Shown here: in pieces, positions 1 through 64,000 of the stretch
Position numbering within the stretch: the stretch's first letter is position 1
Layout: each line of letters begins with the position of its first letter
NCBI GenBank assembly: GCA_017620015.1
Contig: JAFZRE010000001.1
Coordinates: 35,968 to 99,967, forward strand
From: Bacteroidales bacterium
GTDB taxonomy: Bacteria; Bacteroidota; Bacteroidia; Bacteroidales; ML635J-15
DNA length: 64,000 nt
Reading direction: 5' to 3'
Position numbers and translations under genes: made by a program
The notes under the pieces: generated by a model
The model's database searches: none
What the model was told of the DNA's origin: nothing
The model's input: the letters and a program-made list of their open reading frames with translations, nothing else

Positions 1-1503
1 ACAACGCTCAACGCCTCGGTAGTATCGCTGAACAACAAGGCCGGCATAACAATCTTCGCCTCGGCACGACAGCGCAGTCCGTTCGACTACGACAACGACG
101 GCTTTACCGAAATCGGCAAGATAAACGCCAAGAACATAGGTTTCCGTGGCTATCTGAAAACAAGCGACTACACAAAGTTGTCGGTTGAATACCACACGCT
201 TGACGAATTCAGGCGCGGGGGAAACAACCTCACACTACCAGCCCACGAAGCCGACATTACCGAACAGACCGAACACAAGATACACTGCGCAGGACTGAAA
301 TACGATATTTTCAGTAAAAACAGCAAGCATTGGTTCCAAATCTACTCGTCGCTACAAAACATCGACCGCAACAGCTACTACGGCACAGGCAAAGACCCCA
401 ACGCCTACGGAAACACAAAGGATTTTGCATCTGTGAGCGGATTCCAGTATGTATTCTATATGGACAAATTCCTTTTCATGCCAGCGACCTTGACTTCTGG
501 AATCGAATACAACTACAACTCGCTGTACGACGAATCGATTGGTTACAACAGGATTATCGAACAGAAAATCAACATCTACAGCGCATTCATACAGAACGAG
601 TGGCACAAGGAAAAACTATCTTTCCTCATCGGCGGACGTATCGACAAGCACAATATGGTAAAGAATCCAATCATAAGTCCGCGTGGTAACATCAGGTACT
701 CACCGCTGAAATGGATGTCGTTGCGTGCCGGTTATGCAATGGGATTCCGTGCGCCACAGGCGTTCAACGAAGACCTTCACATTGCAGCCGTTGGTGGCGA
801 AGTGTCACTTATCAGCATCGACCCTGCACTGAAGCCTGAGAAGTCGCATTCGGCAAACGCATCTATCGATTTCAATACAAAATGGTCGAGTTCCGCTATT
901 GATTTCCTAGTCGAAGGTTTCTACACAGTGCTTAACGACGTGTTCATCCTTGAAGAAAACGGACATGATGCGGCTGGCAACCTATTGTTAACCAGAACCA
1001 ACGGAAGCGGAGCGACTGTCGCTGGCGTAAATTTCGAACTTAAATACATTCCTACCAAGAAGCTTGAAATACAGGCAGGATTCACCTATCAGCAAAGCCG
1101 TTACAAGCAACCCGAAGTGTGGAGCGAAACCATCGAAGCACAAAGGCGGATGTTCCGCACGCCCGACACATACGGCTTCCTAACCGTTTACTATTCACCG
1201 CTGAAGGATTTTGACATTTCACTTTCGGGAACATATACAGGCTCTATGCTCGTGCAGCATTTCGCAGGCTACATAGCCGAAGATGCCGAAACAACAACAA
1301 AGCCATTCTTCGACACGAACTTAAAACTTTCGTACTCTTTCAAGCTAAAGGACGACTTGAGCCTTGAAGTAAGTGCAGGGATGAAAAACATTTTCAACAG
1401 CTACCAGCGCGACTTTGACCAGGGCGAACTTCGCGATGCGGGATACATTTATGGTCCTAGTTTGCCGAGAAGTGTATTCTTCGGATTGAAGTTTTCAATG
1501 TAA
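1..1503 (+). CDS. TonB-dependent outer-membrane receptor, C-terminal beta-barrel portion (5' end lies upstream of the window)
   Basis: Frame 1 is open from base 1. The listed ORF 178..1503 starts at an internal TTG. The sequence has an alternating beta-strand pattern and the terminal ...RSVFFGLKFSM ending typical of TonB-dependent receptor barrels. Confidence 0.75.
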   Translation, partial: TTLNASVVSLNNKAGITIFASARQRSPFDYDNDGFTEIGKINAKNIGFRGYLKTSDYTKLSVEYHTLDEFRRGGNNLTLPAHEADITEQTEHKIHCAGLKYDIFSKNSKHWFQIYSSLQNIDRNSYYGTGKDPNAYGNTKDFASVSGFQYVFYMDKFLFMPATLTSGIEYNYNSLYDESIGYNRIIEQKINIYSAFIQNEWHKEKLSFLIGGRIDKHNMVKNPIISPRGNIRYSPLKWMSLRAGYAMGFRAPQAFNEDLHIAAVGGEVSLISIDPALKPEKSHSANASIDFNTKWSSSAIDFLVEGFYTVLNDVFILEENGHDAAGNLLLTRTNGSGATVAGVNFELKYIPTKKLEIQAGFTYQQSRYKQPEVWSETIEAQRRMFRTPDTYGFLTVYYSPLKDFDISLSGTYTGSMLVQHFAGYIAEDAETTTKPFFDTNLKLSYSFKLKDDLSLEVSAGMKNIFNSYQRDFDQGELRDAGYIYGPSLPRSVFFGLKFSM

Positions 1504-1715
1504 AGGCTGCACCGTTTGATGGGCTTCGCCCGTTTCTAGGTTTGATGGCTAACGCCGTTTGAGTGTTTAACTTCGTTGAGGGCTACTTGTGCTGAGCGCA
1601 GTCGAAGTACGCCGTTCACGTTTCTATGGCTAAAGCCGTTTCTAAGTTTCTATGGCTAACGCCGTTTCAATGTTTCAATGGCTGCGCCGTTTGAAGTGTT
1701 TATAGTTTCCAAATT

Positions 1716-1741
1716 GTAGAAACGTTGCGTGCAACGTCTAC
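1716..1741. repeat. REP-like GTAG-headed palindrome
   Basis: gtagaaACGTTGCgtGCAACGTctac: a 7-bp inner stem plus a 4-bp GTAG/CTAC outer stem with a 2-nt bulge. Confidence 0.8.
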
Positions 1742-1855
1742 TATGTTTGAATGTTTCACGTTTCTATGGCTAAAGCCGTTTCTAAGTTTCTATGGCCAAC
1801 GCCGTTTCAAGGTTTCAATGGCTGCGCCGTTTGATGGTTTTATAGTTTCCAAATT

Positions 1856-1881
1856 GTAGAAACGTTGCGTGCAACGTTTAC
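1856..1881. repeat. REP-like GTAG-headed palindrome (second copy; the outer stem has one G-T pair)
   Basis: gtagaaacgttgcgtgcaacgtttac. Confidence 0.8.
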
Positions 1882-1905
1882 TATAGCGTCGCCACAGATT
1901 AGCCC

Positions 1906-1985
1906 ATTATCCATTGTTAATTATCCATTATCCATTGTTAATTATCCATTGTTAATTATCCATTGTTAATTATCCATTGTTAATT
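1906..1985 (+). repeat. 14-bp tandem repeat ATTATCCATTGTTA (5 full units plus one 7-bp half unit)
   Basis: Read directly: attatccattgtta/attatcc/attatccattgtta x4. Confidence 0.95.
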
Positions 1986-2060
1986 GGTTAGTATCTATTT
2001 GTAAAAAGACAAGGGATTTTCATTTTTTTTGTACATATTTGCAACGTAAAACAGATTGAT

Positions 2061-3437
2061 ATGAAGAAGCTCATCATAATAGCCATATTATTGGCAGTCA
2101 CTACATTTGTCAATGCACAGAAATATGTGTTCCTGTTCATTGGCGACGGTATGGGACAAGCCGACATCGACCTTTACGAAGCCTACCTGGCCGAGAAGGA
2201 CGGAAAAAGCGGATTCGTCCAGTCGAACATCAGCAAAATTCCATTTCTGTCGATGTGCAGTACCCATTGCAAGAACCGCAGAATCACCGATTCGGGCGCA
2301 GCAGGTTCGGCTATTGCCTGCGGACAAAAGTTCAACGTTGGCGAAATCGCATACTCCGAAACAGGAAACCAACCCAAGTCGATAGCAAAGGTCGCCAAGG
2401 AAAAAGGCATGAAGGTGGGCATTATTAGCACCGCACCGATGAATCACGCCACACCAGCCGCTTTCTATGCAAACCAGCCGACACGCAAAAACTACTATCA
2501 AATAGGTCTTCAGCTTTCCGAAAGCAACTTCGACTTCTTCGGTGGTGGCGGATTGCTTAAGCAAACCGGCAACAAAAAGGACGAGAAAGACCTTATGACA
2601 ATATACCAGGAAGAAGGCTATCTGACTTTCACATCACTCAAGGCAATCGCCTCAATGAAAAGCCATAATAATAAGGTAATCTTTACAAACGAGACTCTTG
2701 ACCGCGACGCGAGCATACCGTACAAGATCGACAGGGAAGATTCGCCAAACAACTCGCTCGCCGAAATCGTTGAAACCGCAATCGTACACCTGGACAATCC
2801 CAAAGGCTTCTTCATGATGGTGGAAGGTGGGAAAATAGACTATGCCGCACACGACAACGATGCAGGTTCAATCATCGGCGAAATGGAAGATTTCGACAAT
2901 GCAATCGCCGAAGCATACAAATTCTATATGCAACACAAGGACGAAACAATGATTATCATCACTGCCGACCACGAGACTGGCGGTGTTTCGCTCGGAATCG
3001 CTGAAAATGGTTACGAATCGGACTTTGGAATACTTAGCAAACAAAAAATGTCGATGTCGAAGTTCGGAACAATCATAAAGAAGCAGACCAAAAACGACGA
3101 AAACGTTTCTATGAAAGATTATACAGACTTGGCTTCCAAATACTTTATGGGAGTAGAAATGGATTTCTCGGCAGACGAACAAGCAATCCTGAACGAAGCA
3201 TACGCCGCCGTAAATGCGAAATCCAACCGTGCAAAGGACGAAGCCAAATCGAAATACAACGGCAACAACCCTATGGCTTACGCTTTCTGCCAAATTATGA
3301 ACAGAAGGGCTTCCGTTGGCTTCTCGACAAATGCTCACACATGCGCAAAAGTTCCGGTTTATGCCGTTGGAACTACCACCCCAATTCTCGACAATACGGA
3401 GATTTTCGGTGTGATAAAGTCATTCATTGAAAAATAA
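2061..3437 (+). CDS. phoA: alkaline phosphatase (PhoA family), secreted
   Basis: N-terminal signal peptide. FIGDGMG metal-site motif, active-site TDSGAAGSA (the D-S-A-A motif class) and ADHETGG near the C-terminal third. Confidence 0.85.
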   Translation: MKKLIIIAILLAVTTFVNAQKYVFLFIGDGMGQADIDLYEAYLAEKDGKSGFVQSNISKIPFLSMCSTHCKNRRITDSGAAGSAIACGQKFNVGEIAYSETGNQPKSIAKVAKEKGMKVGIISTAPMNHATPAAFYANQPTRKNYYQIGLQLSESNFDFFGGGGLLKQTGNKKDEKDLMTIYQEEGYLTFTSLKAIASMKSHNNKVIFTNETLDRDASIPYKIDREDSPNNSLAEIVETAIVHLDNPKGFFMMVEGGKIDYAAHDNDAGSIIGEMEDFDNAIAEAYKFYMQHKDETMIIITADHETGGVSLGIAENGYESDFGILSKQKMSMSKFGTIIKKQTKNDENVSMKDYTDLASKYFMGVEMDFSADEQAILNEAYAAVNAKSNRAKDEAKSKYNGNNPMAYAFCQIMNRRASVGFSTNAHTCAKVPVYAVGTTTPILDNTEIFGVIKSFIEK

Positions 3438-3463
3438 TATAACAACAAATAAATTTTTTCGAT

Positions 3464-4489
3464 ATGCAGAATTTAGAATGGTCAAAACTCCCGTTCGGAT
3501 ACGTAAAGACGAACTACAATGTACGTTGCGTTTGGAAAAACGGCAAATGGGGAGAAATCGAAGTTAGTGATTCGGAATACATCAACATCCACATCGCCTC
3601 CACCGCATTGCACTACGGACAGGAAGCTTTCGAAGGTATGAAGGCATACCGTGGCAAGGACGGCAAGGTTCGTTTGTTCCGCTGGGAAGAAAACTGCAAG
3701 CGACTCAAGGACTCGGCAGCCGGCATCTATATGGCACAGGTTGACGACAAGCTGTTCTTCGATATGGTAAAGAAGGTTGTGGAACTCAATGCCGACTTCA
3801 TTCCTCCATACGGAACTGGCGCTTCGTTGTATATCCGTCCGTTGCTCTACGGTTCGGGCGCAAAGGTTGGTGTTCATCCTGCCGACGAATACACATTCCT
3901 CATCTTTGTAACTCCGGTTGGTCCTTACTTCAAGGAAGGTTTCAACCCTGTAAAGATCGCTATCATCAGGGATTCGGACCGTGCTGCTCCACTCGGAACA
4001 GGAACAATGAAGGTTGGCGGAAACTATGCAGCAAGCTTCCGTGGTCTCGAAAAGGCTCACGAAGCAGGTTATGGCTCTCCAATGTACTTGGATTGCCGCG
4101 AAAAGAAGTACATCGACGAAATCGGTGCCGCAAACTTCTTCGCAATCAAGGACAACACCTATATTACACCTAAGTCAACATCAATCCTTCCGTCAATCAC
4201 CAACAAGAGCCTCGAAGAGGTTGCCAAGTACATTGGCTTGAAGGTTGAAAGACGTCCAGTTGACGTTGCCGAACTTCCTACTTTCGAGGAAGCAGGCGCT
4301 TGCGGAACAGCAGCAGTAATTTCTCCAATCGGCGAAATCGTTGACATCGACGAAAACAAGCACTACGTTTACTGCCCCGACGGCAAGCCAGGCAAGTGGT
4401 CAACCAAGATGTACGAAACTCTTGTAGGCATCCAGTACGGCGATATTCCAGACCCGTTCGGATGGATTACAATACTTGAAAACATCTAA
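3464..4489 (+). CDS. ilvE: branched-chain amino acid aminotransferase (class IV PLP enzyme)
   Basis: 341 aa with HYGQEAFEGMKAYR, YIRPL and KVGGNYAAS motifs characteristic of IlvE. Confidence 0.9.
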   Translation: MQNLEWSKLPFGYVKTNYNVRCVWKNGKWGEIEVSDSEYINIHIASTALHYGQEAFEGMKAYRGKDGKVRLFRWEENCKRLKDSAAGIYMAQVDDKLFFDMVKKVVELNADFIPPYGTGASLYIRPLLYGSGAKVGVHPADEYTFLIFVTPVGPYFKEGFNPVKIAIIRDSDRAAPLGTGTMKVGGNYAASFRGLEKAHEAGYGSPMYLDCREKKYIDEIGAANFFAIKDNTYITPKSTSILPSITNKSLEEVAKYIGLKVERRPVDVAELPTFEEAGACGTAAVISPIGEIVDIDENKHYVYCPDGKPGKWSTKMYETLVGIQYGDIPDPFGWITILENI

Positions 4490-4555
4490 TCGGATACAGG
4501 AATTTTATGTTGTAAAATATCTTCAAAAAATTGATACAGCGAATACTTTATTTAA

Positions 4556-4563
4556 TAACTTTG
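4556..4563 (+). promoter_or_regulatory. -7 box TAACTTTG upstream of gap
   Basis: Matches TAnnTTTG, 26 nt before ATG 4589. Confidence 0.5.
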
Positions 4564-4588
4564 CAGAAATTTAAAAACAATAAATATT

Positions 4589-5596
4589 ATGGCTAAAATA
4601 AAAGTAGCAATTAACGGTTTTGGTCGCATCGGTCGTAATGTATTTAAGATTGCATTCGGACGCGACAATATAGAAATTATCGGTATCAACGACCTTACTG
4701 ATACCAAAACATTGGCACACCTGCTGAAGTACGACTCGACTCAGGGCAAGTTCGACAAGGAAGTTTCCTACAACGACAGCGCTATCATCGTAAACGGCAA
4801 GGAAATTAAGGTTAGTGCAGAAAGAAATCCTGCTAACATTCCATGGCCGGAAACTCCTGACGTAGTTATCGAATCGACTGGTCTTTTCACCAGCAAGGAA
4901 AGTCCTAAGGGCGGTTACCGCGACCACCTGAAGAACGGTGCAAAGAAGGTTATCCTTACCGTTCCTGCAAAGGACGACATCGATGCAATGGTTGTTCTTG
5001 GTGTTAACGAAGAAGTTCTCACAAAGGACGTACAGTGCGTTTCAAACGCTTCCTGCACAACCAACTGCCTCGCTCCTATCGCAAAGGTTCTCAACGACAA
5101 CTTCGGCATCGAATACGGTCTTATGACTACAATCCACTCGTACACCAACGACCAGATTGTTCTCGATGGTCCACACAAAGACCTCAGAAGAGCTCGTTCG
5201 TGCGCTGTTTCGCAGATTCCTACCACTACTGGTGCTGCAAAGGCTGTAGGTAAGGTTCTCCCAGCTCTCAATGGCAAACTCGATGGTATGGCAGTTCGCG
5301 TACCAACCCCAACTGGTTCATCAGTTGACCTCGTTTGCTTATTGAAGAAGGACGTAACTATCGAAGAAGTTAACGCAGCAATAAAGAAAGCAGCAGAAGG
5401 TCCAATGAAGGGTATCATCGAATACTCGGAAGAACCTCTCGTATCAATCGACATCGTTCACAACTCACATTCGTCAATTTTCGACGCTCAGTCAACAATG
5501 CTCAAGGGCCGTCTCTTGAAGACCTTGACATGGTACGACAACGAATGGGGTTATTCAAACCGCGTTGCTGAACTCATCGAAAAGCTGAAATTCTAA
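4589..5596 (+). CDS. gap: type I glyceraldehyde-3-phosphate dehydrogenase
   Basis: INGFGRIGRNV Rossmann motif, catalytic SNASCTTNCLAP, and WYDNEWGYS near the C-terminus. Confidence 0.95.
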   Translation: MAKIKVAINGFGRIGRNVFKIAFGRDNIEIIGINDLTDTKTLAHLLKYDSTQGKFDKEVSYNDSAIIVNGKEIKVSAERNPANIPWPETPDVVIESTGLFTSKESPKGGYRDHLKNGAKKVILTVPAKDDIDAMVVLGVNEEVLTKDVQCVSNASCTTNCLAPIAKVLNDNFGIEYGLMTTIHSYTNDQIVLDGPHKDLRRARSCAVSQIPTTTGAAKAVGKVLPALNGKLDGMAVRVPTPTGSSVDLVCLLKKDVTIEEVNAAIKKAAEGPMKGIIEYSEEPLVSIDIVHNSHSSIFDAQSTMLKGRLLKTLTWYDNEWGYSNRVAELIEKLKF

Positions 5597-5620
5597 AGAA
5601 TTTTCACATCATTAGATAAA

Positions 5621-5650
5621 GGGAGAGCGGAAGTTCTCCCTTTTATTTTT
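5621..5650 (+). terminator. rho-independent terminator of gap
   Basis: GGGAGA-gcggaagt-TCTCCC followed by TTTTATTTTT. Confidence 0.8.
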
Positions 5651-5708
5651 CTCACAAAACAATTGTATTCCACAAATATTGTTATTTTTGCCCCAAATAG
5701 GTATTATT

Positions 5709-6185
5709 ATGTCACGAATATACGACTACAAGGCCATAATGAGCAACGGACAAGTGCTCGATTTTTCCCAATTCAGAGGCAAAGTATTGCTGATTGTCAA
5801 CACAGCAAGCAAATGCGGTTTTACCCCACAATTCGCAGGACTGGAAGAACTAAACCAGAAATACAAGGACAAAGGGCTTGTAGTCATCGGATTTCCATGC
5901 AACCAGTTTGCACATCAGGACCCGGGTACCGACAGCGAAATTTCAAGTTTCTGTCAGCTCAACTACGGCGTGACATTCCAGATGATGAAAAAAGTCGATG
6001 TCAACGGCGAGAACGCCCACCCTATCTTCAAATACCTTACTAGTGAAACAAGGGGATTCCTAGGCAAAAAGATAAAATGGAATTTCACCAAGTTCCTCAT
6101 CTCACGCGATGGCACAAAAATCAAACGCTATCCACCGACCAAAGCACCAAAGAAAATAGAGAAGGACATAGAAGGAATGATTTAG
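5709..6185 (+). CDS. glutathione peroxidase (Cys type)
   Basis: NTASKCGFTPQF (the Cys is TGC, not TGA), FPCNQF and WNFTKFLISRDG motifs. The start was moved to ATG 5709 (MSRIYDY...) within listed ORF 5679..6185. Confidence 0.9.
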   Translation: MSRIYDYKAIMSNGQVLDFSQFRGKVLLIVNTASKCGFTPQFAGLEELNQKYKDKGLVVIGFPCNQFAHQDPGTDSEISSFCQLNYGVTFQMMKKVDVNGENAHPIFKYLTSETRGFLGKKIKWNFTKFLISRDGTKIKRYPPTKAPKKIEKDIEGMI

Positions 6186-6202
6186 GGATTCGCACGTTTA
6201 TT

Positions 6203-6270
6203 GGTTCAAGGTTCAAAAGTTCAATGTTCAAAGTTTAAAGTTCAAAGTTCAAGAGTTTAAGAGTTCATTG
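6203..6270. repeat. degenerate period-8/9 word array GTTCAA(A/G)(A/G)
   Basis: ggttcaag gttcaaaa gttcaatg ttcaaagt ttaaagttc aaagttcaag agtttaag agttcatt, between the convergent gpx and M64 genes. Confidence 0.85.
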
Positions 6271-6278
6271 GCAGACGT

Positions 6279-7550
6279 TTACTTGCAATAAAACTCAATC
6301 ATCTTAACAATTGCCCGCTGGCACACTGGACAGAACGCATCGCAACCGAAATGGTTCATAAGGCAATCCTGCATAGGACGATATAAACCTTTTCGCAGAT
6401 AACCTGCACCTTCGTAAACACCAACCTTGTCATTGTATTCCGAGGTTTCCGGCGTTGGAACGGGCGTCCCCTGCTCCACCATATCCTTCCACTTGGAGTC
6501 GAAATCGACCAAAGTCGTAACATTCGGGTCGGCTGGCTCCAACTTCAAGTTGTAGAAATCGTTGTACTCCGAACCTCCTACATACTCGTCACCAAGTCCG
6601 GCAAAGCCGTGGCCAAACTCGTGAACAATGATTTTACCTGCCATCTTGTTCGAATTAACTCCTGTACAATACCAGTTGAAAATTCCGCCACCGCCATATT
6701 TGGTGCTGTTTACAAGAATGTAAATCTGGTCGTAAGGTGCATTGGCGGCCACGTCGCGCAAAGTCTTGTTGTCGGTGGTCATAAGGTAGCGTTCGCTACC
6801 GAGCGACCAGTACGAACAACTGACAATGGTATTCTTCCACACACCCTTGCAAGGCTCGTCAACACCCGACTCCTGCGAAGGCGCCAAAACTGCGTGGATA
6901 TTGAAGTCGTCCTTATGCGAGGTGTAAGGCTCGTACTTGAAAAATTCGTTCTTGAACTTCTCGCAGTCCTTCTTGAACAACGACATCTGCGAAGCCGTAT
7001 AGCCATCTGGGACAATCACAATATCGACCTTGCGGTTGGCATCACCTCCCTTGTGAACCTCGTACACGGGAAACTTGTTGCGATTATCGTGTTTTATCAG
7101 GCAAACATCGGCAGGATTGATGTCGTAGCGGTATTTTTCGACATATTTTCCAGTCTCGAAAGCCTTTGTGCAGAACACAACCGTTACCTCAGCCTTAGGA
7201 TAAGGAAACACAACCGACTCGGAGAAACTTTTCTGCACCGTGCGAGCCTCGTCAACAGTCTGCCACTCACCGAAAAGCGTCGAATACGAACGGCTGTAAA
7301 TCAACGTTCCCGAAGCCTTGTCGAGAACCTTTACCAGATACTTGCCAAAGTTTGTATCGTCAATAAGATTCACCAAGGAACCTCCCCAGTACGGCTCGGC
7401 AATGACCTCATCAATATAATAGTAGTCGTTCTTGCTGTCACCGGCGTGATAATAATCCACACGCATAGTCCTATTCTCGAAATACTTGTCGAACTGACCG
7501 AAAACAGCCACAGAAACAAGCGAAAGCAAAATTGTCAGTATATTTTTCAT
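6279..7550 (-). CDS. M64-family (IgA-peptidase-like) zinc metallopeptidase, secreted
   Basis: Signal peptide, HEFGHGFAGLGDEY zinc motif and overall length fit Peptidase_M64. Confidence 0.75.
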   Translation of the reverse strand: MKNILTILLSLVSVAVFGQFDKYFENRTMRVDYYHAGDSKNDYYYIDEVIAEPYWGGSLVNLIDDTNFGKYLVKVLDKASGTLIYSRSYSTLFGEWQTVDEARTVQKSFSESVVFPYPKAEVTVVFCTKAFETGKYVEKYRYDINPADVCLIKHDNRNKFPVYEVHKGGDANRKVDIVIVPDGYTASQMSLFKKDCEKFKNEFFKYEPYTSHKDDFNIHAVLAPSQESGVDEPCKGVWKNTIVSCSYWSLGSERYLMTTDNKTLRDVAANAPYDQIYILVNSTKYGGGGIFNWYCTGVNSNKMAGKIIVHEFGHGFAGLGDEYVGGSEYNDFYNLKLEPADPNVTTLVDFDSKWKDMVEQGTPVPTPETSEYNDKVGVYEGAGYLRKGLYRPMQDCLMNHFGCDAFCPVCQRAIVKMIEFYCK

Positions 7551-7553
7551 ATC

Positions 7554-8207
7554 CTATTGATTTTTATATTCCTCAGTAAAAACAAAACGGACAGACTTTT
7601 CGTCCATCTCAATCTCCACCACACGCATAAGCATTAGGTTTACAAGCACATCCTCGACCTTGCGCACTGGCATTCCAGTAAAATGCACGATAAATTCCTT
7701 GGTCACAAATCCGCTGATGCGAATCTCATCGACAATAAGTTTCATTACGTCGTCGTAGAACAATTCTGACGGCACAAAACTCTTCGACTGCCGCCAGTAG
7801 CGGACAAGTTCGGGCGGAGCAAGCACATTCTTGTCGTCGCAACGGACAAAAGCCACCATGTCGCCACGCACGTCGGGAGCATAATGCGGAAGCTTGTCGC
7901 TTTTTTCGACCACCACCTCAAGCACGGTCTTACCCTCTACCCGATGGCTGATTGTCGTGTATTCCACTACGGGATAAGTATATAGCATTGCGGCGGTCTC
8001 GATCATATAGCATTCCTCCTCGGAACTTACGCCAGCAATCGAGCCATTGTCACGCACACCTATCAGCAGCGAACCACCGTCGGTGTTGGCATACGCAGCA
8101 AGCGAACGGGCGATTTTCCCAGAATCGCTTATGCAGTGCTTGAAGTCAAGGTGCAAGCCCTCGCCTTCGGCAATACGTTCAAGCAGTTCGTTACGTTGAG
8201 AATCCAT
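7554..8207 (-). CDS. AlbA_2 (Schlafen-type) DNA-binding domain protein with C-terminal wHTH-like region
   Basis: EGLHLDFKH...SLAAYANTDGGSLLIGVRDNGSIAGV matches the AlbA_2 core. ATG 8207 was chosen as the start because a TATTTTTG -7 box lies at 8228..8235 (-), upstream of it. Confidence 0.65.
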   Translation of the reverse strand: MDSQRNELLERIAEGEGLHLDFKHCISDSGKIARSLAAYANTDGGSLLIGVRDNGSIAGVSSEEECYMIETAAMLYTYPVVEYTTISHRVEGKTVLEVVVEKSDKLPHYAPDVRGDMVAFVRCDDKNVLAPPELVRYWRQSKSFVPSELFYDDVMKLIVDEIRISGFVTKEFIVHFTGMPVRKVEDVLVNLMLMRVVEIEMDEKSVRFVFTEEYKNQ

Positions 8208-8227
8208 ACTAAAAAAATTTAGCACTG

Positions 8228-8235
8228 CAAAAATA
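8228..8235 (-). promoter_or_regulatory. -7 box TATTTTTG upstream of the AlbA_2 gene
   Basis: Matches TAnnTTTG on the minus strand. Confidence 0.45.
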
Positions 8236-8262
8236 ACACTAATCTACCAAATCCACACCATC

Positions 8263-8465
8263 GTCATTTACTTGCTTCGCTGCGTGAGCTAAAGGTACGG
8301 AAGCTAGTCGGAACGCGCGATACGGTAGTGGAGCGTTGTGAAGACTGCTATCCGCAATCTCCTTTGATTACTAATGGGAGATTGGCTACGCCGAGCTGAA
8401 GGTACCGTACAAACAGGCTCACACGACACGTTCCTTAGTCGGTTCGCTTTGTTTTACGGAATGAC
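8263..8465 (-). ncRNA. candidate structured intergenic element, copy 1 (about 203 nt): long imperfect hairpin with an apical 8-bp stem-loop
   Basis: Helices GTGAGC(8284-89)/GCTCAC(8417-22), GTACGG(8295-8300)/CCGTAC(8405-10) and CAATCTCC(8355-62)/GGAGATTG(8377-84). Both ends are homologous to the element at 24498..24617. The strand is assigned only by analogy with copy 2. Confidence 0.35.
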
Positions 8466-8476
8466 ATTTCCTTTTT

Positions 8477-9169
8477 TCAATGACCTTTAATCAGCCACAA
8501 TAAGAGCATTAACGCCCCCAACACTACAATCACAATAATGTAATGTTTCATTTTCGCTCTATTCAACTTCTTTTCAAACTCCTCGGAACCAACCACTTCT
8601 TCAGGATATTCTCTTCTAACTTTCTCCTCAATAAGTTCATTTCCAACATCACCAATAACATGATGCCTATCGGAATAATTATGTGTTGCAAAAAATGACA
8701 TTGTATAGTCGGACGCAAGTTTCTCAGCGAGTTTTTCTACCTCCTCGCGCTCAGCCTCATACTTTGCCGACCATTCATCGAAGGACAATTCCTTCAGCCC
8801 CGACTTATCCATTATATCCGACTCGTCGCCATTCCAGCGCAAAGCGGCATCGCCCTCGTAAACCTTGACGATTTGCTTTTCGGCCACGTCAACCACAACC
8901 ATTAACGGATGCCATTGCGTATATTTCTCTGGCAGAATTTCGGCATCATACTCATAGAATCCGTAGCAAGCCGACAAGAGCAGACAGTCACCGTCTTCGT
9001 TCCACAGATAATCGTGCTTGCCCATAATGAAATAGAACGGCAAAACCATGCATTCGGAATCATCCTTTTTTGAATACACATGAATGTTACTATACATCTC
9101 CCGTCCTACGGATTCCTCGCCTATAGCTTCCTCGAAACCAATATTGTACAAGCTTGATTCGTTTGCCAT
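8477..9169 (-). CDS. hypothetical tail-anchored membrane protein (acidic cytoplasmic domain plus one C-terminal TM helix)
   Basis: 230-aa ORF ending in HYIIVIVVLGALMLLLWLIKGH. I recognise no family motif. Confidence 0.55.
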   Translation of the reverse strand: MANESSLYNIGFEEAIGEESVGREMYSNIHVYSKKDDSECMVLPFYFIMGKHDYLWNEDGDCLLLSACYGFYEYDAEILPEKYTQWHPLMVVVDVAEKQIVKVYEGDAALRWNGDESDIMDKSGLKELSFDEWSAKYEAEREEVEKLAEKLASDYTMSFFATHNYSDRHHVIGDVGNELIEEKVRREYPEEVVGSEEFEKKLNRAKMKHYIIVIVVLGALMLLLWLIKGH

Positions 9170-9185
9170 AAATGGATGTTTATGT

Positions 9186-9287
9186 GTTTCTGGGTTTCTA
9201 AGTTTCTGAGTTTCTGTGGCTATCGCCGTTTCTGAGTTTCTATGTTTCTGGGTTTCTAAGTTTGAATGTTTTACGTTTATATGTTTG
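9186..9287. repeat. degenerate period-8 word array GTTTCTNN with one embedded TGGCTATCGCCGTTT mini-hairpin
   Basis: gtttctgg gtttctaa gtttctga gtttctgt ggctatcgcc gtttctga gtttctat gtttctgg gtttctaa gtttgaat gttttac gtttatat gtttggg. Confidence 0.85.
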
Positions 9288-9325
9288 GGCGAACAGGCTA
9301 ACAGGCTAACGGTCTGGACTGGCGG
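9288..9325. repeat. period-8 word array GGCTAACA / GGTCTGGA
   Basis: ggcgaaca ggctaaca ggctaacg gtctggac tggcgg. This is the reverse complement of the CTGTTAGCC words seen at 22819..22900 and 28311..28410. Confidence 0.75.
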
Positions 9326-9326
9326 T

Positions 9327-9354
9327 GTAGCAACGCGCCATGGCGCGTTGCTAC
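9327..9354. repeat. REP-like perfect 28-bp palindrome GTAGCAACGCGCCATGGCGCGTTGCTAC
   Basis: Perfect reverse-complement symmetry checked base by base. The terminal CTA (9351..9353) is the stop codon (TAG on the minus strand) of the M23 peptidase gene. Confidence 0.9.
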
Positions 9355-10559
9355 TTCGCCAGCCAGTTTGCTGGATTCAAAGTTGCACTTCCCTTCCAGA
9401 TTTCGAGATGGAGCACAGTCTTGTTTTCTGCATCGTCGGTATAAATCTTGCCGATTGCCTGCTTTGCCTTCACCTTGTCGCCTACCGAGACATAAACCTT
9501 GTCGATGTGAGTATATACACTCAAATATTCACCATGCCTGATAATCACAGCATTCTGCGTTCCAGGAATCGAAAATACCTTGCGAACCTCGCCATCGAAC
9601 ACCGCACGTGCGTCGGAGCCAGTAGTCGTAGAAATGTCGATGCCCTTATTGTCAATTTCCACGCCCGAAATCACCGGATGCGGCTGCTTTCCGAACCGCG
9701 ACACAATAACACCGCGCTGTACAGGCCACGGCAACTTGCCCACATTGCTTCCAAAGTTGTCGCTGACAATCTTTTCCTCGGGCGTAAGTTCGTACTTGCC
9801 AGTGTTTGCCTTGCCCTTCGATGCCGACGACTTCTTAACTTCCTCGGCAATCAACTTTTCGATAGCCGCCTGCAACTGCTGCTTCTGTTTGTTCTTTTCG
9901 GCGAGTTGCTTCTTCAGGTCGGCTTCCTTGCCCTTCAGTTTGGCAAGCGTATTTTCCTGCTGTTTCTTGGCGTTTTCAAGATTTTTGGCTTCTACCTTTT
10001 CCTCGTCTAGCAGTTTTTGGTGTTCAGCCTTTTGTGCCAAAAGTTTTTCCTTCTGCCGTTCGAGAAAGGCTTTAATTGCATTTATTGCGATAAGTTGGCG
10101 TTTGCGGTAATCGGCCATCTGCTGCATATACTTCAGACGCAAATACGACTGGTTGAAATCCTTTGACGACAGCAGAAACATAATTTCATTGTTCTTGTTC
10201 TGGTTTTTCCAAGCAATCTGCAACATACGCGCATACGACTGCTTCAAGTTCTCCAAATCCTCCGTCATCATTGCTATGACTGACTCTGTCTCCTTTATAC
10301 GCCCCGAAACAAACTCTATTTCGTTGTTAATGTCGGAGATAAGTTCCTTTCGTGAAGAAATCTGGCTTCCAAGCAAGGCAAGATTATTTTCCGACTCCTT
10401 CTGGTTCTTGCGCGTCTCCTCTAGAAGCTTATTGGTATAGTTGATTTCGTTTATAGTCTTCTTCTTTTTCTTTTCAAGGTCGGCCTTTGTCTGTGCCACC
10501 GAACACAACGGCAGCATAAAAGCAATGAAAAGGAACAATATTTTAGCGGTTATCTTCAT
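9351..10559 (-). CDS. M23-family murein DD-endopeptidase / EnvC-like activator with long coiled coil
   Basis: Signal peptide, then about 230 aa of K/E/Q-rich coiled coil. The C-terminal LytM domain carries GIDISTTTGSDARAVFDGEV...IIRHGEYLSVYTH...LHLEIW. Confidence 0.85.
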   Translation of the reverse strand: MKITAKILFLFIAFMLPLCSVAQTKADLEKKKKKTINEINYTNKLLEETRKNQKESENNLALLGSQISSRKELISDINNEIEFVSGRIKETESVIAMMTEDLENLKQSYARMLQIAWKNQNKNNEIMFLLSSKDFNQSYLRLKYMQQMADYRKRQLIAINAIKAFLERQKEKLLAQKAEHQKLLDEEKVEAKNLENAKKQQENTLAKLKGKEADLKKQLAEKNKQKQQLQAAIEKLIAEEVKKSSASKGKANTGKYELTPEEKIVSDNFGSNVGKLPWPVQRGVIVSRFGKQPHPVISGVEIDNKGIDISTTTGSDARAVFDGEVRKVFSIPGTQNAVIIRHGEYLSVYTHIDKVYVSVGDKVKAKQAIGKIYTDDAENKTVLHLEIWKGSATLNPANWLAK

Positions 10560-11391
10560 TAAGGTTTATTTTAGTGTATTTGGCTGGTATCTTAAACGGA
10601 AATGTCAGTTCGTCGTCAATTGCAAAGTCGCTTATTGTAAATTTCATAGTCGCTTCCACATTGCCATACTCAACATATATGTTCATAGTCTGCGGGAACA
10701 ACAGGTCTCCGTATTTGGCGAACTTGTCATATTCCACAAAGGCGTTTCGTCCGTCCTCCAAGTCTTCGAGATACAAATTCTTAACCTTGAACGTGCCCGG
10801 AATAACCTTCATTGTCTGGATTACAGAACCTCGTATCTCCGCATAATTGCCATTGGGACGTTTCTGTTTTTTGGGCGAGACAGTCGAAACACAATAATAT
10901 ACAGAATCGATGCAAGAATTGTAGTCGTCCTCCCTGTCGGTATCGTTGTCGGACTGATAGCGGAAAAACTCGTTGAGCAAAATCGACTGCAAGTCGTTGT
11001 ACGAAAGGTCAACCTTTGCAAAGTTCTCGAGTGCGGAAATGTCCTCGGCATAATACTCGTTCTTAAGGCGGTTTATCACCCTTACAGAATCGTTCGACAC
11101 GAGCACGCGGAAACCTTCGATATTGAAAGACCGCAGGCTAATCCACATCAAACTGTCGCGGCATACGCGCAGATTACCGCTGAACGAATCGGGAGAACCG
11201 CCATTCACCGAATACTCGCACGAAAACTTGTACGACGCCTTTGCATACGTCGGAGTTTTTGCCATAACATTCTCCACTATCTTGGCAGAACGCAAATTCT
11301 CTTTCTTTTCGTTTGAGCCAACATTAGCCGTCCGACATGCCCACAGGCAGACCGACAGCACCAACACCAATATCAAATTTCTTCTTGCCAA
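10543..11391 (-). CDS. DUF4292-like (LolB-like) lipoprotein
   Basis: Lipobox LWAC. Its size and its position between a TPR protein and an M23 peptidase match the conserved Bacteroidota arrangement. It uses a TTG start and overlaps the next gene by 17 nt. Confidence 0.55.
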   Translation of the reverse strand: MARRNLILVLVLSVCLWACRTANVGSNEKKENLRSAKIVENVMAKTPTYAKASYKFSCEYSVNGGSPDSFSGNLRVCRDSLMWISLRSFNIEGFRVLVSNDSVRVINRLKNEYYAEDISALENFAKVDLSYNDLQSILLNEFFRYQSDNDTDREDDYNSCIDSVYYCVSTVSPKKQKRPNGNYAEIRGSVIQTMKVIPGTFKVKNLYLEDLEDGRNAFVEYDKFAKYGDLLFPQTMNIYVEYGNVEATMKFTISDFAIDDELTFPFKIPAKYTKINLNEDNR

Positions 11392-11392
11392 T

Positions 11393-13132
11393 TTATTTCA
11401 ACGATTTTTTCTTTACTTTTTCTTCTATTTCACTATTCTCGGGGTCTAGCTCAAAAGCCTTCTCCCAATCCTTCAAAGCCTCGTCTTTCTTACCAAGGCT
11501 AAACTTTATATCACCGCGATGGTCGTAGTAAACGGCATTCGAATTGTCTTTTGCTATCGCATCGTCCATATATTTCAACGCCTCGTCCAACTTTCCGTTC
11601 TTATACAGCACCCACGCGTGAGTGTCAATAAAAGTCGGACTTGACGGGTTGAGTTCGACAAGATGTGTGCTCATTTCCAACGCCTTTGCAAGATTTTCGC
11701 CACGCACGGCAAGGTTATAACTGTAATTGTTCAGCACCGACTCGAAATCGGCATCCTTGAACAGAATGTACTCATATACGGAATCGGCCTTGTGGTATTC
11801 CTTGAGTGCGTGATATGCATCGCCTTGCATGCTCAGCAAATCAATCATAACCTGCTGATTGTCAACCGAAAGCATTGATGCATAATCAACAGCCTCGACA
11901 ACTTCGCGGAATTCCTTCTTCAAATATGCTGCCACCACATAGTACTGGTAAACCGTAAGCATATTGGGGAAAAGTTCGGAAGCTTCCTTGCTATGTGCAT
12001 AAAGGTTGTCGTAGTCCTGCAAATGATAGTCAATGTTCATCAGGTGTTCCCAGATCTCATACGACGACTTGTCCTCGGCGACAATGTCGATAAGGTTTTG
12101 CTGCACCGACTTGTAGTCGTTGTTCATCATTGCAATGTCGGCCTTGAGCGCACTAAGTGCAAGGTCGCTTGGGTATTGCTTTTCGACTATGGAAGCAAGC
12201 CTTTTTATCTGAACCTTTATGTAGTCGTCAGTTCTTGCAATTGGAAGCAACTGATTGAGAATCTGCATTTTCAGTTCGTACGTAAGGCTCTCGTCATCAC
12301 AGGAGAACGCCTTTTCCAGCATCGCAAAATAGTTGTAGTACTGCGCATCAACAGCCCTATGGTATTCAGCAAGCGACAGATACACAAGACCTTCGTCGAT
12401 ATTCATCTTCTCAAGCTCGGCGAATTCCGTTCTTGCCAAATCTATTTTCTTGTTCTGGAAATACGCCTCGGCAAGCATAGCCTTGTAGCGCAGGTTAGTC
12501 GGATAGGCATCGCGCAGACGCTTCATCTCCTCGAACGACTTGTTCAGGTTGCCCATCTTCTCGTATATCAGTTCCTTCTGTATGCTTACCACATCGGTAA
12601 TTCCGAACTGCTTTTCGGCTTCATCGAGCACCTTGATGGCATCCTTCGGCTTTCCGATTTTCACATATACGTTCGAAAGTTCATAGTAGTTTTCAACATT
12701 GTTTGGATTCTGAGCAATAAGCTTTCGGTACAGCGGCACGGTTTTTTCATGGTGATTATTGTACTCGTATGCGTAAATTAGCAAATCGATGTAAGCCACA
12801 TTGCCAGTCTTGTCGTACTGCACGGCTTTCTCGGCGTAGGTCTCTGCCGACGAGTAGTCGCCGGTGGCAAACAGAATCGAAGCGATCTCGTAGTAAGCCG
12901 ACGGCTGGGTATTGTCGATGGTCAAAGCCCTAGTATAGTTCTTTATGGCATTTTCGTAGTCGCCAAGGTTCTTGTTCTTGTTGCCTTCAAGGAAATAAAA
13001 GCTGAAATTGAAGTCGAAGCCCTTTTCTGTTGCGGGCTTCTTGTCCGATTTCTGTGCTTTCTTCTGCGAATAGCCAGCAGTTAGCAACAACAGCAACACC
13101 GATAATAGCAATATCTTGCGGAAATTCATCAT
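11393..13132 (-). CDS. tetratricopeptide-repeat protein, secreted
   Basis: Signal peptide and repeated TPR-like 34-aa units (e.g. GDYENAIKNYTRALTID, KKDEALKDWEKAFELDP). Confidence 0.8.
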   Translation of the reverse strand: MMNFRKILLLSVLLLLLTAGYSQKKAQKSDKKPATEKGFDFNFSFYFLEGNKNKNLGDYENAIKNYTRALTIDNTQPSAYYEIASILFATGDYSSAETYAEKAVQYDKTGNVAYIDLLIYAYEYNNHHEKTVPLYRKLIAQNPNNVENYYELSNVYVKIGKPKDAIKVLDEAEKQFGITDVVSIQKELIYEKMGNLNKSFEEMKRLRDAYPTNLRYKAMLAEAYFQNKKIDLARTEFAELEKMNIDEGLVYLSLAEYHRAVDAQYYNYFAMLEKAFSCDDESLTYELKMQILNQLLPIARTDDYIKVQIKRLASIVEKQYPSDLALSALKADIAMMNNDYKSVQQNLIDIVAEDKSSYEIWEHLMNIDYHLQDYDNLYAHSKEASELFPNMLTVYQYYVVAAYLKKEFREVVEAVDYASMLSVDNQQVMIDLLSMQGDAYHALKEYHKADSVYEYILFKDADFESVLNNYSYNLAVRGENLAKALEMSTHLVELNPSSPTFIDTHAWVLYKNGKLDEALKYMDDAIAKDNSNAVYYDHRGDIKFSLGKKDEALKDWEKAFELDPENSEIEEKVKKKSLK

Positions 13133-13133
13133 C

Positions 13134-14141
13134 CTACTTGAGTTCTAAGGTGTTGTAGTCGCCAACGCTCAGGTCGTACTGCTTGCCCGACAATTTTACG
13201 TGACTGCCAACCATCGAGTCGTGGATATTCATGTTTTCGATTGCCGTAGCTTCCTGAATCACAGAATTGCAGATTACGCTTCCACAGATTGTTGTGCCTT
13301 TTCCTACCGAAACATACGGACCAACAACCGAATTCTTGATTTTCACGTCGTCCTCGATATGGCAGGGCGGAATGATGGTCGAGTTTTCTACTTCTGCCGA
13401 TTTTGCAAGCAATTCCGACTTCTTGTCGCGGGCAAGTACGCGCTGGTGGGTTGCCACGGTAATGTTCTTGTTTCCGCAGTCGAGCCATTCCTCAACCTGT
13501 GCAGGCACGAACTTCAAGCCTTTTGCACGCATGTTTTCCAATGCGGTAGTGAGTTGGTATTCACCGCTCTTGCGGATATTATTGTCGATAAGGTACTGAA
13601 GTTCGCCACGCAAAGTTTCGCCCGACTTGAAATAGTAAATGCCAATAATGGCAAGGTCGGAAACGAAAGTCTTTGGCTTTTCCTCGAAGCCCGAAATAAC
13701 GCCATTGGCATCGGTTGTTACAACGCCGTAAGCCTCTGGGTGTTCAACCTTCTGTACCCAGATAATGCTGTCGGCATCGGCTGAAATCTTGAAGTCTGCG
13801 AAGAACAGAGTGTCGGCAAAAGCCACCACCACCTTGTCGTTTAGCGAAGGAGCTGCGCACCATATTGCATGAGCCGTACCCAAAGCTTCCTTCTGGTAGT
13901 AAATCTTCGGTTCAGCACCGACACCGCGTGCGATATTGCAAAGTTCATCCTCGACTTTCTTGCCGAAATTTCCGATTACAAAAGCGATTTCGTCAATTGG
14001 TTCCTCGCAAATCTGAGCGATTCCTTCAACCAAACGTTGTACTATTGTCTTGCCTGCCAGCACGATAAGCGGCTTCGGAACGGTAAGCGTATGCGGACGC
14101 ATGCGCGTACCCATACCTGCCATTGGTATTATAATTTTCAT
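13134..14141 (-). CDS. sugar-phosphate nucleotidyltransferase with C-terminal left-handed beta-helix
   Basis: N-terminal MKIIIPMAGMGTRMRP...PKPL signature of NTP_transferase. The C-terminal third is hexapeptide-repeat-like. Confidence 0.8.
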   Translation of the reverse strand: MKIIIPMAGMGTRMRPHTLTVPKPLIVLAGKTIVQRLVEGIAQICEEPIDEIAFVIGNFGKKVEDELCNIARGVGAEPKIYYQKEALGTAHAIWCAAPSLNDKVVVAFADTLFFADFKISADADSIIWVQKVEHPEAYGVVTTDANGVISGFEEKPKTFVSDLAIIGIYYFKSGETLRGELQYLIDNNIRKSGEYQLTTALENMRAKGLKFVPAQVEEWLDCGNKNITVATHQRVLARDKKSELLAKSAEVENSTIIPPCHIEDDVKIKNSVVGPYVSVGKGTTICGSVICNSVIQEATAIENMNIHDSMVGSHVKLSGKQYDLSVGDYNTLELK

Positions 14142-14246
14142 AGTATTCCTAATTTACAATAAAAGACAAAGGTAAACCTTTTATTTATATGTATAGCGAA
14201 TATGGTTATTTAGTTGTCAACAATGGAATGTTGTCAAAACAGCGGA

Positions 14247-17200
14247 CTATTCAACCACTATCTGCTCAACATACACCTTTTCGCCACTGATAATTCTTAA
14301 AAAGTAAGTACCTGCGGTAAGATTGTGGTTGAAATTCATTGTTGCACCATCCATAACATTTATATCGCGAGTTTCAACAACTGCGCCATTAACATTGATG
14401 AGTTGGTAGGTTACATTGCCTTCGATACCATAGAAAACTATACTGAACATACCGTTGTTCGGGTTCGGATGGATTGACATTGAAGGTTCTTCTGTCATAT
14501 CAACCGAAACAACCGATTCAAATGTGGCGTGAATAGTATGGTCTTCGGTCACATTGGTAAAAGTATAAGTATTGTTTTCAAGGTCAGCCATTACCGATAC
14601 ACCATCAACCATTACATTTTCAATGCGGTAGCCTTCGTCAGGAATAATACTGAAAGTCTGGTCTTCACCCCTATTAAAGGTAATTATGCCACTAGGATTA
14701 ATTGCCCCATGCGCCCCTGCCGTCGCAGATATTGAGAGTGTTTGTAGCGTAATGTTGCGACTCCATATACTATGCTTATCTCCACAAATCCCCATAATCT
14801 GTACATCATATTCAACACCCTGCTCCAAGCCAGTTATTTCATACGATGTCTCCGTAGTCTCAACTTCCACCCATTCTCCAGCAGGAACATTTTCTCCTTC
14901 TATCTCAAAATCATCTATATTTAAATGCCCTGTACCTGAACTATTATAATGGCGGATTGCAATATAACCCAAATGCCAGTTATATGAACTCAAATCTACA
15001 CTATATTCCATATATTCATCAGTAGCAATAGTTTCGGGCAATACCTGCGTATTAAAATCCGATACCGACCACCTGCCCGTTGTTGAGACATATATGCCAA
15101 AATGCTCATCAGAAGAAGAATTATTTTGAGACTTTACCCATATTTTTAAACTTCCATTTAAAGCAAGTCGTGGAGACACTAACCAATTGTCTTGTACAAC
15201 TGGTGAGATTTCATAAGGTGGATAACTCAATGATGACACACAACCCGTTCCCGAATGGCTATCCATCATTCCGTTTATAAATGATGTCCAACAATATCCA
15301 TCTCCATCATTATCAATTGTTGACCACCCATCACTATTATGCAAATCCTCGAAATCTCTATAATATGAGCCGTTTATTTCCGCTGCTCTATATCTTAATA
15401 TATAACTGTCGCTGGTGCCCTCCCAACTTACATTTGCGGAATTGGCATTTGCCTCTACATAAATATCATTCGGAGCATAGCAATCAGCAAGAGTAGTAAA
15501 TGTTACCACACTAAACCCACCTTGTTCCGAACCGCAATTTGAACGTACCCACACTTCGTATTCCGTTCCTTCTGTAAGATTTGTAAGTGTATATGTAGGA
15601 TTATCTACTTCAATGGCATTATCAAAATCGTAATTTATATAGACCAACCAAGATGTAACATCCACATTGGCAGACCATGTGATTATTGCATAAGTAGTGT
15701 CAACGATTGAAGCTGTAAGATTAGCAGGAGATGGACATCTCGCTAGAGTGCTAAATGACCCTGCTTTCCAATAACTATATCTGTTTTCGTCACACAATGA
15801 CCTCACAACAACACTATAACGTGTGTCACGTTCAAGTCCTGTAAAAGTGTATTCGTTATCATATACATCAATAATATTGTCCAGGTTGCCATTTAAGGCA
15901 ATTTGCCACATGTTTTCATTTCCTATTGCATTCCAAGAAACTGTTGCTGAATTCATGCCGATATTAGAAAAAGAAAGATTATTCGGAGCTGTACATGCAT
16001 CAAAAATTGTAAACGACAAATCTGGAGACCATCTGCTGAATCCGTCTTCTTCGCAGTTTGTACGCACTTTAACAGTGTAGTTCAATTCTGGAGAAAGGTC
16101 AGTTAATGTATATGTAGTGTATTCGACATTAATAATTTCATCTTCATTATCGTTGATACAAATCTGCCAGGAATTTTGTCCTATCCATCCATTCCAAGTC
16201 AAATCTACAGAATTTGCATCAATAATGGATACTCTAAGATTAGTAGGAACGGGGCATACTGCAGCAGTAGTAAATGCTACATTCGCAGTCCAATCGCTAA
16301 CACCATTGCTTTCACCACAATTTGCGCGCACCTTGACTGTATAATCCGAATCTTGAGAAAGGTCAGTTAATGTATATGTAGTGTATTCGACATTAATAAT
16401 TTCATCTTCATTATCGTTGACGCAAATCTGCCAAGCAGTTTCGTCCGCGCCTGCAGTCCATATAATTGTTGCTGAATTAGTAGTAATACTAGAAACGTTC
16501 AATGCAGAAGGACGCATACAATGGCAATCAACCATATAGTTAACTGTTGCCATAGCACCAGTGCCAGATAAAATTTCATCGCCATTCACATCATATACAG
16601 CATACGAGCATTCGTTATCAAATGAGCCGGAAGACCATACAAAACTGATTTCCCTGCCGTTGCAAACCTGAAGTGTGCCAGTTATGTTGCTAATACCTAT
16701 TTCCATAGTCAAGGCGGTTAAAACTCTTCCCGTCTCAACATCTACCACATTGATAGCTGCATCGTTCCAACTGTCGCCAAAACGGTCGGACAGGGAATAA
16801 CTTATTTCGCACATTTCATCATCACCGCATATATCAGTATAGAATGCGACTTCGGAACTTGCTTCACTTTGCTCGCTGTCGCTACAGTAGGCGCGGATTT
16901 TTATAGTGTAGCCAGTAGCGGCATCAAGTCCTGTAAATGTGTATGACTTTGTTGTCGTTCCTACGGGAGCAGTTGCAAAGTCGTTCCAAGTTATGCCATC
17001 ATCCATTGTATATTGCCAAGCAGTTTCGTCTCCTACAGGAGTCCACGAGATAACAGCGGAATTGTTAGTAATATTTGATACCTCCACATTAATCGGACTC
17101 GGACACGACACAATGGGAACTACCTCAACGTCATCAACATACACAAACGAACCACCAGCAGGGTCGTTCAGACATATAGCAATTCTTTCTGCATCAGCAG

Positions 17201-20054
17201 AAACATCATTCAAAAGCACAATATATTGCCGATAGTTTGTTGTAAGCGCAAACGATTCCAAAGGAGTAAACTCGCCATTCGCGACATATCCAACCTGAAA
17301 GTTCTCAGGAACAGAATCGTTATACCTTGCCCAGAACGAAATCATCAAGGTATTAATATCCGACATCTGTGGCAAGGCTAATACATTTTGCTGGTTGGTT
17401 CTTGATGTATGCATACATATAGCTTGCAAACCGCTATGTGAGGTGGTGGTGGACAAACTTTGACCGACAATATACGGATATAGATCATTACTTACAATAC
17501 GCTCCCAACAACGAGGAATAATCCTACTCGAATTATAGAGTGTTATGCCATCTAAGTTTTCTGTATATGGAATGGCTTGGATACCACATCCAGAGACAAA
17601 CGAAACCATCACCCATTCGTCATCACCTCCTCCACGGCAAACAGCCTTTACATAAACATCGTAGCTTGTATTTGCCAAAAGACCAGTGATTGAATATGAA
17701 GTTTGGGCAATATTCTCCACCGAAGTCCCTTCGGATTCGACATCAAATCCAGAAATACCATATTTCAGTTCCCATTCGACATCTTGCCGACCTGTCCAAG
17801 TTACATCGGCAGCTGTAGCAGTAATGTTCGAGGCTGTCAAGTTTAAAGGCTTTATATAATCGAGCCTTACATTGTCGATATGAACATTAACATCACCACC
17901 TGCCACAGTTGACTCTCCATAAAACGCAATCTTAACATAGTCTGAACTATAGTCCGTCAGACCGATTATAACCGTTTCGCCTGCGGTAGCAATGTTATTA
18001 TACACATACTCGGAACCAGCATTGTCGTACTGGCGGAGAATCGTCCAAGTTGCACCATTGTCGGTACTGATAAGGACAGCAAATTTATCATCCATCTGCT
18101 GAGTTGTGTTAACTGGCTGCAAAGTCCCTGAAAATTGCGTCAGAGCCAAATCAAAAGAAAGCTGTACACAATCATCCATAACAATATTGGGAGTTATCAG
18201 CCATTCTTTGCGAGAATTTCCCCATAGATTAACAATGGCATGCTTATCGAACACTCCATTAGATGACGACAATCCCCATCCGCTGCTAGACGTGGAAGTG
18301 AAATAGCCCCCGTCCATTACACTAGAAAGAAGACCCTGACGTTTTGACCAGTCGGGAATAGATGTTGCAAAATCCTCGACGAATGGAATCCCATATTTTG
18401 TGGAAAATTCTAATGTTCTCCACGCTGCTGTCCAGTCAGAATCACAGTTGGATTGAATCTCTACAAAATAATCCGTACCACTATTAAGCCCTGTAAGTGT
18501 GTATGTAGTAGAAGTTATCCCGTTTACACATGTATAATGGTCAGCCGAAGTTGCCTTGTATTGTATATTCCACATAGTTTCGTCATAAGCGGGAGTCCAC
18601 GATAATGTTGCCGAATATACGGAAGGTGAACATGTAAAATTTTCTGGTGGCGGACAATTGGAAAGAGTAGCAAAATACCAATTGCTTGTCCAATTGCTGT
18701 ATCCATCTGCATCGCAGTTTGCGCGAACCTTTACCCTATAGTTGGTACTTAACGAAAGACCGGTAAAAGTGTATTCATTAGAATCAACATCAATAATATT
18801 TTCTTCGTCATCGTTAAGGCAAATCTGCCATTCGGTTTCATTTCCACCAGCCTCCCAAGTTACAAATGCAGTAGTCTTACCTCTAGTTACAGACAGTCCA
18901 GTTGGAACAGGACAAAGCGGAATAGTTGTAAAGGACACATTGCTAGTCCAGTTGCTATACCCTTCTTCTGCACAATTTGCACGTACCTTAACATTATAAG
19001 TGGTTTCTGGAGTCAATTCTGCCAAATCATACGAATTCGCATTTATATCAATCAAGCTGTCTTCATCGTTGTTAATACAAATCTGCCAAGCCGTCTCGTT
19101 CGAACCCTCTGACCACGATAAGCTTGCCGTTGTAGCACCTATGTTCGATACTGCCAAGTTTGTTGGTCTAAAACAAGAAATAAGAGTTGTGAAAGAAATA
19201 TTTCTAGTCCAATTGCTATATGAACCGTTTCCACAACTTACCCGAACCTTTACATTATACAAGGTTTCTGAAGTTAAGCCTGTCAATTCGTATGCATTTG
19301 AATTTACATCAATTAGGTTGTTTTCGTCATCATTCAGACAAATCTGCCAAGCGGATTCACCGTCTTCTGCAGTCCACGAAACATAAGCTCCGTGAGCTGT
19401 TACATCACTTACCGAAACAGATGAAGGCCTAAAACAATGTCCTGTAGCGGGAGTAATGCCAAGTTGAATGTCATTTTGCCAAGTAACTGCATAATTAAAA
19501 ATACCGATGTTGCTGATGTCTGGAATTTGAGAACTACCATAAATTATAAGAGAAACCGTTTTATTCGTAACATAAGAACACCTAAATTTATAATTGTTAT
19601 CATAGTGCCCATTTGTTGTATCATACATACAAATCAAAAGGTTGTCTATTCCATTGTATTCAAACGGGGTATCAAGACTGAGAGTAAACCAACCCGGTTC
19701 GGTAGCAGCGAAATCTCCATCATAAACCAATGTGGCGGAGTCAAGGGCAATAACATCGCGACCATCTACAAACTCACTTTTTGCGGTATGCATCATATAC
19801 ATCAGAATCCCCGACATAGAGAATGGCGATGTATAATCATAATAGAAACCGACAGATGAAATTGTTCCTGCAATTCCAATATCTTCAACATTAAAAATCT
19901 GCTGTGTGAACGAGTAATTGTAGTCCATGCGTATAGGCAAATCATAAGATGTACGGGCACCATCTCCAATCTCCACAATTTCTTGTGAATGCATATCCAC
20001 AGAAAAGCATAACACTGACAACAACAGAATTATGGAATATAATAACTTTTTCAT
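14247..20054 (-). CDS. giant (1935 aa) T9SS-secreted surface protein with about 13 fibronectin-III-like modules, three larger beta-sandwich modules, a divergent InlB B-repeat and a T9SS C-terminal sorting domain
   Basis: Signal peptide. Recurrent module ...WQICxNDxEDxxIDVxxNxYxLTGLxxxTxYxVKVRAxC.... Near the C-terminus, GYRIENVMVDGVSV...YTFTNVTEDHTIHATF. It ends with ...TAGTYFLRIISGEKVYVEQIVVE, typical of a Por_Secre_tail domain. Confidence 0.9.
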   Translation of the reverse strand: MKKLLYSIILLLSVLCFSVDMHSQEIVEIGDGARTSYDLPIRMDYNYSFTQQIFNVEDIGIAGTISSVGFYYDYTSPFSMSGILMYMMHTAKSEFVDGRDVIALDSATLVYDGDFAATEPGWFTLSLDTPFEYNGIDNLLICMYDTTNGHYDNNYKFRCSYVTNKTVSLIIYGSSQIPDISNIGIFNYAVTWQNDIQLGITPATGHCFRPSSVSVSDVTAHGAYVSWTAEDGESAWQICLNDDENNLIDVNSNAYELTGLTSETLYNVKVRVSCGNGSYSNWTRNISFTTLISCFRPTNLAVSNIGATTASLSWSEGSNETAWQICINNDEDSLIDINANSYDLAELTPETTYNVKVRANCAEEGYSNWTSNVSFTTIPLCPVPTGLSVTRGKTTAFVTWEAGGNETEWQICLNDDEENIIDVDSNEYTFTGLSLSTNYRVKVRANCDADGYSNWTSNWYFATLSNCPPPENFTCSPSVYSATLSWTPAYDETMWNIQYKATSADHYTCVNGITSTTYTLTGLNSGTDYFVEIQSNCDSDWTAAWRTLEFSTKYGIPFVEDFATSIPDWSKRQGLLSSVMDGGYFTSTSSSGWGLSSSNGVFDKHAIVNLWGNSRKEWLITPNIVMDDCVQLSFDLALTQFSGTLQPVNTTQQMDDKFAVLISTDNGATWTILRQYDNAGSEYVYNNIATAGETVIIGLTDYSSDYVKIAFYGESTVAGGDVNVHIDNVRLDYIKPLNLTASNITATAADVTWTGRQDVEWELKYGISGFDVESEGTSVENIAQTSYSITGLLANTSYDVYVKAVCRGGGDDEWVMVSFVSGCGIQAIPYTENLDGITLYNSSRIIPRCWERIVSNDLYPYIVGQSLSTTTSHSGLQAICMHTSRTNQQNVLALPQMSDINTLMISFWARYNDSVPENFQVGYVANGEFTPLESFALTTNYRQYIVLLNDVSADAERIAICLNDPAGGSFVYVDDVEVVPIVSCPSPINVEVSNITNNSAVISWTPVGDETAWQYTMDDGITWNDFATAPVGTTTKSYTFTGLDAATGYTIKIRAYCSDSEQSEASSEVAFYTDICGDDEMCEISYSLSDRFGDSWNDAAINVVDVETGRVLTALTMEIGISNITGTLQVCNGREISFVWSSGSFDNECSYAVYDVNGDEILSGTGAMATVNYMVDCHCMRPSALNVSSITTNSATIIWTAGADETAWQICVNDNEDEIINVEYTTYTLTDLSQDSDYTVKVRANCGESNGVSDWTANVAFTTAAVCPVPTNLRVSIIDANSVDLTWNGWIGQNSWQICINDNEDEIINVEYTTYTLTDLSPELNYTVKVRTNCEEDGFSRWSPDLSFTIFDACTAPNNLSFSNIGMNSATVSWNAIGNENMWQIALNGNLDNIIDVYDNEYTFTGLERDTRYSVVVRSLCDENRYSYWKAGSFSTLARCPSPANLTASIVDTTYAIITWSANVDVTSWLVYINYDFDNAIEVDNPTYTLTNLTEGTEYEVWVRSNCGSEQGGFSVVTFTTLADCYAPNDIYVEANANSANVSWEGTSDSYILRYRAAEINGSYYRDFEDLHNSDGWSTIDNDGDGYCWTSFINGMMDSHSGTGCVSSLSYPPYEISPVVQDNWLVSPRLALNGSLKIWVKSQNNSSSDEHFGIYVSTTGRWSVSDFNTQVLPETIATDEYMEYSVDLSSYNWHLGYIAIRHYNSSGTGHLNIDDFEIEGENVPAGEWVEVETTETSYEITGLEQGVEYDVQIMGICGDKHSIWSRNITLQTLSISATAGAHGAINPSGIITFNRGEDQTFSIIPDEGYRIENVMVDGVSVMADLENNTYTFTNVTEDHTIHATFESVVSVDMTEEPSMSIHPNPNNGMFSIVFYGIEGNVTYQLINVNGAVVETRDINVMDGATMNFNHNLTAGTYFLRIISGEKVYVEQIVVE
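16091..16156 (-). repeat. 66-nt block identical to 16355..16420 (offset 264 nt, one FN3 module) inside the giant adhesin gene
   Basis: gagaaaggtcagttaatgtatatgtagtgtattcgacattaataatttcatcttcattatcgttga occurs twice, encoding ...NDNEDEIINVEYTTYTLTDLS... in two adjacent modules. Confidence 0.9.
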
Positions 20055-20123
20055 TTTTAAAATCCTCCTGTTTAATATTCGTAAAACTCAACATAAATAC
20101 ATTCATATTTTTACAATTCAATG

Positions 20124-20131
20124 CAAAGATA
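20124..20131 (-). promoter_or_regulatory. -7 box TATCTTTG upstream of the giant adhesin gene
   Basis: Matches TAnnTTTG on the minus strand, about 70 nt upstream of ATG 20054. Confidence 0.45.
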
Positions 20132-20520
20132 ATTTTTTTTTAGATACAAATAACATAATGCTCATTTTTTTATAGAGTGCATGACGGCACATAGGGTCCT
20201 GTTTGTACGAAACAACAAAGCGATGCCTTGAAAAAAGCATAGCAAAGCCATAATGTTTCAATGTCGCAATACAAAAACCAACAGCAAGCGACTAATAATA
20301 GCCTTATCAACCTTTAACCGCATAAAAACCGCTTTAGCCAGCGAGATTTTAAAAATTTTATCTAAATCCGCTGCATAACGCCACTTTTTTTACAAATACG
20401 CATGCCTATGTATGTGTTAATTTTTATAATCAACACCCCATCAAATTATTTTTTTTCGGTAATTTTTTTTTGGTAATTAAAATTTAATAATTATAATTTA
20501 CTGATTATCACTCTTTAAAC

Positions 20521-20600
20521 CATGAAACATAGAAACGCCGAAGGCATTGCAACTTAGAAACAGCGTCAGCCATAGAAACGGCTTCTGCCCCCATAAACTT
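20521..20600. repeat. GTTTCTNN / ATGGCT-N-GCCGTTT modules in inverted orientation
   Basis: The reverse complement reads ...gcagaagccgtttctatggctgacgctgtttctaagttgcaatgccttcggcgtttctatgtttcatg. Confidence 0.75.
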
Positions 20601-20610
20601 CACAAATCCC

Positions 20611-20641
20611 TTTGCCATTCAAAATAATTGTTGTAATTTTG
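20611..20641 (+). promoter_or_regulatory. Bacteroidota sigma-A type promoter of rplY-pth (-33 TTTG, -7 TAATTTTG)
   Basis: TTTG at 20611-14 and TAATTTTG at 20634-41 with a 19-nt spacer, matching the published TTTG/TAnnTTTG consensus. It lies about 75 nt upstream of the ATG. Confidence 0.6.
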
Positions 20642-20717
20642 TACCCGATTTTGTTTAACTGTGCGATGGGGCCGCGAGTGCGTGGCTGAGTAGTACATAA
20701 ATAATTTTATAAAAGTA

Positions 20718-21323
20718 ATGAAACATTTTGAAGTAAAGGGTACAGTTCGTACCGAATTCGGCAAGAAGGCCGCAAAGCAAATCAAGAGAAGCAACAACAT
20801 TCCATGTGTAGTTTATGGTATCGACCAGACAACTCACTTCACAGTTGCAAGTGCTGATGTCCGCAACCTTATCTTCACTCCTGATGTAATGTTCGCAGAC
20901 CTCAACATCGATGGTAAGGTAAGACCGACCTTGCTGAAGGAAATCCAGTTCGACCCGATTTCAGACCAGGTTATCCACATCGACTTCTACGAAGTTGACC
21001 CATCAAAGCCTGTAAAGGTTCGCATTCCTCTGAAGCTCGTTGGTAACTCTGCTGGTGTAAAGGCCGGTGGTAAGTTGAAACACAGCCTCAAGAAAATCGC
21101 TATCAAGGGTATGATGGAAGATATTCCTAACGTTTACGAAGTAAACATCGAAGACCTGAAACTTGGCGAATCAATCAGAATCAAGGACTTGAAGTCTGAT
21201 AAGCTCCAGTTCACCGAAAACGGCAGCACATTGATAGCATCAGTTATGATTGCCCGTGGTGCATCTAGCGACGAAGGTTCTGAAGAAGGTGGCGAAGCTG
21301 CTGAAACTCCAGCTGCTGAATAA
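20718..21323 (+). CDS. rplY: 50S ribosomal protein L25 / general stress protein Ctc
   Basis: The N-terminal G.VRTEFGKKAAKQIKRSNNIPCVVYG pattern and acidic C-terminal tail are typical of the long Ctc form of L25. Confidence 0.9.
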   Translation: MKHFEVKGTVRTEFGKKAAKQIKRSNNIPCVVYGIDQTTHFTVASADVRNLIFTPDVMFADLNIDGKVRPTLLKEIQFDPISDQVIHIDFYEVDPSKPVKVRIPLKLVGNSAGVKAGGKLKHSLKKIAIKGMMEDIPNVYEVNIEDLKLGESIRIKDLKSDKLQFTENGSTLIASVMIARGASSDEGSEEGGEAAETPAAE

Positions 21324-21347
21324 GCCACAAATTTCAATATCTGAATT

Positions 21348-21911
21348 GTGAAGTATCTCATTGTCGGGTTAGGAAATCCCGGAGCAGAATACAAGAATAC
21401 AAGGCACAATATTGGATATACGGTGCTCGACGCTTTCGTAGAAGGCGCGGGCATCGCTTTTTTTGATAAGCGCTATGCCTATCGCGCAGAAACGAGCATA
21501 AAAGGACGAACTCTCATCCTCATAAAGCCCACAACCTACATGAACCTCAGCGGAAACGCCGTCAGGTACTACATGAATCAGGAGAAAATTCCCTTAGAAA
21601 ACGTTTTTGTCATTGTCGACGACCTTGCACTGCCATTTGGCACAATCCGAATAAAGCCGAAGGGAAGCAGCGGCGGTCACAATGGACTGCAGAACATACA
21701 GGACACCATCGGAACGAGCGAATACGCCCGTCTAAGGTTCGGCATAGGAAACGAATTCTCGCGCGGCGGACAAATCGACTTCGTGCTTGGCGAGTGGACA
21801 AAGGAGGAAAGCGAAAAACTTAAGGAACGAGTAGATGTAGCCATCGAAGCCATAAAAAGTTTTCCGCTGATAGGCATAGAAAAGACAATGAACGCGTACA
21901 ACAACAAGTAA
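21348..21911 (+). CDS. pth: peptidyl-tRNA hydrolase
   Basis: GTG start. [24 protein letters not shown] and GSSGGHNGL motifs. Confidence 0.9.
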
Positions 21912-21914
21912 CCA

Positions 21915-22721
21915 ATGCCAGCACCAAAACCACAAAAACAGAACTATAGGAATTTTTTCTCGCGTATGGCGGGCAAACTTTCCAATTCAAAGAAGCCACA
22001 GTGGTTTATCAAAGGTGTTATAAAACTATGGAAAAAGAAATACAAGATTGACCTGTCGGAGTACGTTGTCCCGCAAAACGGATTCAAGACCTTCAACTCG
22101 TTTTTCACTCGCAACCTAAAATCTGGCACACGCCCGATAAGCGAAGGATTAGTTTCGCCAGTTGACGGATTTATCTTCGATTTCGGCAAGATTACAGGCG
22201 ACAACAAGATTTACGTCAAGTTCAAACACTACTACGTTGACGATCTCATCTGCGACGAGTACGAAAACATGTCGTCGTATGCCGTGCTTTACCTCTCCCC
22301 CGCCAACTACCATCGCGTTCACGCTGCTTTCGATATGGAAATCACCGACATAAGCTATCTGCCAGGCACATTGCGTCCCGTAAAGCCCAAAGTAGTTTAC
22401 AAAAAAGACCGAGTTTATTGCCGCAACGAGCGCATTGTAATTCACGGCAAGTCGGAATACGGCAAATTCTACATGATTCTAGTCGGAGCATTGTTCGTCG
22501 GCAAGACAAAACTGTCGTTCGACAGCGGTCTGCAAACAAACATCAAGAAAGGCGTAGCATCGAAGCGTATCTACGATACACCTATTAAAATAAAAAAGGG
22601 AGATGAAGTCGGCTATTTCGAAATGGGTTCGAGCGTTATCCTATTCATGGACGACGAAAGACTTGCAAACATAAAGTTTCCGCTCAATTCCCCAGTGAGA
22701 GTAGGAACCAATCTAGCGTAA
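21915..22721 (+). CDS. psd: phosphatidylserine decarboxylase proenzyme
   Basis: YLSPANYHRVHAAFD (DYHR-type motif) and an FEMGSSVILF self-cleavage G-S motif near the C-terminus. Confidence 0.8.
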   Translation: MPAPKPQKQNYRNFFSRMAGKLSNSKKPQWFIKGVIKLWKKKYKIDLSEYVVPQNGFKTFNSFFTRNLKSGTRPISEGLVSPVDGFIFDFGKITGDNKIYVKFKHYYVDDLICDEYENMSSYAVLYLSPANYHRVHAAFDMEITDISYLPGTLRPVKPKVVYKKDRVYCRNERIVIHGKSEYGKFYMILVGALFVGKTKLSFDSGLQTNIKKGVASKRIYDTPIKIKKGDEVGYFEMGSSVILFMDDERLANIKFPLNSPVRVGTNLA

Positions 22722-22900
22722 ATGGCCAACAGGCCCAAAGGCTAGCAGGCAAGAAGGCGAACAGCTTGCTAAGACGCAATTAATTGCATCCCAATATTAC
22801 ATAAATACCAGACATTAAGGCTGTTAGTCTGTTTGACCGCAAGACTATAAGACTGCAAGCCTGTTAGACCGTAAGACTGCGAGCCTTTTAGCTTGCGTCT
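22722..22900. repeat. word arrays GGC(C/T)A(A/G)CAGGC and GACTGCAAGCCTGTTAGACCGTAAGACTGCGAG (period 8) flanking an 18-bp near-palindrome
   Basis: Read directly. The near-palindrome gacgcaattaattgcatc is at 22773..22790. Confidence 0.75.
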
Positions 22901-22960
22901 CTAAACACTCTAATGTTAATAAATATTATCCTTTGACCCATTCGTCTAAATATTTGTCAG

Positions 22961-22968
22961 TACTTTTG
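22961..22968 (+). promoter_or_regulatory. -7 box TACTTTTG upstream of the OM barrel gene
   Basis: Matches TAnnTTTG, 28 nt before ATG 22996. Confidence 0.5.
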
Positions 22969-22995
22969 CACAGATTTAATTAAATTTTACACACT

Positions 22996-23871
22996 ATGAG
23001 GAAATTTTCAATTTTGTTAGTGGCACTTATGTTTACAGTAAACATTTTTGCCCAGGAAAATGACAAAAACGGAGAAGTCAACATGATGTCGAAGCGTGGT
23101 GAATACATTCTACCTGTTGAAGGCGACTTCGCTCTCGGTATCAATGCTATTCCGTTAGTCAATTACTTTGGTAACCTATTTAATGGTAAAACAAACAACT
23201 CAGCAAGTTTCGATGCTATGGATTGGTGGACAGGTTTGGTAAACTCCCCAGTCCTTATGGGCAAGTACTATCTTTCCGACAAGACGGCTATCCGTGCTGG
23301 TTTGACCATCAACATTGACAACAGGGTTCAAAGGATGAATGTAATGATGAACCAGCAGATTCCAGATCCAAAGGTTACTGTTACCGATGTATGGAGTCAC
23401 ACAGGAACAACTCTTGGTATCGGCGGCGACTACCTTATGTACAGAGGCAAGGGAAGACTTCAGGGATTCTATGGTGGTGGACTTTCTTTTGTTTACAGCA
23501 AGTCAAAGGATTCCTATAATTATGGGAACCTCATCACTACCGAATTCTCTTCACCTTACTGGTACGACTTTGCTGCTGGCGCAACAACTTCTGGTGGAAC
23601 ACGTACACTTTCCAAGAGTGACGACCGTTCATACGGAATCGTACTTGGCGGTGTTGTCGGTATCGAATATTTCGTAGCACCTAAGATTTCAATAGGTGGT
23701 GAATTCAGACTTGGACTTTACACTGGAATCGACACCTATGGCAAGGAAACAGTAGAACGTTGGACTGGTACAGAAAGAGAAGTTGAAGTTTTGCCAAAAC
23801 GAGCAAACGACAACAGAATATCACTCAAAAACGCATCAACTGGTTCAATATTTATGATGTTCCATTTTTAA
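22996..23871 (+). CDS. outer-membrane beta-barrel protein (porin-like)
   Basis: Signal peptide ending FAQE, alternating aromatic/glycine beta-strand pattern, and C-terminal ...GSIFMMFHF. Confidence 0.6.
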   Translation: MRKFSILLVALMFTVNIFAQENDKNGEVNMMSKRGEYILPVEGDFALGINAIPLVNYFGNLFNGKTNNSASFDAMDWWTGLVNSPVLMGKYYLSDKTAIRAGLTINIDNRVQRMNVMMNQQIPDPKVTVTDVWSHTGTTLGIGGDYLMYRGKGRLQGFYGGGLSFVYSKSKDSYNYGNLITTEFSSPYWYDFAAGATTSGGTRTLSKSDDRSYGIVLGGVVGIEYFVAPKISIGGEFRLGLYTGIDTYGKETVERWTGTEREVEVLPKRANDNRISLKNASTGSIFMMFHF

Positions 23872-23910
23872 TCAACGAAAATAAAGTTTAACAATAAAAA
23901 AATTAAAATT

Positions 23911-24375
23911 ATGAAGAAAATATTTTCAATTATCGCAATCGCTCTCATTGGAGCATTCGTTTTGTCATCATGTGAAAAGAAGTATGAAACTGAACCTTTG
24001 AAGACCATAACAATATCGGGAACTGTTAAGGCAAACCTCGACCTTACTGCAGCAAATCCTGGTGATGCTCCTAACGGAACAAAGATTATCTTCAGAATCG
24101 ATGCAGCAGACCTCTGCCAGACTCCAGAAGCAGGTTACGATTACAACACCCTCCAGTATGAAGTTGAAGTATCGGGCGGTAAATATTCGGTAGAATTACC
24201 ATCTGTTAATTTCAAGGCAGTAAACGTTGATATCGTTCCTGTTGACTTCAAGGCTAACCAGATTCAGGATGCAACTGGAGCTGTTAAGGAAAAGGTATTC
24301 TCATCGAGTGCTTACACAATTACAATTAGGGAAGGTGAAGCTTACTTTGAAGACATTACATTCTATGGAATTTAA
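23911..24375 (+). CDS. small lipoprotein, possibly with a transthyretin/carboxypeptidase-regulatory-like fold
   Basis: Lipobox VLSSC. The ITISGTVKA start is typical of CarboxypepD_reg-like sandwiches. It lies 39 nt downstream of the barrel gene and is followed by a rho-independent terminator. Confidence 0.55.
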   Translation: MKKIFSIIAIALIGAFVLSSCEKKYETEPLKTITISGTVKANLDLTAANPGDAPNGTKIIFRIDAADLCQTPEAGYDYNTLQYEVEVSGGKYSVELPSVNFKAVNVDIVPVDFKANQIQDATGAVKEKVFSSSAYTITIREGEAYFEDITFYGI

Positions 24376-24395
24376 TCTAACTGTTTTAATAATTC

Positions 24396-24422
24396 AAAGC
24401 CGCCTCGTGCGGCTTTTTTTGT
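24396..24422 (+). terminator. rho-independent terminator of the barrel/lipoprotein pair
   Basis: AGCCGC-ctcgt-GCGGCT followed by a T8 run. Confidence 0.85.
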
Positions 24423-24497
24423 ACCCTTACACAATCCTTATAAAAATGAATGGTCAGCAAATAAATTACTAGTTTACGCTAAGAACACCATTATAGT

Positions 24498-24617
24498 GTC
24501 ATTTTACAAAGCAAAACAACTGAGGGGATTCACAACGCACGATGCTTCTCTGCTTCGTATCGTGTGTTAGGACTTGCATCATCAACCCTTAGTTCACTAA
24601 GCGAAACAAATAATGAC
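24498..24617 (+). ncRNA. candidate structured intergenic element, copy 2 (about 120 nt), lying between two convergent rho-independent terminators
   Basis: Shares GTCATT...TTCGCT.GTGA.CTAA.GGT and AACRCRCGATACG...GCGTTGTGAA blocks with copy 1 in inverse orientation. An 11-bp stem 24535-45/24557-67 is fully paired on the + strand (two G-U pairs) but has two A-C mismatches on the - strand. Confidence 0.35.
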
Positions 24618-24660
24618 TACGTTGTGGAGCAAATGCCAATAATTTACAAGATACGACTAC

Positions 24661-24690
24661 AATAAAAAAGGTCGCTTAATGGCGACCTTT
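24661..24690 (-). terminator. rho-independent terminator of the DUF1566 lipoprotein operon
   Basis: On the minus strand, GGTCGC-cattaa-GCGACC followed by TTTTTTATT, 22 nt after the stop. Confidence 0.8.
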
Positions 24691-24711
24691 CATAATAATT
24701 ATCTATTAAAC

Positions 24712-26997
24712 TTAGAATCTACGTACTAAAACATAATTCAACAGAGCAGTCTTCGCTGTTGCCTGACGGTTATACGACGAGCCTGTACCATACGAAACTA
24801 TGAAGGCGATTGCATTTCCTGCATCCTGCTCATCGGAAGTCCAGAAACCATCCCGTGAAGAATATAAATCTTCATCATAGGTTATAATTTGCTGCATTTC
24901 TACACTTGTAGGCAAATACCAATCGTTCTTTCCGCCCTGAGTTGACTGATAGCATTTCAAAGCAGCATACTCTTCAGAGAATCCGATGCTATTGTGGTAG
25001 CTAACAATTGCCTCGGTATTTGTCCTACCCGAAACAGTAATTGAACTTGGAGCATCGGTATTCAATGCCAAACCGCTTGTTGACCCCCAGATTGCGGAAT
25101 CACCTTCCTCCTGATCTGCACCAGCTTCTCCTGGTATGAAATATTCAAGGGCAAATCCATTTTCATCGTCGGCATAGAATATTTTACCGCCGCCAGGACC
25201 AAAGTCTCCCAAATTAAGTGTCTCGGCAGTCATTTCTTCAGTACTGATATACTCATCAACAACCTTTATATAAGCCCAGTACCTATAATTTGTTCCCTTA
25301 CGCAAATTATTAAGGACAAACTCCTCGGTTCCACTTGACGATGAATACTTCTTTACAGTATCGTATGTCGGATTGTTATCGCCAACTACAGAATATATAA
25401 TACCACATTCGCAATCGCTTCTGCCGTTTGCATCAACATAGCACGAAATAGTCAACGAATGTGTAGTTTTAGCCGACTCGTCGAGCTGCAACGATGATAC
25501 ACTAGGTACATTTTCTGGAACAACTGATACACCAGTCGAAAGTTCACCGTAAGCCTCGTAACCTGTAGTTGTAAGAGCGTATGCTGCATAATACATAGTC
25601 TTTTCAACTATCGGCAGGTTCACCCTCGAAGAGAATCGTCCAGACATCTGCGCACCAGTTGACTTACCATTAAGTTCAGATACGCTCGATGGAGCCTGGC
25701 CTCTATCATAGAATCCGTAAACAAAGCCAACTTCGGAGAACTCGTATCCAGCATCATTGATAATGCTACCCTGCAAATCAATGTACGCACTGGTCAATGT
25801 TTCAGAAATCTGCTCCGACTGAAGCCTGATGTTCTCAGGATTCTGCGGAATAGCAAACATTCTGACAGCACCATAGTAAGGCTGTTCGCGGAATGTAGCG
25901 TATGCACGGAATACATAGGTTTCGCCTTCCTGCAAGCCATAAACACTAGACGAGAATACTATAATATTATTATCGTTTGGTGAAACTTCGGATGCCGGAT
26001 AAGTGAACGAATTGTTGCGATAGTAATCAAGTTTTGAAGAATTTGCAACATAATTATTATATGTATCGAATACAAACCCCATCTCGGTTACGCTGTCTGG
26101 CGAATTACCGTCGAGCAGAACAACACGGCCAGCAACGTCAACGCCATCCATTGTAACATTGTCGGCATCGTTGGTAACAACACTAATGTCATGTGCAACA
26201 TTATTGTTAGTAGAGAACTCAACAACGCGACTGTAACACCAGTTCATCGAAGAATCAGACTCCGTGAAAGCGAATGCCCTCATGCAGTATGCGGTATTCT
26301 GTTCAAGTCCTCTCAAAACTACCGAGAACTTTGATATTTCAGCATCACCATTATCGTTATCGCCACCATAGTAATACTCGATAATCCAGTCTTCGCTACC
26401 AGTTTCATTTTCAAACATAAAGTTGTCTGCCGACTGATATGTATCGTAAACCGACTTCCTGACAAGCATAACGCCAGCTTCACGAATCGGCATAGTTCCA
26501 ACATTCTCAAGAACTTCGCCGTATGCAACTACATAATTGCCAAAAATTTCATCCTCGCGGGGCTTGTATATTGCAATTCTGGAACTTCCTGCCCTCAATA
26601 CTATTTCGACAGAAAGCATTTCCATATCGTCCGAATACATCATCGGAGCCGATTCACCAGTAACTATAAAGCCGTCAATTTCAGCTTCAATTATAATACG
26701 GAACTCCATATCCTTGCGCACATAGATAATGTCGCCATCGGATATATCATTGGTATAAAAACCGCTGTCATTAGGATCGGAAAACAGGCAATTATAAACT
26801 ACCTCCTCTTCTCCATAAACCACCTTAACCGTAGCATAAAATGAATCTACGGCTCCCTTGTTCTGGGTCTTGTATCCTTTCTTAAGTTCAAGTCTCAAAA
26901 ATCCCACATTTCCCAAATCCAGGGGATCCTTATGACATCCATTGATGAATGCCAACGACAAAACGAATACAATTATTAGAAATAAACTCCTCTTCAT
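24712..26997 (-). CDS. 761-aa surface lipoprotein with about 5 Ig/FN3-like repeats and a C-terminal DUF1566-like (Lcl C-terminal, C-type-lectin-like) domain
   Basis: Lipobox FINGC. Repeats with an ...E.GFV.......Y..RAYA... pattern. The C-terminus reads GPGGGKIFY...WYLPTSVEMQQI...FWTSDE...VLVRRF. Confidence 0.65.
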   Translation of the reverse strand: MKRSLFLIIVFVLSLAFINGCHKDPLDLGNVGFLRLELKKGYKTQNKGAVDSFYATVKVVYGEEEVVYNCLFSDPNDSGFYTNDISDGDIIYVRKDMEFRIIIEAEIDGFIVTGESAPMMYSDDMEMLSVEIVLRAGSSRIAIYKPREDEIFGNYVVAYGEVLENVGTMPIREAGVMLVRKSVYDTYQSADNFMFENETGSEDWIIEYYYGGDNDNGDAEISKFSVVLRGLEQNTAYCMRAFAFTESDSSMNWCYSRVVEFSTNNNVAHDISVVTNDADNVTMDGVDVAGRVVLLDGNSPDSVTEMGFVFDTYNNYVANSSKLDYYRNNSFTYPASEVSPNDNNIIVFSSSVYGLQEGETYVFRAYATFREQPYYGAVRMFAIPQNPENIRLQSEQISETLTSAYIDLQGSIINDAGYEFSEVGFVYGFYDRGQAPSSVSELNGKSTGAQMSGRFSSRVNLPIVEKTMYYAAYALTTTGYEAYGELSTGVSVVPENVPSVSSLQLDESAKTTHSLTISCYVDANGRSDCECGIIYSVVGDNNPTYDTVKKYSSSSGTEEFVLNNLRKGTNYRYWAYIKVVDEYISTEEMTAETLNLGDFGPGGGKIFYADDENGFALEYFIPGEAGADQEEGDSAIWGSTSGLALNTDAPSSITVSGRTNTEAIVSYHNSIGFSEEYAALKCYQSTQGGKNDWYLPTSVEMQQIITYDEDLYSSRDGFWTSDEQDAGNAIAFIVSYGTGSSYNRQATAKTALLNYVLVRRF

Positions 26998-27000
26998 ATC

Positions 27001-28074
27001 TTAGAATATTTTCTTTGACAACTTTATATAAAAATTAAACTTCTGACTATCCTTAATGTTCTGATTTTCAGTCTTAACATACACCGGCTGAGCAACCACG
27101 CACATAAGGTCGATACCCCAGTACGAGAATGCTATAGCAGCCCTGACATCAATTGATGTATATGCCTGGTTCGACTTTGAAGTCGGAAACTCGTTGACAC
27201 CATCATTCCAAGAATAGGTATGCTTATGGTATATAGTACCAGCAGAACTGTTCATTACTGCAAAACCAGCGTGCAATGACATCCAGCTCATCACAGGATA
27301 GTCGAACGAAGTATTGCACGAAAGGAAGTTTCCGTTAGAAGTAACATAATTAATGTTTTCCTGTCCGGTCTGCAACACATTGGCTTCGTCGTAATAAGGA
27401 ACCGACATTGTAAGGTCACGCTTGCATTTTCCACTCAGACGGTACGAAATGTTGTTGTATATTCTGAAATATGCGTGTCTGTACTGGAACGAATTCGAGA
27501 AAATGTAGTCGAAACTACCGGTACCCATAGGAACAATATATCCCTTTACCGTACGGTTCTTGTTTCCTGTCGGGAACGATGTGGTAAAAGATATGCAATC
27601 GTATATTTGCGGATACTGGAACTTGTACGACACCTCGGCTGTGATGTCACCAAGACCACCATATGCTGCCACATATCCCTTAGGGAATGCAGGTGTTGGC
27701 GAATACTTTGCCTTCTTCTGGATATAGAAAGGAATTGCGACAGAAAAACTAAAACCTTTATAACCAACTGACAGCGGCACATTCAAATACTTGCTCATCG
27801 AGCTAAATCCTACTTCTGCCGAAATTCCATACTGGAAATCCTTATCAGACGGAGTAAAATTGTTGTCCGTTTCGGCATTACCAGGAACGTTGATACCGTT
27901 TCCGTTAACCAACGGGTCGTCATAATTTGTAGGATTATCCTGCAAAGTTTCCACATTTTCTGGGTATACAACCAACCCACCTATATTCTGTGCTTTGGCG
28001 ACAAATACTGATACACAGCCTATTAAAAGGCTTATCGCCATAATTCTAAATGAGTTTCCGATAAAATCTCTCAT
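27001..28074 (-). CDS. outer-membrane beta-barrel channel (MetA-pathway/transporter-like family)
   Basis: Signal peptide, GGLGD and PMGTGSFD motifs, C-terminal aromatic residue. Its stop is 3 nt before the start of the downstream lipoprotein gene. Confidence 0.55.
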   Translation of the reverse strand: MRDFIGNSFRIMAISLLIGCVSVFVAKAQNIGGLVVYPENVETLQDNPTNYDDPLVNGNGINVPGNAETDNNFTPSDKDFQYGISAEVGFSSMSKYLNVPLSVGYKGFSFSVAIPFYIQKKAKYSPTPAFPKGYVAAYGGLGDITAEVSYKFQYPQIYDCISFTTSFPTGNKNRTVKGYIVPMGTGSFDYIFSNSFQYRHAYFRIYNNISYRLSGKCKRDLTMSVPYYDEANVLQTGQENINYVTSNGNFLSCNTSFDYPVMSWMSLHAGFAVMNSSAGTIYHKHTYSWNDGVNEFPTSKSNQAYTSIDVRAAIAFSYWGIDLMCVVAQPVYVKTENQNIKDSQKFNFYIKLSKKIF

Positions 28075-28097
28075 ACTTTACTATATTATACAAAATG

Positions 28098-28105
28098 CAA
28101 AGGTA
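28098..28105 (-). promoter_or_regulatory. -7 box TACCTTTG upstream of the OM-channel/DUF1566 lipoprotein operon
   Basis: Matches TAnnTTTG on the minus strand, 24 nt before ATG 28074. Confidence 0.5.
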
Positions 28106-28154
28106 ATCAAAAAAATTGATTGGCACGTTTTTATATAGAAAAAAGTTTTTATAT

Positions 28155-28210
28155 GGTTTCAATGGCTGTCGCCGTTTATAAGTTCAATGTTCAACAGTTT
28201 AAAGTTCTAG
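28155..28210. repeat. ATGGCTGTCGCCGTTT mini-hairpin followed by GTTCAA/GTTTAAAG words
   Basis: ggtttcaatggctgtcgccgtttataagttcaatgttcaacagtttaaagttctag. Confidence 0.75.
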
Positions 28211-28233
28211 GGGTTGTATGCTTCGCACATTTT

Positions 28234-28262
28234 GTAGAAGCCGCAAAATTTTGCTGCTGTAC
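28234..28262. repeat. degenerate GTAG-headed palindrome
   Basis: gtagaagccgcaaaattttgctgctgtac: the same architecture with 2-3 mismatches. Confidence 0.5.
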
Positions 28263-28310
28263 AAACAAATAATTATATGTATGCGTTGAATTTTAGATGA
28301 TTTGATGACT

Positions 28311-28410
28311 ACTAGCAGTCAGTCTGCAAGACCGTTAGACTGCTAGACTGTGAGACTTTTAGCCTTCAAGCCTGTTAGCCTTTTGGCCTTCTAGACTGTC
28401 AGCCTTCTTA
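28311..28410. repeat. period-8 word array (TAGCAGTC AGTCTGCA AGACCGTT AGACTGCT AGACTGTG AGACTTTT AGCCTTCA AGCCTGTT AGCCTTTT GGCCTTCT AGACTGTC AGCCTTCT) running into the ispF stop codon
   Basis: Read directly. The ispF stop (28391..28393) and its last approximately 6 codons lie inside the array. Confidence 0.8.
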
Positions 28411-28873
28411 TCATCGCTACCGCCTGTGCGCTTATTCCCTCTTCCCTACCTTCGAATCCAAGTCCTTCGGTCGTAGTTGCCTTTACTGAAACCTGTGAAT
28501 CATCAATTCCGAGAACCAAAGCAAGAGTTTTTTGCATTTCTGGTATATAATCCTTCACCTTTGGCTTCTGCAATGAAATCACCGAATCAATATTCACTAT
28601 CTCGTAACCTTTTTCCTTTACAAGATTGTATGTTTCCTTTAACAATTTCTTGCTGTCGATACCCTTGTATTTCGGGTCGCTGTCGGGAAAATGATATCCT
28701 ATGTCGCGCAAGTTTGCAGCACCGAGCAGAGCATCGCAAATGGCATGTATGAGCACATCGCCGTCGGAATGCGCCACACATCCCCTATTACAAGGAATTT
28801 GGATTCCTCCAAGAAAGAAATCCAAACCATCCTTTAATTTATGTACATCGTAACCTATTCCTATCCTGTACAT
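28391..28873 (-). CDS. ispF: 2-C-methyl-D-erythritol 2,4-cyclodiphosphate synthase
   Basis: IGIGYDVHKL..., AHSDGDVLIHAICDALLGA and a GFEGREEGI-type C-terminus. Confidence 0.95.
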   Translation of the reverse strand: MYRIGIGYDVHKLKDGLDFFLGGIQIPCNRGCVAHSDGDVLIHAICDALLGAANLRDIGYHFPDSDPKYKGIDSKKLLKETYNLVKEKGYEIVNIDSVISLQKPKVKDYIPEMQKTLALVLGIDDSQVSVKATTTEGLGFEGREEGISAQAVAMIRRLTV

Positions 28874-30186
28874 TATGCTTTTCTTGCTTCTCTTTCAGCC
28901 TTCTTTGCATCACGCTGTTCCTTTGCCATTCCGCCAAAGTCGAATGTAAGCGTGAATCTTAAGGTATTCATCAATGGACTTTGCCTTCCACCTGTTGGAA
29001 TCAAATATGCGAAATCAAGTCCGAAAACATTGAGTCTCAAACCAGCTCCAACGGTAAAATACTTGCGGTTGCCCTTGTATGCATGTTCGTGGAAATATCC
29101 CATTCTAACTGCGAATTGCTTCGAATAACAATATTCCAAACCGAGCGACAAAGTAATTTCTGCCAGTTCCTCACGGAAACGCGATGGCTTTCCATTATGT
29201 ACAAAAGGTGTTGCATCGCCCGGAGCATCCCACCATGAAGTGAACAAAGCTGCTGGAACAGAGACGTTCGGATCCCTACCGTACTTTATCGACTGATTTC
29301 CTGCTGTTACAGTATCGCCGCTAGGCAAAACTTCGCCAACCTGATAATATGTAGGTGACGATGGAACAAGCAACTTGTTGAAATCGCATGTGAAAAGCAA
29401 GTCGTTATGCTCGTCGAAGCTAAGCATATAGCCGACGCCAGTACGGAAATTTGTCGGGATAAAGTCGCGTTTTTCGTTCGATGTGTACGAAATCTTAGAA
29501 CCGATGTTCGAGATGTTCAAGCCCCACATAACAGACGACTTCATGTTTCCTGTCATAATTTCATCGTTCTTGTAGTAGAATGAAACATCGGCAGCTACCG
29601 AAGTACCAGCCTTGGATGTAACGCCATTGCCTACGCTCTGTCCACCAGTAAGGTTGCTATATATAAACCTCATGGCAACCGAACCAGAGAAGTTCTTTGC
29701 AAGCAAACGTGCATACGATATGTCCAAAGAAAACTCACGCGGACGGAAATTCATAATTACATTATTGAATTCATCCCTGAAAGTCATGCCACCCAAGTCG
29801 AAATACAGCAATGATGCACCTATTGCATTCTGAGCATTGAACTTATAGTAGCCCGACAGATACGCAAGATTCATATCGGAAACCAACTTACGCAACCAAG
29901 GCGTATATGATATGGATACACCGAAATCGTTGTCTATAAAAACATATTTCGAAGGATTCCAATGCTGTGAGTTTCCATCGGGAGTTGTTGCAACACCTGC
30001 ATCACCCAATGCGCCAGCCCTTGTGTCTGGAGCAATAGTCAAAAACGATACTGCTGTTGAAATCGTATTCGGAGCATCACGACCAATAACATCATCTTCA
30101 GGATTTATTCCACTATTTGACTGTGAATATCCACATATACTTGCAAATAAAAGTATTGCGATTACAAATGAAATTCTTTTTGTCAT
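28873..30186 (-). CDS. porV: type IX secretion system outer-membrane protein PorV (LptO) homologue
   Basis: TAVSFLTIAPDTRAGALGDAGVATTPDGNSQHWNPSK matches my recollection of the PorV N-terminal signature, and the rest has FadL-like barrel periodicity. Start moved to ATG 30186 (MTKRISF...). It carries an unusual K/E/A-rich C-terminal tail. Confidence 0.7.
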   Translation of the reverse strand: MTKRISFVIAILLFASICGYSQSNSGINPEDDVIGRDAPNTISTAVSFLTIAPDTRAGALGDAGVATTPDGNSQHWNPSKYVFIDNDFGVSISYTPWLRKLVSDMNLAYLSGYYKFNAQNAIGASLLYFDLGGMTFRDEFNNVIMNFRPREFSLDISYARLLAKNFSGSVAMRFIYSNLTGGQSVGNGVTSKAGTSVAADVSFYYKNDEIMTGNMKSSVMWGLNISNIGSKISYTSNEKRDFIPTNFRTGVGYMLSFDEHNDLLFTCDFNKLLVPSSPTYYQVGEVLPSGDTVTAGNQSIKYGRDPNVSVPAALFTSWWDAPGDATPFVHNGKPSRFREELAEITLSLGLEYCYSKQFAVRMGYFHEHAYKGNRKYFTVGAGLRLNVFGLDFAYLIPTGGRQSPLMNTLRFTLTFDFGGMAKEQRDAKKAEREARKA

Positions 30187-30221
30187 GTTAAAATATTTTG
30201 GCTGCAAAAATACATAAAATT

Positions 30222-30276
30222 AAAACTCTCATAAAACGCAACAATGTTTTTTTTATTGCAACGCTATGAGAGTTTT
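30222..30276 (-). terminator. long hairpin downstream of dnaJ (possible terminator)
   Basis: 12-bp arms AAAACTCTCATA / TATGAGAGTTTT with an AT-rich loop and a U-rich 3' side on the minus strand. Confidence 0.5.
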
Positions 30277-30319
30277 TAACAAATATAAGACCAAATAGTA
30301 ATTATATTATACAAATTTA

Positions 30320-31489
30320 CTAATTCATTCCACGAAACATATTTTTCAATTTGGTGAAAAATGACTCGTTTCGCTTGCTTTGCGGGTTGAAGGACTCGGA
30401 TTCTCGCATCTGTTCGAGCAATTTCTTGTCATCTTTTGACACATCGTTTGGTATGAAAACGTTAATTCTTACCAGCAAATCACCATGTCCGTAGCCATTG
30501 ATGTCGGGCAACCCCTTGCCTTTAAGACGCAAAATCTTGCCAGACTGCGTTCCCGGTTCAACTTTTATCTTAACCTTGCTACCAATGGTAGGAATTTCGG
30601 CACTGCACCCCAAAATTGCATCGGGAATACCTATATATAAATTATAAATAAGGTCGATTCCGTCACGCTTGAGTTCCGGATGCTCTACTTCCTGGATTGC
30701 TATCAGCAAATCACCGTTTACGCCACCATGACGGGCAGCATTACCCTTGCCGTCCATCGAAAGCTGCATTCCTTCGTAAACACCTGCAGGAATCTTAAGT
30801 TCAATCGTTTCCTCACCAGAAACAATTCCCTCGCCATAGCACGAAGTACACTTATCCTTTATTACTTTACCAGAACCACCGCAGGTCGAACAAGTTGAGC
30901 TTGTCTGCATCTGGCCGAGCATGGTATGCATAACTCGCGTCTGTACGCCACGACCGTTGCATGTCGGACAGGTAGAACTAGAATTGCCATCCTTCTCGCC
31001 AGTACCATGGCAAGCCGAACAAGGCACATATTTCTTGACCTTAATTTTCTTGGTAGTGCCATTAGCAATCTCCTCGAGCGTCAATTTTACAGTAACGCGC
31101 AAGTTAGTGCCACGATTGACGGGACGTCTTCCTCCGCCACGGTTTCCACCGCCACCGAAGAAACTGCTGAAACCACCGCCGAAAGCACCTTCGAACACAT
31201 CGCCGAAACGTGAGAATATGTCTTCCATAGAGAAGCCACCTGCACCGCCAAATCCACTAGCACCACCCATACCTGCATGACCAAACTGGTCATAACGGGC
31301 ACGCTTGTCGGGATTGCTAAGCACCTCGTAAGCTTCGGCAGCCTCCTTGAATTTCTCCTCGGCCTCCTTGTCGCCAGGATTCTTATCGGGGTGATACTGG
31401 ATAGCTTTCTTCCTGTATGCCTTTTTTATTTCTTCTGGGGTCGCATTCTTGGCGACCTCAAGCACTTCGTAATAATCTCTCTTTTCCAT
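30320..31489 (-). CDS. dnaJ: molecular chaperone DnaJ
   Basis: J domain with HPDKNPGD, a G/F-rich linker and four CxxCxGxG zinc-finger repeats. Confidence 0.95.
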
Positions 31490-31500
31490 ATAAAAACCTC

Positions 31501-32145
31501 CTACTGACCAACGACAACCTTCGAATAGCGAACTACTTTGTCGTTAATCTTGTAGCCTTTCTGAATCACATCAATAACCTTTCCCTTCTTCGACTCGTCC
31601 TCAACAGGGAACTGCGTCACAGCCTCGTGAAAATCGGTGTTGAAATCCTCGCCCATAGCCTGAATTTCAGTCAACTCCTGCGACCTTAAATAATCCATAA
31701 ACTTCTGGTATATAAGTTTTACACCTTCCTTGGTGGCTTCGACATCGGCAGTTTCAAGATGTTCCATAGCGCGGTCAATGTCATCGATTACCGGTAGGAA
31801 ATCGTGAAGCATCGAAGCCTTTACGCTCTCGCGGAGTTCGAGTTTTTCCTTGGCAGTTCGCTTCTTGAAATTGCTGAACTCTGCCACCTGACGCATATAC
31901 TTGTCCTGAAGTTCTTCGAGCTTGCGGTTCGACTCTGCCAATTCGTCCTTCAATTTTCTGTCAGAAAATCCGAAACGCGACTTTTTCTTCTTGCCGTGTT
32001 CTGGTTCTGCCTCGGTTTTCTTTTCTTCGGCAACAGTCTCTTCAACTTTTGTCTCCGCAGTTTCTTCTACTTCAACATCTTTATTTTCAACATTTTCTGT
32101 TGCTTCTTCCATTTTCTTTTCTTCTTGTATGTTATCGTTTTCCAT
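31501..32145 (-). CDS. grpE: nucleotide exchange factor GrpE
   Basis: Acidic N-terminus, coiled coil ([18 protein letters not shown]) and C-terminal beta domain. It lies immediately upstream of dnaJ. Confidence 0.9.
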
Positions 32146-32264
32146 ATCGTATTAAATAAAATGACACTGCTTGATTTCAAAAATTCTGCCACACGACAAA
32201 ATATGACAAAATTGCAGTCATAAAGAAAGGAGAACTGCTTTCTACGACAAAACACAAAAACAAC

Positions 32265-32272
32265 TATATTTG
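32265..32272 (+). promoter_or_regulatory. -7 box TATATTTG upstream of the ThrE-family gene
   Basis: Matches TAnnTTTG, 29 nt before ATG 32301. Confidence 0.5.
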
Positions 32273-32300
32273 CACCCACAAATCTGATTTGCTAAGAAAA

Positions 32301-33563
32301 ATGGAAAACACTGATAGACAGCTATCTGAATCAGAAAAGAAACGTGTAATGGATGCCGCCTACGAAGCTGGAACCATCCTGCTTGAAAATGGAGCGGAAA
32401 TTTCCAACGTCGAAGAAACAATGTCGCGCATGGCATCACATTTCGGCATGGAAGACGAAAGTTTCTTCGTGCTGAGCAACGGCATTATGGCTACCGAAAA
32501 GAACTATGCCCGCTCCAAATATATTCCAATACTTGGCACCTGTCTGGAAAAAGTCGTGGAAGTCAACCAGTTGTCGCGCGACGTTGTAAACGGCAAATGC
32601 AACATCGACGAAGTAGAACGCAGACTGAAACAAATACGCGACATGAAGGCAAAGCCAGCAATCGAACAGATTTTAGGTTCGGCTGCAGGAAGTTCGGCAT
32701 TCTGCATAATATTCGGTGGCGGAATATTCGACAGTATAGCTGCATTCATATCTGGCACGCTTTTGTGGACATTTATGTATTTTGTCGGTTTCAGATATAT
32801 GTCGAGAATCATGGGCAACGTTATCGGCGGACTGTTTGCAGCCGGACTTTGCATCATAATGTACGACTTGGGACTAGGCACACACCTTAGCAATATGATT
32901 ATCGGCGCAATAATACCGCTTATCCCCGGAGTGCCGTTCACCAATGGTATCCGCGACCTTGCCAACGAAGACTACATTGCCGGTGTCACCCGTCTGCTCG
33001 ATGCACTGCTGGCATTCTTCTGCATTTCGCTTGGCGTAGCCATCGCCTTTATGATTGACGCGGGAATTAACGGCCAAATGCAACCGCTACATGAACTTAC
33101 CGCCGACCCCGACACATCGGGAATGGTCGTGCAACTGGCTTCGGCATTCATAGGCACATTGGCGTTTTCGATACTCTTCGGAGTGCCTCGCCGTCACTAC
33201 ATATATTGCGGACTTGCAGGAATGGTGGGCTGGCTACTTTACCTTCTGCTTATGTGGAACACCGAGATTTCACCCACAATCATAGTTTTCCTATCTACAG
33301 CACTTGTAACATTCGTTTCGATACTGATGTCAATTCTGCGGAAATGCCCAATCGCAGTATTCCTTATCTGCGGAATTTTCCCGCTTGTACCTGGTGCTGG
33401 CGTATTCTGGACAACCTACAACATCGTTGCAAACCATATTCCAGCAGCAATGAGCAGCGGTTTTATGGCAGTTAAAAACACGGTGGCAATTGCGTTCGGC
33501 ATCCTGATAATTAACGAATTGCACGGACTGACAGTCCTAAAACGAATTCTGAGAAGGAGATAA
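32301..33563 (+). CDS. threonine/serine exporter (ThrE) family membrane protein (DUF1212 plus DUF3815 halves)
   Basis: N-terminal soluble AGTILLENGAEISNVEETM motif followed by about 10 TM helices. Start set at ATG 32301. Confidence 0.8.
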   Translation: MENTDRQLSESEKKRVMDAAYEAGTILLENGAEISNVEETMSRMASHFGMEDESFFVLSNGIMATEKNYARSKYIPILGTCLEKVVEVNQLSRDVVNGKCNIDEVERRLKQIRDMKAKPAIEQILGSAAGSSAFCIIFGGGIFDSIAAFISGTLLWTFMYFVGFRYMSRIMGNVIGGLFAAGLCIIMYDLGLGTHLSNMIIGAIIPLIPGVPFTNGIRDLANEDYIAGVTRLLDALLAFFCISLGVAIAFMIDAGINGQMQPLHELTADPDTSGMVVQLASAFIGTLAFSILFGVPRRHYIYCGLAGMVGWLLYLLLMWNTEISPTIIVFLSTALVTFVSILMSILRKCPIAVFLICGIFPLVPGAGVFWTTYNIVANHIPAAMSSGFMAVKNTVAIAFGILIINELHGLTVLKRILRRR

Positions 33564-33610
33564 ATGGGACGAAATGGTTCGAAATGGTTTATGGTTGTTT
33601 TAATTTGTGA
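33564..33610. repeat. word array (G)AAATGG(G/T)(A/T)(C/T)
   Basis: aaatgggac gaaatggttc gaaatggttt atggttg. Confidence 0.65.
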
Positions 33611-33636
33611 GTAGTCGTTGCGCGCAACGACACTAC
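33611..33636. repeat. REP-like GTAG-headed palindrome
   Basis: gtaGTCGTTGCGCGCAACGACactac: a perfect 18-bp core palindrome, with GTAG/CTAC outer pairing possible through a 2-nt bulge. Confidence 0.8.
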
Positions 33637-33637
33637 A

Positions 33638-33692
33638 AATTATTCCATTATCAATTGTGCATTGTCAATTATTCATTGTTCATTGTCCATTG
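33638..33692. repeat. period-7 word array ATT(A/G)T(N)C, related to the 14-bp repeat at 1906..1985, running into the MATE stop codon
   Basis: attattcc attatca attgtgc attgtca attattc attgttc attgtcc attg. The MATE stop is at 33673..33675. Confidence 0.8.
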
Positions 33693-35052
33693 CTTTCCTA
33701 AAAATCTTTCTTTGCGAATATAGAAATACCGCAGCAAGAGCAGCACCCATAACATCCGAAATCGTACATGACGCCCAGATTCCGTGAAGTCCGTCGCCAC
33801 CCATACTTTCAAAAATTAGCGGCACAATGTAGCACATTGGCAGTAAGAATATAAGTTGTCGCGAAAGACTTGTAATTATGGCAATCCACGGCTTGTCAAT
33901 CGACTGGAAGAAATTAGAATTCACGATAGTAAATGCAATGAGTGGGAACATAACCATTATATATCGCGTAGCCGTAATCGCAATTTCCATAAGTTCGGCA
34001 TCATCGGTGAAGGCTCGCACCAAATAGCGCGGAATGGCAACTCCCAACACACTGCCGACAATACCGACCAACACACAAACTTTCATCGTCAGCACATACA
34101 CGGCCTTGAGCCTGTCGGGATGTCCTGCGCCATAGTTGTAGCCTGCAATCGGTTGCATTCCCTGACAGACACCAAGTATCAGCAACACCGTCAACATAGC
34201 GAAAGTATTCACAATTCCGTATGCCCCGACTGCATAGTCGCCGCCATAGCGCAATAACTGCGCATTAAGCAACGCAACAACACCAGCAGCGGCAATGTTC
34301 ATAAGGAAAGGGCTCATGCCTATCATAGTGATATTTCTTATTATATAACCCTTAACCGTCCAGCAATGAAGCTTATAGCGAATAAACGAACTTGGTTTTA
34401 CAAAATGTATCACAGAAATTATTCCCGTCGTCGCCATCGAGATTGTGGTAGCCCATGCCGCACCAGCGATGCCCCACTTCAAACCGAAAATGAAGATTGG
34501 GTCGAGAATGACATTCAGCACAGCCCCACCAGCGAGTATCAACATCGACTTTATCGGATAGCCCGAAGCACGGATTAGGCCCGTGAGATTGAAAGTCAAG
34601 GTTGTGCAGAACATTCCGGGAAGCACTATATACATATATTCTTTTGCATACGACACGGTATCATCGGTTGCTCCGAATAGCATAAGTATGTCATTCATAA
34701 ATATGTAGCTGAATGACAGAAACAATGCCCCAAGTACAAAAGTAAAAATCGTGCTGTTTCCAAGAATCTTTTCTGCCCAGTTTATGTCCTTCTTTCCCAA
34801 CACAATTGACATTCGTGCCGATGAACCGACACCGACTAGCGAACCGAAAGCGTGAATCAAGTTCATTATCGGCATAGTAATGGCAAGTCCTGCAATAGCT
34901 AACGGTCCAACCCCCTGCCCTATGAAAATTCTGTCGGCAATATTGTATAGAGATGCTATAATCTGGCTTATGACAGCAGGAAGCGCATACTTCCACAGCA
35001 ACTGTCGTATATCTTTGGTTTCTAATTCTTTAGTTTTATCTATTTGTTCCAA
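33673..35052 (-). CDS. MATE family efflux transporter
   Basis: 459 aa with 12 predicted TM segments. The N-terminus ...LLWKYALPAVISQIIASLYNIADRIFIGQ is typical of MATE/NorM transporters. Confidence 0.9.
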   Translation of the reverse strand: MEQIDKTKELETKDIRQLLWKYALPAVISQIIASLYNIADRIFIGQGVGPLAIAGLAITMPIMNLIHAFGSLVGVGSSARMSIVLGKKDINWAEKILGNSTIFTFVLGALFLSFSYIFMNDILMLFGATDDTVSYAKEYMYIVLPGMFCTTLTFNLTGLIRASGYPIKSMLILAGGAVLNVILDPIFIFGLKWGIAGAAWATTISMATTGIISVIHFVKPSSFIRYKLHCWTVKGYIIRNITMIGMSPFLMNIAAAGVVALLNAQLLRYGGDYAVGAYGIVNTFAMLTVLLILGVCQGMQPIAGYNYGAGHPDRLKAVYVLTMKVCVLVGIVGSVLGVAIPRYLVRAFTDDAELMEIAITATRYIMVMFPLIAFTIVNSNFFQSIDKPWIAIITSLSRQLIFLLPMCYIVPLIFESMGGDGLHGIWASCTISDVMGAALAAVFLYSQRKIFRKAMDNEQ

Positions 35053-35074
35053 CTGCGTATAATTTTTGGGGGTG

Positions 35075-35082
35075 CAAAATTA
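35075..35082 (-). promoter_or_regulatory. -7 box TAATTTTG upstream of the MATE gene
   Basis: Matches TAnnTTTG on the minus strand, 23 nt before ATG 35052. Confidence 0.5.
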
Positions 35083-35133
35083 CAATTTTTATCATTATGG
35101 CATTAGATATTTTAGAATGTAATCCTAATGCAA

Positions 35134-37506
35134 TCAATAGTCCATCCCCTTCTTGTTGAACATCATAAATCCGAGATGGAACATAAAATACCAATTTACC
35201 ACATCGTCATCAAGGTAGTTTATACTCACACCCAAAGGTCCGAAACGAGTATTGTAAACCAATGCGGCCGAGGCCATATAATAATAGTATGAAAATCTTT
35301 CCGAATAAATCGGCGTGTATATGTTAGATGTCAATTCCTCCTTTAGTATCTTGCGGAAAGGCATATAGAAATAAAATTCAGTCCTAAGATTCAACCTGTC
35401 GGTAATATTAAATATTGGCTTCACACCGATTGCTGCATAATTATTGGCACGATAATTTGTCAGCAAAAGCGTCTTCGAGTTCATCACAGGTGCAAAGGCA
35501 GGAGCGGCAAGCACACTCGACGAGTAGTTGCGGAACAAAGGACGGTTACTCATAAACAACTGTGCGTATGCTCCGATTGTCAGATGTTTGAATATACGCG
35601 AATAATAGTCGGCGATGAGATTCATCTGGAACCAGCTGTGCCGCTTTATGTATATGTCATCAAGTGCAGTTGTAGAACCCGGATTGTTACGTTCCGAACC
35701 GATTACATGTCTCAAATCCACAACAAATTCGCGACCATCGGTTGGATACATCGTATAGTTCAAAGTGTTGTAGTTGAACGCAACGTGCTCGGTCATATAC
35801 TTAAAGCTCGTAATGTCGGCAGTATCCGACGGTTGGTACGACGACACCTGGAAGTAAGAATACTTCTGCTCCCCAGTAGCAAATCCGACCTTGGCAATAG
35901 AATGCCGCGACAATGGCGTTATCGCATCCAACCTGAGATTTGATTCGTAGTCGATTATATAGGGCGGCTGGAAACTCATCGACAAAACACGAGAACTTCC
36001 CTTGAAGAAATCGTAGCGGTTCAACGTTGCCGAAAAATCAAGGGCAAATGGCTGATATGTAGGTACATCCATACGCGCACCCAGCATAGCCGATGCATAA
36101 AATCGTCCGTAATAGAAGTTTGCCCTGAAAAGTCCCGACACCTTGCCGAGCAACTTGTACGACCCACCAATATAAACCATACTTGACGAACCGTTTGACA
36201 CGACCGCTCCGAGTCCCAGCGAAGTCCTGTTATCCTTTTTTACCTTGAAATGCACATCAAAAGTACCTGTGGAATCGTTGTACTCTGCAAGCGGAGTTGC
36301 CAGTTTAAACTGATAATCGGAAATCAACTTGTAATAATTTGACTCAACAGCATTGAAATCCATTACAGAATCCTTCAAGTGTTTCTTTATCCTCCTAAGA
36401 TTCAACGCCTTCTCCACATAAAATTTCTCATCTTTCTTTAATTTCCCGTCAACAATAATGCTGTCGAACTTCAATTCTGGCAACTTTTCCTTGTATATCC
36501 TACGCTCTTCCGACAACTCATCGGCATTCTTTCTACGGTCAACCATAGTCTTAATGCTGTCAATCATCTCGTTGCAATGCTCATAGCCAATATTTACAAC
36601 ATAGTCGAGCTTCTGGAAATCCATTACGCCCACGTCCTTGAATGCGAAACTAATGACAATTCCTTTCTTCTCCTCCAGTTCAACACTTTTCTGCTCTCCC
36701 ATGACAAGGCTTTCTATTTGCGCCAAAAGGTCGTCGGAGTCGGGCGGATTTGCCTTGCCAAAGGCCGAAACATAGACTCCTATTATTATATCGGGATGGA
36801 ACACCTCACGCATAGTTTCCATCGGGAAATTGTTGTAAATTCCACCATCATAATATAAAGTGCCATCAAGGTCCACAGGCTTGAACATTATCGGAATAGC
36901 CATCGAAGCACGGATTGCCGTACCCAAATCGCCATCGGCGAACACTTTTTCGTGATTGTGATAGACATCGGCAGCAACGCATCTAAACGGTACGAACAAC
37001 TTGTCGAAATCGTTTCCCGCACCAGCCGAACTTCTTGCAAAAAGGTCGATAAGCCCCAAATCCATAGGTTGCGGAGCAATAATATTGTTAGGCAAAGCCA
37101 AGGCTACCTTTTTGCTCTTGCGACGCAAATCGACACGAAGCAGAGAAGCGTCGGGCTGCTCAAACTTGAAAAAGTCAATATACTTTGGAGGAATACTACC
37201 CTTGTAATAGTTTCGGAAACTTTCACTAGCGAATATTTTCACCATTTCATCCGGCGAATAGCCTGCGGCATACAAGCCTCCAACGATAGCACCCATCGAA
37301 GTCCCCGTAACATAGTCGATAGGAATCCCGTGCTCCTCCAATGCCTTTATCACCCCGACGTGAGCATAGCCTTTCGCACCTCCTCCACTAAGGACAAGGC
37401 CAACAGTCTGTGCCTTTGTCATCATGCAAAAGTATAACACACTGACAATCAACAAGAACAATATGTACAATATTCTCCTCAACTGCTTTACAAAAAAGAT
37501 ATGCAA
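35134..37506 (-). CDS. patatin-like phospholipase with C-terminal Omp85/surface-antigen-like barrel
   Basis: GLVLSGGGAKGYAHVGV oxyanion motif and GTSMGA nucleophile elbow, then a long beta-rich C-terminus. The start codon is uncertain (TTG 37506 or a downstream TTG). Confidence 0.85.
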   Translation of the reverse strand: MHIFFVKQLRRILYILFLLIVSVLYFCMMTKAQTVGLVLSGGGAKGYAHVGVIKALEEHGIPIDYVTGTSMGAIVGGLYAAGYSPDEMVKIFASESFRNYYKGSIPPKYIDFFKFEQPDASLLRVDLRRKSKKVALALPNNIIAPQPMDLGLIDLFARSSAGAGNDFDKLFVPFRCVAADVYHNHEKVFADGDLGTAIRASMAIPIMFKPVDLDGTLYYDGGIYNNFPMETMREVFHPDIIIGVYVSAFGKANPPDSDDLLAQIESLVMGEQKSVELEEKKGIVISFAFKDVGVMDFQKLDYVVNIGYEHCNEMIDSIKTMVDRRKNADELSEERRIYKEKLPELKFDSIIVDGKLKKDEKFYVEKALNLRRIKKHLKDSVMDFNAVESNYYKLISDYQFKLATPLAEYNDSTGTFDVHFKVKKDNRTSLGLGAVVSNGSSSMVYIGGSYKLLGKVSGLFRANFYYGRFYASAMLGARMDVPTYQPFALDFSATLNRYDFFKGSSRVLSMSFQPPYIIDYESNLRLDAITPLSRHSIAKVGFATGEQKYSYFQVSSYQPSDTADITSFKYMTEHVAFNYNTLNYTMYPTDGREFVVDLRHVIGSERNNPGSTTALDDIYIKRHSWFQMNLIADYYSRIFKHLTIGAYAQLFMSNRPLFRNYSSSVLAAPAFAPVMNSKTLLLTNYRANNYAAIGVKPIFNITDRLNLRTEFYFYMPFRKILKEELTSNIYTPIYSERFSYYYYMASAALVYNTRFGPLGVSINYLDDDVVNWYFMFHLGFMMFNKKGMDY

Positions 37507-37698
37507 GTTAGTAAGATTATTTCAAATTTTTAGTTTTATGGAAAGATTTTTCACACCCAAAAACAAAATTAAAAATGGATTTATTATAGTCTAATAATCA
37601 AAAACTTAATCATCACTCTCTTCTTTCTCAAAAAAACGCAACTACCAAATTGGACTTTTATTATTACCTTTACACCGCTAAAATTCTAAAAATACAAC

Positions 37699-40149
37699 AT
37701 GCGTTTCGCTTCCGTAATACTACCGCTCGCCCTGCCAGGAACCTTCACCTACGAGATTCCCGATGAATTTTCATCATCGGCACAATGCGGAATGCGTGTG
37801 CTTGTAAATTTCGGCAAGAAAAAGATTTACACTGGAATAATTGTCGGAATCGACGAGCAGGAAAAAACGAATGCTGAATACAACATAAAACCCATCTATG
37901 CACTTCTCGACAGCACTCCATTCATCACCGAATCACAGTTAAAACTTTGGAACTGGATGGCGTCGTACTATTGCTGCACAATAGGAGAAGTGCTTGCAGC
38001 CGCAATACCATCAATACTTCTGCCCACAAGCGAAAGCAGATATTCGATAGTAGCAAGTCCCACAAGCGACGAAATACTAGTCAAAAACGACCTTGCTGTA
38101 TATAACGCACTGGCACTTAGCCATGTATCTACATTGAACGAAATCATCGACTGCACCAATATACGAAATCCTCTGCCTGTGTTGCAACGGCTTGTCGCCC
38201 GCGGACTTGTAACCGACGAGCAGGTAATAGCAAAGCAATACAAGCCCACAGAACGAAACTATGTGCTGTTTTCGACCATTGAAGCCGAAAAGAATCAGAC
38301 CGCACTTGACAAGATAATGTCCAAAAACGGCAAGCAGAAACAAATAATAGAACAACTTGTCGGCATTTGTCAATCACGCAACACCGACTGCATCGAAGTC
38401 GAAGAACGAGAAATCCTTGAAGGCTGCGAAGCTTCGAAGTCAAGTCTGCAAAGTTTACAGAAATATGGTCTGCTACAACTTTATCGCAAGGTGCGTGAAA
38501 CAAATTTCGACTCTGAAACCAATTCTGCCCAAGTGGAACTCTCAGAACCGCAGCAAAAAGCCTTTGCTGAAATAAGTTCCGCCTTTGCCGAAAAGCAGCC
38601 GGTTTTGCTTCACGGAGTTACCTCAAGCGGCAAGACTGAAATTTATATTAAACTGATTCAGGATACATTGGCTCAAGGCAAAAAAGTCCTTTATCTTTTG
38701 CCCGAAATTGCCATAACCGCACAGATAATTGCCCGACTGGAAAAATATTTCGGCACCTCGGTGAAAGTTTACCACAGCCGACACACCGCATCGGCAAGGG
38801 CAAGCGTTTACAACGCAGTCCTCGACAACAAATACGAAATACTTCTAGGCGTACGCTCGGCAATTTTCCTGCCCTACGACAATCTTGGACTGATAATCGT
38901 TGACGAAGAACACGAGAACTCATACAAGCAGTTCGACCCCGACCCGCGCTATAATGCCCGCGACATGGCGCTTGTACTTGGCAAGATTCACAATGCAAAC
39001 GTAATCCTAGGCTCGGCTACGCCATCTGTAGAGTCTTACAACAACGCAGTGCAAGGTCGCTATCGACTGGTGGAACTTATGCAACGCTACGGGGATGTGC
39101 AGTTGCCGGCCATCGAAATTGCCGATATGAAGGATGCCTATTTCCGAAAAACCAACAAAGGTCATTTCCATCCAACTCTCATTGCGGCAATAAACGCAGC
39201 AATAGCCGCTGGCGAACAAGTGATTTTGTTCCAAAACCGCCGTGGATATTCGTCGATGATGGAATGCAAGGACTGTGGATGGGTGCCTCACTGCAGCAAC
39301 TGCAACGTAAGCCTAACACTTCACAAGTACGACAACAAACTTGTCTGCCACTACTGCGGCGAAAAATTCAACGTGCCAACCAAATGTGGCAACTGTGGAA
39401 GCGAAAACCTTACAAGCAAGGGACTTGGCACAGAAAAAATTGAAGAGCAGGTGGCAACGTTATTTCCTACGGCACGTATCGCCCGTCTCGACTACGACAC
39501 CGCTCAATCGCGCAAGAACTACGAGCGCATAATTGACGAATTCTCTAACGGAGACATCGACATCCTCATCGGCACACAAATGATTACAAAAGGCTTGGAC
39601 TTTCCGAACGTAAGTCTTGTAGGAATACTCAATGCCGACAACATGCTCAACTTCCCCGACTTCCGAGCCTTCGAACGGTCGTTCCAGCTAATGTCACAAG
39701 TAAGCGGTCGTGCAGGGCGCAGACAGAAACGCGGACGCGTCATCATACAGACTTTCAGTCCCGACCACGAGATAATACGGCAGGTGCTTGCCAACGACTA
39801 TAAGTCGATGTTCGCGAAACAGATGCAAGAACGCAACTTTTTCCACTATCCGCCATCTTGCAGTTTTGTTATCATACACTTGAAACACAAGGACTACCGC
39901 AAGGCTTATCAAGCGGCATCCATACTTGCAAAGGAATTGCGACAAGCACTAAACAACCGCGTACGTGGCCCCGAAGAACCTGCAGTAAACCGCATCAGCA
40001 ACTACTTTATCGTAAACGTGCACGTGCGTTTCGAAAAGACAATTTCGGCAACAAAAGTAAAAGCCTTCATCATGGAAAAGGTGCAAATGATAAAGTCCAT
40101 CCCCGACCTTTCGCAGACAAACGCAGAAATTGACGTTGACCCCTACTAG
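37699..40149 (+). CDS. priA: primosomal protein N' (replication restart helicase PriA)
   Basis: Walker A GVTSSGKTEIY, DEEHE box and a Cys-rich zinc-binding insertion (CKDCGW...CSNC...CHYCG...CGNCGS). Confidence 0.95.
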   Translation: MRFASVILPLALPGTFTYEIPDEFSSSAQCGMRVLVNFGKKKIYTGIIVGIDEQEKTNAEYNIKPIYALLDSTPFITESQLKLWNWMASYYCCTIGEVLAAAIPSILLPTSESRYSIVASPTSDEILVKNDLAVYNALALSHVSTLNEIIDCTNIRNPLPVLQRLVARGLVTDEQVIAKQYKPTERNYVLFSTIEAEKNQTALDKIMSKNGKQKQIIEQLVGICQSRNTDCIEVEEREILEGCEASKSSLQSLQKYGLLQLYRKVRETNFDSETNSAQVELSEPQQKAFAEISSAFAEKQPVLLHGVTSSGKTEIYIKLIQDTLAQGKKVLYLLPEIAITAQIIARLEKYFGTSVKVYHSRHTASARASVYNAVLDNKYEILLGVRSAIFLPYDNLGLIIVDEEHENSYKQFDPDPRYNARDMALVLGKIHNANVILGSATPSVESYNNAVQGRYRLVELMQRYGDVQLPAIEIADMKDAYFRKTNKGHFHPTLIAAINAAIAAGEQVILFQNRRGYSSMMECKDCGWVPHCSNCNVSLTLHKYDNKLVCHYCGEKFNVPTKCGNCGSENLTSKGLGTEKIEEQVATLFPTARIARLDYDTAQSRKNYERIIDEFSNGDIDILIGTQMITKGLDFPNVSLVGILNADNMLNFPDFRAFERSFQLMSQVSGRAGRRQKRGRVIIQTFSPDHEIIRQVLANDYKSMFAKQMQERNFFHYPPSCSFVIIHLKHKDYRKAYQAASILAKELRQALNNRVRGPEEPAVNRISNYFIVNVHVRFEKTISATKVKAFIMEKVQMIKSIPDLSQTNAEIDVDPY

Positions 40150-40164
40150 GATTTTTTACAAAAA

Positions 40165-41247
40165 TTAAAATAACTGCCTGAACTTCGGCTTGATTTCTAT
40201 AGGTTCGCCAAGCGACTTGAACATATTTTCGCCTGCTTTATTTGATACTTCTTGCCCGTCAATTGTGTACGAACTTTCTAATTTGTCCTTTTCGAAATTG
40301 TACGTCTGGAATTCTTCGCAGGTACGGTAAATTTTGCTGTCCTTGAGCATTACGCATCGCGTATAGAAGCATCCTGTTCCGCATCCGCCAGCCGTAGCTA
40401 TGGCACTATTGCTGTAAAATGCGAAATTTGTCTTGAAATATGTTGACGAAATCATCCGTATTTCGCCTGCGACTATTGAATAAATCGCCTTATATTCTTC
40501 GTTTTGCGACGAAAGCCATAATTCTGGATTGCCGTCCTCGTCGAAGTCGTAAAGGATATATTTTGTAAAATCTGAGTCTTCAAAAGCATCGTACATTTCG
40601 TCGTACTCTTTGCGAATAACGTCAAATTTCTCAATCTCAACAGAATGATAATAAAGTTCCATCCCGTCCCATTTGTAAATATGTCTGATGGAAGAATACC
40701 AGTTCATAAAGTATTCGTTTACAACGATATCCTTGCCTTTTCGTGGTAACAGATAGGTTATTGGATGGTAGCTGTCGTTGAATGAAGGGGTGAATTTTGA
40801 CAGTTCGTTGTACTCGGGCGTGAGTGTGCCTTCGTCAGGGTCGTAATCGTAGAACAGGATTATCTGGCTTATGCTCAGTCCGTGCATTTTCTGGAACACG
40901 AACGCGAAAAGCCTATGTCCGTTGTTTCGTTTCCATACGCAAGCCGAGAACGATTCGCCGTCGTCGCCAAGTTCAAAAGCCGAAACGTAACCGTTGGGGC
41001 TGTCGACAACTATATCGTAGTCGCCTTCGCCGTCGTTGCTTACCGGTTTTTTCAGCAGGTCGGTAGTCGGGCGGTTATGCCAAACATTGTTGAATGCTTT
41101 TACGAGCGAAAGAATGCTGCCATCCTTAACGCCTGTGATTGTTTTCTTTTCCCAACCGTCGCTAATCTGATCGATTGTAACATAATTTTGCGCCGTAACT
41201 GTAAGTGCAGAAAGGGTAACGAGTAAAAATGTGAGTATGTTTTTCAT
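40165..41247 (-). CDS. secreted hypothetical protein
   Basis: 360-aa ORF with signal peptide (ALTVTAQN). No family recognised. Confidence 0.55.
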   Translation of the reverse strand: MKNILTFLLVTLSALTVTAQNYVTIDQISDGWEKKTITGVKDGSILSLVKAFNNVWHNRPTTDLLKKPVSNDGEGDYDIVVDSPNGYVSAFELGDDGESFSACVWKRNNGHRLFAFVFQKMHGLSISQIILFYDYDPDEGTLTPEYNELSKFTPSFNDSYHPITYLLPRKGKDIVVNEYFMNWYSSIRHIYKWDGMELYYHSVEIEKFDVIRKEYDEMYDAFEDSDFTKYILYDFDEDGNPELWLSSQNEEYKAIYSIVAGEIRMISSTYFKTNFAFYSNSAIATAGGCGTGCFYTRCVMLKDSKIYRTCEEFQTYNFEKDKLESSYTIDGQEVSNKAGENMFKSLGEPIEIKPKFRQLF

Positions 41248-41258
41248 GAATATAGTTT

Positions 41259-41567
41259 TTATTCTTTTATCATTTTTGATGGCATAATGCGGTCAATAAT
41301 TGCAAAATTGTCGAATGTGTGAAATATCACAGTCCACCTGTGATTGACAATTGATAAAGTCTTCGCATTAGGATGAATCTGTTTTGCAATAGTATAATTG
41401 CTATGCTTATATATGCCAGCAGTGTAACTTAACGAGGCTAACTGTCCAAGAATCTTATTGACAAATTTGTGCCCGCTATCTGGTCGGTATATGCTTGCTA
41501 TGTATTTGGCAATGTCGTCAAGGTCTGATGATGCTTTATTGCTTACAATTACTTTGTAGATTTGCAT
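41259..41567 (-). CDS. type II toxin, RelE/ParE superfamily
   Basis: MQIYKVIVSNKASSDLDDIAKYI... and C-terminal WTVIFHTFDNFAIIDRIMP fit the ParE pattern. Start set at the third in-frame ATG. Confidence 0.6.
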   Translation of the reverse strand: MQIYKVIVSNKASSDLDDIAKYIASIYRPDSGHKFVNKILGQLASLSYTAGIYKHSNYTIAKQIHPNAKTLSIVNHRWTVIFHTFDNFAIIDRIMPSKMIKE

Positions 41568-41739
41568 AACATTCATCAAGTTTTCTGTGGAATATTTCTC
41601 CGAATGCATCTAATGACATATAGCCTTCAGGAATATCATTAGCCATACTTTGTGTAGATTGTTGCGTTGTTTTGTATGCAACAACCGGTTCGTTCGCTTC
41701 TGAAGCAGTCGATTCTGTTATTTTATATGGCTTTTCCAT
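41536..41739 (-). CDS. putative cognate antitoxin (67 aa)
   Basis: Small ORF directly upstream of the ParE-like gene and overlapping it. It is preceded by a TATTTTTG -7 box embedded in a palindrome. No RHH or HTH motif recognised. Confidence 0.4.
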   Translation of the reverse strand: MEKPYKITESTASEANEPVVAYKTTQQSTQSMANDIPEGYMSLDAFGEIFHRKLDECYANLQSNCKQ

Positions 41740-41748
41740 TCGTTTTTA

Positions 41749-41763
41749 ATTTTTGCAAAAATA
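41749..41763 (-). promoter_or_regulatory. toxin-antitoxin promoter/operator: -7 box TATTTTTG (41756..41763) embedded in the 14-bp perfect palindrome ATTTTTGCAAAAAT (41749..41762)
   Basis: Read directly. The palindrome ends 10 nt upstream of the antitoxin ATG 41739. Confidence 0.5.
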
Positions 41764-41866
41764 ATAATTTTCTTCATGCAATCTCCACCATGATTAAATT
41801 TTTCCCACATCATGTCCTTTCTTTCAAAACTTTCCCCTATTTTTACACGCTTTTTATTCAGTAATT

Positions 41867-42340
41867 ATGAACATTACTTTGCTTGTGGTCGGGAAGACCG
41901 ACAAGGACTATATAAACGCGGCGGTTGAGGAATATTTCAAACGTATAAAACGCTATATGAACTTCGAATTCAAGGTGGTAAAGGACATAAAGAATGCGAA
42001 GAGCGTGACTACTGCCGTGCAGAATAAACTCGAGGGCGAGAAGATTCTCGATGAACTTTCGCCGTCAGACTTTGTGGTTCTGCTCGACGAAAACGGAAAA
42101 AATCCGTCGTCGAAGGAGTTCGCTGCCTTCATCGAGAAGCAGTCGCTGTCGGGACTGAAGAACCTCGTGTTCGTAATAGGCGGACCTTACGGATTTTCCG
42201 AAGATGTTTACGCCCGCGCCAACTACAAGCTTTCGCTGTCGCGTATGACATTCTCGCACCAACTGGTACGTGCAATCTTCGCCGAGCAGCTTTACCGCGC
42301 ACTAAGTATCCTCAACAACGACCCTTATCACCACGAATAA
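41867..42340 (+). CDS. rlmH: 23S rRNA (pseudouridine1915-N3)-methyltransferase
   Basis: 157 aa of the SPOUT family with LDENGK...FVIGGPYGFS...LSLSRMTFSHQL motifs. Confidence 0.9.
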   Translation: MNITLLVVGKTDKDYINAAVEEYFKRIKRYMNFEFKVVKDIKNAKSVTTAVQNKLEGEKILDELSPSDFVVLLDENGKNPSSKEFAAFIEKQSLSGLKNLVFVIGGPYGFSEDVYARANYKLSLSRMTFSHQLVRAIFAEQLYRALSILNNDPYHHE

Positions 42341-45300
42341 ATGAAAACCAAGGTTGTACGCATATTATACTTTTCGTTGCTCTCGATACTTGCTGTCGTG
42401 GCGGCGGTATTTGCGATTATGCCTCACGGCGATGGCATTGTCGATGTCGAGGAACTCGTTGACAAGCAGAGCCTTGAAACCTTATTGCAGGAAAAATATC
42501 TGTACATAAGCGAAAAGAGCGACGATGCACTGAAAATTGCATCCACCAAGTCCGACAGCGTGAATGTCGAGTTTTTCGATTCGCTGGCCGGCGACTTTTC
42601 CGAAAAGGGCATTGGATTTTTCCACTACGAACGCGGACGCTTGCAGCACTGGTCAACCAACGACATTCCCGTGCCGGTGGAATTCAAGTCGTCGTTTGGC
42701 GACAGGCTTGTGAAACTTGACAACGGCCTCTACCTCTGCGGCATGAAGCTCGAAGACAACAACGCCGTGGTCGGACTTTACCAGATTCGAAAGGAGTATT
42801 CCTACGAGAACGACATGCTGGTGACTTCGTACGGCAAGGACATCGACCTGCCGAAAAAGGTCGTGGTTTCTGCCGACAGCAGTGACAATTCGCTTTCGGT
42901 ACGACTTCCGGCAAGCGACAAGAACATTTATTTCGGCATTACCGACGATAACTACATGCAGGACAGGCTTTCTCTGCCTCAGGCAATGCGGATTTGCTTC
43001 CTGCTCATCGGACTTTTGCTCCTATATTCCATTTTTGAAGCTTTGGCGCGGAAATACAGCTCCAAGTCGTGGATTTGGGTTGTCGCATTCGTGCTGGTGA
43101 TGCTTGCCGTCAGGTTCTCGCTACTTGCCGTAGGCTTCTTCGACGACCTTAGCAACCTGAAGATGTTCTCGCCCGAATTGCTGTCAACATCTACCTTGCA
43201 GGCTTCGTTCGGCGATATGCTTCTGAAGGTTGTCATTGTTGGTCTGGTGTGCATATTTTTCTGCCGACATTTCAATGTAAACCTTAATGTCCTGGAAAAC
43301 AGACGGTTCTCCAAAACATTGACAAGCATATTTTTTTCGGTTTTAGTGTCGGTGCTTTCGATGCTGCTGGTCGATTTTCTTGTTGAAATCGTCGCCGACT
43401 CGTCGATTCCGTTCAATTTTGCAAACCTTTCCAGTCCCGATGGCTATGGCTATATGGCGCTTGTGGCAGTGGTAACAGTGATTTTCATCGCTATTTTCAT
43501 CGTCAGAAAAATAATACAAATCTGCGACAAGCTCCTTGAAATCCGTCTTATACTCCCGCTCGTCTTGCTGATACTTGCCGCATACACAACGGTTTGCTGG
43601 TTCAACGACAACAATGTCATCGTGCAGACTTGCCTGCTGTGGCTGATGTGGTCGTACTTGCTGTATTGTATGCTCAAGGGCAAACGCACTTTACTCTACA
43701 GGACAATTCTTGCCATAATGGTTTCGCTTCTGGTGTCGTACTCCATTTCGAGCCGAGTTCAGCAGAAGGAAGCCGAGGCTTTCAAGGTGCTGGCATACAA
43801 CATGTCGGCCGAGCGCGACTTCGATGTTGAGTTCAATTTTATCGAGTTCGACAACGAAATGCGTGGCAACAAGGAAATTACAGAGTTTGTCAAGCAGTAC
43901 GACTTCGATTCTGCCGACAGCGTAATCAATGGGATAATCTCATCAAAGAAATACCTCAAGCGTTACGATGCTCAGGTGACGATTTGTGCTGATACCGACA
44001 GTCTTATGCTCGAGGACGAAGGCGTGTCGGTTGGTTGCTTCGAATATTTCAGAACCTTGCTGCTCGAATGTGGCATTGTGATTCCAAACACCAATTTCTA
44101 TTACCTTGATAATAATAATGGCCGCCAGTCCTATCTTGGCATCTTCAGCGTTATGGTCGAGCCGACTGTGATTGTGAAGATTTACATCGAACTTAACAGT
44201 AAGATTTTCAGCGAAGGACTTGGCTATCCCGATTTGCTTCTCGACAAACGCATGGCTTTGAAGCACAGCGACAAGAAATACGACTTTGCGCGTTACAGCA
44301 AGGGTATTCTGGTGGCAAGCCGCGGCTCGTACAAGTACTTGTTCTCGCTTGCTCCCGAAAGCGATTTCAGCGAATATTCGGTAAGCACAAGCAACGGCTA
44401 CAAGCATTTCAGATATTGTCCCGACAGCGAAAACACAGTGATTCTCAGCAAGCGCGATTCGGGATTCTCCAATGTGTTCATAATATTCTTCTTCGTTCTG
44501 TTCGGCACTTTCCTGGTTTATATGTGCCGTTTTGCCATCGTTGGCATTGGTCGTGGCAAGAAGATTGAAACCGCAAGCCTCGGACAGCGAATCAGGGCAT
44601 CGTTCATCGGTGTGCTGGTAGTCAGCCTTTTCCTGACAATGGTCGTCTCGGTGGTGTTCATCGTTGATACTTACGAAAAACGACAGAACGAACTCGTGCT
44701 CGACAAGGTTCACTCGGTTGCGGTGGAACTCGGGCATTCGATAAACCTCGACAACCTTAAGAGCGAAAGTCCTCAATATGTTGACGATATTCTTGTATAT
44801 CTGTCTAATATTCTGTATGTTGACATAAACATCTACGATGTTCACGGCGTGCTGATGTCATCGTCACGGCACGAACTTTTCGACAAGGGACTGAAGGGAA
44901 TGTTTATGGATCCGAGTTCGTACAGGCACCTTATTATGAACAAGGACGAGCTGTTCTCGCACAAGGAGCGCATCGACAAGGTTGAGTATCTGTCGGTGTA
45001 TCTGCCGTTGAAGAACAATAGCAACAAGGTGGTCGCATACTTAAATCTGCCGTACTTTGCCGCTGAGGCTGGCATCGAGGAGGAAATGTCGAACTACATT
45101 GCGGTGTTTGCATCTATCTTCTTGTTGCTCATATTGGTAGCCTTGATAATCGGACTTCTTGTATCGCGGCAGGTGACAATACCACTTTCACGACTTCAGA
45201 ACTCCATCCGTGGAATGGAGATAAACAGTGCCAAGAAACTTACCTACGACCGCAACGACGAGATAGGCCTTCTGATTGACGAGTACAACCGCAAGGTTGA

Positions 45301-46015
45301 CGAGCTGGCAGAGTCGGCACAAAAGCTTGCGGCTTCGGAACGCGAGTCGGCTTGGCGCGAAATGGCCCGTCAGATTGCCCACGAAATCCGCAATCCGCTT
45401 ACACCTATGAAGTTACGCATCCAGTATCTCGAACGCGCATATCAGGAGAATGCTCCCGGCTGGGAAAAGATGCTTGAGCAACTTCCACAAATGCTTATCG
45501 AACAGATAGATGTGCTTGACGCAACCGCTTCGCAGTTCTCCGAGTTCGCCAAGATGCAGGCACCGCACAAGAAGAAAGTCAATCTGTGCGAGGTGATTGA
45601 GAACATTGTCGATTTGCACAACGGAACCAACGGCGTTGAGGTTCGCAAGGTCTGCAATGTCGATGGCGAGGCTCTTGTTATGGTTGACCGCGACCAGATT
45701 CTGCGCGTGTTTACCAACTTGGTAAAGAACAGCATACAGGCAATTCCGGAAGATCGCAAGGGCGAAGTTGTGATTTCAATTTCCGACGATGGCGACCGTT
45801 ATTTTGTGTCGGTGCGCGACAACGGATGCGGCATTGCCGATGAAATAAAAGCAAAGATTTTCCAGCCCAACTTCACGACAAAATCGTCGGGAATGGGACT
45901 TGGATTAAGTATGGTAAAGAATATATTGTTTGGCAATGGTGTCGAAATCGACTTTGATACCGAAGTGGGCATTGGCACCGAGTTTAAATTGTATTTTGAG
46001 AAATGGAGAAATTAA
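42341..46015 (+). CDS. large multi-pass sensor histidine kinase (orphan)
   Basis: About 12 TM segments and two extracytoplasmic regions, a HAMP-like linker, the H box ARQIAHEIRNPLTPM, and N/G boxes NLVKNSIQA, DNGCGI, GMGLGLS. Confidence 0.85.
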   Translation: MKTKVVRILYFSLLSILAVVAAVFAIMPHGDGIVDVEELVDKQSLETLLQEKYLYISEKSDDALKIASTKSDSVNVEFFDSLAGDFSEKGIGFFHYERGRLQHWSTNDIPVPVEFKSSFGDRLVKLDNGLYLCGMKLEDNNAVVGLYQIRKEYSYENDMLVTSYGKDIDLPKKVVVSADSSDNSLSVRLPASDKNIYFGITDDNYMQDRLSLPQAMRICFLLIGLLLLYSIFEALARKYSSKSWIWVVAFVLVMLAVRFSLLAVGFFDDLSNLKMFSPELLSTSTLQASFGDMLLKVVIVGLVCIFFCRHFNVNLNVLENRRFSKTLTSIFFSVLVSVLSMLLVDFLVEIVADSSIPFNFANLSSPDGYGYMALVAVVTVIFIAIFIVRKIIQICDKLLEIRLILPLVLLILAAYTTVCWFNDNNVIVQTCLLWLMWSYLLYCMLKGKRTLLYRTILAIMVSLLVSYSISSRVQQKEAEAFKVLAYNMSAERDFDVEFNFIEFDNEMRGNKEITEFVKQYDFDSADSVINGIISSKKYLKRYDAQVTICADTDSLMLEDEGVSVGCFEYFRTLLLECGIVIPNTNFYYLDNNNGRQSYLGIFSVMVEPTVIVKIYIELNSKIFSEGLGYPDLLLDKRMALKHSDKKYDFARYSKGILVASRGSYKYLFSLAPESDFSEYSVSTSNGYKHFRYCPDSENTVILSKRDSGFSNVFIIFFFVLFGTFLVYMCRFAIVGIGRGKKIETASLGQRIRASFIGVLVVSLFLTMVVSVVFIVDTYEKRQNELVLDKVHSVAVELGHSINLDNLKSESPQYVDDILVYLSNILYVDINIYDVHGVLMSSSRHELFDKGLKGMFMDPSSYRHLIMNKDELFSHKERIDKVEYLSVYLPLKNNSNKVVAYLNLPYFAAEAGIEEEMSNYIAVFASIFLLLILVALIIGLLVSRQVTIPLSRLQNSIRGMEINSAKKLTYDRNDEIGLLIDEYNRKVDELAESAQKLAASERESAWREMARQIAHEIRNPLTPMKLRIQYLERAYQENAPGWEKMLEQLPQMLIEQIDVLDATASQFSEFAKMQAPHKKKVNLCEVIENIVDLHNGTNGVEVRKVCNVDGEALVMVDRDQILRVFTNLVKNSIQAIPEDRKGEVVISISDDGDRYFVSVRDNGCGIADEIKAKIFQPNFTTKSSGMGLGLSMVKNILFGNGVEIDFDTEVGIGTEFKLYFEKWRN

Positions 46016-48951
46016 AATTTTTTGTCGTAGTGCTTCTTATGGGAAGCCTTATGGTTTCGTGCAGCAAGAAGGCTGAGCGCTTCGAACTGCAGGACGAAAA
46101 TCTTGTTGGATATGTCAACCCGATGGTTGGAACCGATGTACACGGACATACATTTCCGGGTGCGGTAATGCCTTTCGGAATGGTTCAGCTTAGTCCCGAT
46201 ACTCGCCTCGATGGCTGGGACGGTTGCAGCGGATACCATTACACCGATTCCGAAATTTACGGTTTCACGCATACCCACCTCAGCGGAACAGGTTGCTCCG
46301 ACTACGGCGATGTACTGCTGATGCCTATGTGCGGAAAGTTCTCGACCGACAACAAGGAATATTCGTCGCATTTCTCGCACGATACCGAAATCGCAGAGCC
46401 TGGCTACTACGCCGTGAAACTTTCCGACGATGACATTGATGTAGAACTTACTGTTTCTCCGCGTGTTGGTATGCACCGCTACAAGTTCAACCGCGAGGGC
46501 AAGCGCTACATTGTCCTCGACCTCGAACACCGCGATGTGGTTCTTGAGGCTGGTCTGCGCAAGCATTCCGACAACTGCTATACTGGTGTCCGCCGTTCGC
46601 ACGCATGGGCAGACAACCAGCACCTGTACTTTGCAATGCAATTTTCGACCGATGTCAGCATTGTGGAACCTGCCGATTTCGACTGGGAAAGCGATTCGCT
46701 CTGCCGTCCCGACAAGGCCGTTTATGTCTTTGAGGTTGCCGACAATGCTGTAAAAGAGGTGCTTGTAAAGGTTTCCATTTCGCAGGTTGACGAGGAAGGT
46801 GCGCTGAAGAATATGGAGCAGGAAGTTCCAAACTGGGATTTCGATGCTCTGCGCAAAGATGCTTCCGACGCTTGGAACCGCGAACTCAACAAGATTGTCG
46901 TTAAGGGCGGAAGCGAGGAACAGCGCAAGGTTTTCTACACCGCAATGTATCATTCGTTCATACAACCGACTTTGGCTCAGGATGTTGACCGTCGCTATCG
47001 CGGCACCGACCTGCAGGTTCACTCGAGCGACGACTTTACCGCATATACGGTTTTCTCGCTGTGGGACACTTATCGCGCAGCTCATCCGCTTTATACCATA
47101 ACACAGCAGGCTCGCTCGGTCGATTTCATCAAGACTTTCATTGCCGAATACTCGCAGGGCGGAAGGTTGCCAATGTGGGAACTTTCGTCGAACTACACGG
47201 GCTGTATGATTGGCTATCACTCTGTTCCGCCAATGGTTGATGCCTACTTCAAAGGCATAAAGTTCAAAAATCTTGAAAGCCTTGCACTCGAGGCTATGGT
47301 CGCTTCCGCAACCGCCGACGAACTTGGCAAGCGCGATTTTGCCCGCCACGGCTTCATGTCGGTGAACGAGGAACACGAATCGGTTTCGAAAAACCTTGAA
47401 TACGGATTTGACGACTGGTGTATAGCACAGTTTGCAAAATCGCAGGGCGACAAGGAAAAATATCGCGAATACATGATTAGAAGCCAGGCTTACAAACATA
47501 TTTTCGACAAGAGCTGCGGCTTTATGTGTCCGCGTCAGAACGGTGCATGGAAAGAAAAGTTCGACCCCAAGGAGATTGACTTTAATTTCACCGAGGCAAA
47601 TTCGTGGCAGTATTCGTTCTATGTTCCGCACGACATTCTCACTTTTATCGACCTTATGGGCGGCAACGAGGCTTTCGAGGCTAAACTAGACGAACTTTTC
47701 ACTACTGGTAGCGAAACTTTCGGCAAGGATCTGAAGGACATTTCGGGTATGATAGGCCAGTACGCACACGGCAACGAGCCAAGCCATCATATTGCTTATA
47801 TGTACAATTATTGCGGAAAACCAGCCAAGACGCAGAAGCTCGCACGACAGATAATGTCCGAAATGTACAATTCAACTCCTTCGGGCAACTGTGGTAACGA
47901 GGACTGCGGACAGATGTCGGCATGGTATGTGCTCAGTGCGATGGGATTCTACCCGGTAAATCCTGCCAATGGCGTTTACGACATCGGCAGTCCGATTTTC
48001 GACACCGTGCAGATTAACCTCGAAAACGGCAAGAAATGCCTGATTGTGGCTCACGACAATAGCCCCGAAAACATTTATGTAGCCAAGATGGAAATTAACG
48101 GAAAACCATACACAAAGTCTTACATTTTGCACTCCGACATTGCCGACGGGGCACGTATCGACTTCTATATGACTTCCGACGAAAACATTACCTTTGGCAG
48201 CAAACCCGAAGACATTTACCAGTCGCGCATCGAGGAGTTCAAGGTTGTACCGGCTCCGTATGCAAAAACTGGCGTTCGCACATTCCACGATTCGCTCAAG
48301 GTGGAACTTGCATGTATCGACGACAGCGCAAAAATCTATTATTCGATAAATAATGGCGGTGAAAAAATTTATTCCGAACCGTTAACCATCAACGAGACTA
48401 CCACTTTGACTTTCCATTCCGAGCGCGATGGCTACGAATCGTCAAAACCAGTGGAAGCCAAGTACATAAAGATAGACCGCGACCGCCGTATAAAATTGCA
48501 CAGCAAATATACGCCAGCATACAGTGCTGGTGGCAACGATGCTTTGGTTGACCATCTGCGTGGTGGCAACGACTTCCGTACTGGCGAATGGCAGGGCTAT
48601 CAAGGTCAGGACTTTGAGGCAGTTGTCGATTTGGGAGAGGTGAAGGAAATCAAGTCGGTTGAGACTGGTTTCATTCAGGATGTGAAATCGTGGATTCTTT
48701 TCCCGAAATATGTTGAGTATTACACTTCTACCGATGGTGTGAACTTCAAGAAGGTTGCCACTGTAAACCATAATGTTGCCGACAACGACTACCGCCAGCA
48801 GATTTACAATTTCCGCTGCGAACCGCAGAACTGCAAGGCGCGTTATGTGAAGGTTTTTGCAAAATATTACGGTATGCTTCCCGAATGGCATCTCGGTGCC
48901 GGTGGCGAAACGCATCTTTTCCTCGATGAAATTGAAATTGTTGAAAAATAA
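46003..48951 (+). CDS. GH92 family alpha-mannosidase lipoprotein with C-terminal F5/8 type C (discoidin)-like domain
   Basis: Lipobox MVSC. The GH92 N-terminal hallmark VNPMVGTDVHGHTFPGAVMPFGMVQLSPDT plus GNEPSHHIAYMY. The C-terminal approximately 150 aa are discoidin-like. Confidence 0.9.
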   Translation: MEKLKFFVVVLLMGSLMVSCSKKAERFELQDENLVGYVNPMVGTDVHGHTFPGAVMPFGMVQLSPDTRLDGWDGCSGYHYTDSEIYGFTHTHLSGTGCSDYGDVLLMPMCGKFSTDNKEYSSHFSHDTEIAEPGYYAVKLSDDDIDVELTVSPRVGMHRYKFNREGKRYIVLDLEHRDVVLEAGLRKHSDNCYTGVRRSHAWADNQHLYFAMQFSTDVSIVEPADFDWESDSLCRPDKAVYVFEVADNAVKEVLVKVSISQVDEEGALKNMEQEVPNWDFDALRKDASDAWNRELNKIVVKGGSEEQRKVFYTAMYHSFIQPTLAQDVDRRYRGTDLQVHSSDDFTAYTVFSLWDTYRAAHPLYTITQQARSVDFIKTFIAEYSQGGRLPMWELSSNYTGCMIGYHSVPPMVDAYFKGIKFKNLESLALEAMVASATADELGKRDFARHGFMSVNEEHESVSKNLEYGFDDWCIAQFAKSQGDKEKYREYMIRSQAYKHIFDKSCGFMCPRQNGAWKEKFDPKEIDFNFTEANSWQYSFYVPHDILTFIDLMGGNEAFEAKLDELFTTGSETFGKDLKDISGMIGQYAHGNEPSHHIAYMYNYCGKPAKTQKLARQIMSEMYNSTPSGNCGNEDCGQMSAWYVLSAMGFYPVNPANGVYDIGSPIFDTVQINLENGKKCLIVAHDNSPENIYVAKMEINGKPYTKSYILHSDIADGARIDFYMTSDENITFGSKPEDIYQSRIEEFKVVPAPYAKTGVRTFHDSLKVELACIDDSAKIYYSINNGGEKIYSEPLTINETTTLTFHSERDGYESSKPVEAKYIKIDRDRRIKLHSKYTPAYSAGGNDALVDHLRGGNDFRTGEWQGYQGQDFEAVVDLGEVKEIKSVETGFIQDVKSWILFPKYVEYYTSTDGVNFKKVATVNHNVADNDYRQQIYNFRCEPQNCKARYVKVFAKYYGMLPEWHLGAGGETHLFLDEIEIVEK

Positions 48952-48957
48952 GAAATT

Positions 48958-49371
48958 ATGAGAAATATTTGGCTCTTTTTGATTGCAGTTTTTGGCGTAT
49001 TGCTTTTTGCTTCCTGCGAAAAGGATGAAAACAAATTGGTTGTCACAAATCTTGAATACACCGACTGCCTTGAGCGTCCCAAAAACCTAAAAACCACAAT
49101 TACATATTACAACAATACCATTTCAATTTTGCATGAGTACCTCCCTGTCAATTGCAACTTCCAAGGCGTTCTTGTATCACCAACAATAGATGAGGAGAAC
49201 AAAATAATTGAGATAGATGTTGACCCGATTGTGGTGCAAGCGGATTTGGAATGTAAGTGCGAAATCAATGTTTCATACACTTTCGAGAATTTCTACAAGC
49301 GCAATGCCGACTATACATTTATAATCAGGGAAAACAACGAGGAAATTTATAGAGGTGAGGAAAGATTGTAG
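48958..49371 (+). CDS. small hypothetical lipoprotein
   Basis: Lipobox LFASC. 137-aa ORF lying 6 nt after the GH92 stop. Confidence 0.5.
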   Translation: MRNIWLFLIAVFGVLLFASCEKDENKLVVTNLEYTDCLERPKNLKTTITYYNNTISILHEYLPVNCNFQGVLVSPTIDEENKIIEIDVDPIVVQADLECKCEINVSYTFENFYKRNADYTFIIRENNEEIYRGEERL

Positions 49372-49374
49372 TGG

Positions 49375-49424
49375 GTTCAAAGTTTAAGGTTCAAAAAGTT
49401 CAAGGTTCAAAGATTTGAAAATTT
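49375..49424. repeat. GTTCAA(A/G)G word array
   Basis: gttcaaag tttaaggttcaaaaa gttcaagg ttcaaaga tttgaaaa, between convergent genes. Confidence 0.8.
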
Positions 49425-49459
49425 AGCTTACGCTGAGCTAAAGGTTGATGATTTGAAAA
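49420..49459 (-). repeat. partial third copy of the same element (core CGCTGAGCTAAAGGTTGATGAT)
   Basis: cgctgagctaaaggttgatgatt compares with cgcttagtgaactaagggttgatgatg (reverse complement of 24570-24600) and cgctgcgtgagctaaaggt (8278-8296). It contains the hairpin TTTAGCT/AGCTAAA. Confidence 0.4.
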
Positions 49460-50383
49460 TTAGAAAAATTTCGCCCTCTTTATCAGATATGGCTTCAGAA
49501 CCTCATCAACAGGCTTATTGATATCAGCTTCGACGAAATCTATTCCAAACAGACCACACTTGTATTTCAGTTCGGACGTAAGGGAATTAACCCGCTTTAC
49601 ATAACTGTCGCGCACCTCGGCGGGATTCAAGATTATCGTATTGCCGCTTTCCAAATCGACAAACTTGTACGGACGGTTTGCAAAGGCGAACTCCTCCTCC
49701 ATTTTCTTGTCAACCACGTGGAAAATTATAATCTCGTGCTTGCTGTACTTCAAGTGCTGCAATGCCGAAAACAACGCCTCGGTGTCGCCGTCAATGAACA
49801 TATCGCTAAAAAGTATCACCAATGAACGCTTGTGTATCATCTCGGCAATCTTGTGCAAGGTTCCAGCCGTGTCGGTACGCTGCTGCAACTGTATGCTTTC
49901 GGGATTCAGGAACTTGCGCATTTCGTTGTACATTATCAACAGATGCACCTGCGACGACTTGGCATCAAGATGAAACTTCACATCATCGTCGAAAAGTGTA
50001 AGTCCTACAGCATCGCGCTGCCTGTGAAGCAGATACACCAACGAAGCCGCAGCATATATGGAAAACTGCAACTTGTTCATACGCTTTTCCTTGTACGGGA
50101 ACAACATTGATGACGACACATCTATTATTATCTGTCCGCGCAGGTTGGTCTCCTCCTCGTAGCGCTTCACAAAAAGCTTATCGGTGCGAGCGTAGAGTTT
50201 CCAGTCGATATGCTTGGTGCTTTCGCCCTTGTTGTAGAGCCTATGCTCGGCGAACTCTACGGAAAAACCGTGGAACGGACTCTTGTGCAAACCCGTAATA
50301 AACCCTTCAACAACCTGACTTGCAAGAAATTCCAAGTTGTCGTACTGAGGAAACAATTCAAGATTCACATCCTTTGAGTCCAT
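49460..50383 (-). CDS. DUF58 (vWA-like) domain protein
   Basis: FHGFSVEFAEHRLYNKGESTKHIDWKLYARTDKLFVKRYEEETNL is the DUF58 core. Start set at ATG 50383 (MDSKD...). Confidence 0.8.
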   Translation of the reverse strand: MDSKDVNLELFPQYDNLEFLASQVVEGFITGLHKSPFHGFSVEFAEHRLYNKGESTKHIDWKLYARTDKLFVKRYEEETNLRGQIIIDVSSSMLFPYKEKRMNKLQFSIYAAASLVYLLHRQRDAVGLTLFDDDVKFHLDAKSSQVHLLIMYNEMRKFLNPESIQLQQRTDTAGTLHKIAEMIHKRSLVILFSDMFIDGDTEALFSALQHLKYSKHEIIIFHVVDKKMEEEFAFANRPYKFVDLESGNTIILNPAEVRDSYVKRVNSLTSELKYKCGLFGIDFVEADINKPVDEVLKPYLIKRAKFF

Positions 50384-50502
50384 AAGCGTAATTTTCGGGG
50401 AACAAAAATAACAAAAAAATGAATGTTCAAGCACATCTATTTTCTAAGCATTTCCATATAGACTTATTATTGCGGAATGCCATTTACATACGAATATTTT
50501 TG

Positions 50503-50510
50503 TAAATTTG
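50503..50510 (+). promoter_or_regulatory. -7 box TAAATTTG upstream of the RhuM gene
   Basis: Matches TAnnTTTG, 35 nt before ATG 50545. Confidence 0.5.
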
Positions 50511-50544
50511 CAATCAGAATTAACAATTAAGCATACCATATTCT

Positions 50545-51552
50545 ATGGATAAAATTGAAAACACTGGCGACATTATCATCTACCAGACCGAAGACGGCTT
50601 GACGAAGATAAATGTAAAATTGGACAATGATACCGTATGGCTTAACCAGCAGCAGATGGCAGAACTATACCAAAGTTCGAGAACCAATGTTGTTGAGCAC
50701 ATCAAACACATTTACGAAGAAGGAGAACTAAGCGAAGATTCAACTTGTCGGAAATTCCGACAGGTTCGATTGGAAGGAAACAGAGAGGTTAGCAGAGAGC
50801 TACCGTATTACAACCTCGATATGATTATTTCACTCGGCTACCGCATAAAATCAGCCATTGCCACCCGTTTCCGCATCTGGGCTACGCAGCGCTTAAAGGA
50901 GTATATGATAAAAGGTTTCACGATGGATGACGAGCGACTTAAAGGTAACGGCGGTGGCAACTATTGGAAAGAACTGCTCGACCGCATACGCGACATCCGT
51001 TCATCGGAAAAGGTGCTGTATCGTCAAGTGCTTGACCTATATGCTACAAGTGTAGATTACAATCCAAAGAGCGAAGACTCCATTATGTTTTTCAAAATGG
51101 TGCAAAACAAACTGCATTATGCAGCACACGGACACACTGCCGCCGAAGTCATCTACGAGCGTGCCGATGCGGAGAAGCCTTTTATGGGCTTGACTTCATT
51201 TTCAGGTGAACTTCCTGCTCTAAAAGATATTGGTATCGCCAAGAACTATCTGAACGAAAACGAATTGAAAATTCTTAACAACCTTGTTTCCGGTTACTTC
51301 GATTTGGCAGAAATCAATGCTTTGGAACACAAGCCTATGTATATGAGCGATTATGTACGACAGTTGGATTCTGTACTCACGTCGGGCAACCGCCCGCTAC
51401 TTGAAGGTGCAGGAAAAATCAGCCACGCTCAAGCAATGGAAAAGGCGACTGCCGAATACCGCAAATACCAGAACAACACCCTTTCGCCAGTGGAAGAAGC
51501 CTATTTTGAAACCATAAAGGAAACAGCCAAACTGGTGAAGAAAAAGAAATAA
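50545..51552 (+). CDS. RhuM family virulence/defence-island-associated protein
   Basis: IIIYQTEDGLTKINVKLDNDTVWLNQQQMAELYQSS...YNLDMIISLGYRIKSAIATRFRIWATQRLKEY matches the RhuM family pattern. Confidence 0.8.
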   Translation: MDKIENTGDIIIYQTEDGLTKINVKLDNDTVWLNQQQMAELYQSSRTNVVEHIKHIYEEGELSEDSTCRKFRQVRLEGNREVSRELPYYNLDMIISLGYRIKSAIATRFRIWATQRLKEYMIKGFTMDDERLKGNGGGNYWKELLDRIRDIRSSEKVLYRQVLDLYATSVDYNPKSEDSIMFFKMVQNKLHYAAHGHTAAEVIYERADAEKPFMGLTSFSGELPALKDIGIAKNYLNENELKILNNLVSGYFDLAEINALEHKPMYMSDYVRQLDSVLTSGNRPLLEGAGKISHAQAMEKATAEYRKYQNNTLSPVEEAYFETIKETAKLVKKKK

Positions 51553-51645
51553 TGCAAAAAAATACAAATTCCCTGTAATAAATCCCGACCCTTTGTTGTC
51601 TAACATGATGAACGTTGCAACGAAAACGAATAAATTAAAAGAATC

Positions 51646-52125
51646 ATGAACAACGACAAAGAACATAAGTTTGAACTTCTGGTACGGCAGCACAAGCGAA
51701 CCATCTACACGGTGTGCTATATGTTTTCGACCAACAAGGACGAAATCGACGACTTGTTCCAGGAAATCCTTATCCGGCTTTGGAACGGCTTCGACCAGTA
51801 CGAAGGCCGTAGCAGCGCAGAGACGTGGATTTACCGCGTGGCGCTCAACACAGCCATCAATCAGGACAAGAAGGAGCGCCGTCGTCCCGAGACCGTTCCG
51901 CTGACAGTGAACATCGACCCCTACGAGGCCGACAATCCTCAAACTCAGCAGATCCGCATCCTCTACGACCGCATTTCGCGCCTCGACCTTATCGACCGAA
52001 GCCTTATCCTGCTTTGGCTCGAAGGCATCAGCTACGATGAAATTGGAGCAATAATCGGCATCTCTCCCAACAATGTTGGCGTAAAACTGGCCCGTATCAA
52101 GGAAAAACTGGTAAAAATGTCGTAA
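51646..52125 (+). CDS. ECF-type RNA polymerase sigma-70 family factor
   Basis: Region 2 (DDLFQEILIRLWNGFDQYEG...TWIYRVALNTAIN) and region 4 HTH (SYDEIGAIIGISPNNVGVKLARIKEKL). Confidence 0.85.
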   Translation: MNNDKEHKFELLVRQHKRTIYTVCYMFSTNKDEIDDLFQEILIRLWNGFDQYEGRSSAETWIYRVALNTAINQDKKERRRPETVPLTVNIDPYEADNPQTQQIRILYDRISRLDLIDRSLILLWLEGISYDEIGAIIGISPNNVGVKLARIKEKLVKMS

Positions 52126-52144
52126 AAAATGAAAGGGAATCATC

Positions 52145-53365
52145 ATGAAAAATAAAGAAAACAATAATCAGAACGAACTCGACCTGCTGAAAGTGCAGTA
52201 CGAAGAACTGAAACAGCGTTTCGAACAGCAGGAAATCGTCAACGACCGTCTGATGAAAACGGCTATCCAAACCGACATCAATTTCTTCACAAGAAACAGA
52301 AAAGTGGCGATGATAGTATATCCAATCCTAGCGGTACTGATGTACATTTACTTTGAAGTTATGGGATTTCGTGCTTTCGGAATCATATTGGTAGTTTTGA
52401 TTGCGATATGCACATTTGTTGAGCTCTGGCTCACCCGCAACACCCGCCAGAATGTGGTTGACAACTCCGACTTGCTCACTCTTTCACGAAACATTCAGAA
52501 ACTCAAGACCGGATATTCAATTTACGTGGCTATATGGCTGTTCGTATGTTTCGTATTCGGCGCCGCATTTACATTCCAATATGTTACCCGTCAAGGTCTT
52601 GATGGTGCAAGTTTCACGAATGTGATATGGGCTTTGGTATTTATGGGGTTGCTGTTGCTGGTTTTTGGCATTGTGGCTTATCGCAATTTCGTCGGCCATT
52701 GCAACGATGTAATCCGTCAAATCGAGTCCTACGACGGCAAACCGCAGCCAAAGAGCCAGCGTACATTTCTGCTTTTCCTCGGCAGTATGATTGTTGCCTT
52801 TGGCATCGTAATTTTACTTGTCACCTTTGCTTTGCGCCCTACCACATTTGTCCGCGCAGAAAACAACCTCACCACCGAAGGCAAACTGGAATTTTGGGAA
52901 GTCTATGCCGACACGCTTGTTTCTCCCGATAGCACCAAAATCGTTATGGAACAATGGATGCAAAGTGATTCAATAGTTGTTATGAAAAGCGAGTTGCCTG
53001 CAGATGAGAATCAGCAAAACTCAAGAATTTTTGCCTTGAAAAAGGCAACATCACAAGGTCCGGCTATCAGTTCCGATGTTATGGGAGGCAAGCCGATAAT
53101 ACAAAGTGTAGAAACATCTGGTTTCAATCAGAATGAAGAAGACTATGTTCCAATTATTGTTCGGTTGACACCCGATGCAAGCCAACTTTGGTCGCAATTT
53201 ACCAGAGAGATAGCAGGTCATAATGCAGCGCTTGTAATTGATGGGGTCGTAGTTCAGGAATGGTACGTCCAGTGCGAAATTAATAATGGTCAATTATTCA
53301 TCATGCAAAAACGCACTTCGGATGACGAACTGAAGGAGTTCTGCGAGATGCTGATAAGACAATAG
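52145..53365 (+). CDS. membrane protein, candidate anti-sigma/sensor partner: coiled-coil N-terminus, about 5 TM helices and an extracytoplasmic SecD-P1-head-like domain
   Basis: Lies 19 nt downstream of the ECF sigma gene. The C-terminal VRLTPDASQLWSQFTREIAGHNAALVIDGVVVQEWYVQCEINNGQLFI resembles the SecD P1-head pattern (...lAIvLDG.v.saP.i...I.gG...I). This is recognition by eye only. Confidence 0.55.
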   Translation: MKNKENNNQNELDLLKVQYEELKQRFEQQEIVNDRLMKTAIQTDINFFTRNRKVAMIVYPILAVLMYIYFEVMGFRAFGIILVVLIAICTFVELWLTRNTRQNVVDNSDLLTLSRNIQKLKTGYSIYVAIWLFVCFVFGAAFTFQYVTRQGLDGASFTNVIWALVFMGLLLLVFGIVAYRNFVGHCNDVIRQIESYDGKPQPKSQRTFLLFLGSMIVAFGIVILLVTFALRPTTFVRAENNLTTEGKLEFWEVYADTLVSPDSTKIVMEQWMQSDSIVVMKSELPADENQQNSRIFALKKATSQGPAISSDVMGGKPIIQSVETSGFNQNEEDYVPIIVRLTPDASQLWSQFTREIAGHNAALVIDGVVVQEWYVQCEINNGQLFIMQKRTSDDELKEFCEMLIRQ

Positions 53366-53390
53366 AAATAAAGTTCTGATAATTGACACA

Positions 53391-53420
53391 AAAAAGGCTT
53401 GCCTCTGCAAGCCTTTTCTA
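53391..53420. terminator. bidirectional rho-independent terminator between the convergent anti-sigma-like and GH57 genes
   Basis: AAGGCTTGC-ctct-GCAAGCCTT flanked by an A-run upstream and a T-run downstream. Confidence 0.85.
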
Positions 53421-53436
53421 TTTCCTTTGGAATCCA

Positions 53437-54618
53437 TTACAATCCCAACCTAATTCTGAAATCGCTCAAAATGTTCATGTAGTTGATAAATGCCTCGTAG
53501 GGCGAGCTATACGGATTGAAGTACTTGTGGACATCGCCGTCGGAGAACCACTTGGTACACATGTAGTAGAAGTGGTCGCTCGTCTGCAGGTAGAGCCAGT
53601 CGCGCCACAGTTCGGGGTCGTCAAGTTCCTTCACGCGTTCAAAAAGTTTATACAGGTTCTCGAAAGCCTCGTTCTGCAGTTCGTTTCCAAGCCATGCCGT
53701 AAGGTCGCGTTCCTCGTCGGCCCAAGAAATAGGATACGGAACATTAAGCACACCAACAGGATTGTGCTTTGCCACAACCTCGCTCGGAGTATGGAACTGG
53801 TAGTCGGAATACTTGAAAACCTTCTCTGGCAATGCTCGCATAAAATCGAAGATTCCTGTTTCCTTCCACTGGTGCTCGCCAAAGGTTTCGTAGTCCATGA
53901 AAAGGTTTACAACTTCCTCGTTCGGATCTATGGCATTGAGCCACGAAACATACTTTTCTGCTGTAAGCGGATATTCGTCCCATGCCTGATTCGAGAAGCG
54001 GAATGCAATGTCGTCTGACAACTTGAAGTTCTTGAGCAAAAGTTTCAACTTTGGATTTATCGCATTGCAGTACAGATAGTTCGGACTCTTCCAACCCATA
54101 ATGTGGCGTGCGCCTTCGGTAAGCATTCCCTCGTAGCCGAGTTTTGCCACCTTCTCGCCTATTTCATCAGAATATATGAGCTCGGTGTTGCGGAAAATCT
54201 TAGGCTGCAAGCCAAAAAGTTCCTTCACTTTCCTTTTATGACGATTAACCTGATAATCAAACACATCCTCGGGACGCAACGCCGACAACGAGTGCGAATA
54301 GGTTTCGTCGAGCAACTCTACCCTGCCCGTTGCGAAAAGTTTCTGGAAACTTTCGAGGACATCGGGAGCATACAACTCAAACTGGTCGATTACAGTACCC
54401 GAGAGCGAATATGCAATCTTGAAGTTGTCACCGTACTCGTTTACCAAGTCGAGCATCAACTGGTTGGCAGGCAAATAGCACTTTTCGGCCACCTTGCGCA
54501 TGATAGTGCGGTTCTCGTAGTCGTTGTAGTAGCTATGGTCGTTGCCAATGTCGAAGAACCTATATTTTTTCAACCTAAATGGCTGATGTACTTGAAAATA
54601 GAAACAAATTGAACGCAT
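53437..54618 (-). CDS. GH57 family glycoside hydrolase (alpha-amylase / branching-type)
   Basis: N-terminal ICFYFQVHQPFRLKKY, plus DYETFGEHQW, typical of GH57. Confidence 0.85.
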   Translation of the reverse strand: MRSICFYFQVHQPFRLKKYRFFDIGNDHSYYNDYENRTIMRKVAEKCYLPANQLMLDLVNEYGDNFKIAYSLSGTVIDQFELYAPDVLESFQKLFATGRVELLDETYSHSLSALRPEDVFDYQVNRHKRKVKELFGLQPKIFRNTELIYSDEIGEKVAKLGYEGMLTEGARHIMGWKSPNYLYCNAINPKLKLLLKNFKLSDDIAFRFSNQAWDEYPLTAEKYVSWLNAIDPNEEVVNLFMDYETFGEHQWKETGIFDFMRALPEKVFKYSDYQFHTPSEVVAKHNPVGVLNVPYPISWADEERDLTAWLGNELQNEAFENLYKLFERVKELDDPELWRDWLYLQTSDHFYYMCTKWFSDGDVHKYFNPYSSPYEAFINYMNILSDFRIRLGL

Positions 54619-54628
54619 ATCTTATTTT

Positions 54629-55909
54629 TTAATATCCACAAACACTTTTATAAACCTCGTTAACATAATAAGCCGAATTTTCCCATCTGAGATTTTCAAC
54701 TTCCTGCTTACCATATTTCTTAAACATCTGCGACAACGCATCGTAGTGCAACATTCCGTAAATGGAATCAGCCAGTTCGTCAACATCCCAGAAATCGACC
54801 TTGATGGCATGCTTAAGCACCTCTGCCACACCCGATTGCTTTGAAATAATTACCGGTACATCGGACATCATTGCCTCTAGCGGCGAAATTCCGAACGGCT
54901 CGCTTACCGACGGCATCACATACACATCGCTCATGCCAAACATTTCGTAAACCTCGTTGCCTTTAAGGAAACCTGCGAAATGAAACTTGGTAGCAATTCC
55001 GAGCTGAGCCACACGGCGCACCATCTTGTTGAGCATATCGCCACTGCCAGCCATCACGAAGCGCACATTGGGGTCGCGGTCGATGACCTTTTTTGCCGCT
55101 TCGATGAAATAGTCGGGACCTTTCTGGAAAGTAACACGGCCAAGGAAAGTGACAACCTTCTCGCGGAAGCCCTTGTGCAAGGTAAATTCGGGCAACGACA
55201 TCGGCTCCACCGAATTATGCACCGTCACAACCTTGTCGGGACTAATGCCGTAGCGGTTGATGACGATATTCCTTGTCAGATTGCTGACGGCAATAACCCT
55301 GTCGGCAGCCTCCATGCCTGCACGCTCGATGTCGTAAACATGCTGGTTGACATGTTCGCCGCTGCGGTCGAATTCGGTAGCGTGGATATGCACCACCAAG
55401 GGCTTTCCCGAAACCTTCTTTGCTGCAACACCGGCAAAATATGTCAGCCAGTCGTGCGCGTGAATGACATCAAAATCGTTATGTGCCGCTATGTGTCCGG
55501 CAATAAGCGCGTAACGCGAAACCTCATCGTACAGATTTGGACCGTAAGAACCGGAGAAGGTGTATTTGGTATTGAGGAAACTCTCGGAAATCTTAACCCC
55601 AGGAATGTTAGATTCGTACATCCTTGCAAAATCTTCGGGGTCCATGTAAGGCACAAGGCGCGAACCAACCTCGATGTAGCGGAAATTCTTCCACACCTTG
55701 GTTTCCTTGACATCCTTTTCGGTAATTACAGCATCGCTGGCATTGCGTATCGACACATAGTTCTGATCCTCGTCGCCGTAAGCCTTCGGGACAACAAATA
55801 TTATTTCGGTGCCGAAATGCGAAAGACCCTTGGTCAAGCCATAGCAGGCTGTTCCAAGACCACCCGTAATATGTGGGGGAAACTCCCAGCCGAACATCAA
55901 AACTTTCAT
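54629..55909 (-). CDS. glycogen-synthase-like glycosyltransferase (GT-B fold, GT4/GT5)
   Basis: MKVLMFGWEFPPHITGGLGTAC N-terminus and C-terminal EPFGISPLEAM motif, in a glycogen cluster context. Confidence 0.8.
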   Translation of the reverse strand: MKVLMFGWEFPPHITGGLGTACYGLTKGLSHFGTEIIFVVPKAYGDEDQNYVSIRNASDAVITEKDVKETKVWKNFRYIEVGSRLVPYMDPEDFARMYESNIPGVKISESFLNTKYTFSGSYGPNLYDEVSRYALIAGHIAAHNDFDVIHAHDWLTYFAGVAAKKVSGKPLVVHIHATEFDRSGEHVNQHVYDIERAGMEAADRVIAVSNLTRNIVINRYGISPDKVVTVHNSVEPMSLPEFTLHKGFREKVVTFLGRVTFQKGPDYFIEAAKKVIDRDPNVRFVMAGSGDMLNKMVRRVAQLGIATKFHFAGFLKGNEVYEMFGMSDVYVMPSVSEPFGISPLEAMMSDVPVIISKQSGVAEVLKHAIKVDFWDVDELADSIYGMLHYDALSQMFKKYGKQEVENLRWENSAYYVNEVYKSVCGY

Positions 55910-55948
55910 TGGCGTATATTTTTTACTTAATCAATTATATTCTTAATT

Positions 55949-56926
55949 CTAATTATTTTCAATTAACACTGGACGTACAGAAAAACCCCAAAAGCGATAT
56001 CGGTCGCTAACACAGCAACCATCCGCAGTAAAGTATAGTATCAACGCGTGGTACGGGAAATCAGTATATAGCGAACTTGACCAGTAACTACCGAAGGGAC
56101 CAGTGGCATATGGACTGCTACCATTGGAGTAACCCGCAGCGGGCATGAAAATAGAGTTACCGTTTGGTCCAGAGAACAAACCTCCATTTACTCCGTTCTG
56201 AATAGTCCAAGTTACCGTACAATTATTTATCAGTTCAACCATTTCATCATAGGTCGGCATTCGCCAGCCTGCACCCCAGTTGGCTATGGCTGCGTCATCT
56301 GAAGCTTCCAAAATTGTCAACGCATCAGTAAAGCCATCGTTGCCGCATTCTGCATTGTTGCAATATTTTGTGAGTTTGCCGTCATTACTATATGAGTAGG
56401 TGCTACTGCTGTATGTTTCCTTTGTTGTCGTTTCGCCCCAAGCATAATAGTTCCCATAACCTTCTGGTGTATCTGCTCCAACATTGCAAGTTGCCCATTT
56501 TGTTCCACTTGGCAAACCAAGGTCAACCCAGTCGTGTCCATTTAATGTACCTGTGGTAGGCGTTGGTGTAGGGTCTGGTCCAGGTGTCGGATTTGTGCCA
56601 TTGCTTGCCCACTGTGCATACAAAGTCATATCGGATACAGCAATAAATGTATGCCCGTCATCGTAGGAAATTCCATTACCATCTGGCACTGTATTCCAAC
56701 TAACGAAAACATAATTTTCTCTTGTGAACGCATTTTTCGTCAATGTAAATGTCTCTCCATACTTGACGGTTTGCGGCTCCATTGTTCCCGTTCCGCCATT
56801 TGCATCAAATGTTACGGTGAATGTTTCATTCTTTTTACACCCACACATTAACAATAACAATATACATGTTACAGCAAACGGGAAGATATATTTTCTAATA
56901 TTATTAGTCACATTCACCATTTTCAA
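55949..56926 (-). CDS. lipoprotein with a Listeria-Bacteroides (InlB B-type) repeat and a C-terminal DUF1566/FISUMP-like lectin-fold domain
   Basis: Lipobox LMCGC. FTVTFDANGGTGTMEPQTVKYGETFTLTKNAFTRENYVFVSWNT...MTLYAQW is a Listeria-Bacteroides repeat. The C-terminus reads GHDWVDLGLPSGTKWATCNVGA...WRMPTYDEMVELI...YWSSS...SVRPV. Confidence 0.7.
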   Translation of the reverse strand: MKMVNVTNNIRKYIFPFAVTCILLLLMCGCKKNETFTVTFDANGGTGTMEPQTVKYGETFTLTKNAFTRENYVFVSWNTVPDGNGISYDDGHTFIAVSDMTLYAQWASNGTNPTPGPDPTPTPTTGTLNGHDWVDLGLPSGTKWATCNVGADTPEGYGNYYAWGETTTKETYSSSTYSYSNDGKLTKYCNNAECGNDGFTDALTILEASDDAAIANWGAGWRMPTYDEMVELINNCTVTWTIQNGVNGGLFSGPNGNSIFMPAAGYSNGSSPYATGPFGSYWSSSLYTDFPYHALILYFTADGCCVSDRYRFWGFSVRPVLIENN

Positions 56927-56932
56927 TATTTT

Positions 56933-58876
56933 TTATTTGTCATACTTCTTTATCAGCGACAAAATTCTCAGCACCTCGGCAACGCTCCACGCCTGTGCTA
57001 TTGCACCACGCGGATTGTATGGCGGGTCACCATCATAAATTTCCGAAATGCTACCGATTCCTGCGATTGTCATATCTTCCTCGAAGCCGTATGCAATCTT
57101 CTTTACCAAAGGCAAAGCCTGCTTGTCGTAAACGCGGAGCAAACCCTCGCAGAAATGACCTAACAGCCACGGCCACACAGTTCCCTGATGGTAAGCCGAA
57201 TCGCGCTGTTCCTGATTGCCGAAGTAAACGCCCTTATATTCAAGCGAATCTGGTGACAAAGTACGCAACCCCTTAGGCGTAAGCAACATCGACTTTACCT
57301 TTTCCAATGCCGAAGCAGCCATATCGGTTGTAACCATTGTGTATGGCAACGAGCATGCGAAAATCTGATTCGGACGCACCGAAAAGTCGGCAGTCTCGTA
57401 TGTTGCAACATCGGCAAAATAGCCAAGGTCGGCATTCCAGAATGTCTGCAGGAACGAATTCTTTGTCCTTTCGGGAATATCTTTCCACCTTTCGATGAAT
57501 TCGGCATCGCCACAAGCAGATGCCAATTCCAGCGAGAACATTATCGCATTGTACCACAGAGCATTTATCTCAACGGCAAATCCCATTCGCGGAGTTACAG
57601 GCCGTCCGTTCACCACGGCATCCATCCAAGTGAGAGCCTTGCCCTGAGTTCCCTGCCATACAAGGCCGTTGTCGTGCATCTTTATGTTGAAACTTGTGCC
57701 GTTGCGATAAGCATCAAGCACCGCTTTCATCTTCTTGCCGTAAATCTGCCAAATCTGCCGTCTGTCGGGAAGCACATTGGAATATTCCTGCAATGCCCAG
57801 AAATACCACAGCGGTGCATCAACCGAATTGAGCGCGGCATCGTCGCCAGCACCGATATTCGGGAACAGACCGTTCTTCATTTCCGACGACATCGTGTCGA
57901 GCACTTCGCGGCAAGCCTTTGCATTGCCAGCGTGAAGTGTCAAACCAGGCAGCGAGATAAAAGTATCGCGTCCCCAGCGACCGAACCACGGATAACCAGC
58001 CACGATTTCGGTCTTGCCGTTGCGCTTGCAGATAAACTGCTGGGCAGCACTGCGCAGACATTCCTCGTAGTTGTTGCGTGGCGAACGCTTTGCAAGTTCG
58101 GTATTAAACTTACGCGATATGCTAGCAGGCGACATTTCGTTCAATGCAGCCGTAAAAATCACCGATTCGCCTTTCTTAATCGGCACTTCGAAATATCCTG
58201 GCACATACAAATCCTCGCGGTAGTCGTAGCCACGCTCCTGTTCCTCAATGTACTCGTTATTGTAGTACCAGTCGGGAACATGTACATACTCGCACTTCTT
58301 CGACAACTGCATATAGAGATACTTGTACGAATCGTACATTCTCAACTTAATGCCGTTTTCTACAGGAATATATTTCGTGTTGACGAAGAAATTCGCCTTG
58401 CTCAACTTATGCACATTGCGGAAAGCAAGGAAAGGCTGGAAACGCAGTTTTGTATCGGAATGAGCCTCAAGCAAAGTGTATTTCAGCATAATGCGGTCGT
58501 CGTCGCTAAGGATTCGTTCCATCTTCAGCAGCACACCGCCAACACGATATATGAAATACGGAATGGTTTCAATCTGGAAATCGCGCAAATACTTGTGTCC
58601 TTTGGGGTAATACACGCCATCGGGGTACTTGTGAACGCCAAAGTGGAATACCTCATCGTGCTGCACAACCGACAGGTCGAGCGACGAAATAAGCACATGG
58701 TTGTCGCCATCAATGTCTTCCATAGGACAGATGAACAAACCATGGTATTTTCTTGTGTTACAGTTTATTATCGTAGAACTTGCATACGCACCGCTTCGGC
58801 TGGTACGAATAAGTTCGCGTTTGAGCGAATACTCAAGATTCACCAGCTGGTTCTTGTCAAAACTAATATATCCCAT
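56933..58876 (-). CDS. glycogen debranching enzyme (amylo-alpha-1,6-glucosidase family)
   Basis: 647 aa. N-terminal TRKYHGL motif and a C-terminal (alpha/alpha)6 region with GYPWFGRWGRDTFISL and AYHQGTVWPWLLG. Confidence 0.85.
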   Translation of the reverse strand: MGYISFDKNQLVNLEYSLKRELIRTSRSGAYASSTIINCNTRKYHGLFICPMEDIDGDNHVLISSLDLSVVQHDEVFHFGVHKYPDGVYYPKGHKYLRDFQIETIPYFIYRVGGVLLKMERILSDDDRIMLKYTLLEAHSDTKLRFQPFLAFRNVHKLSKANFFVNTKYIPVENGIKLRMYDSYKYLYMQLSKKCEYVHVPDWYYNNEYIEEQERGYDYREDLYVPGYFEVPIKKGESVIFTAALNEMSPASISRKFNTELAKRSPRNNYEECLRSAAQQFICKRNGKTEIVAGYPWFGRWGRDTFISLPGLTLHAGNAKACREVLDTMSSEMKNGLFPNIGAGDDAALNSVDAPLWYFWALQEYSNVLPDRRQIWQIYGKKMKAVLDAYRNGTSFNIKMHDNGLVWQGTQGKALTWMDAVVNGRPVTPRMGFAVEINALWYNAIMFSLELASACGDAEFIERWKDIPERTKNSFLQTFWNADLGYFADVATYETADFSVRPNQIFACSLPYTMVTTDMAASALEKVKSMLLTPKGLRTLSPDSLEYKGVYFGNQEQRDSAYHQGTVWPWLLGHFCEGLLRVYDKQALPLVKKIAYGFEEDMTIAGIGSISEIYDGDPPYNPRGAIAQAWSVAEVLRILSLIKKYDK

Positions 58877-59037
58877 AAATCAAAAAGTTACCCAACAAAG
58901 ATAATAAAAAACTTTTTATATCTCACGAGTTTTTTTGTATTTTTTTACAAAAGAATAAAAGATGGCAAAATTGGCAATGCAACCAATGATTACACATAAA
59001 AATTTCTTAAAATTCCGCTTGCATAACATAAAGTTAT

Positions 59038-59045
59038 TACCTTTG
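59038..59045 (+). promoter_or_regulatory. -7 box TACCTTTG upstream of the BI-1/YccA gene
   Basis: Matches TAnnTTTG, 23 nt before ATG 59068. Confidence 0.5.
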
Positions 59046-59067
59046 CACTAATTAAAAAAACATAAAA

Positions 59068-59880
59068 ATGAATATCACAAGGACATCGAACCCGACACTG
59101 GGAAAAAACGCCTTCACAGACGAAGCGAACAGCCAGAGAATGGCTAACGCAACAGGCTCAACTTTCGGCCTAAACAACGCCGCAACCGAATCGGCAACAG
59201 CCGACGGAAAGGTAATGACTTTGAAAGGTGCAATAAACAAGACCATAATACTTTTTGCTATACTGCTGATTGCCGGCATCGCTTCTTGGAAAATGACTTG
59301 GTCGGGACAGATTTCTCCCCAGATATTACTTATTGGCGGAACAATAGGCGGATTGATATTTGCACTCATAACAAGTTTTGCAAAGAAAGCGGCACCCATT
59401 ACAGCACCTATTTACGCTGCATTCGAAGGTGTTGTTCTCGGTTCAATATCGTCGTTGTTCGAAGCTGCATACAGCGGAATCGTATTTCAGGCAGTATCGC
59501 TTACATTGCTTGTCTTCGGGCTTATGCTTTTCATGTACAAGACAGGCATACTCAAGGCTTCGGGAAAATTTATCAAAGGCGTATTCATCGCAACAGCCGC
59601 AATCGGCATTTTCTACCTTGTAAGTTTCATTGTCGGACTGTTCACCCCTGCATTTAACGAATTCCTTTTTGCCAACCCGCTAATCGGAATTGGAATCAGT
59701 ATCGTCATAGTTGTTGTTGCTGCCCTTAACCTTATTCTCGACTTCAGCACGATAGAAAACGGTGCCAATTCAGGTGCTCCCAAATATATGGAATGGTATG
59801 CCGGTTTCGGACTTATGGTTACATTGGTATGGCTCTACATCGAAATACTGAGACTGCTGTCGTACCTAAGAAGAGACTAA
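59068..59880 (+). CDS. Bax inhibitor-1/YccA family membrane protein
   Basis: N-terminal ...TSNPTLGKNAF and 7 TM helices. Confidence 0.75.
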   Translation: MNITRTSNPTLGKNAFTDEANSQRMANATGSTFGLNNAATESATADGKVMTLKGAINKTIILFAILLIAGIASWKMTWSGQISPQILLIGGTIGGLIFALITSFAKKAAPITAPIYAAFEGVVLGSISSLFEAAYSGIVFQAVSLTLLVFGLMLFMYKTGILKASGKFIKGVFIATAAIGIFYLVSFIVGLFTPAFNEFLFANPLIGIGISIVIVVVAALNLILDFSTIENGANSGAPKYMEWYAGFGLMVTLVWLYIEILRLLSYLRRD

Positions 59881-59925
59881 ATGTTTTTCATGATAAATGG
59901 CGGCTTGCATTTGCGAGCCGCTTTT

Positions 59926-60621
59926 TTATGCCTTAGCCAGCACGGCAATGCTCAAGCGCAAGCCTTCGACCGACAGCAAGACTGTTCCACACGATTCGGT
60001 AGTAGCCCCCGTAGTCACTACATCATCGACAAGAAGCACATGCTTTCCTTTTAGAATCTCACTATCAGTCAGCACGAATTTTCCCGACACATTCTGCCAG
60101 CGCTCGTCCTTGTTCATCTTGGTCTGCGTCTTTGTATCGGTATTCCTGACAAGCACACCCGTAAGCACTGGTATCTTAGTTACAGCCGAAATACCCGAAG
60201 CAATCCGTTCGCTCTGGTTGTAACCACGTTTTTTCTCGCGGTTTGGATGCAAAGGCACTGGAATTATATAGTCGATGTCGGAAAAATTTCCCGACGAAAG
60301 CATCTCGGCACCCAGTTCCTTCCCTAGTAACACACCTATTTCGGGTTTATGATGATACTTTAGCGAATGAAGCAATTTTCTGAAACGACTGCCTTTCTGG
60401 AAAGAAAACAAAGCCGTCGCTCGTTCTAGCCTTATGCGACCATCAAAGAGTTGCATTACTGGATTGTCAAGTTCCTTGCAGAAATGCGTACGCGGAAGTT
60501 CGAACAAACAATCAAAACACAGCACTTCCTCGCCACGCGACAAGGCTCGACCACAAGCTTCACAATTCTTCGGAAAAAGAAGAAACCAGAAATCGGACAA
60601 GTATTCCACAAACTTGCTCAT
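59926..60621 (-). CDS. ComF family protein (phosphoribosyltransferase domain)
   Basis: N-terminal CxxC...C zinc ribbon (CEACG...CFDC) and PRTase loop VLLVDDVVTTGATT. Start set at ATG 60621. Confidence 0.8.
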   Translation of the reverse strand: MSKFVEYLSDFWFLLFPKNCEACGRALSRGEEVLCFDCLFELPRTHFCKELDNPVMQLFDGRIRLERATALFSFQKGSRFRKLLHSLKYHHKPEIGVLLGKELGAEMLSSGNFSDIDYIIPVPLHPNREKKRGYNQSERIASGISAVTKIPVLTGVLVRNTDTKTQTKMNKDERWQNVSGKFVLTDSEILKGKHVLLVDDVVTTGATTESCGTVLLSVEGLRLSIAVLAKA

Positions 60622-60631
60622 ACTACACAAT

Positions 60632-61726
60632 TCACTTATTTGCCTCGTAATCCTTCACCAAAGCCTCGCAAAGCCATTTTGCCAAGGCCTGACGGTTGTT
60701 TGCATCAAGAAGACGCTTGCGATCACGCTCGTTGTTGATATTTCCAGCCTCCATAAATGCCGCCGGCGGAATCACGCGCTTTATAACTAACAGATTCCGT
60801 TCCTCAACCGTACCGAAATATCCTCTGTTTGGCTGGAACTTGGCATATTTCTGTCGAAAAACATTGTACATTCGCTCGGCAAGAGCCTTTCCTTTGCTGC
60901 TGCCGTGGCAATAATAGAAAAAGGCATCAACACGCTGACTGCTGCTTCGCGAATCGAGATGAATTTCCACGACACGCTGGTACTTGGCAGTCTTATTCTC
61001 ATAATAGAGTTTATTTACAGCATCGGCACGTTCCACAAGACGCTGAGTTTTGTCGCGACTGATTCCCAATCCGGGATAATAGTACTCATCATAGTCTATT
61101 TTCAGGATTTTTCCACTGCGAATGCCATCGTCGGGATCATCGATAATCATATACACCTTGCCAGACTGTTCCTCGATGCAACGTGCAAGCCTCAGGGTAA
61201 TGTCGTATGCATACTCGTCCTCCGAAATCATCACGCCATCGACATATGAAGTCGCGCCAGGGTCGGGACCGCCATGACCTGCAATGAGATAGAAAATCGC
61301 ACCTTTGAGTGCCGTTCCCTTAATCGTATCTGCAATGCGCAAATCCATTTTTGTCTGCGGCATTTTTCCCTGGGTTGGCGCAGGAATGCAAACAGGATCC
61401 GAATCAGAATCCGACATCGAATCGGGCTTTACGCACAATGCAGGAACGGTATCAATGACGACAATATGTTCGGGCTTTATGGTATCGTGCTTTTCGGGCA
61501 AAAGATAGGTTTCACCAAGAATTAATTGGTCTTCTAGCTGGATTTTGTCCTTGTTGATTTCCAAAAACTTATGATAGTAATCTTTTGCTTCGTAGCCGTT
61601 TTCGCGAAGAATCTTGTAGATTCCGTCGCCTTGCTTGGCAACAACCGTGCGCGCCGAATCGTTCTGCGCCGACAACGCCGAAGCAATGCAAAGGCATAAA
61701 AGCAGAAATATCAGTCTAATTCTCAT
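60632..61726 (-). CDS. N-acetylmuramoyl-L-alanine amidase (Amidase_3) with N-terminal LysM-like segment
   Basis: Signal peptide. AGHGGPDPGA and IHLDS motifs of Amidase_3. Start set at ATG 61726. Confidence 0.8.
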   Translation of the reverse strand: MRIRLIFLLLCLCIASALSAQNDSARTVVAKQGDGIYKILRENGYEAKDYYHKFLEINKDKIQLEDQLILGETYLLPEKHDTIKPEHIVVIDTVPALCVKPDSMSDSDSDPVCIPAPTQGKMPQTKMDLRIADTIKGTALKGAIFYLIAGHGGPDPGATSYVDGVMISEDEYAYDITLRLARCIEEQSGKVYMIIDDPDDGIRSGKILKIDYDEYYYPGLGISRDKTQRLVERADAVNKLYYENKTAKYQRVVEIHLDSRSSSQRVDAFFYYCHGSSKGKALAERMYNVFRQKYAKFQPNRGYFGTVEERNLLVIKRVIPPAAFMEAGNINNERDRKRLLDANNRQALAKWLCEALVKDYEANK

Positions 61727-61874
61727 CGACTGCAAAATTACAGACAGAGCGCTGCACTACCAACAAATAGCGCACAAAGATTTTAACGCGGAGTTGTTGA
61801 ACAAAGAATGGAAAATATGCCATCATCGCTCCGACATACGCAAAAAAGCATTATCTTGCGCAAAAATTCAACGC

Positions 61875-62795
61875 GTGGAAACTAAATACAACCTCATCAG
61901 CATAATGGGCGCAACGGCAGGCGGAAAAACTGGCGTTGCCGTACACCTTGCAAAAGAACTCGGCTCGGAAATCATCAGCGCCGACAGCCGTCAGGTTTAT
62001 CGCGGAATGGATATCGGAACCGGCAAAGACCTCGACGAATACACAATTGATGGGCAACTTATACCCTACCACCTCATCGACATACTTGATGCAGGCGAAA
62101 AATACAATGTCTTCGAGTACCAGAGCGACTTTTTCAAAGCTTACGATGACATACGCTCACGCGGAATGATTCCTATTTTGTGCGGAGGTACAGGACTTTA
62201 CATCGAATCGGTTCTAAAAAACTACAATCTTCCCAATGTTCCCGAAAACCAGAATCTACGAAAATCATTGGAGAACAAAACAATAGAAGAACTCGAAATT
62301 ATACTTCGCACATACAAGCCATTGAACAACAACAGCGACTACGACACCGCCAAGCGGGCAATCAGAGCAATCGAGATTGCAGAATACACAAAACGCAATC
62401 CTCTCAGCACGACTAGTAACCGAAACCTCAACTCGCTAAACATAGGCATTATCTTCGACCGCGAGCAACGCCGACAGCGCATAACTGCCAGACTAAAACA
62501 ACGCCTCGAAAACGGAATGGTCGAAGAAGTTGAACGGCTTGTCAATAATGGCATTTCGTACGAAAACCTTGAATATTACGGACTAGAATACAAATATCTA
62601 GCGTGGTACCTGCAAGGCAAAATAAGTTACGACGAAATGTTTGAGCAACTCAACACTTCCATCCATCGCTTCGCAAAACGCCAAATGACATGGTTCCGCA
62701 AGATGGAACGCGACGGCATCAAAATACACTGGCTCGACGGAAATATGAGTATGGAAGAAAAAGTTGGAAAAATATTGGATTTAATGAAAAACTAA
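61875..62795 (+). CDS. miaA: tRNA dimethylallyltransferase
   Basis: P-loop IMGATAGGKTG, then SADSRQVYRGMDIGTGK and ILCGGTGLY. A GTG at 61875 was chosen as the start so the strand preceding the P-loop is kept. The listed ORF start 61635 (TTG) overlaps the divergent amidase gene. Confidence 0.8.
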   Translation: METKYNLISIMGATAGGKTGVAVHLAKELGSEIISADSRQVYRGMDIGTGKDLDEYTIDGQLIPYHLIDILDAGEKYNVFEYQSDFFKAYDDIRSRGMIPILCGGTGLYIESVLKNYNLPNVPENQNLRKSLENKTIEELEIILRTYKPLNNNSDYDTAKRAIRAIEIAEYTKRNPLSTTSNRNLNSLNIGIIFDREQRRQRITARLKQRLENGMVEEVERLVNNGISYENLEYYGLEYKYLAWYLQGKISYDEMFEQLNTSIHRFAKRQMTWFRKMERDGIKIHWLDGNMSMEEKVGKILDLMKN

Positions 62796-62820
62796 AAAAA
62801 GCATCTGAAGAACAGATGCT
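62794..62820 (-). terminator. rho-independent terminator of ddpX (the hairpin is also placed to stop miaA)
   Basis: AGCATCTG-aagaa-CAGATGCT, with a T7 run on the minus strand. Confidence 0.8.
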
Positions 62821-62829
62821 TGTATAAGT

Positions 62830-63609
62830 TTATTCAATCACAAATGTAAAATATGTATTGGGGTACGGCTCGTTCTTCAGAACGAAATGCCACCACTCGG
62901 TACTAATGCCTCTGAAACCATGACGAACCATTGCATCGCGAAGAATCATACGGTTCTTATGCTGTTCGGGAGTTACACCAGCATAGTCTGGATGGCTTTC
63001 CTCACCTAACCAATCGAACGGAGAGCCCATGTCAACCTCCTTTTCTGTGTTCATGTCAAAAAGCGTAAGGTCGATTGTCGAACCACAGGTATGTCTGCTT
63101 TTCTTTGCAATGTAACCTTCCTCGAACAGACGAGGCTTATCAATGTCCGGATAGAAATAGCGTTTCATAAGCGTATCGGAAGCTTCTTGCGACCAACGTA
63201 CAAAATGGTCAACAGCACATTGAGGACGATATGCATCGAAAATCTTCAGGCGGTAGCCCATAGCCTTGACATCGTCGCTAACAGCCTTTAGACTGTCGGC
63301 AGCCTCCTTTGTAAGGTATGCTATCGGAGCATTATAACCGTCAACACGCACACCCATAAAATTAAAGGTGCTGAAATAGCGGATCTCAAGAATTGCATCT
63401 GGAACCACATCTGTAACGACTACAAAACCAGCCTTAGATGCTTCCGAAACGGTAGTGTCAGCAGTGTTTCCTGCATTGACATCTTCAACAACAGCTTCTT
63501 TTTCCTTATTTTCTTCTACTGCACTATTCTTCTCATTGTTCTTGCACGAAAACATTAATCCGCACAACATCAACAAAATAGAAACGCTAAAAAATGTTCT
63601 TGCTTTCAT
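62830..63609 (-). CDS. ddpX: D-alanyl-D-alanine dipeptidase (VanX/DdpX, peptidase M15D), lipoprotein
   Basis: Lipobox MFSC. SRHTCGSTIDLTL (SxHxxGxAxD class) and EWWHF motifs. Confidence 0.85.
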   Translation of the reverse strand: MKARTFFSVSILLMLCGLMFSCKNNEKNSAVEENKEKEAVVEDVNAGNTADTTVSEASKAGFVVVTDVVPDAILEIRYFSTFNFMGVRVDGYNAPIAYLTKEAADSLKAVSDDVKAMGYRLKIFDAYRPQCAVDHFVRWSQEASDTLMKRYFYPDIDKPRLFEEGYIAKKSRHTCGSTIDLTLFDMNTEKEVDMGSPFDWLGEESHPDYAGVTPEQHKNRMILRDAMVRHGFRGISTEWWHFVLKNEPYPNTYFTFVIE

Positions 63610-63725
63610 TATTTTACCTTTTAATTATACTTGCAAAAATAGTCATTAAGGAAATACTAACCAAAAAAGAAATTTACATAACACAAAAAATAATATCTTT
63701 GTCTTCTATTAAATTGTTTACACAA

Positions 63726-64000
63726 ATGAAGAAGAACATCTTAACTTTAACAGCATTAACACTATTGATTATGGTAAGTTCGTGCAACAAGAAAACAGAG
63801 ACAGAAAACAAGCAGGACAATCCGCTTCTGCAGGAATGGACAACCGAATATGGCGTTCCGCCATTCGACAAAATCAAGACCGAGCATTACATCCCCGCAT
63901 TCGAGGAAGCAATGAAGGTAAACAAGGAAGAAATCGATGCAATTGTCAACAATCCAGATGCTCCAACCTTCGAGAATACAATAGAGGCTCTTGAAGAAAG
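63726..64000 (+). CDS. M3-family peptidyl-dipeptidase (Dcp-like) lipoprotein, N-terminal fragment (continues past the window)
   Basis: This ORF is absent from the supplied track because it has no stop. ATG 63726 gives MKKNILTLTALTLLIMVSSCNKK...NPLLQEWTTEYGVPPFDKIKTEHYIPAFEEAM...APTFENTIEALEE, typical of the Dcp N-terminus. Confidence 0.7.
   Translation, partial: MKKNILTLTALTLLIMVSSCNKKTETENKQDNPLLQEWTTEYGVPPFDKIKTEHYIPAFEEAMKVNKEEIDAIVNNPDAPTFENTIEALEE

Follow-up and report, generated by a model that had tools for sequence, protein, structure and literature searches.

In the window analysed here, a stretch of 64,000 nucleotides from a Bacteroidales genome, the intergenic spacers hold arrays strung together from a few shared families of degenerate words, which are non-coding and whose orientation is independent of transcription, in agreement with a sequence-only reading of this DNA. 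These arrays are restricted to one clade, strictly extragenic and present in about one fifth of the spacers. We consider, with moderate confidence, that they represent a polar, mosaic family of non-coding repeats of the BIME/BOX/BrickBuilt kind that is specific to this lineage, in which arrays would turn over by slippage or unequal exchange and the vocabulary would spread by the copying of short blocks.

Arrays in the window and their genomic range

The arrays listed in the sequence-only reading are all present at the positions given there, and the locus 9186-9354, on which it had focused, indeed carries three modules and ends in a perfect 28-nt palindrome. The features are as follows:

1504-1884, plus strand: GTTT(C/G) words and word + mini-hairpin units, e.g. 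GTTTCTATGGCTAACGCC (repeat scan)
1904-1985, plus strand: ATTATCC/ATTGTTA words with period 7 and super-period 14/21; tail module of the 1504-1985 composite
6203-6270, plus strand: GTTCAAR/GTTTAAR words, about nine units, in a convergent spacer right after the stop codon of an M64 peptidase gene
9186-9287, plus strand: GTTT-word array of period 8, 13 words of the GTTTCTNN type (repeat scan, word counts); a lone word + hairpin unit starts at 9210 (GTTTCTGTGGCTATCGCC = 9210-9227, unit extent given to 9231)
9288-9313, plus strand: two to three GGCTAACA-type words, absent in the related locus L114 and expanded to at least nine units in L159
9327-9354, strand unassigned: perfect 28-nt GTAG...CTAC palindrome GTAGCAACGCGCCATGGCGCGTTGCTAC, core of an extended 22-bp hairpin at 9314-9366
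20521-20600, minus strand: inverted GTTTC word + hairpin units in a divergent spacer
22722-22900, plus strand: GGCNNNNA words (22722-22765), a GACGCAATTAATTGC centre and inverted TNNNAG(A/C)C words (22818-22895)
28156-28410, plus strand: composite of a word + hairpin unit (28156-28177), GTTCAA words (28181-28210), a TGTAG...GTACA palindrome (28233-28263) and TNNNAGCC-type words (28311-28410)
33611-33692, plus strand: GTAGTCGTTGCGCGCAACGACACTAC hairpin (33611-33636), then ATTRTNC words (33638-33692), in a convergent spacer
49375-49446, plus strand: GTTCAAR words (49375-49424), then a dispersed module AGCTTACGCTGAGCTAAAGGTT (49425-49446) and GATTTGA words

A plain word array can be written as (GTTTCTAA)n. 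Listed part lengths, summed roughly against 5,269 intergenic bases, indicate that about one quarter of the window's intergenic DNA consists of arrays. Between the end of the 9186-9287 array and the start codon (ATG) of ORF 8477-9169, on the minus strand, lie 17 nt. For the hairpin at 9314-9366 folding gave z = -5.5, and the M23 peptidase gene 9351-10559, on the minus strand, has its stop codon in the palindrome, where it is the TAG of GTAG. The 1504-1884 array contains a conserved block (GTTTAACTTCGTTGAGGGCT...ACGCCGTTC) with a nested insertion of 24 nt (1565-1617), two TTGTAG...TAC hairpins (1714-1741 and 1854-1881) and a 140-bp tandem duplication of 95% identity (1615-1884), which lengthens the array previously delimited at 1504-1710. 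Small hairpin modules nest both inside words and inside loops, as at 1565-1617. The words at 22722-22900 and 28311-28410 belong to the GGCT and AGCC types. The two arms of 22722-22900 form a long imperfect inverted repeat. The 20521-20600 array has proximal units common to two related species and distal units that differ. The arrays also give rise to spurious ORFs, such as 9216-10010.

The sequence-only reading had named as a refuting outcome that the words be no more frequent between genes than in a composition-matched shuffle, and the counts do not refute it: GTTTCNNNGTTTC has 11 matches in the window against 0.27 expected, a number reached in none of 100 shuffles, and GTTYAARGTTYAA has seven against 0.07. 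All matches to these two patterns are intergenic, in a window of which 8% is intergenic. Across 838 kb of related loci, 85% of which is coding, every module is at least 90% intergenic; in spacers of these loci that had not been chosen for the motif, modules were present in 51 of 239, compared to 5 of 458 coding control segments. The shuffles, together with the coding and out-group controls, rule out chance and base composition. Tandem spacers hold arrays in sense orientation in 24 cases and in antisense orientation in 34, according to our own crude gene calls, and all spacer types are occupied, divergent promoter-only spacers included. A reading as promoter arrays, based on the similarity of the Bacteroidetes -7 box (TAnnTTTG) to TAnGTTTC, was dropped, since orientation is not tied to the downstream genes and every type of spacer is occupied.

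The arrays are not confined to the window either. A 22-mer unit has more than 100 matches listed, in MAGs of at least 14 species of uncultured rumen Bacteroidales, a count that is a lower bound of the taxonomic range; five of the listed matches fall outside the clade, which is about the chance level. No array module was found in 342 kb of distant control loci. The 22-mer was missing from 2.9 million viral contigs, and a phage origin was rejected on this basis. A regular expression for the palindrome that does not require pairing (TGTA[GC]...[GC]TACA) is non-specific, with 26 out-group hits, and a pairing-aware scan gave 14 hits in the clade and none in the out-group. An assembly artefact was discarded because the same arrays are identical in independent ENA and Logan assemblies; MAGs obtained in several projects share the vocabulary too. 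In two cases, Logan contigs break off within the ATTATCC array.

Unit anatomy, module order and turnover

Each word family consists of four to six fixed bases followed by two to four variable ones. Unit length is bimodal, with plain words of 7-8 nt and units of 15-20 nt in which a word is joined to a mini-hairpin of 3-4 bp. About half of the GTTTC units carry such a mini-hairpin, the rest being plain 7-8-nt words; this covarying hairpin had been overlooked in the sequence-only reading. The middle stem pair is G-C in 214 copies, C-G in 55, C-C in 10 and G-G in none (Fisher p = 2e-48), and the second stem pair of the 19-nt units is G-C in 34 and T-A in 10, figures that count copies and not independent events. 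On the GAAAC strand 240 of 315 loops are of the form G..A (GAA, GCA, GTA, GTCA, GTTA, GCCA). The compensatory stems and the G..A loops show that the mini-hairpin is under constraint. The predicted strand-specific mini-hairpin has the sequence GGCGAAGCC-ATAGAAAC. The word arrays themselves were unstructured in a fold scan. Rfam returned no family at gathering thresholds, and relaxing the E-value to 1 gave no match to any of the arrays either; it also gave no support to a hammerhead-like reading of the CTGAGCG...CGAAG insert, which was discarded.

From 5′ to 3′, the vocabulary of a composite runs from GTTTCTRN words (about half with the 3-4-bp GC mini-hairpin) to GTTCAAR words, followed by GGCTNNNA words or their inverse, the 28-nt GTAG...CTAC palindrome and, finally, ATTRTNC words. 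This order is fixed, and the modules are not combined at will: the GTTTC array precedes GGCT/AGCC words at a ratio of 24:0, the palindrome at 11:1 and ATTRTNC words at 10:1. Its end lies near a gene boundary, at a median distance of 29 nt; for the opposite end the median is 87 nt (p = 3.5e-6). Among the spacers with inverted arms, six show the arrangement GTTTC...GAAAC and none the reverse, and GGCT...AGCC behaves likewise. A terminator-like module, composed of an A-run, a hairpin and a T-run, lies within arrays.

Spacers at orthologous positions differ by whole units gained or lost, or by exchanged modules, between flanks that are 80-95% identical. Locus L114 (81-95% nucleotide identity) is without a 42-nt block of five GAAAC words, one of them carrying a mini-hairpin, and without a 29-nt GTTAGCC block. 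At the site orthologous to 9186-9313, L159 has at least nine AGCC words and almost no GAAAC words, and L116 has none. The position after the M64 stop codon is occupied by different modules in related species, a pattern also seen for the spacers with the arrays at 20521-20600, 22722-22900 and 28156-28410. Hierarchical tandem duplications, of 140 bp and of 26/86 bp, were also observed. The variation in unit number was read from relatives at 78-95% identity, because the contigs found with exact proteins represented identical strains. With very few close strains compared, orthologous sites differ in internal unit blocks or module content and not by clean insertion of a whole element. The arrays had been set apart from slippage repeats on account of their degenerate words; this distinction needs correction, as the whole-unit differences and higher-order tandem duplications imply that slippage or unequal-exchange dynamics act on them. 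Identity between different spacers of one genome is only 68-76%, which argues against a recent burst of a single master copy, and recent transposition of a master element was rejected on the same grounds, the single 92% match being a nested terminator-like module.

Origin and possible roles of the arrays

From these patterns we infer both the dispersal mechanism and the function of the repeats. Word arrays would lengthen and shorten as direct word repeats undergo replication slippage or unequal exchange, a process that the GNA/GNNA mini-hairpins, expected to be very stable on the single-stranded GAAAC strand, may promote. Slippage alone explains neither the recurrence of the same words and module order in hundreds of unrelated spacers, in species at 70-80% nucleotide identity, nor a fixed GTTTC beside two to three varying next bases. 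The vocabulary may spread among spacers by short-block copying, through template switching or gene conversion and not through recent transposition of a defined element, although neither a donor or copying mechanism nor target-site duplications or element ends were seen in the spacers compared. The elements would be largely selfish or neutral, with palindromes and inverted arms tolerated or co-opted. If co-opted, these may provide orientation-independent transcript-end structures in place of hairpin + T terminators. Our own crude finder detected canonical terminators in 24 of 116 array-bearing spacers compared to 66 of 155 array-free ones (p = 1.5e-4), suggesting that the palindromes probably act as surrogate terminators. 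The strongly folding hairpin at 9314-9366, which begins at a stop codon, is in line with this role. Three options had been offered in the sequence-only reading: of these, mosaic REP/BIME-like elements fit best, and RNA 3′-end or insulator modules receive indirect support from the scarcity of terminators.

The remaining option, arrays of protein-binding sites, would explain why four to six bases are fixed and the next two to four vary in every word family. The arrays could then be clustered recognition sites, either of a DNA-binding protein particular to the clade (nucleoid-associated or insulator-like) or of an ssDNA/RNA-binding protein, with selection keeping GTTTC, GTTCAA, GGCT and ATTRT while two to three spacer bases drift. 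The persistence of the vocabulary across species despite complete turnover of the arrays, their freedom of orientation and their exclusively intergenic position are in line with this. However, no candidate protein was identified, at least six unrelated word families would require several readers, and the orthologous copy number ranges from zero to more than nine with no sign of constraint. Simple duplex binding also predicts neither the fixed module order nor the covarying mini-hairpins. We regard such sites as an unlikely primary explanation.

The polar architecture around a degenerate tandem core of variable number recalls MITEs with an internal mini- or microsatellite, comparable to BrickBuilt and MITEPgRS, which an IS transposase would have mobilised in trans, with decay and local expansion afterwards. 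Such elements are likewise always intergenic and lineage-restricted (PMC4596501), and some spacers here carry arrays as inverted arms. Against a MITE origin, neither a unique leader or tail nor conserved terminal inverted repeats are visible ahead of the first word, where the sequence is unrelated between copies; an all-against-all comparison of spacers gave no shared termini. Target-site duplications were not seen, identity between copies is low and an unsystematic search gave no IS with matching ends. We give this origin little credence.

Equally little credence is given to a more far-reaching proposal, according to which the arrays would not be decaying junk. An active, clade-specific “writer”, for which a hairpin-directed ssDNA nuclease/ligase and a template-switching polymerase are candidates, would repeatedly lay down the grammar of GTTTC words with GNA/GNNA mini-hairpins, then other word families and then the 28-nt palindrome, and a dedicated protein would read the result to end transcription or organise the chromosome, in a lineage whose canonical terminators are few at such sites. 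If true, the arrays would constitute a new class among bacterial repeat systems and not a variant of REP, MITE or SSR.

The combination of a hairpin with a fixed pentanucleotide raises the question of whether the units are REP/REPIN-like substrates of an HUH tyrosine transposase (RAYT or IS200-like). The mini-hairpin would be read on ssDNA and cut at the adjacent GTTTC/GAAAC word, and repeated insertion beside its own target would produce head-to-tail arrays; the putative substrate unit can be written as GGCGNAGCC-ATAGAAAC. The stems covary as in REP families (PMC3733652), the loop type is the most stable one in ssDNA (PMC13037366), and the nesting of hairpin modules in words and loops is compatible with such insertion. 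A RAYT is also present in the clade: positions 318-860 of locus L109 score 99 bits against NCBIfam REP_Tyr_transpos (cut-off 80), and its motifs fit the Bacteroidetes subclass 2.6 (PMC6006769). This gene is, however, adjoined by another, rare hairpin family with a GATTTGCAATC loop, which is absent from the window and numbers only 10 copies in 800 kb, and the RAYT was rejected as driver of the arrays. About half of the units are plain words without a hairpin, no high-identity copies are common to the spacers of one genome, and an underpowered test on 8-kb loci gave no link with GC skew. An HUH transposase appears very unlikely as the source of the arrays.

The least probable of the alternatives, in our view, is a primary role at the RNA level, in which selection would maintain the palindromes, inverted arms and A-rich GAAAC tracts as transcript 3′-end, stabiliser or insulator modules. 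The shortage of canonical terminators in array-bearing spacers, the location of the window's 28-nt palindromes downstream of gene ends (with one overlapping a stop codon), the terminator-like module within arrays and the reported role of REPs in stabilising and terminating transcripts (PMC3733652) all point in this direction, but the word arrays are unstructured, occur in both orientations equally and in divergent promoter-only spacers, are not conserved in content between orthologues and have no Rfam match up to E = 1.

If our description of a mosaic repeat family holds, about one fifth of the intergenic spacers in a clade of abundant uncultured rumen Bacteroidales belongs to one structured repeat system. 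Its arrays break short-read assemblies, shift the spacing of promoter, 5′ end and start codon from strain to strain, and could serve as hypervariable strain markers. To our knowledge, initiation in Bacteroidota is not Shine-Dalgarno-led. With canonical terminators rarer at array-bearing spacers, the arrays can be used to test whether Bacteroidota employ repeats as transcript boundaries. Heptamer/octamer microsatellite-like words, REP-like covarying hairpins of the exceptionally stable GNA type and a fixed order, features that are usually separate, are combined here, which makes the arrays well suited to studying how short-word arrays become seeded at new sites.

Comparison with known repeat systems

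A literature search for a prior account of these arrays in Bacteroidales returned comparators only. Among them are BIMEs and REP clusters, which are tagged by GTAG or CGTC and have been described in Enterobacteria and Pseudomonas (PMC3733652). Like these, the arrays are extragenic, present in many copies and a mosaic of short palindromic units and other motifs, with compensatory stems, clustering or tandem reiteration and proposed roles in termination or mRNA stability (PMC3733652). The 28-nt palindromes also begin with GTAG, but here it is paired with CTAC, whereas the GTAG of REPs is an unpaired, one-sided tag; most of the DNA here consists of non-palindromic words of 7-8 nt, the hairpins have 3-4 bp instead of 6-13 bp, and units follow one another head-to-tail, whereas REP families rarely contain dimers of this orientation (PMC3733652). 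That survey reported no GTAG REPs in Bacteroidetes (PMC3733652). Only the 28-nt palindromes have the dimensions of a REP (imperfect palindrome of 20-40 nt, stem of 5-13 bp), which the dominant units do not, and the word + hairpin units are without a GTAG/CGTC tag. No cognate RAYT flanked by the array's own repeats was found in the related loci scanned.

The GNA hairpins have a counterpart in “mini-hairpin DNA”, defined by the GCGNAGC/GCGNNAGC motif and described as a physico-chemical structure from phage and plasmid origins and promoters (PMC13037366). The units contain this motif, since on the GAAAC strand their hairpins read GGC-GNA-GCC or GGC-GNNA-GCC. Mini-hairpin DNA is not a dispersed repeat family, unlike the units described here, whose folding we infer from sequence alone.

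Within Bacteroidales, BrickBuilt and MITEPgRS of Porphyromonas gingivalis are polar, intergenic elements with a degenerate tandem core, present in about 19 copies per genome (PMC4596501). The earlier statement that no comparable class had been described in Bacteroidota was thus too strong. The arrays share with them an intergenic polar core, the narrow lineage, a very variable copy number and the alternation of conserved and variable positions within the repeat. BrickBuilt bricks, however, measure 23 or 41 nt, with one kind per element, a unique leader and tail and IS5-type terminal inverted repeats (PMC4596501), whereas the arrays here comprise several families (7-8 and 15-20 nt) and show neither a unique leader or tail nor terminal inverted repeats; at about 20%, their occupancy of spacers is also much higher.

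Heptamer arrays have been reported in Xanthomonas (GGGAATC), Nostoc (GGGGA(C/T)T) and Calothrix (STRR), with no leading- or lagging-strand preference (PMC4692102). They resemble the present arrays in their period (7, here 7/8), in occupying many intergenic regions on both strands with no preference relative to transcription, in lying nearer to one flanking ORF and in varying strongly in length between close relatives. Those arrays consist of single G-rich, G-quadruplex words (PMC4692102), in contrast to the several AT-rich families with mini-hairpins and palindromes in fixed order found here. TRF detected period-7/8 arrays at 68-82% matches, in which plain words are mixed with 15-20-nt units and other modules, and their copy number varies between relatives.

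BOX elements of Streptococcus pneumoniae, with the structure boxA-boxB(n)-boxC, are also polar and intergenic, and the copy number of their internal module varies. BOX modules are 45-60 nt long, compared to 7-20 nt here, and belong to another phylum, with no sequence kinship. CRISPR arrays differ in having repeats of 23-50 nt and unique spacers, while the units described here are 7-20 nt long and adjoin without spacers. Intergenic mosaic repeats are thus known from other bacteria, and the combination of words, hairpins and palindromes in these arrays is a new variant.

Occurrence in the window and across genomes

All the arrays from which the sequence-only reading had concluded that the spacers are built from a shared set of degenerate period-7/8 words were found in the window at their described positions. 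Chance was ruled out as their source by shuffle counts: GTTTCNNNGTTTC is present 11 times where 0.27 are expected and GTTYAARGTTYAA seven times where 0.07 are, no shuffle attaining either number, and all of these matches are intergenic, in a window of which 8% is intergenic. A 22-mer of the most complex unit (GTTTCNATGGCTNNCGCCGTTT) was searched in one genome per species, covering 185,579 bacterial and archaeal species, and gave more than 107 matching stretches. Among the matches listed, 102 belong to MAGs of 14 uncultured Bacteroidales/Bacteroidia species of the rumen (hosts: cattle, buffalo, yak and red deer) and five to unrelated phyla, where about four are expected by chance; these five look like coding-sequence coincidences. 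The 22-mer had no copy among 2.9 million viral contigs. In 838 kb around the matches, where ORFs make up 85% of the DNA, each module is nearly exclusively located between ORFs. With the spacers picked by the 22-mer scan excluded, 51 of 239 spacers of at least 50 bp carried one or more modules, compared to 5/458 coding control segments of 200 bp, and no array module was present in 342 kb of distant-relative loci (surroundings of genes homologous to the M64 peptidase gene of the window, at most 59% identity). Clade-wide matches and shuffle excess together show that the arrays are not restricted to the window and exceed what composition predicts. The original observation is confirmed, and its interpretation, as mosaic REP/BIME-like elements, protein-binding sites or RNA 3'-end/insulator modules, is partly supported.

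The arrays also break assemblies. Two short-read contigs of the same strain (L112 and L113, from Logan) end inside the ATTATCC array upstream of an alkaline phosphatase gene, at about window position 1955, a contig end in L003 is likewise listed among the array-associated breaks, and many MAG contigs from the 22-mer scan end at most a few hundred bases from a unit.

Unit anatomy, module order and placement

The start-to-start spacing of GTTT is bimodal, with about 450 intervals at 7-8 nt and about 480 at 15-20 nt. The long units consist of a word and a mini-hairpin, which is located immediately 5' of the next word and takes the forms GGC-loop-GCC (n=204), GCC-loop-GGC (n=55), GGG(C)/(G)CCC and GTG(C)/(G)CAC, while cross-combinations of stem arms were absent among the units. 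Counted as copies, which are not independent events, the middle stem pair of 17-18-nt units is G-C in 214, C-G in 55, C-C in 10 and G-G in none (Fisher p = 2e-48), and the second stem pair of 19-nt units is G-C (34) or T-A (10). These tallies nevertheless show that stem complementarity is a property of the unit, not of one inherited sequence. On the GAAAC strand (the complement of the GTTTC words) 240 of 315 loops run from G to A (GAA, GCA, GTA, GTCA, GTTA, GCCA), so the hairpins read GC-GNA-GC or GC-GNNA-GC, which is the "mini-hairpin DNA" motif (PMC13037366).

The recurrent words also include GATTTGA and CAAACAAC. A non-degenerate 29-nt block (GTTTAACTTCGTTGAGGGCTTCGCCGTTC), bearing two TTC-loop hairpins, is present in 65 copies, of which the window copy (1565-1617) has a 24-nt insertion within the second loop. 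A terminator-like module (A-run, long GCGGAAT...ATTCCGC hairpin, T-run) is nested between GAAAC words; some of its copies hold the GAGCTAAAGGTT module inside the hairpin loop. The 28-nt palindromes form a family with constant GTAG...CTAC ends and interiors that are variable yet self-complementary (...CGCGCCATGGCGCG..., ...CGTTGCGCGCAACG..., ...GCGCAATGCATTGCGC...); 14 strict members lie in clade DNA, and the out-group has none.

Parts of the lead locus and other recurrent modules (window coordinates unless a fetched contig, L, is named)
Within 9186-9354, first part: eight GTTTCTNN words, with one interruption by GGCTATCGCC
Within 9186-9354, after the GTTTCTNN words: five looser GTTT-words
Within 9186-9354, between the GTTT-words and the palindrome: GGCTAACAGGCTAACGG
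9327-9354, end of the locus: perfect 28-nt palindrome GTAGCAACGCGCCATGGCGCGTTGCTAC
1714, 1854, 28233 and 33611: looser relatives of the palindrome
49425-49446: recurrent module GCTTACGC(Y)GAGCTAAAGGTT
L061:3330-3420 and L080:1870-1960, also in L034, L079, L105 and L107: terminator-like module

Words are co-oriented within a spacer, both orientations occurring in only five of 62 rich spacers. After orienting each spacer by its GTTTC words, the other modules were found downstream of the GTTTC array: GGCT/AGCC words 24:0, the palindrome 11:1, ATTRTNC words, in constant orientation, 10:1, and the inverted GAAAC arm, where found, 6:0. Module order is fixed, and 9186-9354 (GTTTC words, GGCTAACA words, palindrome) and 1504-1985 (GTTTC units, hairpins, ATTATCC words) are textbook cases. 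The median distance between the GTTTC end and the neighbouring gene boundary is 29 nt (14 nt where this is a stop codon), against a median of 87 nt at the opposite end (p = 3.5e-6). Array orientation had been described as independent of transcription, and this holds in tandem spacers, with 24 sense and 34 antisense arrays. All three spacer types carry arrays (16/65 convergent, 59/341 tandem and 12/74 divergent ones), and GC skew showed no relation to their orientation in the 8-kb loci, a weak test.

Turnover at orthologous sites

Spacer 9170-9350 is identical to the window in three same-strain assemblies. In the related contig L114 (flanking genes 81-95% identical) it keeps the palindrome and the segment AACATATAAACGTAAAACATTCAAAC; two blocks are missing, one of 29 nt (GTTAGCC) and one of 42 nt that comprises five GAAAC words, a single one of them with the mini-hairpin. 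At the same site L159 carries at least nine AGCC-type words and practically no GAAAC words, and L116 an ordinary TAtcTTTG promoter region for the downstream gene, without array. The position immediately 3' of the M64 stop codon is occupied by nine TTGAAC words in the window, by GAAAC+hairpin units plus other modules in L115 and L116, and by GATTTGA words in L119 and L120; L114, L117, L118 and L121 have no modules there. Compared with RUG14538, RUG10760 and RGIG7873, spacers 20521, 22722 and 28075 have reshuffled array content and promoter-proximal DNA that is 85-95% conserved. Higher-order tandem duplications were found in the window (140 bp at 95% identity) and in L072 (26/86 bp). These duplications and the whole-block differences point to rapid local expansion and contraction. 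Different spacers of one genome are only 68-76% identical, thus giving no sign of a recent master-copy burst; the sole 92% match between two loci of one genome is the nested terminator-like module, the only recently copied piece seen.

Several further observations were made at these loci. ORF 8477-9169 (minus strand, 230 aa) has no Pfam match, is present on eight contigs only, and its ATG lies 17 nt away from the GAAAC array; a Bacteroidetes -7 box is not recognisable upstream (9170-9186), and its L116 orthologue has the normal, array-free promoter region. To express this ORF, the window strain may rely on read-through of the 22-bp hairpin (9314-9366). ORF 9216-10010 (plus strand, 264 aa), which begins within the word array and runs antisense across the M23 peptidase gene, is almost certainly spurious, and the arrays are therefore able to seed false gene calls. 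In place of the 93-bp GTTCAA-array spacer 6186-6278, which separates the genes for glutathione peroxidase and the M64 peptidase, L114 has 1.77 kb (4224-5997; flanking genes 93-95% identical in nucleotides) with an ORF beginning MEQLKNLPIGIQDFESL. The 6.3-kb segment 14240-20534, with a 1935-aa ORF (14247-20054, minus strand), is bordered by array-bearing spacers; the otherwise syntenic loci of RUG14538 (L046) and RUG10760 (L029) have about 1.5 kb in its place, a strain- or species-specific insertion or deletion of a giant gene. Another dispersed repeat, outside the word-array system, is found at 8260-8410 (hairpin AATCTCCTTTGATTACTAATGGGAGATT followed by GGCTACGCCGAGCTGAAGGTA, with a second GAGCTAAAGGTA copy at 8287); spacers in L044, L054 and L082 align with it across 54-64 nt at 85-90%.

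Transcript ends, mechanism and known repeat systems

The palindrome 9327-9354 is the core of the extended hairpin 9314-9366 (z = -5.5 against shuffles, both as RNA and as DNA), and the M23 peptidase gene (9351-10559, minus strand) takes its TAG stop codon from the palindrome's GTAG. Among spacers downstream of a gene end, GC-hairpin+T-run terminators were detected, with simple home-made gene calls and terminator finder, in 24/116 module-bearing versus 66/155 module-free spacers (odds ratio 0.35, p = 1.5e-4), the array-bearing ones also being longer. This depletion and the position of the palindromes suggest, and only suggest, that hairpin and inverted-arm parts may replace terminators. No Rfam family matches any array.

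We lean, somewhat beyond an even balance, towards lineage-specific, polar, mosaic non-coding repeats. The arrays would change by slippage or unequal exchange between direct words, plausibly favoured by the stable GNA mini-hairpins that the GAAAC strand could form when single-stranded; the vocabulary would move between spacers as copied short blocks; and palindromic parts would be tolerated, or recruited to end transcripts in either orientation. The data establish the anatomy, stem covariation, polarity, restriction to the clade, turnover and terminator depletion, whereas hairpin formation in vivo, slippage as the driving process, the way the words disperse and a part in termination are inferred. 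Slippage alone fails to explain the ubiquity of the same words in the same order, which leaves room for other readings, such as arrays of protein-binding sites, which we consider unlikely.

That the composites are a BrickBuilt-like MITE appears quite unlikely: they resemble Porphyromonas gingivalis BrickBuilt and MITEPgRS (PMC4596501) in being polar, intergenic Bacteroidales elements whose degenerate tandem core varies in copy number, but lack their unique leader and tail and IS5-type inverted ends.

An HUH/RAYT-type ssDNA mechanism seems improbable, although the clade has a bona fide RAYT (contig L109:318-860, minus strand; NCBIfam REP_Tyr_transpos 99 bits, cut-off 80), whose HLH...WQ...YIHNNP motifs fit Bacteroidetes subclass 2.6, with flanks reported to bear "atypical secondary structures" (PMC6006769). 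Its own flanks (241-300, 899-925), however, carry on both sides another hairpin family, whose GATTTGCAATC loop is conserved and whose stems vary; it is rare, with 10 copies across 800 kb from the clade, and absent from the window. This gene and its hairpins make up a small REP/RAYT system of their own within these genomes. A second Y1-transposase-like gene (contig L012:1900-2440, plus strand; Pfam Y1_Tnp 26 bits, DHFH...WQ...YIKENP) reached 60 bits on REP_Tyr_transpos, under the cut-off, and has no array or palindrome in its flanks.

Like BIMEs and REP clusters, the arrays are extragenic mosaics with small covarying palindromes, but they fail as REPs on unit size, the unpaired GTAG/CGTC tag and a cognate RAYT; the REP survey reported no GTAG repeats in Bacteroidetes (PMC3733652). 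No earlier description in Bacteroidales was found in the literature, the incomplete coverage of which makes this absence of evidence only. The system is outside every named repeat family compared and falls into the broader category of lineage-specific mosaic intergenic repeats, with function and mechanism only proposed. It is abundant in an important uncultured lineage, and its grammar and GNA mini-hairpins are notable to specialists in bacterial repeats. With the heptamer arrays of Xanthomonas and Nostoc (PMC4692102) it shares period, strand indifference, nearness to one flanking ORF and length differences between relatives, but it differs from them in comprising several AT-rich word families, in a fixed order and with hairpins.
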